32,000 nt of DNA. It comes from Clostridium bovifaecis. GTDB lineage: Bacteria > Bacillota > Clostridia > Clostridiales > Clostridiaceae. Numbering within the stretch: the stretch's first letter is position 1; the number at the start of each line of letters is the position of its first letter. Below the pieces are notes generated by a model, which was given only the letters and a program-made list of their open reading frames with translations, searched no databases and was not told the DNA's origin. This document shows positions 1 to 32,000 of this stretch, in pieces. The position numbers were made by a program, and so were the translations under genes. Where the stretch lies: contig CP046522.1 of the NCBI GenBank assembly GCA_009738435.1, forward strand, positions 185,249 to 217,248, in the 5' to 3' direction.

Positions 1-1
1 G

Positions 2-757
2 ATGTCAAGGGTTGGAGAGGAAATAGAAAAATTGAATGAATATTCAAAAGAGATGAAGATGAATTCAGAAGATGTACTAAAAATAAACATGAATTCAAAG
101 ACCATAGTAAAAACTCTCTTCGACAAGACTGAGGAAAATGATAGAGAAGTGGAGATAGTTTCAAATATTATGGATGAGTTAAAAGAAAGCTCATCAAATA
201 TTGGAGCTATAATTGAAGCAATAAGCAATATTGCAGATCAAACAAACCTTCTTGCACTAAATGCAGCTATAGAAGCAGCAAGGGCTGGAGAGGCTGGAAG
301 AGGTTTTGCTGTAGTAGCTGAAGAAGTAAGAAAGCTTGCAGAACAATCAGCTAATTCGGCAAAACAAATAGAAGGAATTATAATAGACATACAAGATAAG
401 ACTAACGATGCTGTAAACATTGTTATAAATGTAAAGAAGGCAGTGCAAGAGCAAACTGTAGTGGTTAATGAGACAGGTGACACTTTCGAGAACATATCAA
501 AGAATATAGATAACATTGCAACAAAGATAGATAACATAAATAATTCCCTAGCAAGTATGAATAGAGAAAAGGAAGAAGTTATTCAAGATATTCAGAATGT
601 ATCAGCTGTTTCAGAAGAAACGGCAGCATCTTCGCAAGAAGTATCTGCAGCTACAGAAGAACAATCAGCTTCAATGCAAGAACTAGCTGGAGCTGTATCA
701 AACTTAAATTCTATGGTACAAGACTTATCAGAAGCGATAAAAACATTTAAAGTTTAG
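2..757 (+). CDS. Methyl-accepting chemotaxis protein, C-terminal signalling domain (5' end outside window)
   Basis: ORF is open to the window edge. It carries the invariant MCP hairpin-tip motif [38 protein letters not shown] and the typical MCP C-terminus ...[10 protein letters not shown]. Confidence 0.9.
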
Positions 758-764
758 GGAAAAG

Positions 765-781
765 TCAGGGACAGTCCTGAA
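765..781. repeat. Copy of dispersed palindromic GGGACAGTCC repeat (TCAGGGACAGTCCTGAA)
   Basis: Read directly, 8 nt after the MCP stop codon. Same core as the copies at 831, 860, 10991, 11012, 11245, 12442 and 12698. Confidence 0.8.
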
Positions 782-820
782 TTGTTTAGCCTTTTATTTT
801 AAATTTCTAGCTAGAATATT

Positions 821-880
821 AAAACATTCAGGGACTGTCCCTTAATTTTTGCAAATTAAGGGACAGTCCCTGAATGTTTT
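821..880 (+). terminator. Long hairpin built from two inverted GGGACAGTCCC repeat copies; probable terminator of the MCP gene
   Basis: AAAACATTCAGGGACTGTCCC (821-841) is perfectly complementary to GGGACAGTCCCTGAATGTTTT (860-880). The 18-nt loop is itself palindromic. The T run sits at the 3' end of the right arm. Confidence 0.7.
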
Positions 881-972
881 ATACATAATAAATTAATTTT
901 GGTTATTAGGCTGTTTTTGTTTGTTTTTATGTGAAGTTGGGCTAAAATAGTAAGTAGATTTTATAAATAGAG

Positions 973-3900
973 GTGACATTATTGGTTCACATAAATGAGA
1001 GAACTATAAGGAACTTAACTAGCAGAACAATATATGAAAGAGGAGAGAGTTATTATCTTAGTGGAAATGTATTAGAAATTGATATAAAGGAACTTAGAGA
1101 AGGAAAAACTGGATTAGATATAATATCACTTAAAGGTAAAATTATGTCCGACGATAGAAAAAAGATATATACCTCTAGTGTTGCTATAACAGAATATGGT
1201 GGAATTATTAACATGGATTGCGATTGCTTGGCATTCACAAATTACTTCACTTCTGTTGGCATATGTAAGCATGTAGTAGCACTACTCTTAAAATACGTGA
1301 AAGAGAAAGATAGAATTATCAATATAAAGGGTTCTGGAGAAATGAAAAAGCTTATAGAAGAGCTAAGTCCTATTTATCAACTAACAGGAGATATTAGAAG
1401 AAATATAAAAATCGAGTATTCTTATGAATATATTAAATATAAAATGTATAACCTCCATGCCTTAGAGCTTAAGGTTGGAGAAAAGTCAACTTATGTTGTT
1501 AAGGGCTTAAAAGAATTTATTGAAACTATGCTAGAAGGAGAAGAGACTCTATATTTTGGAAAGAACTTTACTTATGATCCTAAAGTTCATATTTTAAGTG
1601 ACAATGATAAAAAAATCATGGATATACTCATAGAAGTCTATGAAATGAATGAGAGTCTTAAATATTCGGGAAACTCAAGCCTTTACAATAAGTTTATTAA
1701 AGGAAAGCGGATTTTCCTTACAGATAGTCAAATAAAAAGGGTTTTCCTTCACTTAAAAGATAGGCCTATTGGTTTTAAAGTACAATATGGAGAGAACATA
1801 ACAACATCAATTGTAGATAACGATATACCTTTAGAATATAGCATTTTACAGCAAAATGAAGGTTTTATCTTAAGACAAAATGGGCCTATGACAATACCTA
1901 TTACGAGGGATAAAGAATATATATTTTATAATGATAAGATATATAGGCTGTCGGAGGAACAAAAACAAGTATTTTCTGCCTTCTATAATTCATACAGGGA
2001 TAAAAGAGAAAAATCTATATTCCTTAGCGTAAAAGATAAAGAAGAAATCGCATCCTATGTAATACCTAGTCTGAGAAAAATTAGCTATGAGGTAAAGGTG
2101 GACCCTTTAATAACTCAGGATCTTTATGAGAAGCCGCTTAAAGTAAGTATTTACCTTGACAAAGAAAAAGAAGGGATTAGTGCAAAGGTTAAATGTTTTT
2201 ACGGAGATGTTGAAGTAAATCCTCTTAGTGGAGAAGGTGGAAAAGGGAATAAGGGGATTTTGGTTAGAGATATAATTGGTGAGTCAACGCCTATAAATAC
2301 CCTATTGACCTTAGGATTTCAAAAACAAAAGGATAAGCTTGTATTAAAGGACGAAGAATTTTTAATTGAGTTTATAACAAAGCATATTCAGACTTTAGAT
2401 GAATTAGGAGAAATATATTACTCAGAAGAATTTAAGAATGTACGAGTTCACAACACGCCCACTATAACTTCCAATATAAAATTAAATGAAGAGAATTTAC
2501 TAGAATTTGATTTTAATATTGAAGGGATAAATAAGGATGAGCTTAGGGACGTATTTAACGCAATAAAAGAGAAGAAGAAATACTACAAGCTTAAAAAGGG
2601 CGGTTTCATGCAATTACAATCTGATGAGCTTGAGAGTATATCTAATATGTTTGAGTATCTAAATATCAAAGAATCAGATTTTGAACAGGATAGGCTCCTC
2701 TTATCAAGATACAATGCATTATATATAAACGAGACAGCAGATAATAGAAACTTAGGCATAAAAAAGCATGATAGCTTTAAAAAACTCTTATCGGATGTAA
2801 AAGGCATGAAAGATAAAAATTTTGCGCCTAGTGATAATATCAACAAAATAATGAGAGAGTATCAAAAGTTCGGATTTAAGTGGCTAAAAACCTTGTCTAA
2901 ATGCGGCTTTGGAGGAATACTTGCAGATGAGATGGGACTTGGAAAGACTCTGCAGACAATAGCATTTATAGAATCTGAATTAAAAGAGAAAGAGGGAATG
3001 CCTTCTCTTATAATAGTGCCAACGTCCCTTGTATACAATTGGCAAGATGAGATTGAAAGATATGCACCGAACTTAAAAGCGCATATAATATCAGGAGATA
3101 AAAAGGAAAGGGTGTCACGGATTAAGGAAGTAACTAACTATGATGTAATTATAACGTCTTATCCTCTTATTAGAAGAGATATAGATGAATATCGAGATTT
3201 AAATTTTAAATACTGCATTTTAGATGAAGCTCAAAATATAAAAAATCCTAACTCTATGAATGCAAGAGCTGTAAAAGAGATAAAAGCAGAAGGGTATTTT
3301 GCTCTAACAGGAACGCCAATAGAAAACTCTTTGACAGAACTTTGGTCTATATTTGATTTTATTATGCCCGGATACCTGATGAACCACAATAGGTTTCAGC
3401 AAAAATATGAGATTCCAATATCGAAGAATAACAACAAGGTTGCCTTAGAAGAATTAAATTATCATATAAAACCATTTATACTAAGAAGATTGAAAAAAGA
3501 TGTAATAAAAGAATTACCACCTAAAATCGAGCATAAAATTTTGGTGGAAATGAGTAAGGAGCAAAAAAAAGTTTACGCTGCATATTTAGAACAATCTAAA
3601 GATGAGATAGAAAGTGAGATTCAAGAAAATGGGTTTAAGAAAAGCAAGCTAAAAATATTGGCAGTTCTTACTCGGCTTAGACAGATATGCGATGATCCTT
3701 CTACATTTATAGATAACTTTAAGGGTGAAAGTGGAAAAATTGAAGCTCTAGAGGATTTACTAGAGGAGAGCATAAGCTCTGGTCATAGAATTTTGTTATT
3801 TTCCCAATTTACTTCCGTGTTAAAAAATATTGAAAAGAGACTAAAGGAAGATTCCGTAGAGTATATGTATCTAGACGGAAAAACGAAAATGGAAGAAAGA

Positions 3901-4251
3901 TTGAGTATGGTTAAAGAATTCAATCGAGGTAAGGGTAAAGTATTTCTAATATCTCTAAAAGCCGGAGGAACAGGACTTAATTTAACTGGAGCTGATACAG
4001 TAATACATTTTGACCCATGGTGGAACCCAGCAGTGGAAGAGCAAGCTACAGATAGAGTTCATAGGATAGGTCAGGAAAATACTGTAGAGGTTATAAAGCT
4101 TATAGCCCGGGGAACTATTGAGGAAAAGATTTATAATCTTCAGCAAAAAAAGAAAGAAATAATAAACAGTATAATGGATTCAGAGGTTAAAGAGGAGAGC
4201 TTAATTTCTCAAATGAGTGAGGAAGAAATTAGGAATCTGTTAATTGGATAG
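973..4251 (+). CDS. SWIM zinc-finger / SNF2-family (RapA/HepA/YwqA-like) DEAD-like helicase
   Basis: N-terminal SWIM CxC...CxH signature (MDCDCLAFTNYFTSVGICKHVVALL). SNF2 motifs ILADEMGLGKTLQ (I), ILDEAQNIKN (II), ALTGTPIENS (III) and helicase-C LISLKAGGTGLNLTGADTVIHFDPWWNPAVEEQATDRVHRIGQ. The track start is GTG at 973; TTG at 982 is better spaced from the GAGGTG Shine-Dalgarno, so the start is uncertain by 3 codons. Confidence 0.9.
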   Translation: MTLLVHINERTIRNLTSRTIYERGESYYLSGNVLEIDIKELREGKTGLDIISLKGKIMSDDRKKIYTSSVAITEYGGIINMDCDCLAFTNYFTSVGICKHVVALLLKYVKEKDRIINIKGSGEMKKLIEELSPIYQLTGDIRRNIKIEYSYEYIKYKMYNLHALELKVGEKSTYVVKGLKEFIETMLEGEETLYFGKNFTYDPKVHILSDNDKKIMDILIEVYEMNESLKYSGNSSLYNKFIKGKRIFLTDSQIKRVFLHLKDRPIGFKVQYGENITTSIVDNDIPLEYSILQQNEGFILRQNGPMTIPITRDKEYIFYNDKIYRLSEEQKQVFSAFYNSYRDKREKSIFLSVKDKEEIASYVIPSLRKISYEVKVDPLITQDLYEKPLKVSIYLDKEKEGISAKVKCFYGDVEVNPLSGEGGKGNKGILVRDIIGESTPINTLLTLGFQKQKDKLVLKDEEFLIEFITKHIQTLDELGEIYYSEEFKNVRVHNTPTITSNIKLNEENLLEFDFNIEGINKDELRDVFNAIKEKKKYYKLKKGGFMQLQSDELESISNMFEYLNIKESDFEQDRLLLSRYNALYINETADNRNLGIKKHDSFKKLLSDVKGMKDKNFAPSDNINKIMREYQKFGFKWLKTLSKCGFGGILADEMGLGKTLQTIAFIESELKEKEGMPSLIIVPTSLVYNWQDEIERYAPNLKAHIISGDKKERVSRIKEVTNYDVIITSYPLIRRDIDEYRDLNFKYCILDEAQNIKNPNSMNARAVKEIKAEGYFALTGTPIENSLTELWSIFDFIMPGYLMNHNRFQQKYEIPISKNNNKVALEELNYHIKPFILRRLKKDVIKELPPKIEHKILVEMSKEQKKVYAAYLEQSKDEIESEIQENGFKKSKLKILAVLTRLRQICDDPSTFIDNFKGESGKIEALEDLLEESISSGHRILLFSQFTSVLKNIEKRLKEDSVEYMYLDGKTKMEERLSMVKEFNRGKGKVFLISLKAGGTGLNLTGADTVIHFDPWWNPAVEEQATDRVHRIGQENTVEVIKLIARGTIEEKIYNLQQKKKEIINSIMDSEVKEESLISQMSEEEIRNLLIG

Positions 4252-5780
4252 GCTCTGTAAAAAGTTTTGTGTAAACTTAATATAAAAACTCCTTCTTGTT
4301 AATAATCGAAATAACAATATATTACAGGGAGGAGTTTTTTATATGGGAAACATGTCGGAAGAATTATTGAGAGAATATATTAAGGAACAGGACTTTACTA
4401 GTGTTAATGATATACTGAATGGATTAAAGGAAATGTTTAGAGATGTTTTACAGGAGGCTTTGGAAGCTGAAATGGATGAAGCCCTAGGCTATGGAAAGTA
4501 TAATACTGAAGAAAAGGCTATTGATAATAGTAGAAATGGTTATTCAAAGAAGACTGTTAAAACAGAATTAGGTCCAGTAGAAATTAACATACCAAGAGAT
4601 AGGAATGGCGATTTTGAGCCTAAGATAGTACCGAAACATCAGAGGACAGTTAATGGCATAGAAGACAAAATACTTTCTTTATATGCAACTGGAATGACAA
4701 CTAGAGATATATCAGAGCAAATAAAGGTACTATACGGAGTAGAGGTTAGCGCAGACACTGTGTCTAATATAACAAATAGGATACTGCCACTGGTATCAGA
4801 ATGGCAGAGTAGGCCATTGGATAGCATATATTCCTTTATATTTATGGATGCTATACACTATAAGGTAAGAGAAGATAAACAAATTGTAGTTAAGGCTGCC
4901 TATGTAGTTGTAGGTGTAACCTTAGATGGTCATAAAGAAGTTTTAGGCATATGGATAGGAGCTAATGAAAGCAGTAAATTCTGGTTATCTGTATTAAACG
5001 ATCTTAAAAATAGAGGTGTTCAAAATGTACTTATCTTTTGTGTTGATGGCTTAAACGGCTTTAAGGAAGCTATAGGAGCTACCTTTCCGTTCTCAAAGAT
5101 ACAAAGATGTATAATACACCAAATAAGATCAAGTATGAAGTACATTCCATATAAAGATAGAAAAGCTTTTGTTAGCGACTTAAAAGGAGTGTATGGTGCT
5201 GTTAATGAAGAAGTTGCTATGGAAAATTTGCTAGCGCTAAAGGGAAAATGGTCAGATAGGTATCCCAGTGCAGTTAAAAGCTGGGAGGACAATTGGGATA
5301 ATCTAAGCACATTTTTCGCATTCCCAAATAACATACGTAAAATAATATATACTACAAACATAATAGAGAGCTTAAATAGCCAGTTTAGAAAAGTTACAAA
5401 AACAAAATTGATCTTTCCAAACGACGAGAGTCTCTTGAAGATGCTCTACCTAGCGGTTGAACGAATAAGTAAAAGGTGGATCAGAAACTACCCAGATTGG
5501 GATTTAGTTATTAATCAGCTTAATATAGTTTTCAGCGAAGTGTTACACCAAAAGGCGCAATAAAAAAGAACCCTAAGTGAAAATGCATTGATATCAGAGC
5601 TCTTCAATATTTTTTCCCTAGGTATATTATTGCCACAAATCGGAGATAATATACCTAGAGAATAAAAGGTTTATTAACCATAATTTTCCGTAAACTGATA
5701 AAAGTTCAGCAAACTAGATTATTAAATCAAAGGTTATTTTCAATAAGAAAATTAGAATACACAAAAATATTTACAGCCTC
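4251..5780 (+). mobile_element. IS256-family insertion sequence (about 1.53 kb) with imperfect terminal inverted repeats and 8-bp target duplication
   Basis: Left end is GGCTCTGTAAAAAGTTTTGTGT. The reverse complement of the right end is GAGGCTGTAAATATTTTTGTGT (17/22 identical). Direct repeat ATTGGATA at 4243-4250 and 5781-5788. A single transposase ORF lies inside. Confidence 0.85.
4343..5563 (+). CDS. IS256-family (Mutator-type) transposase
   Basis: 406 aa with the typical IS256 layout: N-terminal ...EAEMDEALGY..., NGYSKKTVKTELGPVEINIPRDRNGDFEP, catalytic-region FMDAIHYKVRE and CVDGLNGFKEAI, and C-terminal YTTNIIESLNSQFRK. Strong RBS AGGGAGGAG upstream. Confidence 0.93.
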   Translation: MGNMSEELLREYIKEQDFTSVNDILNGLKEMFRDVLQEALEAEMDEALGYGKYNTEEKAIDNSRNGYSKKTVKTELGPVEINIPRDRNGDFEPKIVPKHQRTVNGIEDKILSLYATGMTTRDISEQIKVLYGVEVSADTVSNITNRILPLVSEWQSRPLDSIYSFIFMDAIHYKVREDKQIVVKAAYVVVGVTLDGHKEVLGIWIGANESSKFWLSVLNDLKNRGVQNVLIFCVDGLNGFKEAIGATFPFSKIQRCIIHQIRSSMKYIPYKDRKAFVSDLKGVYGAVNEEVAMENLLALKGKWSDRYPSAVKSWEDNWDNLSTFFAFPNNIRKIIYTTNIIESLNSQFRKVTKTKLIFPNDESLLKMLYLAVERISKRWIRNYPDWDLVINQLNIVFSEVLHQKAQ

Positions 5781-5877
5781 ATTGGATAAGACTAATTTTA
5801 CAGCACTATACTTAATATTTACTCTAACTATTGATAGAGATGAGCGCCATATATATGGGGTATATAATATTGATTAC

Positions 5878-5919
5878 AAAAAGCAGTAAGGTTGACTAAT
5901 ATCAACCCTACTGCTTTTT
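5878..5919. terminator. Bidirectional hairpin terminator between the convergent SNF2 and deacetylase genes
   Basis: AAAAAGCAGTAAGGTTGA / TCAACCCTACTGCTTTTT pair at 17 of 18 positions. A run on one side and T run on the other. Overlaps the deacetylase stop codon. Confidence 0.65.
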
Positions 5920-6796
5920 ATTGTTGTTCAAGAGTTTTAAACTCATAACCTTGACTTTTTAAGTACTCTATTACTTGAGGAAGGGAGTCGGCAGTTGTTT
6001 TCTTAGTTGCAGCATCGTGCATTAGTATGACAACGTGTCTTTTGTTTTTAGTAGATTCCTTTACCCTTTCTATAAGTGTAGAGGCTGGTACATTTAAACG
6101 TTCTGCATCGCCATTTAATGCATTCCAATCTATATAGGTATATCCTGCTTTCTTTACAGCTTCTCTATAGGCAGCTCTCTTTGATCCGAAAGACCCTCCA
6201 GGAAAACGTATTATTTTGCTACTATGTTCTCCTAATATAGAAGCGAGCACTTGATCGCCCTTTTCTAAGTCTTTTAGAAAGTTAGAAGGATTGTTGTATA
6301 TATATTTATAATCATGAGAATAAGTGTGGTTAGCAACAGCATGCCCTTTTTCTTTTTCTTCCTTAATTATCTCGGGATGTTTTTCTGCGTTTTGACCTAT
6401 AACAAAAAATGTAGCTTTAATATTATACTCATCTAAAATCTTCAATATTCTAGGAGTTATATTAGTGGTTGGACCATCATCAAAGGTTAAGAAAGCTTCT
6501 TTCTTAGGCTCAGAATCATCAACAGGCTTAGTGTCAGCTGTACCGGGACTGTTAGGATTAACTTTTGAATTATCGCTTGTCTCATTTTTATCCGAAGAAT
6601 CGGGAGCTTTTGCAGCATCATCAGTAGATGTATTTTTAGAGCTATCGTTAGTATTATCAGCGTCATCCACCTTTTCTTTATTATTATCAGGAGTCTTCTC
6701 AATAGGGTTTGCCTGCAAAGATTCATTAGGTGGAGCTGAAGAAGGTTTTTTTAACAATTTGCTTCCAGCTATAAAGCCCATGGAGAACAAAAACAT
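5918..6796 (-). CDS. Polysaccharide deacetylase (NodB / CE4 family), membrane-anchored, with a low-complexity D/S/N/K linker
   Basis: NodB motifs FLTFDDGP and HTYSHDY, with LMHD near the C-terminus. The N-terminus of the called ORF (MFLFSMGFIAGSKLL) looks like a truncated signal anchor; see the frameshift finding. Confidence 0.87.
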   Translation of the reverse strand: MFLFSMGFIAGSKLLKKPSSAPPNESLQANPIEKTPDNNKEKVDDADNTNDSSKNTSTDDAAKAPDSSDKNETSDNSKVNPNSPGTADTKPVDDSEPKKEAFLTFDDGPTTNITPRILKILDEYNIKATFFVIGQNAEKHPEIIKEEKEKGHAVANHTYSHDYKYIYNNPSNFLKDLEKGDQVLASILGEHSSKIIRFPGGSFGSKRAAYREAVKKAGYTYIDWNALNGDAERLNVPASTLIERVKESTKNKRHVVILMHDAATKKTTADSLPQVIEYLKSQGYEFKTLEQQ

Positions 6797-7249
6797 AAAG
6801 CTTATTATTAAAACAAAAGTTTTTTTTATATTTTTTTTCTAAATGAATTTCTCAAAGTTATCCCATCCCTTATAAGTATTTAATAGTATATTTGTATAAA
6901 GATAGACTATGTAAATGGTGCTTCTAGGTTTATCCTGATAATTGAGTTACTGGATAAGTTGTTATGTAATATTATATATGTAACTTAAAATGCGTACCAT
7001 TTAATCCGCAGTTACTTTTTAAAAAGATAGTGCCTTATAATTGAATTTTAATGAAATTAATTTATCTATAATTATTACCTCCCATAAAATGAAGCCCTTG
7101 CGTATTCGAACAAATTAGAATATAGAAATACGTTCCTATTTACTAGACGACTCAAATCACAAAAAAGTTCCTATATTGACAAATTTTATTAACATTCTGT
7201 TATTATATTTGTACAGAACATCAAATTTTACTTTAATTATCTAAAAAGC

Positions 7250-7811
7250 TTACATAGAAAGTGTTTCTATAATTCCAACATTCCTTAATTTAGTATAAGG
7301 GTGAGAGGTATGATATTGTATCAATAAGTTTTTGATCTTAATAGTATCTTTTTCGGTGTTAAAGATTTGTAGCGATGTAAGCCAATGCATATAATTACCA
7401 AGATATTGAGTTATAGCACCACACCCATTTCTTGAGTTTACTATGGAAAGCGTTAATGTGCTGTATATAATAAATGCCTCTTTATGGTTACCATATTTAA
7501 TATGTTGTAGCTCAATACCTAAGTTTTGTGCAAACTAAATACAACTCTTATGTAAGCCAGTACAAAGAATGGGAGCACCATCAATTCTGTCATCAAAGAG
7601 CTTTTCCAAATCCGTATGTTTCATTCTACTTTTACATATTAGTTTATTGATGGTATTTGCTGCTTTATCCATAGCAAAGGATACAGAACTGTCCCTTTGA
7701 AATACTCACTTTTTTCTTTTCATTATCGCCACTTTTGCTGCCCTTAAAGTCTCATTGTAATTTAATATAACCTACAGTTAAAATAGCTTGTACTAAGAAT
7801 ATCATAATCAT
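7250..7811 (-). pseudogene. Decayed gene of unknown function (multiple lesions)
   Basis: My own minus-strand translation gives a 19-codon hydrophobic sORF MIMIFLVQAILTVGYIKLQ (7811-7752) ending in TGA. The frame then stays open for 28 more codons. After a frame change there is a 141-codon frame (7672-7250), MDKAANTINKL...GIIETLSM, broken by one in-frame TAG at 7537-7535. No family recognised. Confidence 0.4.
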
Positions 7812-8024
7812 TATACCACCTTCTGCGAAATTTGCATTATTAAATTTGTCTAAACTACAAAGTCAATATTTAACAAATAATAAACTTGAACTTTTTTGTA
7901 GATGAAATAAGAAAATTGACTAATACTACTAAAAATCAATTTTGTTGTGTTTATAAAAACAAAGTAATATAATAGATTAAAGTGGGAATATTAGTTAATA
8001 ATTGTAATGTAGATTTTTATAAAG

Positions 8025-8501
8025 ATGAGGTGGCATATGGTAGGAAAAGGGTTAAGATTGCAAAAAATTTCTAATGAGCCTATAGCTCAGGTATTGAATA
8101 GATTTATAGAAGGATATGTAGCACATAAAGAAGTTGCTTTAAGCAGTCTTTGCATTCATGAAGAAGTTAAACATTTAATAGCGGCTTTAGAGAATGAAAA
8201 AGCAACACATTTCAAAAATAATGAATCCTTAGATAGGATTAATGAAATTCTAAGTGACATGTTAAAGAGAGAAGATATTTCACAAGAGGAAAGAAAAGAT
8301 ATATACAGGCTATTAAGTCAAATAAGCAATATTCATAGAGAAAGTCAGCTTCAAAAATCTAGACATGTAACTTCAAGAGTTATAACAGCAATGGGAATCG
8401 CGGGTTCAGTTGCAATTTCTATAGGGAGTATTTTACTTCATGAAAAGTATAAAACTCAGAGAGAAAGAGAAAAGTGGAATAATTACTTTGAGAGAAGATA
8501 A
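8025..8501 (+). CDS. Hypothetical protein with a C-terminal transmembrane helix
   Basis: 158-aa ORF with a hydrophobic segment VITAMGIAGSVAISIGSILL near the C-terminus. An alternative ATG at 8037 lies just after GAGGTGG. No family recognised. Confidence 0.5.
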   Translation: MRWHMVGKGLRLQKISNEPIAQVLNRFIEGYVAHKEVALSSLCIHEEVKHLIAALENEKATHFKNNESLDRINEILSDMLKREDISQEERKDIYRLLSQISNIHRESQLQKSRHVTSRVITAMGIAGSVAISIGSILLHEKYKTQREREKWNNYFERR

Positions 8502-8506
8502 TAATA

Positions 8507-8535
8507 TTGACATATTAGGTAATTTGTCATAATAT
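8507..8535 (+). promoter_or_regulatory. SigA-type promoter for the metG T-box leader
   Basis: TTGACA (8507-8512), 17-nt spacer, TAATAT (8530-8535). Confidence 0.55.
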
Positions 8536-8544
8536 TTTATATAA

Positions 8545-8836
8545 GAATTTATATGAGCTAAATGCATTGAAAAGAAGAGTAGCAAATGAAAGTATCTAAA
8601 AGAGAGCTAGGGAAGGTGAAAGCTAGCGGTATGGAAGTTTGTGAAGATGGCCTTGGAGCATATGGTCTGAAGATTTAAGATCATACGGATGCAGCCGTTA
8701 TAACTGCAGGGTGATGAAATTAATCTAGGTTAAGGAGTCACTTATAGAGGTTTTTGGTGTGAATCAAAAACAAATTAGAGTGGTAACGCGTAAATTACGC
8801 CTCTAAGCAGAGAAAGTCTGCTTAGAGGTTTTTTTA
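8545..8836 (+). promoter_or_regulatory. T-box riboswitch leader, methionine specifier, with intrinsic terminator
   Basis: Stem I elements AGAGA / AGTA / GGTGAAAG. Candidate specifier AUG at 8631-8633. Conserved T-box sequence AAATTAGAGTGGTAACGCG at 8772-8790. Terminator CCTCTAAGCAG/CTGCTTAGAGG (8800-8828) plus a T run. Sits directly upstream of metG. Confidence 0.85.
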
Positions 8837-8909
8837 TTAATATAAATCAGTTGTATAAATAAGTGAAAGGTGAATCCATACTTTTCACCTAAAAAGAGGA
8901 GGAAGAAAA

Positions 8910-10850
8910 ATGAGTAAGGGAAATTACTACATAACTACGCCAATTTATTATCCATCAGCAAATTTGCATATAGGTAACACATACACTACAGTAGCAGCGG
9001 ATGCTATAGCTAGATTTAAAAGACTTACAGGATATGATACATTCTTCTTAACAGGAACAGATGAGCACGGGCAAAAGCTTCAAAGACTTGCTGAAGCTAA
9101 GGGAGTTACTCCTATAGAGTATGTCGATGAAATAGTAGCAGGGATAAAAGATTTATGGAAGATGATGAATATAAGCTACGATAAGTTTATAAGAACTACA
9201 GATGATTATCATGTTGAGGCAGTTCAAAGAATGTTTAAGCAGTTATATGACCAAGGTGACATATATAAGAGTGAATACGAAGGGTTGTACTGTACTCCTT
9301 GCGAATCTTTCTGGACAGAAACTCAACTTGTAGATGGAAAATGCCCAGATTGTGGAAGACCGGTAGAAAAGACTAAGGAAGAAGCTTATTTCTTTAAAAT
9401 GTCAAAGTATGCTGATAGGCTCATTGAGTATATAGAAACTCATCCAGAGTTTATACAGCCAGAATCAAGAAAAAATGAGATGCTCAATAACTTCTTAAGA
9501 CCAGGTCTTCAAGATTTATGTGTATCAAGAACTTCTTTTGATTGGGGAATACCAGTAAGCTTTGACAATAAGCATGTCATATATGTATGGATAGATGCTC
9601 TTTCAAACTATATAACTGCTCTTGGATATGACCAATCAAATGATGAATTATATCAGAAATATTGGCCTTGTAACGTTCACCTTGTAGGAAAGGATATATT
9701 AAGATTCCACACTATCTACTGGCCAATCATGCTTATGGCTTTAAATCAACCACTTCCAAAGCAAGTGTTTGGGCATGGATGGTTGTTAGTTGACGGAGGC
9801 AAAATGTCAAAATCTAAAGGCAATGTGGTAGACCCTGTAACTTTAGTTCAACATTTTGGTACAGATGCAGTAAGGTATTATCTTCTACATGAAATACCGT
9901 TTGGACAAGATGGATTATATACAAGTGAAATCTTCATAAAGAAGACAAACTCAGATCTTGCAAACGACCTTGGAAATCTTGTAAACAGGACAATAGCAAT
10001 GATTAATAAATACTTTGATGGGGTAATTCAAGCGCCAACTGCTAAGGAGGAAATAGATGCAGATTTAATTAAAATCGCTCTTGAGGCTCCAGCTAAGGTT
10101 GAAGGAAGAATGAATTCTCTAAAATTGCCTGAAGCTTTAGATGAAATCTGGACTGTAGTAAGAAGAAGCAACAAGTATATTGATGAGACAATGCCTTGGG
10201 TTCTTGCAAAAGACGAAGAAAAGAAAGAGAGATTAGGAACAGTTTTATACAATCTAGTTGAAGGCCTTAGAATTGTTTCTGTAATGCTTTCAGCTTTCTT
10301 ACCAGAAACAAGCGAGAAGATAAATAGACAATTAAATGTAGATCTTGCAACATGGGATAGTATAGCTTCCTTTGATGGAACTCAAGCAGGAACAAAGGTA
10401 GGAGCAGGAGAAGTTATTTTCCCAAGAATAGATGTAGAAAAGAAATTAGAAGAGCTTGAAAAACTTCAAGAGGAACAAATGAAGGAAACAGGAGTTTCTG
10501 AAAAGATAGAAATGACATCTATAAAGCCAGAAATTACAATAGAAGACTTTGAAAAGATTGATTTAAGAGTAGTTAAAGTTCTAGCTTGTGAACCAGTTAA
10601 AAAAGCAAATAAACTTTTAAAGCTAAAAGTAGATTTAGGAGGAGAAGAAAGGCAGGTAATCTCAGGAATAGCTAAATATTATAAACCAGAAGAATTAGTC
10701 GGTAAATATATTGTACTAGTTGCTAACTTGAAGCCTGTTAAGTTAAGAGGAGAATTATCGCAAGGAATGATTCTTGCAGCTTCAGATGATAAAGATAAAC
10801 TATTTGCAGTAAACCCGGGTGAATTGCCAACTGGAAGTGTAGTGCGATAA
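8910..10850 (+). CDS. metG: Methionine--tRNA ligase (with C-terminal tRNA-binding EMAP/Trbp111-like domain)
   Basis: HIGH-type motif (SANLHIGNTYT), KMSKS motif (GGKMSKSKGN), zinc knuckle CTPCESF...CPDCG, and C-terminal domain DLRVVKVLACEPVKKANKLLKLKVDLG. RBS AGAGGAGGAAG. Confidence 0.97.
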   Translation: MSKGNYYITTPIYYPSANLHIGNTYTTVAADAIARFKRLTGYDTFFLTGTDEHGQKLQRLAEAKGVTPIEYVDEIVAGIKDLWKMMNISYDKFIRTTDDYHVEAVQRMFKQLYDQGDIYKSEYEGLYCTPCESFWTETQLVDGKCPDCGRPVEKTKEEAYFFKMSKYADRLIEYIETHPEFIQPESRKNEMLNNFLRPGLQDLCVSRTSFDWGIPVSFDNKHVIYVWIDALSNYITALGYDQSNDELYQKYWPCNVHLVGKDILRFHTIYWPIMLMALNQPLPKQVFGHGWLLVDGGKMSKSKGNVVDPVTLVQHFGTDAVRYYLLHEIPFGQDGLYTSEIFIKKTNSDLANDLGNLVNRTIAMINKYFDGVIQAPTAKEEIDADLIKIALEAPAKVEGRMNSLKLPEALDEIWTVVRRSNKYIDETMPWVLAKDEEKKERLGTVLYNLVEGLRIVSVMLSAFLPETSEKINRQLNVDLATWDSIASFDGTQAGTKVGAGEVIFPRIDVEKKLEELEKLQEEQMKETGVSEKIEMTSIKPEITIEDFEKIDLRVVKVLACEPVKKANKLLKLKVDLGGEERQVISGIAKYYKPEELVGKYIVLVANLKPVKLRGELSQGMILAASDDKDKLFAVNPGELPTGSVVR

Positions 10851-10934
10851 AAGGCAAGTTAGAGCACTTTCAGTGCAATTAGAAGTTAAAAAGCTAGCGT
10901 AAAAATAAAGGTCTGAAAATTAAAGCGATTTTAT

Positions 10935-10971
10935 AAAAGGACTGTCTTAATGAGTTAAGACGGTCCTTTTT
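10935..10971 (+). terminator. Intrinsic terminator of metG
   Basis: AAAAGGACTGTCTTAA / TTAAGACGGTCCTTTT hairpin with one G-T pair and loop TGAG, followed by Ts. The stem contains a degenerate GGACTGTC repeat core. Confidence 0.7.
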
Positions 10972-10980
10972 AAAATTCAA

Positions 10981-11030
10981 GAAAAGTACAGGGACAGTCC
11001 TTGAAATAAGAGGACTGTCCCTGTACTTTT
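10981..11030. repeat. Hairpin made of two inverted GGGACAGTCC repeat copies between convergent genes
   Basis: AAAGTACAGGGACAGTCC (10983-11000) is perfectly complementary to GGACTGTCCCTGTACTTT (11012-11029). It abuts the stop codon of the minus-strand ORF ending at 11030. Confidence 0.75.
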
Positions 11031-11671
11031 CATTTAGGAACTACCTGTAAAACCTGTATAAATCCAATCACCATTCTTATTTTTATATAAGTGTTTTTTC
11101 TTGTGTAGCCCATGGCAATACTTTCTATCCAGCCCCCTTCTTCTATTATTAGCTCTTCTATATGTTTTTTTCTTTTTATATAGCAATCACCTATATGAGA
11201 GCCCTCATCGAATATAGAAGGTATATGAACAGAGGGATTTACTAGGACTGTCCCTGAATCTGTCTCTATTATTAAAGCATCATATAAGCCTTCGGTTAAA
11301 TGTTTTGGGAATGATGCAAAAGCATTCATAAAATCATCTTTAGTTTTAATGTATTTAGGAGGTAAGAGCGTATTATTATTTTTATCAATGGTAATGTTAT
11401 CTTTAAAATCCTTTAGAGGTTTCCAAGTTTCCTCTAGCATAGTTTTTGATTCAAGTTTATCAAAAGGAATTTTAGTATATCTATCATTGTAAACCTCTAT
11501 GGCTAAAGGGGCTGTGCCGAGCGATAAAGTTAGAATAATTGAAATTGCTTTGTAGATAGGTCTTTCTTTAACTTTATTTGCTAGTCTTTTAAAAAGATTA
11601 GATATGGCTGCTGATATAACAACTAGTAAGATAATGCTAATCAAAATAAAAAAGCTAAGTGAATCCCCCAA
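11030..11671 (-). CDS. Hypothetical membrane protein (two N-terminal hydrophobic segments)
   Basis: 213-aa ORF with a TTG start 6 nt after the GGGGGAG Shine-Dalgarno. Hydrophobic FFILISIILLVVISAAI and AISIILTLSLGTAPLAI. No family recognised. Carries an in-frame GGGACAGTCC repeat copy. Confidence 0.5.
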   Translation of the reverse strand: MGDSLSFFILISIILLVVISAAISNLFKRLANKVKERPIYKAISIILTLSLGTAPLAIEVYNDRYTKIPFDKLESKTMLEETWKPLKDFKDNITIDKNNNTLLPPKYIKTKDDFMNAFASFPKHLTEGLYDALIIETDSGTVLVNPSVHIPSIFDEGSHIGDCYIKRKKHIEELIIEEGGWIESIAMGYTRKNTYIKIRMVIGFIQVLQVVPK

Positions 11672-11727
11672 TCATATCTCCCCCTAGTTTCTGAAAATAT
11701 ATATTTGAGTCTTATTTAAGTTAAGGC

Positions 11728-12267
11728 TCATCTAGCGCGTTGAACAATAGGGATAATGGCATTTCTGTTTGTCCAATTTACTGGGCTATCATAACAGGCT
11801 AATAAGCCTTTACTATCTTCGTCAAGGTCTTCTTTATTTTTCTTTTCTAGTTTTACCCTAAGTGCTTTCATCATCATCTTATCAAGCAAGTCTAGTTTTT
11901 CGTAATTAAAAGCACCTCTTAAGTAAAAGAAGCTTATTTTTTCTTTCATTTCCTCTGTAAAATTATTGGATGATACATGACTTATCGCATCTTCGCGCTT
12001 AGGTGAACATCCTACAGCAAAGACTATAATTTTTTTATCCATTATCTCTTTAAAGTTATCAGTAATAATTTTTAATCCACTAATACCTACTGCATGCAAA
12101 AAACCGCCGAAAATTATAACATCATATCTGAGCAGATCTTTAACCTTTATCGTGGATACGTCAACTAAATCAGCTTTTAAATCATTAGCTATCCATTCTG
12201 CATATTGTCTTGTACTTCCATATTTAGATTTGTAGATTACAAGGATTTTTTTTAACTGGTTTGGCAT
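11728..12267 (-). CDS. Flavodoxin-domain protein (HemG-like / flavodoxin_5 type)
   Basis: N-terminal KILVIYKSKYGSTRQYAEWIANDL FMN-binding-loop pattern, about 180 aa. RBS AAGGGGGA. Confidence 0.75.
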   Translation of the reverse strand: MPNQLKKILVIYKSKYGSTRQYAEWIANDLKADLVDVSTIKVKDLLRYDVIIFGGFLHAVGISGLKIITDNFKEIMDKKIIVFAVGCSPKREDAISHVSSNNFTEEMKEKISFFYLRGAFNYEKLDLLDKMMMKALRVKLEKKNKEDLDEDSKGLLACYDSPVNWTNRNAIIPIVQRAR

Positions 12268-12577
12268 AAGCTATCCCCCTTTTAAATTCGCATATTATAT
12301 CTTTAATATACGATTATATTCTATAGACTAATTATACTACTTAACCTAATGTATTTCCAATAAATGAAAGTAATTGAATTTAAAAAAGGAATTTGGACGT
12401 AAATGTAAAATAAATATAAGTAAAGGGCTTAAAAATTTTGAGGGACAGTCCTTGAAAGATAAGAAAAACAAGAGTATTAGAGGTAGGTAATTATGAAAAG
12501 TAAACAGAAAAAACAAGATAGAATAAAGCTAGCGCGAACTAAGAAAATTATATATTATCTTTATTGCCTTAATTATT

Positions 12578-13159
12578 ATGATTAGCAGTAACTATATATT
12601 TAAATCGAAAGTTTTAGCACAAACCTCAGTGCCAGAGGATATCACTATAAGTGCTGATAAGTTGATGAAAAGTAAAAATTCTCAGGAAAAATTTATAGGG
12701 ACAGTCCTTGAAGGAGCAGTAAAAAACTATGAAAAATATAAAGTTCTGCCATCTGTAACTATAGCACAAGCAATTCTAGAATCAGGTTGGGGAAAAAGCG
12801 ATAAGGCAGTAAAGTATAGCAATCTTTTTGGAATTAAAGCAGATAAGAGTTGGAAAGGTAAAAAAGTAAAGCTTACATCTAAGGAGTGGAGTAAAGGAAA
12901 AATGAGAACTGTGACTACTTATTGGAGAGTATATGATTCTATAGAAGCTTCAATTCTAGATCATGGTAATTTTCTAGCTACAAGACCATGGTATACCAAG
13001 GCCGGGGTGTTTAAAGCTAATAACTATGTACAACAAATCTCAGCAATAAAAAAGGGAGGGTATTGCACTGATCCTAAGTATGTCTCAAGCATCTGTAGAA
13101 TAATAAATACATATGATTTGTGGAAATATGATCCGAAGGGAAAGGAAATAAAACTTTAA
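12578..13159 (+). CDS. Mannosyl-glycoprotein endo-beta-N-acetylglucosaminidase (GH73, FlgJ/LytD-like) domain protein; N-terminus apparently frameshifted
   Basis: GH73 signature VTIAQAILESGWGKS...NLFGIKA...YCTDPKY. An ATG with a good RBS lies at 12493 in another frame; see the finding. Confidence 0.8.
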   Translation: MISSNYIFKSKVLAQTSVPEDITISADKLMKSKNSQEKFIGTVLEGAVKNYEKYKVLPSVTIAQAILESGWGKSDKAVKYSNLFGIKADKSWKGKKVKLTSKEWSKGKMRTVTTYWRVYDSIEASILDHGNFLATRPWYTKAGVFKANNYVQQISAIKKGGYCTDPKYVSSICRIINTYDLWKYDPKGKEIKL

Positions 13160-13172
13160 CATACATAGGAAC

Positions 13173-13402
13173 ATTTTGCGACGCAAAATAATTCAGGTTA
13201 GAGGAATAATGCAAGTTAGACTGCGGAGTCGCAGTTAGAGAGTTAGAAAGAAGTTAAACACTTAGTTTAGGAGAGGTTAGGCCTTTTTTATATTTTCAAA
13301 CTGTTATCCCTGTAAACTTTAATGTTGTTTTAACTTTTAACTCTACACCTTGGTGCCTAACTGCTTTGGCTTCTAACCTAAGAAGTTTGCGCCGTAAAAT
13401 CC
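13173..13402. repeat. Composite inverted-repeat (MITE-like / long hairpin) element with ATTTTGCGACGCAAAAT-type termini and GTTAGNN heptamer arrays
   Basis: The left terminus ATTTTGCGACGCAAAATAATTCAGGTTAGAGG... resembles the reverse complement of the right terminus ATTTTACGGCGCAAACTTCTTAGGTTAGAAG.... GTTAGAG/GTTAGAC/GTTAGAA repeats occupy the left half and their complements the right half. The element fills the whole gap between convergent stop codons. Confidence 0.6.
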
Positions 13403-14130
13403 TATACTTTGAATTTATCAAGTGGTATTTTAAATTCAGGAATTCCTAAAGCATAAGGAGCAATGTCATAGAGTTGAAAGAATATTACTATATTTTTACC
13501 ATCAATAAAAAATTCCTGTTCTTCAGAGATTTCTTTAAAAGTTGATGGAAAGTACATTTCTTTGTTTTCTGATATCTGTCTGCTGATTTCTTTATTAATT
13601 ATATCTTTGTATGGAGTGCATTCTTTAAACAAACCATTTAAAGTTAGCTTAGTGCCATCATTAAGATTAATATTATAGCCTTTTCTAATGGTAAGTCCAT
13701 GTGCTCCTCCAGTATATTGATAATAATTTATATAAATACTTAATATATTACCTTTATTGCAAGTTACTTTATAGGAAGTAATAGCAGTATGTGGTATCAT
13801 AGGGATTCCATGATTCTCTGCTTGATCTGAATATTCCTTTGCCATCTCTTCTATCTCATTTTTAAAACTGAGTATATCTTCTCTAAATATAGAATTTATT
13901 TTTTCTTGAAGCTGTATATCCTTTAATCCTTTAATTACAGGTATTTGTAGATTAACTTCTATCAAGTCATCTTTACTTATGAGTTCATCTTTAATAACTA
14001 TTACAGAAGAATGTAAATTTGAGATTGTACTTGTTGTTTCAATTACTGGAATTATCTTATGTAGATTGGTACAAGGTATATTTGTTATAGGCATAATTGC
14101 TGCTAATCCAAGGCAGAATAGTTTTTTCAT
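13402..14130 (-). CDS. DUF4163/DUF3298-type secreted protein (RsiV / PdaC C-terminal domain-like)
   Basis: N-terminal signal-like MKKLFCLGLAAIMPI. Characteristic YQYTGGAHG motif. RBS AGGAGGG. Confidence 0.7.
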   Translation of the reverse strand: MKKLFCLGLAAIMPITNIPCTNLHKIIPVIETTSTISNLHSSVIVIKDELISKDDLIEVNLQIPVIKGLKDIQLQEKINSIFREDILSFKNEIEEMAKEYSDQAENHGIPMIPHTAITSYKVTCNKGNILSIYINYYQYTGGAHGLTIRKGYNINLNDGTKLTLNGLFKECTPYKDIINKEISRQISENKEMYFPSTFKEISEEQEFFIDGKNIVIFFQLYDIAPYALGIPEFKIPLDKFKV

Positions 14131-14437
14131 TTTGGAACCCTCCTATATAGATTAATCTTATTGTAAAAAGTTTTATCTATTATTAGTATTAACACTTTAA
14201 TAAGTTTATTTTCTTATTATTGCTATGAAAAATTAGTTAATACATAAACTTATAGTAAATCAAGATTAACTTGTTAAATGAAGGGGATACTCTTATAATA
14301 ACTAGAGAAAATTTAATTTGTGTATTTAAATTTATAGCTAGTTATAGTAAAATTACAGTTGTTGAAATTGGGCTAAAATTGTAATATATTCAAATTAAAG
14401 AGCTTAATACTAAAATTAGAAGGGGAAGCGATAGATT

Positions 14438-15964
14438 ATGCCATATACAAGGATATTATTTTCAGCTTTAGTAGGAGCTGTAATAGGTTACATAACAAAT
14501 TGGTTAGCTATAAAAATGTTATTTAGGCCTCATGAAGAAAAGAAAATCTTCGGAATAAAGGTACCATTCACACCAGGACTTATTCCAAAGGAGCAGAAGA
14601 GAATTGCGAAAAGTGTAGCGGAGGCCATAGGAAATCATCTTTTAACTAGTGATACTATGCTTGAAGCGTTAAGAAATAATGGAATAGATAAGAAATTTAA
14701 AAATTGGATAGAAGAAAAGGTTCTTGAAATAGGAAGAAGAAGCATTTCTATAGGAGAACAAATTAAGATTATAGTAGGAGAAAGGTTCAATAGCTTTGTA
14801 GAATATGCAAAAGCTAAGTCATCAATGCTTTTAATATCATTTATAAAAAAAGATAAGTTTAAAAAAGAGTTGGAAGACTTAATACTAAATCTTTTAAAGA
14901 AGGAGCTCTCTAAAGATCCAAAACTCATACTAGAAAGTGATTATTACAAGGAAATAAGAAACACAATAATAAAAAAATCAAAGGAATATAAGGACTCAGA
15001 AGAATTTAAAAATAATATAGAGAAAATTATAGAAGACAGAATGTCAAGTCTTGAAGATATGGATAAATCATTGCAAGAGGTTATACCAGTTGGACTTGTA
15101 AGCACAATAAAGGTTTACGTTTATAGCAAAAATTATGATATAGCTATGGGGATTAAAGACATACTAAAAGATGAAAAAATGCAAGTTAAGCTAAAGAGAG
15201 CTTTATCAGATATGATAAGCAGCAATGTTAATTCAATGATTGCTATGTTTTTAAATCCTGATACAATTTATAATAAACTATCTCCAGCTATAGATGATTA
15301 TCTAGACAAAGAAGAAAATCAAAGAGAAATAGCCCTATTGATAAATGATTTAATTGATAAGATATTAAAAACTAAAGTTAAAGACATTCTTTCAAATCTT
15401 TCCGAAGAGAGTAAAGAAAGAAATGCAAAGGCGCTTGGAGATATAATTATAGACAAGGTGATAGATGAGGCTCTTATTAAGGATATAATATCTACTTTAG
15501 AGAATAGGGTTAAAGACAAAGAAACTATAGAAGAATTACTTTCAGAGCTTAATATAAACTCAGAAGAGACTTTAGTAAAATTCATAAGAACTAAGATTAA
15601 TGACATTGTTAGCAGCAAAGAATTAGAAGAAAAGATAGAAAAGTATACAAATTCAACTATAGATAATCTATTAGACCTTAAGATTTCAGAATTAGCAGAA
15701 GGGAAAGAAGATAAGATATCAAAAATAGCCTCAAAAACTTCAGAAGGCTTATTTAATAGATTTGTAACAAATAAAGCAGCCGATTTTATAGAAGCTTTAG
15801 ATATAAGAAGAATAGTTGAGGATAAGATTAATTCCTTTGAAGTTTCTTTCGCAGAGCAAATAATATTAGAAATTGCAAGTAAAGAATTAAGTGCTATTAC
15901 TTGGCTTGGAGCACTTCTTGGATTTATCATGGGACTTTTATCTGCCATTATGGCAGCAATATAA
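14438..15964 (+). CDS. DUF445-family membrane protein
   Basis: N-terminal GAVIGYITNWLAIKMLFRPHEEK...PFTPGLIPK signature of DUF445, a long K/E-rich helical middle, and a C-terminal TM WLGALLGFIMGLLSAIMAAI. Confidence 0.78.
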   Translation: MPYTRILFSALVGAVIGYITNWLAIKMLFRPHEEKKIFGIKVPFTPGLIPKEQKRIAKSVAEAIGNHLLTSDTMLEALRNNGIDKKFKNWIEEKVLEIGRRSISIGEQIKIIVGERFNSFVEYAKAKSSMLLISFIKKDKFKKELEDLILNLLKKELSKDPKLILESDYYKEIRNTIIKKSKEYKDSEEFKNNIEKIIEDRMSSLEDMDKSLQEVIPVGLVSTIKVYVYSKNYDIAMGIKDILKDEKMQVKLKRALSDMISSNVNSMIAMFLNPDTIYNKLSPAIDDYLDKEENQREIALLINDLIDKILKTKVKDILSNLSEESKERNAKALGDIIIDKVIDEALIKDIISTLENRVKDKETIEELLSELNINSEETLVKFIRTKINDIVSSKELEEKIEKYTNSTIDNLLDLKISELAEGKEDKISKIASKTSEGLFNRFVTNKAADFIEALDIRRIVEDKINSFEVSFAEQIILEIASKELSAITWLGALLGFIMGLLSAIMAAI

Positions 15965-15965
15965 G

Positions 15966-16103
15966 AAAATTGCGGCGCAATTTTCTTCTTAATCACTAAT
16001 CACTAATCACTAGTCGCTATTGGATAAATCAATGATTCAAATGTTAGCGATTAGGGATTAGAGACTAGCGATTGCTTCTAGAGCTGCGTCGCAATTTATT
16101 TCT
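15966..16103. repeat. Second composite inverted-repeat element: AAAATTGCGGCGCAATTTT terminus, (TAATCAC)3 tandem array and complementary array
   Basis: AAAATTGCGGCGCAATTTT (15966-15984). TAATCAC x3 then TAGTCGC at about 15989-16018. Right arm TAGCGATTAGGGATTAGAGACTAGCGATT matches the reverse complement of the left arm at about 24/29. Right terminus GCTGCGTCGCAATTT (16083-16097). Confidence 0.6.
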
Positions 16104-16111
16104 AGTAAGTC

Positions 16112-16663
16112 CTAGCTAGAGCTAGTAACCGATTCTACGCACCATTTACCATTACTTTTTATTATAGTTAATGTATCCTGTGTAGGCTCAGATGGCCCAG
16201 CAGAAGTAGTCCAATAATACTTAATTTTTATCTCGTAAGTCGAGTCATTTAGCTTTTTCTCATTAATCACTTCATATTTATCTAACCAAGGACTTGAGCC
16301 GCCAATAATCCAAAAGTTTTCTTCAGGTTTTCCCCACTTTTCAATGGTTTCTTTTTTTAACTTATCACATGAAACAGCATAATGAAAGACTCCATTTCTT
16401 GTTTCTTCGGCTCGTACCCAGAGTTCTACCACTTGTTCTCGAGTATCAGCGCCAAATTCATCTAGCACATTTTTAAAAAATCCAATTTGCGCCTTTAGTT
16501 GTTGTAATTTAATTTGGTCTACATTAGGCTGAGTCGTTATACTGTAGGTAGAGGAAGTGTTTTTTGATATGAAATTAAAACCACTGCAGTATAAGGCGGA
16601 TAATATAAAGAATATTAAAGAAATTAAACTCATCAATGCAGGTCTAAATAAACTTTTTCTCAA
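16112..16663 (-). CDS. Hypothetical secreted/membrane-anchored protein
   Basis: 183-aa ORF with a TTG start 5-6 nt after AAGGAGGTG. N-terminal hydrophobic LMSLISLIFFILSALYCSG. No family recognised. Confidence 0.55.
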   Translation of the reverse strand: MRKSLFRPALMSLISLIFFILSALYCSGFNFISKNTSSTYSITTQPNVDQIKLQQLKAQIGFFKNVLDEFGADTREQVVELWVRAEETRNGVFHYAVSCDKLKKETIEKWGKPEENFWIIGGSSPWLDKYEVINEKKLNDSTYEIKIKYYWTTSAGPSEPTQDTLTIIKSNGKWCVESVTSSS

Positions 16664-16937
16664 TACATCACCTCCTTGTACAAGATATGTTCATATATTT
16701 AGGTTTGCCCCATAGTTGCTTAATTTAGTAAGGTGATTAATGGGGGAGTATCTATTTTCCAACACAAACAGCAGATATATATGTGCATATGAAGGTAATG
16801 GAGATAAAACATTTAATTAAACTTTACAAGATGCCTTCAGTTTAATTAAGTAAATTTATGAATGAACCAATAAATATATTGAAAATGAGAAGAACATCAA
16901 TATTTAAGGGTAAGGCTTACCAATTAAAGCTTAAATT

Positions 16938-16965
16938 TTGAAATATACTATTTACATGGTATAAT
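16938..16965 (+). promoter_or_regulatory. SigA-type promoter with extended -10, upstream of tatD
   Basis: TTGAAA (16938-16943), 16-nt spacer ending in TGg, TATAAT (16960-16965). Confidence 0.6.
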
Positions 16966-17118
16966 AAACAGAGTCCTAGCCGCTCACGGAGGTTAGTTCA
17001 CCTTGAAGCGTAGAAGTTGTTATCTATAGATGTAGATAACTGTACTTAAAAGAATAGGAAGTCTTATGATAGACATGGATAAATTTTAATCATAAGCTAA
17101 AGATTTGGAGGAATGATT

Positions 17119-17886
17119 ATGATATTTGATTCGCACGCACACTATGATGATGATAGATTTAATGAAGATAGAGAAGCAGTTATAAAAGAAATACAAGGTA
17201 ATGGAGTAATAGGAGTTTTGAATTGTGGTGCATCTCTTCAAGGAGCTAGAGATTCTTTAAAATTAGCCAAAGAATATGACTTTTTCTATGCAGCAGTTGG
17301 AATTCACCCAGAAAATGCTGATGAGCTTACAAATGAAGCTTTTGAAGAAATAAAGGAAATGACTAAAAACCCAAAAGTAAGAGCTATAGGAGAAATAGGT
17401 CTTGATTATTATTGGGAGGAGAATCCACCAAAAGAAATCCAAAAAGAAGTTTTTAGGAAGCAAATGGCTCTTGCTAGAGAGTTAAACTTGCCAGTAATAA
17501 TTCACGATAGAGAAGCTCATGGTGATACTTTGGGTGTAATGAAGAATTTTCCAGAGGTTAAAGGAGTACTACACTGCTTCTCAGGAAGTGTGGAGTTTGC
17601 TCGAGAATGTTTAAGGCTAGGATATTACATAGGATTTACAGGAGTTGTAACTTTTAAAAATGCTAAAAAAATATTAGAAGTAGCAAGAGAAGTTCCTATG
17701 GATAGAATTTTAGTTGAAACAGATGCTCCTTATATGGCGCCAACACCACATAGGGGAAAAAGGAATCAATCAGATTATATAAAATTTATTATTGAGAAAA
17801 TCGCTGAAATAAAGGGGATTTCAGCAGAAGAATTGGAACAAAAAACCATAAACAATACTAAAAACTTGCTAAAAATTAAATCCTAG
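17119..17886 (+). CDS. tatD: TatD-family metal-dependent DNase/hydrolase (YabD-like)
   Basis: MIFDSHAHYDD start motif, GEIGLDYYW, IIHDREAH and ETDAPYM metal-ligand motifs. I chose ATG 17119 (6-7 nt after GGAGGA) rather than the track start at 17113. Conserved position after metG. Confidence 0.92.
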   Translation: MIFDSHAHYDDDRFNEDREAVIKEIQGNGVIGVLNCGASLQGARDSLKLAKEYDFFYAAVGIHPENADELTNEAFEEIKEMTKNPKVRAIGEIGLDYYWEENPPKEIQKEVFRKQMALARELNLPVIIHDREAHGDTLGVMKNFPEVKGVLHCFSGSVEFARECLRLGYYIGFTGVVTFKNAKKILEVAREVPMDRILVETDAPYMAPTPHRGKRNQSDYIKFIIEKIAEIKGISAEELEQKTINNTKNLLKIKS

Positions 17887-18114
17887 TGTAAAATATATTT
17901 ACAGCTTTTTAACATAATAAGGTAATGAATATGGTTTAAGTATAGTTTAATAAACAGTGAATAAAAAGGAACAAACTGGCAATAATCTAACATAAGTGCC
18001 TAATTATAGTCATAATATAATATAAATAGGCATTTAACTAAGAAAGCTATAAGATGAAGACTATGCAGATAATGCATTTTTATTAACTTATTAATAAGGC
18101 AAAAGAGGCTTAAT

Positions 18115-18143
18115 TTGACGAATTTTGATATGTACGGTATAAT
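18115..18143 (+). promoter_or_regulatory. SigA-type promoter of the yabE-like gene
   Basis: TTGACG (18115-18120), exactly 17-nt spacer, TATAAT (18138-18143). Confidence 0.65.
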
Positions 18144-18175
18144 GGTTGAGTTACTTTTGTCAAGGAGGTTTATGT

Positions 18176-19216
18176 ATGTTACAAAAATTTAAAAGCGACA
18201 TAAGAACCTACTTCTCAAATGGACCTAAAGTACTTTTTGTAGCCGTGCTAATCTGTATGTGTGGCGTGATAGGACTGCTGAATATGGAGAAGAGTGTAAA
18301 CATCGTGGTTGATGGACAGGAAATTAGTGTAATGACTTATAGAAGCAGTGTATCAGATGTACTTAAAAAAAATAACATAGTCCTAGGTCCTAAGGATATA
18401 GTAGAACCAGACGTAAATAGTAAGATAAAATCAGGAGACACTATAAGAATAGAAAAAGCCGTTAATGTAGAACTAGAGATGGATGGTAAAACTACAACTA
18501 TTCTTACTAACGCAGACAGCGTTGAAGAATTGTTAAAAGAAGAAAAAGTAGTCTTAGGAAAAGAAGATAAAATTTCACCATCTAAAGAGGAACATATTAA
18601 AAATGATCTTAAGATAGCAATTACTAGAGTGAATACAAAAATAGAAAAAAAGGTTGAGTCTATTGAATTTGCTACTGAGATAAGAAAAGATGATTCATTA
18701 AAAGAAGGACGAAAGAAAGTTGTACAAGAAGGTACAGCTGGTCAGAAGGAAATAAACATAAAAGTTGTATATCAAAACGGAAAAGAAGTATCTAGAGAAG
18801 TAGTAGAAGAGAAAGTGGTCAAAAAGCCTACAACTAAAGTAGTTGCTATGGGTACAATGAAAGAAGTAAAACTCTCTCGTGGAGGCAGCGTAAATTACGC
18901 TAGCAAGTACAGAATGAGAGCTACTGCCTATACAGCAAGCTACAGAGATACAGGTAAAAACCCTGGGGATAGAGGCTTTGGACTTACCGCATCTGGAACT
19001 AGAGTAAAAAGAAATCCTGAAGGCTACAGCACTGTTGCTGTAGACCCAAGAATCATCCCACTTGGAACAAAATTATATATAGATGGATACGGCTATGCTA
19101 TTGCCGAGGATACTGGTAGCGCTATTAAAGGTAATAAGATAGATTTATACTTTAGTAGCGATGCACAGGTAAGCAGGTGGGGAGCAAGATACGTGGATGT
19201 ATATGTAGTTAAATAG
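18176..19216 (+). CDS. yabE: DUF348-G5-3D domain cell-wall protein (YabE / RpfB-like)
   Basis: N-terminal TM, repeated DUF348-like segments, a G5-like segment (VVQEGTAGQKEINIKVVYQNGKEVSREVV) and a C-terminal 3D domain (ATAYTA...VAVDPRIIPLGTKLYIDGYGYAIAEDTGSAIKGNKIDLYF). Start moved to ATG 18176 behind AGGAGG; the track TTG at 18146 has no RBS. Confidence 0.88.
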   Translation: MLQKFKSDIRTYFSNGPKVLFVAVLICMCGVIGLLNMEKSVNIVVDGQEISVMTYRSSVSDVLKKNNIVLGPKDIVEPDVNSKIKSGDTIRIEKAVNVELEMDGKTTTILTNADSVEELLKEEKVVLGKEDKISPSKEEHIKNDLKIAITRVNTKIEKKVESIEFATEIRKDDSLKEGRKKVVQEGTAGQKEINIKVVYQNGKEVSREVVEEKVVKKPTTKVVAMGTMKEVKLSRGGSVNYASKYRMRATAYTASYRDTGKNPGDRGFGLTASGTRVKRNPEGYSTVAVDPRIIPLGTKLYIDGYGYAIAEDTGSAIKGNKIDLYFSSDAQVSRWGARYVDVYVVK

Positions 19217-19238
19217 AGCGCTTGCGCTCTATTTTTTT
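19215..19238 (+). terminator. Intrinsic terminator of the yabE-like gene
   Basis: AGAGCGC-TT-GCGCTCT hairpin followed by ATTTTTTT. Confidence 0.8.
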
Positions 19239-19467
19239 GCTAATGAATTGTAAAGGAAATAAATATGTGTACATCTTTATTTTTATTCTTTTTGCTTGAC
19301 ATAATAATACATATAGTTAAAAATATTAGAGAAGGTATCTGATAAGCAGATAACATAAATCTATGATTTATTGTGAATCGCTTACTCGTCTGACTAGAAG
19401 AAAGAGGAGTTTCGAATAAAACAAGTGAAAAGGTAGCAACGATTGGTGAGTGGAGGCTTTTATTAAT

Positions 19468-20034
19468 ATGATGATAAAAGAAGTTATTGTAGTTGAAGGA
19501 AGAGATGATATAACTGCTGTGAAAAGAGCTGTAGATGCAGAAATAATAGCTGTAGGTGGTTTTGGAATTAATGCTAAAGTAATAGAGAGAATAAAAGAGG
19601 CTCAAAAAAGGCAAGGGGTAATTATATTTACTGACCCTGATTTTGCGGGGGAGAAAATAAGAAGAATTATATCAAAGAGAGTAAAAGGAATAAAGCATGC
19701 CTACATAACTAAGCAAGAAGGACTTAAAGATGATGACATAGGAGTGGAAAATGCATCGCCTGAGACTATAATAAAAGCTTTAGAAAAGGCAAAATGCGAA
19801 GTTAAAGAAAAAAGAGATGAGTTCGGGTCTGAGGATTTATACTTTTTTAAGCTTACAGGAAGCAGCGAGGCAAAACAGAGAAGGGAAGCATTAGGGAGAG
19901 AATTAGGAATAGGTTATTGCAATTCTGCGCAATTTATAACTAGACTTAATAATTACGGAATAAGCAAAGAGGAATTTGTGAAAGCATTAAAGAAGGTTAA
20001 TAAGGAGATAAACAATGGAGAAAGTAACAACTAG
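19468..20034 (+). CDS. rnmV: Ribonuclease M5 (TOPRIM domain)
   Basis: [30 protein letters not shown]...[20 protein letters not shown] pattern. Conserved position immediately upstream of, and overlapping, rsmA. Start taken at ATG 19468 or 19471 after GGAGG. Confidence 0.9.
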
Positions 20035-20866
20035 AGATGTTGTAAGAAAATATAATTTCAAATTTACTAAAAGCCTAGGTCAAAATTTTTTAGTAGATGA
20101 TACTGTTTTAGAGGATATAGTAAGAGGGGCAGATGTATCTAAGGAGGACCTTGTAATAGAAATTGGACCGGGAGTAGGAACTCTTACAAGAGAACTTTTA
20201 GCTAAAGCTAAGAAGGTATATGCTATTGAGCTTGATTCAGATCTAATTCCTATACTGCAGGAAGAACTTAAGGATTTTGATAATTTTGAGCTTATTCATA
20301 AGGATGCTTTAAAGGTAGATTTTGATGAAATAATAGGTGAGGAGAAAAGCGTTAAAGTGGTAGCAAATCTGCCATATTACGTTACAACCCCAATAATAGC
20401 GAATTTGATTACAAAAGGATATAATTTCAAGTCGCTAACTATAATGATTCAAAAGGAAGTTGCAGAAAGGATAGATGCAGAACCAAACAATAAAGATTAT
20501 GGTTCTTTATCTATACTAGTCCAATATTATTGTGATACAAAAATATTAAGAAGAGTACCTCCAGCCTCCTTTATACCGCAGCCTAAGGTGGATTCTATAG
20601 TGATAAGATTGGATAAATTAGATAAGCCTAGGGTTCAGGTAAGAGATAAAGACTTATTCTTTAAAGTAGTAAGACAATCTTTCAATATGAGAAGAAAGAC
20701 TTTAAGGAATGCAGTAAAAAGCTTGGGAATGCTAGATTCTGAAGAAATGGAAAAGGCTTTTAAAGAAGCAGGAATAGATCCTAAGAGAAGAGGAGAAACT
20801 CTAAGTCTTCAAGAGTTTGCAAATTTAACTGACAGCATTTATAACGTTAAAAATCATAATGGATAA
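20015..20866 (+). CDS. rsmA: 16S rRNA (adenine1518/1519-N6)-dimethyltransferase
   Basis: [10 protein letters not shown] motif, SAM-binding [15 protein letters not shown] motif. 20-nt overlap with rnmV. Confidence 0.95.
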
Positions 20867-20933
20867 CTTAGAAAATTTTTATTAATACATATGATCATAG
20901 GATAAAAATAAAAAAGATTAAAGTATAATATTT

Positions 20934-20974
20934 GAAAAGTTTAGTAGATAGAACTACTGAACTTTTCTTTTTTT
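20934..20974 (+). terminator. Intrinsic terminator after rsmA
   Basis: GAAAAGTTTAGTAG / CTACTGAACTTTTC hairpin with one G-T pair, followed by TTTTTTT. Confidence 0.7.
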
Positions 20975-21066
20975 AAAGTTTTTGTCTATTTTTTGAAAAA
21001 ATCACATATATTATAATAATGAAAAAATGAATAAATCATTGAATAAGTTGTATAGGGGGTAAATCG

Positions 21067-22374
21067 GTGGCAGCTAAAAGAAATTACAGCAGATACTTTA
21101 TTATATTACAAGAAGATGAGAGAGGCTATTCAACAGATAATAATAAATTTCCTACAGGATATGCAAAGGTTGAAAAAAAGAATGATAAATGTAAGGTGTC
21201 CTATTATGTACAGAATCTAAAGAAAAACAAAGATTCCTATTATATGGTTCTAATATGTGATAGAAAGAGCGATAAGAGAATACTAAGACTAGGAGAAATA
21301 AACATTGATAATTATGGAAGAGCAGAAGTGTCGTATGAATATGATGCAAATAATGTAGCAAACTGCAATGTACCTATGGATACCATTAAGGGAGCGGCAA
21401 TAGTAAGGTTAGAAGGCTCTAATGTGCATGGAGTGTTAACAGGCTTTGTTAATGGAGCTAAATTAGAGGATTGGAAGAGCTATGCCGTAATTGAAAATAA
21501 AGAAAGAGCTAAAGAAGAAAAGAAGCCTGAGGAACCCAAGAAAGAAAATTTAAAAGAGATCAAGGATGAAGTGAAAATACCTAAAATAGCAGAAGATGAA
21601 GTTATTATAAAAAGAGAAGAGAATATATTTGATGAGTATGAAAACAACATAGAAGCTGCTAAGAACATAAATATTGAAGAAAATAAGGATGTTATGGCTG
21701 CTAATACAGAACAGCCTAGCGAGGATAGAGGAGTAGGGAAATCTGAAATAGAAGACGAAGAAGTTGGAGATACGCAGGCTAAAGACACAGAAACTGTAGA
21801 AGATTCCGAAACTCAAAGACAAGAGGAAGAAGTAGAAGAAGCAGAAGAACAAGAAAGAGAAGCTAATGAAGAAAATGAGGTTGAGGAAGCAAAGCGAAAT
21901 ATACATCGTGAAAGCAAAGAAGAAAAAAGAGATGAGGATTATCCAATAGGGAACGTAGGAAAGTTTTTTAGAGATATTGCAAAGGATTTAGAAGAGGTAA
22001 AAGATGCATGCGCAGAGGTAGGAAAATGCAGATGGTATAGGATTAGCTGTAAGGAATTCATGAATGTAAATCCAACTAAAGACTTTAATAAGTATACAAC
22101 CTTATACTATCCAATGAGCAGTTATTATCCATATATTAAGAAGCATGGGCATTACTTAGTAGGATATAAATGCGATAGAAGTGGAAGTATGAAGTATCTC
22201 GTGTATGCAATACCAGGAACTAGGGCGGTATATGATCAGCCGTTTGGAGGAGCCACAGGATTTGTTACATGGGTTGCTAACAATAAAAATGAAAGTAGAG
22301 AATATAATATAGGATATTGGTTAATGTTCTATGATTTCAAAAATTCAACAGTAGTAGTTCCGGTTAAGAGGTAA
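21067..22374 (+). CDS. Hypothetical protein: N-terminal beta-rich domain, about 150-aa E/K-rich acidic spacer, conserved-looking Y/W-rich C-terminal domain
   Basis: 435-aa ORF with a GTG start 6-7 nt after AGGGGG. The middle (about 21480-21960) is low complexity, e.g. QEEEVEEAEEQEREANEENEVEEAK. C-terminal ...CRWYRISCKEF...YLVYAIPG...GYWLMFYDF. No family recognised. Confidence 0.6.
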   Translation: MAAKRNYSRYFIILQEDERGYSTDNNKFPTGYAKVEKKNDKCKVSYYVQNLKKNKDSYYMVLICDRKSDKRILRLGEINIDNYGRAEVSYEYDANNVANCNVPMDTIKGAAIVRLEGSNVHGVLTGFVNGAKLEDWKSYAVIENKERAKEEKKPEEPKKENLKEIKDEVKIPKIAEDEVIIKREENIFDEYENNIEAAKNINIEENKDVMAANTEQPSEDRGVGKSEIEDEEVGDTQAKDTETVEDSETQRQEEEVEEAEEQEREANEENEVEEAKRNIHRESKEEKRDEDYPIGNVGKFFRDIAKDLEEVKDACAEVGKCRWYRISCKEFMNVNPTKDFNKYTTLYYPMSSYYPYIKKHGHYLVGYKCDRSGSMKYLVYAIPGTRAVYDQPFGGATGFVTWVANNKNESREYNIGYWLMFYDFKNSTVVVPVKR

Positions 22375-22380
22375 GGTCTT

Positions 22381-22410
22381 AACTAACTGCTTAAATTTAA
22401 GCAGTTAGTT
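22381..22410 (+). terminator. Perfect 30-nt palindrome; probable terminator
   Basis: AACTAACTGCTTAAATTTAAGCAGTTAGTT is its own reverse complement. It starts 7 nt after the stop codon and is followed by a T-rich tract. Confidence 0.65.
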
Positions 22411-22574
22411 TTGGTATTTTTTGAGTTAAGCAGAGAACATAAATCTGTGATTTGTTCAGAATCACCTAAGCAGACATCTCAAATTTACTATTTGGTGATG
22501 GGCGCTTACTCTGTGAATACTTATCTGATTGTAAAGAAGATAAGATTCATAACTATATATTATGGGGGAGTTTT

Positions 22575-23162
22575 ATGAAGATAATAATAATGAACAGAAG
22601 GAAACTGCAAGTTTTTCTTATACTTATGGTTTTGATGGCAATATTATTTGGTGTTGGAGAAATGTTAAAGGGTCAGCTAAAATCCGTAAGTTTTATGCAA
22701 AATAATATAAAAGCACTAAAAACCTTTGAAGCCTTAGATGGCAGCATTTCTTACAAACTTCCTTCGGAATGGACTACGGATATAAAGAGTTTTCCAGGGA
22801 ATCAAATAATATATCATAATGATTTCACATCAAAGGATTTGCTCATAAACGGATTTGTACAAGTATGGGATGAGCAAGAGGACTTAAAAGAATTCTTAGA
22901 TATAAGTAAAAAAGTATCAGAAGGTCAAAATAAAATTAAAAACTATAAAATTACAAATATAAAGGTAGACAATAAAGAGGGATATTTAGTAAAGTATAAT
23001 ATGAATTCAAGAGATATAGACTATACGGCATATGAATACTTTATTAAATATAAGAAAGGGTTTATTAGATTTTCGTTTTTTACCAAGAGCAAGGATTTTA
23101 AAGAGTACATGAAAGCTTTGTATGACTCTATAGTGAAGACTGTAGAAGTAAAAGAGGCCTAA
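22575..23162 (+). CDS. Hypothetical signal-anchored protein
   Basis: 195-aa ORF, RBS GGGGGAG, N-terminal TM LQVFLILMVLMAILFGV. No family recognised. Confidence 0.6.
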   Translation: MKIIIMNRRKLQVFLILMVLMAILFGVGEMLKGQLKSVSFMQNNIKALKTFEALDGSISYKLPSEWTTDIKSFPGNQIIYHNDFTSKDLLINGFVQVWDEQEDLKEFLDISKKVSEGQNKIKNYKITNIKVDNKEGYLVKYNMNSRDIDYTAYEYFIKYKKGFIRFSFFTKSKDFKEYMKALYDSIVKTVEVKEA

Positions 23163-23345
23163 TTTCATTGATTTACATATACTAAAGTATTATAATTTTA
23201 TATGAGGAATAAAAGAAGCCTAGTGCTTCTTTTATTATTAAGTAGACATGCTAAATTTTTCATTTAGTGTGAGTAGATTACTTTTTGATATTCATATCAG
23301 GACCATATCACAAGATAAAACTAGAGAATTTGCTAGGAGGATAAA

Positions 23346-24173
23346 ATGATGAATAAAAGGATAAATATACTGATTATAGTGCTAATAATCATATTTAGTA
23401 ATGCCTTAGTAGGATGTAAAAGAGTAGACGACTTTAAGGTAAGGTTAGGCATGAAGAATAAAGATTTTGAATATATAAATGAGGGCAGGATAAGTAAAGT
23501 AACAATACAAAACAAAAGAGACAAGGGGTATACCTTTATAATTACGGACAAAGATGCAATAAAAGAGTTATACGACATACTATCTAAGGCAAAGGAAGTT
23601 GAGAATAAGATTACTTTAGATTCCGACTATATGTTAGAATTTCATGAAGGTGTAAATAAGGTGTATAAATTTAATTATGTAGCTGGATTAGATAAGAAGG
23701 ATTTAGGAAACTTATATAGTGATGATAAGATATATATCGTATCAAAAAGATTAGATGATGATATAATGAAAAATTTCTGGAACATAAGAAAGCCCAATAA
23801 ATTTAAAGAAGTCTATTATATGTCTATGAATAAAGCTATAGAAGATTATAGAAAGAGTTTGGGAAAAGATAAGAAGATAGGTATAGATATTAGTGATGAA
23901 GAAGTGGCTAAGTTTATTTTAACCATGGATATAGAAGAATTTAAAGAAGGACTAGGTAGCAAGGAAGAATTGATAACCGATGATGATAGGAATAAATATG
24001 ATGTCACAATGGACATAAAAACTCAGGGATATAAGACAGACATATATAAATGCATAATAACTTTCTTTAACAAGGAAACTAAAAAGGAAACAAAATATTA
24101 TTTTGTAAATAAGTATGACTTAAACTTTTGGAAATTTAATTTTACCAAAGATAAAGAACCAGAAAACTTTTAA
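23346..24173 (+). CDS. Putative lipoprotein
   Basis: Signal peptide with lipobox LVGC (MMNKRINILIIVLIIIFSNALVGC). RBS TAGGAGG. No family recognised. Confidence 0.65.
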   Translation: MMNKRINILIIVLIIIFSNALVGCKRVDDFKVRLGMKNKDFEYINEGRISKVTIQNKRDKGYTFIITDKDAIKELYDILSKAKEVENKITLDSDYMLEFHEGVNKVYKFNYVAGLDKKDLGNLYSDDKIYIVSKRLDDDIMKNFWNIRKPNKFKEVYYMSMNKAIEDYRKSLGKDKKIGIDISDEEVAKFILTMDIEEFKEGLGSKEELITDDDRNKYDVTMDIKTQGYKTDIYKCIITFFNKETKKETKYYFVNKYDLNFWKFNFTKDKEPENF

Positions 24174-24186
24174 AAAATAATTATAG

Positions 24187-24195
24187 TGGTATAAT
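24187..24195 (+). promoter_or_regulatory. Extended -10 promoter element (TGgTATAAT) upstream of the Mrp/NBP35 gene
   Basis: TGGTATAAT read directly. No good -35. Places the transcription start at about 24201-24203, at the start of the TAAGCAGATA motif. Confidence 0.45.
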
Positions 24196-24263
24196 GGTAC
24201 TTAAGCAGATATTTGGAATCTATGATTCGATAATATGTATTTTAGACAAAGGAGGAGTAAAGA

Positions 24264-25103
24264 ATGAGTGATTGTAATAGTTGTCCAAGTAAAGGAACAT
24301 GTAATGAGCAAAGTTGTTCAAAGATGCTTCCTAAGTATGGAGTTATAAAAAATATAATTGGGGTTATAAGTGGTAAAGGCGGAGTTGGGAAATCTACAGT
24401 TACAGGGATACTTGCAGCGCAACTTTCTAAGAAAGGATACAAGGTTGGAGTACTAGATTCAGATATAACAGGTCCATCTATGCCAAGGATTTTGGGAATA
24501 AGCGATAAGAGGGCTCAAATGATTCAATATGAAGGGGAAGAAAATCAACCAAGGTTTATTCCTGTAGAAACTGAAAGTGGAATAAAGGTAATGTCACTAA
24601 ACCTTCTTATAGAAGAGGAAGATCAACCAGTAATTTGGAGAGGGCCTTTACTTACAGGAATTTTGAATCAGATGTACGGAGATACAGTATGGGGAGAATT
24701 AGACTATCTTCTTATAGATATGCCTCCAGGTACTGGAGACGTTGCTCTAACAATAATGCAAAGTCTGCCTATAACGGGAATGGTAGTAGTTTCAACGCCT
24801 CAAGATATGGTTTCTATGATTGTTAAAAAGGTTGTTGTAATGATAGAAAAGATGGATATAAATATACTAGGGGTAGTAGAAAATATGTCTTATATAAAGT
24901 GCGGTAGTTGTGGTGAAAAGATAAGAGTATTCAGTAAAAAACCTGCAGAAGAACATGTTGAGTATCTTGGGGTACCTCTTCTTGCGGAAATGCCTATAAA
25001 CTTAGATTTAGCTGAAAACTTAGAAAAGGGAGAAATGGAAAGTTTCATCAAGAATTCACCGGAGTATGATGAATTAATCAATAGCTTTATGAAAAAGTTA
25101 TAA
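24264..25103 (+). CDS. Mrp/NBP35/ApbC-family Fe-S cluster carrier ATPase
   Basis: Deviant Walker A ISGKGGVGKSTV, DMPPGTGD, conserved CGSCGEK motif, N-terminal Cys cluster CNSCPSKGTCNEQSC. RBS AAGGAGGAG. Confidence 0.9.
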   Translation: MSDCNSCPSKGTCNEQSCSKMLPKYGVIKNIIGVISGKGGVGKSTVTGILAAQLSKKGYKVGVLDSDITGPSMPRILGISDKRAQMIQYEGEENQPRFIPVETESGIKVMSLNLLIEEEDQPVIWRGPLLTGILNQMYGDTVWGELDYLLIDMPPGTGDVALTIMQSLPITGMVVVSTPQDMVSMIVKKVVVMIEKMDINILGVVENMSYIKCGSCGEKIRVFSKKPAEEHVEYLGVPLLAEMPINLDLAENLEKGEMESFIKNSPEYDELINSFMKKL

Positions 25104-25146
25104 AAGTAATATAAAGCTAACATAAAATATAAGGTTAATATAAAAT

Positions 25147-25190
25147 AAATAGACAGTGGAAATTATAAGTCCGCTGTCTATTTATTTTCA
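25147..25190 (+). terminator. Intrinsic terminator after the Mrp-family gene
   Basis: AAATAGACAG / CTGTCTATTT 10-bp stem with a 17-nt loop, followed by a T-rich tract. Confidence 0.65.
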
Positions 25191-25350
25191 TCTCATATTT
25201 TTATATAAATGTTTTATTTTCAATTAACAATTTTACTTTAAGGGAATATTATAAATAACTAAGCAATAATCACATAAGATATATAAATATATGTTTAAGA
25301 ACAAGACAAGGATGAAAATAAAATACAGATTAAAGGAGTTTGTTTTTGTC

Positions 25351-26058
25351 ATGAATTACTATTCTATATTATTAAGGCTAGGTGCAGCAATTTTAATCGG
25401 TGGACTTTTAGGGTACGAAAGAGAATATAAAAATAGGCCTGCTGGACTTAGAACTCATATATTAGTATGCGTCGGGGCTGCAGTAATATCTATGATTCAA
25501 ATGAAGATTATTGATGATACTGCAAAAACTATATTACTGCATCCTGAAATGGCGGCTGCTTTAAAAGCAGATATGGGACGTCTTGGTGCTCAGGTTATCT
25601 CAGGAATAGGTTTTTTAGGGGTAGGTACTATAATTCACGATAAGGGTTCGGTAAAAGGACTTACAACAGCAGCTAGTATTTGGGTAACAGCGTGTATTGG
25701 ACTTGCTATTGGAATGGGGTACTATTTTTTAAGTTTCGCATCAGCTATAGGGGTTTTGGTAGTTGTGGTTTGTATGAAAAGTTTTGAATCTAGTTTTTTT
25801 GGTAGGATAAAAGCTGTTAAGTTGGATATTGAGTATCATAACAAAGGAGATTTAAATGTAGAATTAAATAGATATTTTAAAGCAAAAAATATTAAGGTTA
25901 AGGACGAGATATTTATAATAGAAAAAGGCTTAATAAGAACTCCTTTTAGAAAGTGTTCATACACTATACTAGTATCTAAGTATGCAAATCTTCTAAAAAT
26001 AGAAGAAGACCTAAATAAAATTGAGCAAATCGTTAAAGCAAAAATAATACAAAATTAA
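25351..26058 (+). CDS. MgtC/SapB-family membrane protein
   Basis: N-terminal LLRLGAAILIGGLLGYEREYKNRPAGLRTHILV signature. Four to five TM segments plus a C-terminal soluble ACT-like domain. I chose ATG 25351 behind AAGGAG; the 20-codon extension in the track has no RBS. Confidence 0.85.
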   Translation: MNYYSILLRLGAAILIGGLLGYEREYKNRPAGLRTHILVCVGAAVISMIQMKIIDDTAKTILLHPEMAAALKADMGRLGAQVISGIGFLGVGTIIHDKGSVKGLTTAASIWVTACIGLAIGMGYYFLSFASAIGVLVVVVCMKSFESSFFGRIKAVKLDIEYHNKGDLNVELNRYFKAKNIKVKDEIFIIEKGLIRTPFRKCSYTILVSKYANLLKIEEDLNKIEQIVKAKIIQN

Positions 26059-26113
26059 AATATTTATATTTTTAGTCACATACTAAACTTAAATAAGTTT
26101 AGGGGTGGTTTAA

Positions 26114-26494
26114 ATGAAAAAGGTGGCTGCTATAATCGTGAGTATCATAATGGTATTTTATATCCTTACTCCTGTAGCCTTTGCCAAAGGTGAAAGTAAC
26201 GATAAGCTTTATAATGATTTTATATTAGCCCTATTAGCTCCTAATGTTATGGAAACTATAACAGAATATTACGGGGAACCAAGGCAGCTTGATTTATCAA
26301 ATGCTAAAGTTTTAGATATAAAGAGAACAAAGGAGGAGTCATTTTACTTTATCGTAACTATCAGGGTGAGAACCTGTGACAGGGGACGAAATCCTAAATA
26401 TGGAGTTGAAACCATAACTCTTACAAATACGAATAAAGGGATTAGGACTGTAGACTTTGTTCATGAGGACGAACCGGCATCTGATATGCTTTAA
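26114..26494 (+). CDS. Small secreted protein, possibly DUF3888-like
   Basis: Signal peptide MKKVAAIIVSIIMVFYILTPVAFA. The pattern ...ITEYYGEPRQLDLSNAKVLDIKR...YGVETITL resembles DUF3888 as I recall it. Not verified. Confidence 0.5.
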   Translation: MKKVAAIIVSIIMVFYILTPVAFAKGESNDKLYNDFILALLAPNVMETITEYYGEPRQLDLSNAKVLDIKRTKEESFYFIVTIRVRTCDRGRNPKYGVETITLTNTNKGIRTVDFVHEDEPASDML

Positions 26495-26637
26495 TAGGGT
26501 GATTAGAGATTAATTTATTTTGTATAATGAATATTGTATGTAAATTTAAGTTTGTGCAAATCTACATACAATATTGATTTCCCCGGATTCTTAAGTATAT
26601 AATGAATAATATTAAAATATATAAGGGGGATAGGCCT

Positions 26638-28278
26638 ATGCATTCTACAATGAAGAGACGATTATTTACATGGTTTTTAATAGTTTCAGTAGTGCCATTA
26701 CTATTAATTGGGGGTATCAGCTATTATTTTATTTCAAGTGAAATATCAAAGCAGACTGAGGAGAGAATTACAGATATAAATAATGGTATCAAAAACATGG
26801 TAGATACTCAACAAAAGGTTTTATCCTTGTGGCTTGAAAGTGCAGCAGTCTCCTTTAAGTTTAAGTTATCTACATTGGGGGAAAGTCGCTTCGATTACAA
26901 TCACATGGTTGATTTAGCGGGACATCATATGCCCACTTGGTATATAGGTGATCAGCTAATGACTAATGACTACACATTAGTAGATCAGCTTATTGGGGAG
27001 GAAAATTTAGATGCAACAATATTTATGTTTCACAACAAGGAATTCGTAAGAGTAAGTACAAGCGTAAGAAAAGATGATGGTAAAAGAATAATGGGAACTT
27101 TGATCAATTCTGGACCAGTGTTCAATAAGATAGTCAATGGTCAAAGCTACCTCGGTAGAGCAAATGTTGAGGGAATATGGCACGCTACTATTTACGAACC
27201 TATTTTGGACAAGTCTGGAAAGCTTATAGGAGCCTTTGTTCTTGGAAGACCAGAAAAGGGATATGAAATAATCAATGCAATAAAGAAAATTTCTATAGGA
27301 GATAGTGGATACGTTTTTATAACTGATTCTAAAGGAAATGCCATAATTCATCCTTCTATGAATGGGAAAAGCATAATTGACTATCCTTGGATACAAGAAA
27401 TAATCAAAAATAAAGAGGGAAAAGTAAGATATTCTTTTAATGGACAAAACAAAATAGCGTATTATACATATTACGAGCCTTGGGATTGGTATATAATCAC
27501 TGGGGGTAATGAAACAGAAATATTTAGTACTAGAAGTAAGCTTTACAGCATTATTTTAGTTACTTTATTAATCATAGTTTGTATTGCTCTTTTTATAGCT
27601 TATGCACTGTCAAGATCATTCTCTAAGCCGTTAGAAGAGCTTATGGGAGTTATGAAAGAAACTCAAGACGGGAATCTGTCTCCAAAGCTAAAGTATGTTA
27701 ATAATGATGAATTTGGAATCTTAAACATTACCTTTAATAATATGCTTAGTAATATTTCTATTTTAATAGGCAGAATATTGTTTAATTCTAGTAATCTGAA
27801 GGAAGCTTCAAAAATGCTTAAGGTAGATATAGATCAATCAAAAGAGGCATTGAGAGGAATTGAACAGGGAGTGGAAGGACTAAAAGCATATGGAGGCTCT
27901 AGTTTAATATATAAACCCAACTATGCTATAAACAGTTATAATGAAGTTATTCTTAATCAAATTAATCAATTGAGATTTGAGTTAAATGAAGTAATAGTAA
28001 CCAAAGATTATGATAGTCTTGAAAATATTAAATTGCAGCTTAATGGATTAGAAGAATCAATACTAGACTTAGATGATACCGAAAGTATTAGTAAAGAAGA
28101 AAATTTATTAGAGCAGCCTATATCATATGAAAATAAAATTGATAATTTAAATATAGAAGTTCAAAAGCTGAAGCTGCTCTTAGAAAATATATCTGCATCA
28201 GGCAATACCTTAGATGATGTTGCTCTAGCACTTGATAATCATGTAAATATTTTTAAAATAGGCAATGAAGAAGAATAG
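26638..28278 (+). CDS. Membrane sensor: TM - Cache-type extracellular domain - TM - HAMP - short coiled-coil tail (MCP-like but without the MCP signalling tip)
   Basis: TM1 FTWFLIVSVVPLLLIGGISYYFI. Cache-like motifs ATIFMFHNKEFVRVSTSVRKDDGKRIMGT and GYVFITDSKGNAIIHPS. TM2 IILVTLLIIVCIALFIAYAL. HAMP PLEELMGVMKETQDGNLSP...DEFGILNITFNNMLSNI. The tail ends ...ALDNHVNIFKI and has no [19 protein letters not shown]-type motif. Start chosen at ATG 26638 after AAGGGGGA. Confidence 0.8.
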   Translation: MHSTMKRRLFTWFLIVSVVPLLLIGGISYYFISSEISKQTEERITDINNGIKNMVDTQQKVLSLWLESAAVSFKFKLSTLGESRFDYNHMVDLAGHHMPTWYIGDQLMTNDYTLVDQLIGEENLDATIFMFHNKEFVRVSTSVRKDDGKRIMGTLINSGPVFNKIVNGQSYLGRANVEGIWHATIYEPILDKSGKLIGAFVLGRPEKGYEIINAIKKISIGDSGYVFITDSKGNAIIHPSMNGKSIIDYPWIQEIIKNKEGKVRYSFNGQNKIAYYTYYEPWDWYIITGGNETEIFSTRSKLYSIILVTLLIIVCIALFIAYALSRSFSKPLEELMGVMKETQDGNLSPKLKYVNNDEFGILNITFNNMLSNISILIGRILFNSSNLKEASKMLKVDIDQSKEALRGIEQGVEGLKAYGGSSLIYKPNYAINSYNEVILNQINQLRFELNEVIVTKDYDSLENIKLQLNGLEESILDLDDTESISKEENLLEQPISYENKIDNLNIEVQKLKLLLENISASGNTLDDVALALDNHVNIFKIGNEEE

Positions 28279-28321
28279 AAGCCTATAAGCATAGATTATT
28301 GGGGGTGGGTAATATTTGAAA

Positions 28322-29680
28322 ATGAGACAAATAATGATAACTATCTTTCCGAGATGTTTCTTTGGAGATACTATAGATGATATAGTTGAAAGAGTAAAAA
28401 GAGAAGATTTGGCCTTTATAGTAGTAGTAGATGAAAATAATAAATATAAAGGTGTAATAGAGAGTAGATATATTTTAGAATATACAATGAATAACTCAGT
28501 AAATAGAGATGATTCCATAAGGAAGCTAGTAAAAATGATTCAACCTGTTTCACAAGATGATGATATCAGGACTTTAAAAAATATAGAGGAAGATATTAAT
28601 GTAATTCCCGTAGTTAATTCAAGCCTCAATGTATTAGGATATATAAGTCTAAATAGTATTCTTAAAAGTATAGATAAAATTAATAATAAAAGCAATTCTA
28701 TATATTTAGGTACTAATAAAGATAACTCTAAGATTAAAGCAAAATACACTATTGACCACTTTATTGGAGAAAGTAAGCCTATTCTTCAGTTGAAAAAGAG
28801 AATTTTAGCTGCTGCAAAGACTAAAGCCACGGTTTTAGTCACGGGAGAAACAGGTACAGGGAAAGAATTGGTAGCCCATGCAATAACAAGTCTTGGAGAT
28901 AGGCGTCATCAGCCTTTTGTACGACTTAACTGTGCAGCTATTCCAGAAAATCTACTGGAATCGGAATTGTTTGGATATGAGGAAGGGGCTTTTACAGGAG
29001 CTCTTAAGGGCGGAAACTCAGGGAAGTTTACTCAAGCAAATCATGGAACGATTTTTTTAGATGAAATTGGAGATATGCCTCTTGCTCTTCAAGCCAAAAT
29101 TCTAAGAGTTCTTCAAGAAAGAGAAGTTGAAAAAATAGGGGGAACATGTCCTGTGCCTATTGATATAAGGGTTATTGCAGCTACCCATACAAATCTAATC
29201 GAACTAGTTAAGCAGAATAGGTTTAGACAAGACTTATTTTACAGGCTGCATGTTATACCAATAAACGTTCCACCTTTAAGAGATCGGAAAGAAGATATAC
29301 CTTTGTTGGTAGGGCATTTTATTCAGCAACTTTCTGATGAAATGGAAATGGAAAAGCCTATCATTGAAGTATCATTTTTAAAGGCTTTAATAGAGTACCA
29401 CTGGCCAGGAAATGTAAGAGAGCTTCTAAATGTGCTTCAAATGGCATTAAGCTTTTCAGAAGGACGATTAACAGATGATACATTAAAAGAATATCTTTTA
29501 TTGAATGGTAAAGATAGCGGTATAGATAAAGATGATTTAAAGTCGGTTACAAATGAAGTGGAAAAGGATAAGATTATAAATGCCATGAAAATCTATGGTG
29601 GTAATAAAATAAAGGTTGCAAGTGCCCTTGGAATTTCTAGGAGTAACTTATATTATAAAATGAAAAAATATAACCTCTAA
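28322..29680 (+). CDS. Sigma-54-dependent transcriptional activator (CBS pair - AAA+ - Fis-type HTH), no receiver domain
   Basis: N-terminal CBS-like pair (...FIVVVDENNKYKGVIE...; ...VIPVVNSSLNVLGYISL...). Walker A GETGTGKE, GAFTGA motif (EEGAFTGAL), Walker B IFLDEIGD, R-finger region RFRQDLFYRL. C-terminal HTH KVASALGISRSNLYYKMKKY. Start is either TTG 28316 or ATG 28322. Confidence 0.9.
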   Translation: MRQIMITIFPRCFFGDTIDDIVERVKREDLAFIVVVDENNKYKGVIESRYILEYTMNNSVNRDDSIRKLVKMIQPVSQDDDIRTLKNIEEDINVIPVVNSSLNVLGYISLNSILKSIDKINNKSNSIYLGTNKDNSKIKAKYTIDHFIGESKPILQLKKRILAAAKTKATVLVTGETGTGKELVAHAITSLGDRRHQPFVRLNCAAIPENLLESELFGYEEGAFTGALKGGNSGKFTQANHGTIFLDEIGDMPLALQAKILRVLQEREVEKIGGTCPVPIDIRVIAATHTNLIELVKQNRFRQDLFYRLHVIPINVPPLRDRKEDIPLLVGHFIQQLSDEMEMEKPIIEVSFLKALIEYHWPGNVRELLNVLQMALSFSEGRLTDDTLKEYLLLNGKDSGIDKDDLKSVTNEVEKDKIINAMKIYGGNKIKVASALGISRSNLYYKMKKYNL

Positions 29681-29701
29681 AGTTTGCTATAAATACTGTA
29701 C

Positions 29702-29741
29702 AAAGTGGCTATAAAATAACATAGCCACTTTTAGATTTTTT
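29702..29741 (+). terminator. Intrinsic terminator after the sigma-54 activator gene
   Basis: AAAGTGGCTAT / ATAGCCACTTT perfect 11-bp stem, 8-nt loop, then TAGATTTTTT. Confidence 0.7.
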
Positions 29742-29946
29742 GAAAAGTTCTAACCATCATTTATCTTCTCATTTCAATATGTTAGCTAAAATTTATATTA
29801 AATACCTACATTCTTAAATTCCTATTAAGCTATTTTTCAAAAATTAACACAGTTTTTCCAAAGATTAGAACAGAATATGTCCAATATGTTTATGTGGCTT
29901 ATGTAGAAATCCATGGATAGCCTGCTTATGAGGTTTATAAAAAAGT

Positions 29947-29962
29947 TGGCATATAAAATGCA
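29947..29962 (+). promoter_or_regulatory. Sigma-54 (-24/-12) promoter upstream of the CoA-transferase genes
   Basis: TGGCAT-ATAAA-ATGCA. GG at 29948-29949 and GC at 29960-29961, with the canonical 12-nt G-to-G register of TGGCAC-N5-TTGCA. 56 nt upstream of ATG 30018. Confidence 0.65.
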
Positions 29963-30017
29963 TAATTATAATATTGGATGGAAGTAATATATAGATATTT
30001 TTGGAGGTGTATGAAAA

Positions 30018-30734
30018 ATGCCAAATATTCAGACGGCACAGGAAGCAGTAAAAAATATTAAAGATGGTATGAGAATTATGACAGCAGGTTTTTTAGGAGT
30101 AGGTGCTCCTTTAAAAACCATAGATGCATTGGCAAATACCAATGTTAAGGATCTTACACTTATTCAAGCTGTATCAGCTCAACCAGGAGAAACCCATGAT
30201 ATTGGTGTACTAGTAAAGAATAAGCAAATAAAAAAATTTATAGGCGCACATATCGGAACATGTCCTGAAGCTCAAGAACAATATAAAGAAGGTACATTAG
30301 AAGTAGAATTTATTCCTATGGGAACTGTAGTAGAATGTATAAGGGCTGCTGGAGCTGGACTTGGTGCTGTTGTAACTCCAACTGGACTTGGAACTGAAGT
30401 TGAGGAAGGAAGAGATAAAATTACAGTAGGTGGAAAAGAGTATTTAGTATTTCCACCACTTAAGGCAGATGTTGCAATAATTAAAGGTTATAAGGCTGAT
30501 AAGCTTGGAAACATCATATATAGAGGCACAACTAAAGGAACAAATACAATTATGGCACTTGCTGCTGATTTAGTTATAGCTGAAGTAGATGAAATTGTTG
30601 AAGTTGGCGAAATTCCACCTGATAGCGTTGGCACACCAGGTATCTTAGTAGATATAATTGTTCAAGGTGATTCTTTAGAAGAGAGAAAACAATACTTTGA
30701 AGATTTATGGGTAAGAACTAAGAAAATGAGATAG
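30018..30734 (+). CDS. Family-I 3-oxoacid/acetate CoA-transferase, subunit A
   Basis: Typical subunit A pattern: ...IKDGMRIMTAGFLGVGAP..., ...FIPMGTVVECIRAAGAGLGAVVTPTGLGT..., ...AIIKGYKADKLGNIIYRGT.... RBS GGAGGTG. Confidence 0.88.
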   Translation: MPNIQTAQEAVKNIKDGMRIMTAGFLGVGAPLKTIDALANTNVKDLTLIQAVSAQPGETHDIGVLVKNKQIKKFIGAHIGTCPEAQEQYKEGTLEVEFIPMGTVVECIRAAGAGLGAVVTPTGLGTEVEEGRDKITVGGKEYLVFPPLKADVAIIKGYKADKLGNIIYRGTTKGTNTIMALAADLVIAEVDEIVEVGEIPPDSVGTPGILVDIIVQGDSLEERKQYFEDLWVRTKKMR

Positions 30735-30746
30735 GGGGATAATAAT

Positions 30747-31400
30747 ATGGATAGTAGAGAGATAATTGCAAGAAGAATTGCAAAAGAATTTAAAGATGGT
30801 ATGGTTGCTAATTTAGGATTTGGTATGCCAACTATGGCTGCAAACTATTTACCAGATGGAGTAAAAGTAACACTTCAGACTGAAAATGGAGCTTTGCAGT
30901 TTGGGCCGACTCCTAAGGCTGGAGAATCTGATCCGGACCTAGCGAATTCTGGTGGAGCGCCTATCACTTTATTACCGGGGGCATCAACCTTTGAAATGGA
31001 TCTTTCCTTTGCTATAATAAGAGGTGGGCATGTTGACATAACTGCTTTGGGTGCACTAGAGGTTGACCAAGAAGGAAATATTGCTAATTGGAAGATTCCA
31101 GGAGTATTTGCACCTGGTATGGGAGGTGCTATGGACCTTTTAGTAGGAGCAAAATATGTAATAGCAGCTTTAAATCATAATGACAAAAAAGGTAATTCAA
31201 AAGTTCTAAAGAAATGTACATTGCCTTTATCCGCTGCAAAGTGTCTTGATCTTATAATAACAGATAAAGCTGTTATGGAGGTTACAGATAAGGGACTAGT
31301 ATTAAAGGAAGTAGCTCCAGGAGTAACTGTTGATGAAGTAATAGAGCGTACTGATGCTGATTTAATAATAGATGATAATGTTAAAGAAATGGAAATATAG
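30747..31400 (+). CDS. Family-I CoA-transferase, subunit B
   Basis: Catalytic-glutamate motif in LQTENGAL (the SENG-type motif of family I subunit B), ...GGAMDLLVGAK.... 12-nt gap after subunit A, with RBS GGGGGA. Confidence 0.88.
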   Translation: MDSREIIARRIAKEFKDGMVANLGFGMPTMAANYLPDGVKVTLQTENGALQFGPTPKAGESDPDLANSGGAPITLLPGASTFEMDLSFAIIRGGHVDITALGALEVDQEGNIANWKIPGVFAPGMGGAMDLLVGAKYVIAALNHNDKKGNSKVLKKCTLPLSAAKCLDLIITDKAVMEVTDKGLVLKEVAPGVTVDEVIERTDADLIIDDNVKEMEI

Positions 31401-31549
31401 TACGTAGAAGAAAATGAGACAAGTATCTTTATTGAATGGAATAGGAAGGTAGGTTCTGAAGAACACACTCGATTGTTTAAAAACCCAGCACTTTCAAAAG
31501 TGCTGGGTAAAGTTATGTATTAACCTTTATAAAACTTACAAGATGAAAA

Positions 31550-31608
31550 GAAAAAGAGACTTATGCTTCAGAATTATTTTTAAATTATTCTGAGACAGTC
31601 TCTTTTTT
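31550..31608. terminator. Bidirectional hairpin terminator between the CoA-transferase operon and a convergent membrane-protein gene
   Basis: AAAAAGAGACT (31550-31560) is perfectly complementary to AGTCTCTTTTT (31596-31606), with an inner second stem (CAGAATTATTT/AAATTATTCTG, one mismatch). A run before and T run after. A second hairpin ACCCAGCACTT/AAGTGCTGGGT lies at 31483-31508. Confidence 0.65.
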
Positions 31609-31683
31609 ATATACGGGAGTATCCTCAGTTAACAAATATGACAATAAACTAGTTATATCATCTTTTATTATATTTTTAAGGAT

Positions 31684-32000
31684 TTACACGGCAAGATCAT
31701 CTTTACTGAAGGATTCAACTTTAACTTGTTTTATTAAAGGCCACTTGTCATAGAAGGTATTCATGTATAGGAATGGCATCATAAATATAAATTGCCCAGC
31801 AATTAGGCCTAGCGTAGAATACCCTAGTCCCATACTATTACTTCCAAATGGAAGTTTTGTATATGTCTTCATCCAAATTAGTCCTAAGATTGTTCCTAGT
31901 ATCACTACAATTGCAAGTCTTATTAAAAATCTTGTTCCTGAACTCTTTACCTTGTCTTCTCCAGGAAAATCGAAAAATTGATGATGCCATAAAAGGGCTG
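31684..32000 (-). CDS. C-terminal part of an integral membrane protein (N-terminus outside window)
   Basis: The minus-strand frame stays open from the stop at 31684 to the window edge (in-frame codons from 31998). The sequence is hydrophobic: ...RLAIVVILGTILGLIWMK...LGLIAGQFIFMMPFLYM.... The GTG start in the track is probably internal. No family recognised. Confidence 0.5.
   Translation of the reverse strand, partial: ALLWHHQFFDFPGEDKVKSSGTRFLIRLAIVVILGTILGLIWMKTYTKLPFGSNSMGLGYSTLGLIAGQFIFMMPFLYMNTFYDKWPLIKQVKVESFSKDDLAV

Follow-up and report, generated by a model that had tools for sequence, protein, structure and literature searches.

The locus raises the question of how a membrane sensor that ends in a helical tail could inform a neighboring sigma-54 enhancer-binding protein (EBP) that has no receiver domain. 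Together the two proteins seem to turn on CoA-transferase genes through which short-chain acids are used. We lean, with modest confidence, towards a conserved module that works without His-Asp phosphotransfer, controls short-chain carboxylic acid use and has a sensor hairpin that binds the EBP directly.

Domain content of the sensor and the activator

Coordinates refer to the window, that is, the whole 32-kb stretch of DNA that was analyzed.

26574 to 26603, plus strand: candidate sigma-70-like promoter of the sensor-EBP operon (TTGATT-18-TATAAT; 10/12 in a consensus scan)
26638 to 28278, plus strand: sensor gene, 546 aa (TM1 9-27, Cache_3-Cache_2 32-300, TM2 305-323, HAMP 324-373, helical tail 374-546)
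26731 to 27537, plus strand: Cache_3-Cache_2 ectodomain (Pfam 3.6e-58), with a candidate carboxylate site T127/R138/Y186
27607 to 27756, plus strand: HAMP domain of the sensor (Pfam 9.4e-9), present in 54/54 scanned members
28316 to 29680, plus strand: sigma-54 EBP gene, 454 aa (CBS pair ~1-125, AAA+ with GAFTGA 150-316, lid 322-395, HTH_8 414-452)

The sensor reading frame is open from 26602, and the ATG at 26638 is preceded by a GGGGGA ribosome-binding site and agrees with the N-termini of homologues. Since sites like the sigma-70-like promoter are no commoner in the region than in shuffles, we gave this candidate little weight. A preliminary description, made from the sequence alone, had proposed a front end of TM, Cache, TM and HAMP followed by about 170 aa of helix; we found hydrophobic segments at residues 9-27 and 305-323, Pfam matches to Cache_3-Cache_2 (residues 32-300; 3.6e-58) and HAMP (324-373; about 9e-9), and a helical tail of 173 aa. 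The reading frames and positions given in that description proved correct. The profile-HMM comparison that it had also proposed returned Cache and HAMP at E<=1 and no match to MCPsignal, HisKA, HATPase_c or GGDEF. The absence of a CheA/CheW-binding tip and of an output domain extended to the family, as a scan of 54 members (the sensor and 53 homologues) at E<=10 had no chemoreceptor, kinase or cyclase output domain among the families listed. MCPsignal was present (1.6e-47) in the window's comparison chemoreceptor (MCP; 2-757).

The EBP, placed about 40 nt downstream on the same strand in the earlier account, follows the sensor after a measured gap of 37 nt. It was correctly read there as receiver-less: Pfam identified a CBS pair, corroborated by comparison with PDB CBS structures, together with Sigma54_activat, AAA_lid_14 and HTH_8, and neither REC nor PAS; GAFTGA is present in the translation. 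In the N-terminal domain, C14, Y44, G46, V99 and G108 are invariant and P98 nearly invariant in alignment A3, while F11 is invariant in alignment A4 and nearly so in A3. CBS pairs commonly bind adenosyl ligands, and second messengers can also be their ligands; the CBS pair of this EBP probably has its own intracellular input. Because the sensor lacks a recognizable output domain and the EBP a receiver, domain content excludes a His-Asp phosphorelay between the two, and the family alignment contains no invariant histidine in the sensor tail. The claim that neither partner can use phosphotransfer is thus supported.

A sigma-54 promoter precedes the CoA-transferase operon

29702 to 29741, plus strand: intrinsic terminator 3' of the EBP gene (11-bp stem, then a T run)
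29844 to 29873, plus strand: candidate upstream activator sequence (UAS), direct repeats TTAACACAG and TTAGAACAG with starts 21 nt apart, ~75-100 nt upstream of the -24 element
29947 to 29962, plus strand: predicted sigma-54 (-24/-12) promoter TGGCATATAAAATGCA, a match to TGGCAYN5WTGCW
30018 to 30734, plus strand: CoA-transferase subunit A, 3-oxoacid/acetate CoA-transferase family (Pfam CoA_trans 1.7e-54; TIGR02429 193 bits vs cut-off 128.5)
30747 to 31400, plus strand: CoA-transferase subunit B (TIGR02428 288.6 bits vs cut-off 243.55; T-E-N-G motif in translation)
31483 to 31508, strand not assigned: inverted repeat between the CoA-transferase operon and a convergent membrane-protein gene, with a T run on the minus strand only

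The terminator, sigma-54 promoter and CoA-transferase genes that had been described after the EBP were all recovered: the terminator has an 11-bp stem, both subunits pass their NCBIfam cut-offs, and TGGCATATAAAATGCA is the single match to the promoter consensus on either strand of the window, where 0.09 were expected. Because the repeat 9-mer alone is no rarer in the window than chance, the candidate UAS rests on its footprint and position; in alignment A5 of five Clostridium loci, the repeats form a conservation island within otherwise diverged intergenic DNA. At nearly all related loci, equivalent repeats and a -24/-12 element lie ahead of the CoA-transferase operon, and the predicted sigma-54 promoter and candidate upstream repeats are phylogenetically footprinted. 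A second sigma-54 promoter lies ahead of the sensor/EBP genes themselves in Fusibacter and at loci L015 and L087. Hbd and Crt genes are added in Fusibacter and at L087 and L105, and the Natroniella sp. ANB-PHB2 locus reads sensor, EBP, MFS, CoA-transferase A/B, Hbd, Crt, thiolase. The inverted repeat at 31483 to 31508 was not called in the terminator scan.

The activator adjoins the sensor but also occurs without it

Conserved synteny, on which the preliminary description had staked the pairing, was found: a CBS-EBP directly adjoins the sensor in 24/24 distinct loci with enough flanking DNA, from several anaerobe lineages, compared to 0/65 loci of related Cache-HAMP kinases or MCPs. The order was sensor-then-EBP in 13 of the 24, EBP-then-sensor in 6 (with a 17-nt overlap at L087) and divergent in 5, with reading frames overlapping or closely spaced. 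Sensor and EBP distances co-vary (r = 0.7-0.9), indicating that the two genes are inherited together; mirror-tree partial correlations gave no specific tail-CBS signal. The CoA-transferase operon lies beside the EBP gene across loci save L012, L013, L018 and L019, where no two-subunit CoA-transferase was seen within the flanking DNA examined. At inspected loci with called genes, the only other recurrent sensor neighbors were genes of this operon; a transporter gene adjoins the CoA-transferase genes at many loci, not all.

Five distinct EBP loci have no sensor within 6-8 kb, indicating that the EBP can be regulated, or active, in its absence. In one EBP clade and one recent loss the sensor is absent and the CoA-transferase operon is kept alongside, which makes the sensor an accessory input; UAS, promoter and operon are all kept in the sensor-less clade and in C. 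estertheticum. Of the proposed dependence of the EBP on the sensor, the adjacency at all 24 sensor loci therefore stands, and the sensor-less clade and loss speak against a general requirement. EBPs with and without a sensor conserve the CBS pair to the same degree, and the residues that set paired EBPs apart from unpaired ones map to the AAA+ domain, none to the CBS pair. The specific contact with the CBS module that had been suggested is thus not favored.

An alternative is that the CBS-EBP needs no partner and works as a one-component regulator, with its CBS pair binding an intracellular adenosine-containing metabolite (acyl-CoA/CoA, an adenine nucleotide or c-di-AMP), and that the sensor acts elsewhere in the pathway, for example on the transporter, without touching the EBP. 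The operons kept by sensor-less clades, the uniform conservation of the CBS pair and the adenosyl binding common among CBS pairs, to which its PDB relatives belong, all fit such a regulator, and receiver-less EBPs, CBS types included, have been counted as one-component systems (Nie et al., 2019). We nevertheless regard it as rather unlikely, as the sensor never occurs without the EBP (24/24 loci) across three gene orders with overlapping or close frames, its sole other recurrent neighbors at the inspected loci are CoA-transferase operon genes, and the transporter is not found at all loci. Moreover, a tail without an enzymatic domain needs some protein partner.

The sensor tail is conserved at its membrane-proximal ends

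27757 to 27900, plus strand: conserved proximal tail helix, residues 374-421 (column identity 0.60-0.75; kept in Syntrophales deletion variants)
27901 to 28128, plus strand: poorly conserved central stretch of the tail, residues 422-497 (column identity 0.21-0.42), comprising two shorter helices plus two loops modeled at low confidence
28129 to 28260, plus strand: conserved C-terminal tail helix, residues 498-541 (column identity 0.65-0.76; kept in Syntrophales variants)

In the AF2 model of the sensor, the second HAMP helix continues unbroken into the tail (helix 358-421), and pLDDT falls below 50 at 420-433 and 479-495. Conservation in the tail is high near the membrane and drops distally, reaching its lowest level in the sensor at the hairpin turn. 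The proximal helix carries the motif N-I/T-S-L-L-I-G-R-I..NS.KLKEAS..L..DI..S...L.GIE and the C-terminal helix NKINNL.VE..KLKLLL.NISSSA.SLDDIA..LD..VN.FKI. Syntrophales homologues bear a natural deletion of the stretch aligned to window residues ~432-499, which cuts the tail down to a helix-loop-helix hairpin below the HAMP domain.

The preliminary description had called the sensor MCP-derived. A tail profile run against 1.84 billion proteins (representatives) gave 12 matches at E<=1e-10, all <=553 aa or fragments and none with an architecture other than the sensor's own; two collinear MCP matches appeared at E ~8e-4. These two matches, the hairpin type of the tail indels and the motif S..L..A..L....F-K/E-V/I of the C-terminal helix, common to MCP C-termini, tentatively suggest such an origin. 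On the other side, the profile recovered no MCP from the PDB and did not match the window's own MCP, and the Cache-HAMP part resembles histidine kinases (33%) no less than MCPs (30%). The likeness of the tail end to a last MCP helix holds for the shared motif.

An MCP-like topology and C-terminal motif would also suit a sensor that signals via an unlinked partner (such as a kinase, a Che-like protein or an enzyme that makes a messenger) and affects the EBP only indirectly, perhaps by way of a CBS ligand, given that CBS pairs can bind second messengers. We find this improbable: the MCPsignal tip is missing from every member, sequence conservation is lowest at the hairpin turn, the examined neighborhoods show no recurrent kinase, Che or cyclase gene, and the EBP has no receiver domain. 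It is highly doubtful that the protein is a short, much diverged chemoreceptor that has kept a role in taxis to the acid and is merely co-located with the catabolic regulator. The best alignments of the full-length sensor model are to MCP models of B. subtilis (E = 4e-17), the two weak MCP matches are collinear, and the arm length deduced from secondary-structure breaks approximates the shortest MCP class, with class sizes taken from general knowledge. However, the CheA/CheW-binding tip motif is absent (MCPsignal in 0/54 members at E<=10), conservation is inverted relative to MCPs, Syntrophales variants have lost the whole distal half, and strict EBP linkage is left unexplained.

The protein is a membrane sensor of dimeric type and belongs to a small conserved family, whose 62 clusters, 533-564 aa long apart from a 493-aa partial, have 43-91% identity at 90-100% query coverage. 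That the gene once encoded an MCP or kinase and is now decaying without function, as the lack of any output domain might suggest, is strongly disfavored by full-length intact ORFs in Clostridium, Negativicutes, Fusibacter, Natroniella and Syntrophales, by 62 invariant columns, some in the tail, and by column identities of 0.6-0.76 at the tail ends.

A probable direct contact between sensor and activator

The best reading of the linkage and tail conservation is that sensor and EBP are probably in direct protein contact. The ectodomain would bind an external short-chain acid, HAMP would relay the conformational change to the conserved hairpin directly below, and the hairpin would bind the EBP directly, altering its assembly or ATP hydrolysis, upon which the EBP would open the sigma-54 promoter of the CoA-transferase genes. 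The sensor may restrain the EBP at the membrane as long as ligand is absent; such an anti-activator role is more likely than that of an obligatory co-activator, because sensor-less EBP relatives persist with intact target operons.

In E. coli, AtoS/AtoC control atoDAEB, AtoS being a histidine kinase and AtoC having a receiver domain. The locus, where NCBIfam AtoC and AtoD models gave partial matches, likewise combines a membrane sensor and a sigma-54 EBP with a two-subunit acetoacetate/short-chain acyl CoA-transferase operon and a putative short-chain oxo acid signal. It differs in lacking HisKA, HATPase_c and REC, in having a CBS pair as activator input and in a sensor that terminates in a helical hairpin. 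In NifL-NifA, PspA(BC)-PspF and HrpV-HrpS, EBP output is set by non-covalent partner binding without phosphorylation, and the Psp signal arises at the membrane. Functionally, these systems come closest to the binding predicted here, although neither NifL, PspA(BC) nor HrpV is a transmembrane Cache-HAMP receptor, and NifA, PspF and HrpS have no CBS pair. The pair would add a new type to the partner-controlled sigma-54 activators; in line with the earlier statement that no characterized example was known, our literature search found no paper on it. Transcription factors are sequestered at the membrane in Mlc-PtsG, MalT-MalK and PutA, and these cases show in principle how a membrane protein can titrate a regulator by substrate availability, except that the membrane partner there is a transporter or enzyme and the regulators are sigma-70. 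The Myxococcus xanthus Che3 pathway acts on the EBP CrdA via a CheA kinase and a receiver domain; there too the control of a sigma-54 activator traces back to a chemoreceptor-type sensor, with neither CheA nor a receiver present here.

The ectodomain and its candidate ligand

Cache_3-Cache_2 chemoreceptors (PacF, PMC11804620; Pseudomonas C3-acid receptors, bioRxiv 10.64898/2026.04.10.717710) share with the sensor the ectodomain family, the T/R/Y carboxylate contacts and a TM-Cache-TM-HAMP layout with antiparallel helices; they have a complete MCPsignal and the CheA/CheW route, whereas the present family is tip-less and linked to a transcription activator. Their characterized domains bind formate (PacF) or C3 acids (the Pseudomonas receptors). 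The formate-binding sCache structure 8PY0, in which T100/R111/Y160 contact formate (PMC11804620), matches the sensor over residues 110-214 (3e-13); its three contacts correspond to T127, R138 and Y186, of which the first is T or S across the family and the other two do not vary. The same contact residues also occur in formate receptors. As a guess from context, the external ligand is a short-chain acid, with C4 hydroxy or oxo acids, 3-hydroxybutyrate or acetoacetate for instance, best fitting the operon contents. C. homopropionicum, a carrier of the module, grows on 2-, 3- and 4-hydroxybutyrate.

Architecture of the locus

The window DNA is chromosomal and of clostridial type (GC about 32%), and between 26638 and 31400 its plus strand carries four genes. 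A preliminary description of this region, made from the sequence alone, had named a sensor, a sigma-54 enhancer-binding protein (EBP), a terminator, a promoter and CoA-transferase genes, and scans for open reading frames, domains and motifs recovered every one of these elements, as follows.

Features of the locus (window coordinates)
26638-28278, plus strand: sensor gene, 546 aa, with hydrophobic segments (residues 9-27 and 305-323), a Cache_3-Cache_2 ectodomain (residues 32-300; Pfam, 3.6e-58), HAMP (residues 324-373; Pfam) and a tail (residues 374-546)
28316-29680, plus strand: EBP gene, with an N-terminal CBS pair, AAA+ with GAFTGA, lid and Fis-type HTH (Pfam and translation)
29702-29741: terminator between the EBP and CoA-transferase genes
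29844 and 29865: upstream repeats TTAACACAG and TTAGAACAG, starts 21 nt apart, footprint in five Clostridium regions
29947-29962: sigma-54 promoter TGGCATATAAAATGCA, the only sigma-54-type match in 32 kb (0.09 expected by chance)
30018-30734 and 30747-31400, plus strand: CoA-transferase genes

The Pfam profile search agreed with the view that the sensor consists of Cache and HAMP and no other domain, both for the window protein and for its family. Its last 173 residues matched no output domain in Pfam or NCBIfam. The MCPsignal model (PF00015), which scored 1.6e-47 on the window's own chemoreceptor (the MCP at 2-757), did not match the sensor at E<=1; likewise, HisKA and HATPase_c gave no Pfam match in the sensor, and the tail carries no invariant His across the family. 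The nearest kinases (P0063-P0068) align to the sensor over residues 5-371 only.

The EBP gene begins 37 nt past the sensor gene and encodes a product of 454 aa. With an AAA+ domain bearing GAFTGA and a C-terminal Fis-type HTH (Sigma54_activat, 2.4e-68; AAA_lid_14; HTH_8, 1.5e-13), this product is a sigma-54 enhancer-binding protein of the NtrC family. The Pfam scan found no receiver or PAS domain in it, the N-terminus being occupied by the CBS pair: Pfam CBS matched two stretches, that is, the two tandem motifs of a CBS pair (Bateman), and a profile of the N-terminal 160 aa retrieved many CBS-pair structures from the PDB (profile positions 1-117, E down to 4.5e-24). Such pairs commonly hold an adenosyl ligand in their cleft. 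Models of AtoC, NtrC and PrpR begin to match the EBP at about residue 135, with scores under their cut-offs. Since the sensor has no kinase domains and the EBP no receiver, neither partner can use phosphotransfer, as had been proposed. Within the first CBS motif, C14 (window 28355-28357) is invariant in 51 family members, sensor-paired or sensor-less, and the N-terminal residues F11, Y44, G46, V99 and G108 are likewise conserved in the family.

By their scores, the two downstream genes are assigned to a Family I two-subunit CoA-transferase (3-oxoacid/acetate CoA-transferase family), both subunits lying above curated cut-offs (subunit A: TIGR02429, 193 bits vs 128.5; subunit B: TIGR02428, 288.6 bits vs 243.55). 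The AtoD equivalog model remained under its cut-off (223.6 vs 315).

The sensor family and its tail

A homology search gave 62 clusters related to the sensor (533-564 aa, with one 493-aa partial; identity 43-91%; query coverage 90-100%), all with Cache_3-Cache_2, with HAMP detectable or not, and with no further domain. They come from Clostridium, Sporomusaceae and other Negativicutes, Fusibacter, Anaerosolibacter and Dethiosulfatibacter, and the genome scan extends the family to Natroniella and Syntrophales. The Pfam families listed for 54 members, each scanned singly (E<=10), do not include MCPsignal, HisKA, HATPase_c or GGDEF. When a tail profile was searched against 1.84 billion representatives (about 15 billion proteins clustered at 50%, one taken from each cluster), just 12 proteins were returned at E<=1e-10, all of the same architecture or fragments of it, and none of the representatives showed a Rosetta-stone fusion of the tail to another domain. 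Because its matches are confined to one architecture, the tail is, as judged from this sampling of sequences, a family-specific module, without fusion to a further input or output.

Across the family, conservation is high in the ectodomain. Column identity in the tail is 0.60-0.75 over the first ~40 residues after HAMP and 0.65-0.76 over the last ~44 residues, and falls to 0.21-0.42 in the 75-80 residues of the middle; this pattern, with its variable distal middle, is the reverse of that in chemoreceptors, where conservation peaks at the hairpin tip. In AlphaFold2 models, one of the full sensor (pLDDT 77.8) and one of the isolated tail (76.5), the second HAMP helix is predicted to run unbroken into a long helix (358-421), followed by two shorter helices (430-455 and 458-476/487) and a long final helix (496-536/544). 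Confidence is low in two stretches (420-433 and 479-495), which are placed roughly symmetrically about a break in the centre (456-457). Two Syntrophales homologues have no counterpart of window residues ~432-499, and a 12-residue loop joins their proximal and C-terminal helices. The simplest reading of the models and of these variants is that the tail would form an antiparallel hairpin, with a helix-loop-helix under HAMP as its conserved functional core and a distal extension that would be dispensable. In the Syntrophales genes (L018:3077-4591 and L019:8001-9524, both from MAGs; L-numbers denote comparison loci from other genomes or metagenomes), the tail lacks its variable middle altogether (about 70 residues), and beyond the F-H-I motif the products end in an acidic extension some 30 residues long.

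The sensor had been described as MCP-derived, and the support for this is slim. On the one side, the tail profile matched two genuine MCPs collinearly (E about 8e-4 library-wide), the motif S..L..A..L....F-K/E-V/I is common to MCP C-termini and the sensor family, and the best structural alignment of the full-length sensor model is with B. subtilis MCP models. On the other side, hhalign found no match between the tail and the MCP at 2-757 (probability 0.3), and kinases are equally close: the Cache-HAMP part stands at 33% to histidine kinases and 30% to MCPs, the MCP alignment extending about 40 residues beyond HAMP. The tail profile (A2), run against PDB sequences, returned generic coiled coils only (E >= 0.006) and no chemoreceptor, and Foldseek gave nothing significant for the tail-only model (best, Smc arm, E = 0.045; T. 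maritima MCP, 0.09). Derivation from a histidine kinase was not adopted, there being nothing DHp-like and no conserved His in the tail. An MCP origin of the tail is no more than plausible.

The sensor and the EBP are genomic partners

Comparison loci came from three sources: exact-protein look-up, a sensor-seeded scan covering a single genome for each species, and a scan of metagenomes in which the EBP N-terminal domain was the seed. The proposed pairing had been made to depend on conserved synteny, and synteny is what we found: a CBS-type EBP is the immediate neighbour in all 24 distinct tail-bearing sensor loci with enough flanking DNA, as against 0 of the 65 loci in which the sensor-seeded scan found related Cache-HAMP proteins with kinase or MCP ends (one of these 65 has an unrelated EBP 4 kb away). 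The gene order is sensor-then-EBP in 13 of the 24 loci (gaps down to 12 nt), EBP-then-sensor in 6 (overlapping by 17 nt in L087) and divergent in 5. That the pair is kept through three rearrangements, across Bacillota classes and into Syntrophales provides strong comparative evidence that sensor and EBP work together, and we consider it probable that they act in one pathway. Mirror-tree comparison of sensor sub-regions with EBP domains (18 pairs) gave correlations of 0.7-0.9 throughout, through shared descent, and the partial tail-CBS correlations (-0.19 to 0.25) were uninformative.

Sampling from the EBP side yielded five distinct loci where neither a sensor nor a remnant lies within 6-8 kb (L086 from C. 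estertheticum; L088/L093/L094; L089/L090; L092; L095/L106), and in C. algoriphilum (L104) there is no sensor among the called genes within 6 kb. Searches for sensor remnants beside sensor-less EBPs found none at E<=0.01 (L086 and L088) or at E<=1e-4 (metagenome loci). In a neighbour-joining tree of EBPs (midpoint-rooted, no outgroup; L104 and L106 left out), the metagenome sensor-less EBPs and that of L088 form one clade nested among sensor-paired EBPs, and C. estertheticum represents a separate recent loss. In the C. estertheticum locus (CP086147), IS elements, with two transposase genes (L086:1-4695), are found a few kb before the sensor-less EBP, and the intergenic region downstream of this EBP hardly differs from that of L007, where the sensor gene is present; rearrangement by IS elements may explain the loss.

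Wherever the contig lets this be seen, sensor-less EBPs still adjoin a CoA-transferase gene, either of the two-subunit type or of the acetyl-CoA hydrolase/transferase family (about 433 aa; L090:4603-7205, L092:8690-9994 and L104:7917-9218); an MFS transporter precedes it in L090, and the MFS gene of L104 lies further downstream on the opposite strand. Judging from these neighbourhoods, the whole CBS-EBP family seems dedicated to CoA-transferase operons. Since the CoA-transferase is kept where the sensor is missing, EBP and CoA-transferase form the constant partnership and the sensor is an added input; and since the EBP persists without it, a sensor that restrains the EBP is a better fit than a sensor on which activation depends. 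The sensor-less loci also speak for the main rival explanation, in which the EBP, as a one-component regulator of the CBS type, is sufficient by itself and the sensor has another target. Set against the unbroken adjacency in the 24 sensor loci, we regard this explanation as unlikely, and retain the reading in which the two proteins share a pathway.

The tail had further been proposed to dock on the CBS pair, for which we found no support. The CBS pair is equally conserved in sensor-less and sensor-paired EBPs, and six of the seven residues specific to sensor-paired EBPs lie in AAA+/lid (E178D, V202M, P210A/S, D283N, R322 and P348), with one (M7) in the CBS pair, a weak comparison in that all sensor-less sequences come from one clade and the residues are possibly clade markers.

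Promoter and upstream site

The promoter TGGCATATAAAATGCA has GG at -24, GC at -12 and the fixed spacing between them (consensus TGGCAC-N5-TTGCW), and a -24/-12 element lies ahead of the CoA-transferase operon at the equivalent place in nearly all related loci. Five otherwise diverged Clostridium intergenic regions share two conserved islands, which are the promoter and the repeat pair about 75-100 nt upstream. Because the 9-mer repeat TTARMACAS alone is no rarer than chance within the window, our call of an upstream site (UAS) rests on this footprint. Other lineages have TGTCCAA/TTGGACA or GTACA-type repeats in the same position.

A second sigma-54 promoter, with repeats like these, stands directly before the sensor/EBP genes in Fusibacter, L015 and L087 (L004:9943, L012:7782, L013:7941, L017:7942, L015:6519 and L087:7922), which implies that the regulators of these lineages would activate their own expression, a positive autoregulation. 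In the window, the corresponding position has a sigma-70-like candidate only. Between the DUF3888 gene and this candidate we noted a 9-bp inverted repeat with a 20-nt spacer (TTGTATGTA ... TACATACAA; 26534-26571), possibly an operator, or else an RNA hairpin. C. homopropionicum has a second sigma-54 promoter (TGGCATACAAAGTGCA; L006:14800) with four repeats upstream (GTGTGCTAA / TTAGTACA / TTAGCACAC), located ahead of a second CoA-transferase A-like gene (14928-15638); this arrangement suggests that one EBP controls two operons in this species.

Probable ligand class and pathway

In Natroniella sp. ANB-PHB2, the order sensor-EBP-MFS-CoA-transferase A/B is followed by genes for 3-hydroxyacyl-CoA dehydrogenase, enoyl-CoA hydratase and thiolase, and the operons of Fusibacter, L087 and L105 add a dehydrogenase and a hydratase. 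C. homopropionicum, a carrier of the module, grows on 2-, 3- or 4-hydroxybutyrate. The operon content outside the window thus favours C4 hydroxy or oxo acids. [quoted passage not shown] When the sensor is aligned with the sCache structure 8PY0, which has formate bound, the contacts T100, R111 and Y160 of the structure fall on sensor T127 (a position held by T or S across the family), R138 and Y186 (both invariant). Given these precedents and the conserved contact residues, the ligand of the sensor is likely a small carboxylate.

A protein of ~415 aa with at least 8 hydrophobic segments is encoded at window 31684-32000 (minus strand, running off the end), with full-length copies at L001:14913-16163(-) and L003:6906-8153(-). 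It has no Pfam, NCBIfam or PDB sequence match and adjoins the CoA-transferase genes in the window, L001, L003/L009, L004, L006, L007 and L017; L086 and L087 have no-Pfam proteins of comparable size (406 and 419 aa) in that place. At some loci it comes first in the sigma-54 operon, where others have the MFS transporter. It may represent an undescribed family of carboxylate transporters.

A proposed route from ligand to promoter

Bacterial transmembrane signalling is usually sorted into kinases, chemoreceptors, cyclases and anti-sigma factors, and input-only receptors are mostly left unexplained. The observed architecture, absence of phosphotransfer domains, linkage, and promoter with its upstream site are the starting point of the following proposal. 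An acid ligand would bind the sensor outside the cell, HAMP would pass the change into the hairpin, the hairpin would contact the EBP directly, and the EBP would then activate the CoA-transferase genes in a sigma-54-dependent manner. We lean slightly towards this mechanism as a whole, direct contact included, with the anti-activator direction favoured, though not securely. Somewhat more tentatively, we propose a one-step transmembrane route to sigma-54 transcription, in which a Cache-HAMP hairpin would directly bind and gate an AAA+ EBP with no kinase, receiver or second messenger, and the CBS pair would add an intracellular metabolic input.

Functionally, the system is comparable to E. coli AtoS/AtoC-atoDAEB, from which it differs by lacking kinase and receiver; in its proposed mechanism it parallels NifL-NifA, PspA-PspF and HrpV-HrpS, the partner here being a transmembrane Cache-HAMP receptor. 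Anti-activator control of the NifL or PspA type would involve physical contact of the partner with the EBP and a change in ATPase activity or oligomerisation; the data bearing on this are those of genomic linkage. Nie et al. (2019) name CBS as one of the input domains of clostridial EBPs and count receiver-less EBPs as one-component systems, and a 2025 survey mentions sigma-54 control of 3-ketoacid CoA-transferases. Our literature search on the pairing, CBS-type EBPs and sigma-54 control of CoA-transferases met general statements only, with the sensor unmentioned, in keeping with the earlier remark that no characterised example of the pairing is known.

The sensor family lends itself to study: its genomic partner is obligate, promoter and upstream site are defined, the ligand class is plausible, and its natural variants (sensor-less EBPs and minimal-hairpin tails) already suggest experiments. 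The pairing would also correct the assumption that clostridial CBS-type sigma-54 activators are purely one-component. If the contact is real, it would show how an AAA+ activator can read HAMP output, and would provide anaerobes with a compact module that takes short-chain acid signals from sensor to promoter without phosphorylation, with bearing on the regulation of hydroxybutyrate or ketone-body type fermentation and on clostridial synthetic biology.

Elsewhere in the window

At window 973-5563, a gene for an SNF2-family helicase (1092 aa) is followed by one for a Mutator-family transposase (406 aa); from its gene content this segment is classed as an insertion sequence in an otherwise housekeeping region (metG, tatD and ksgA).
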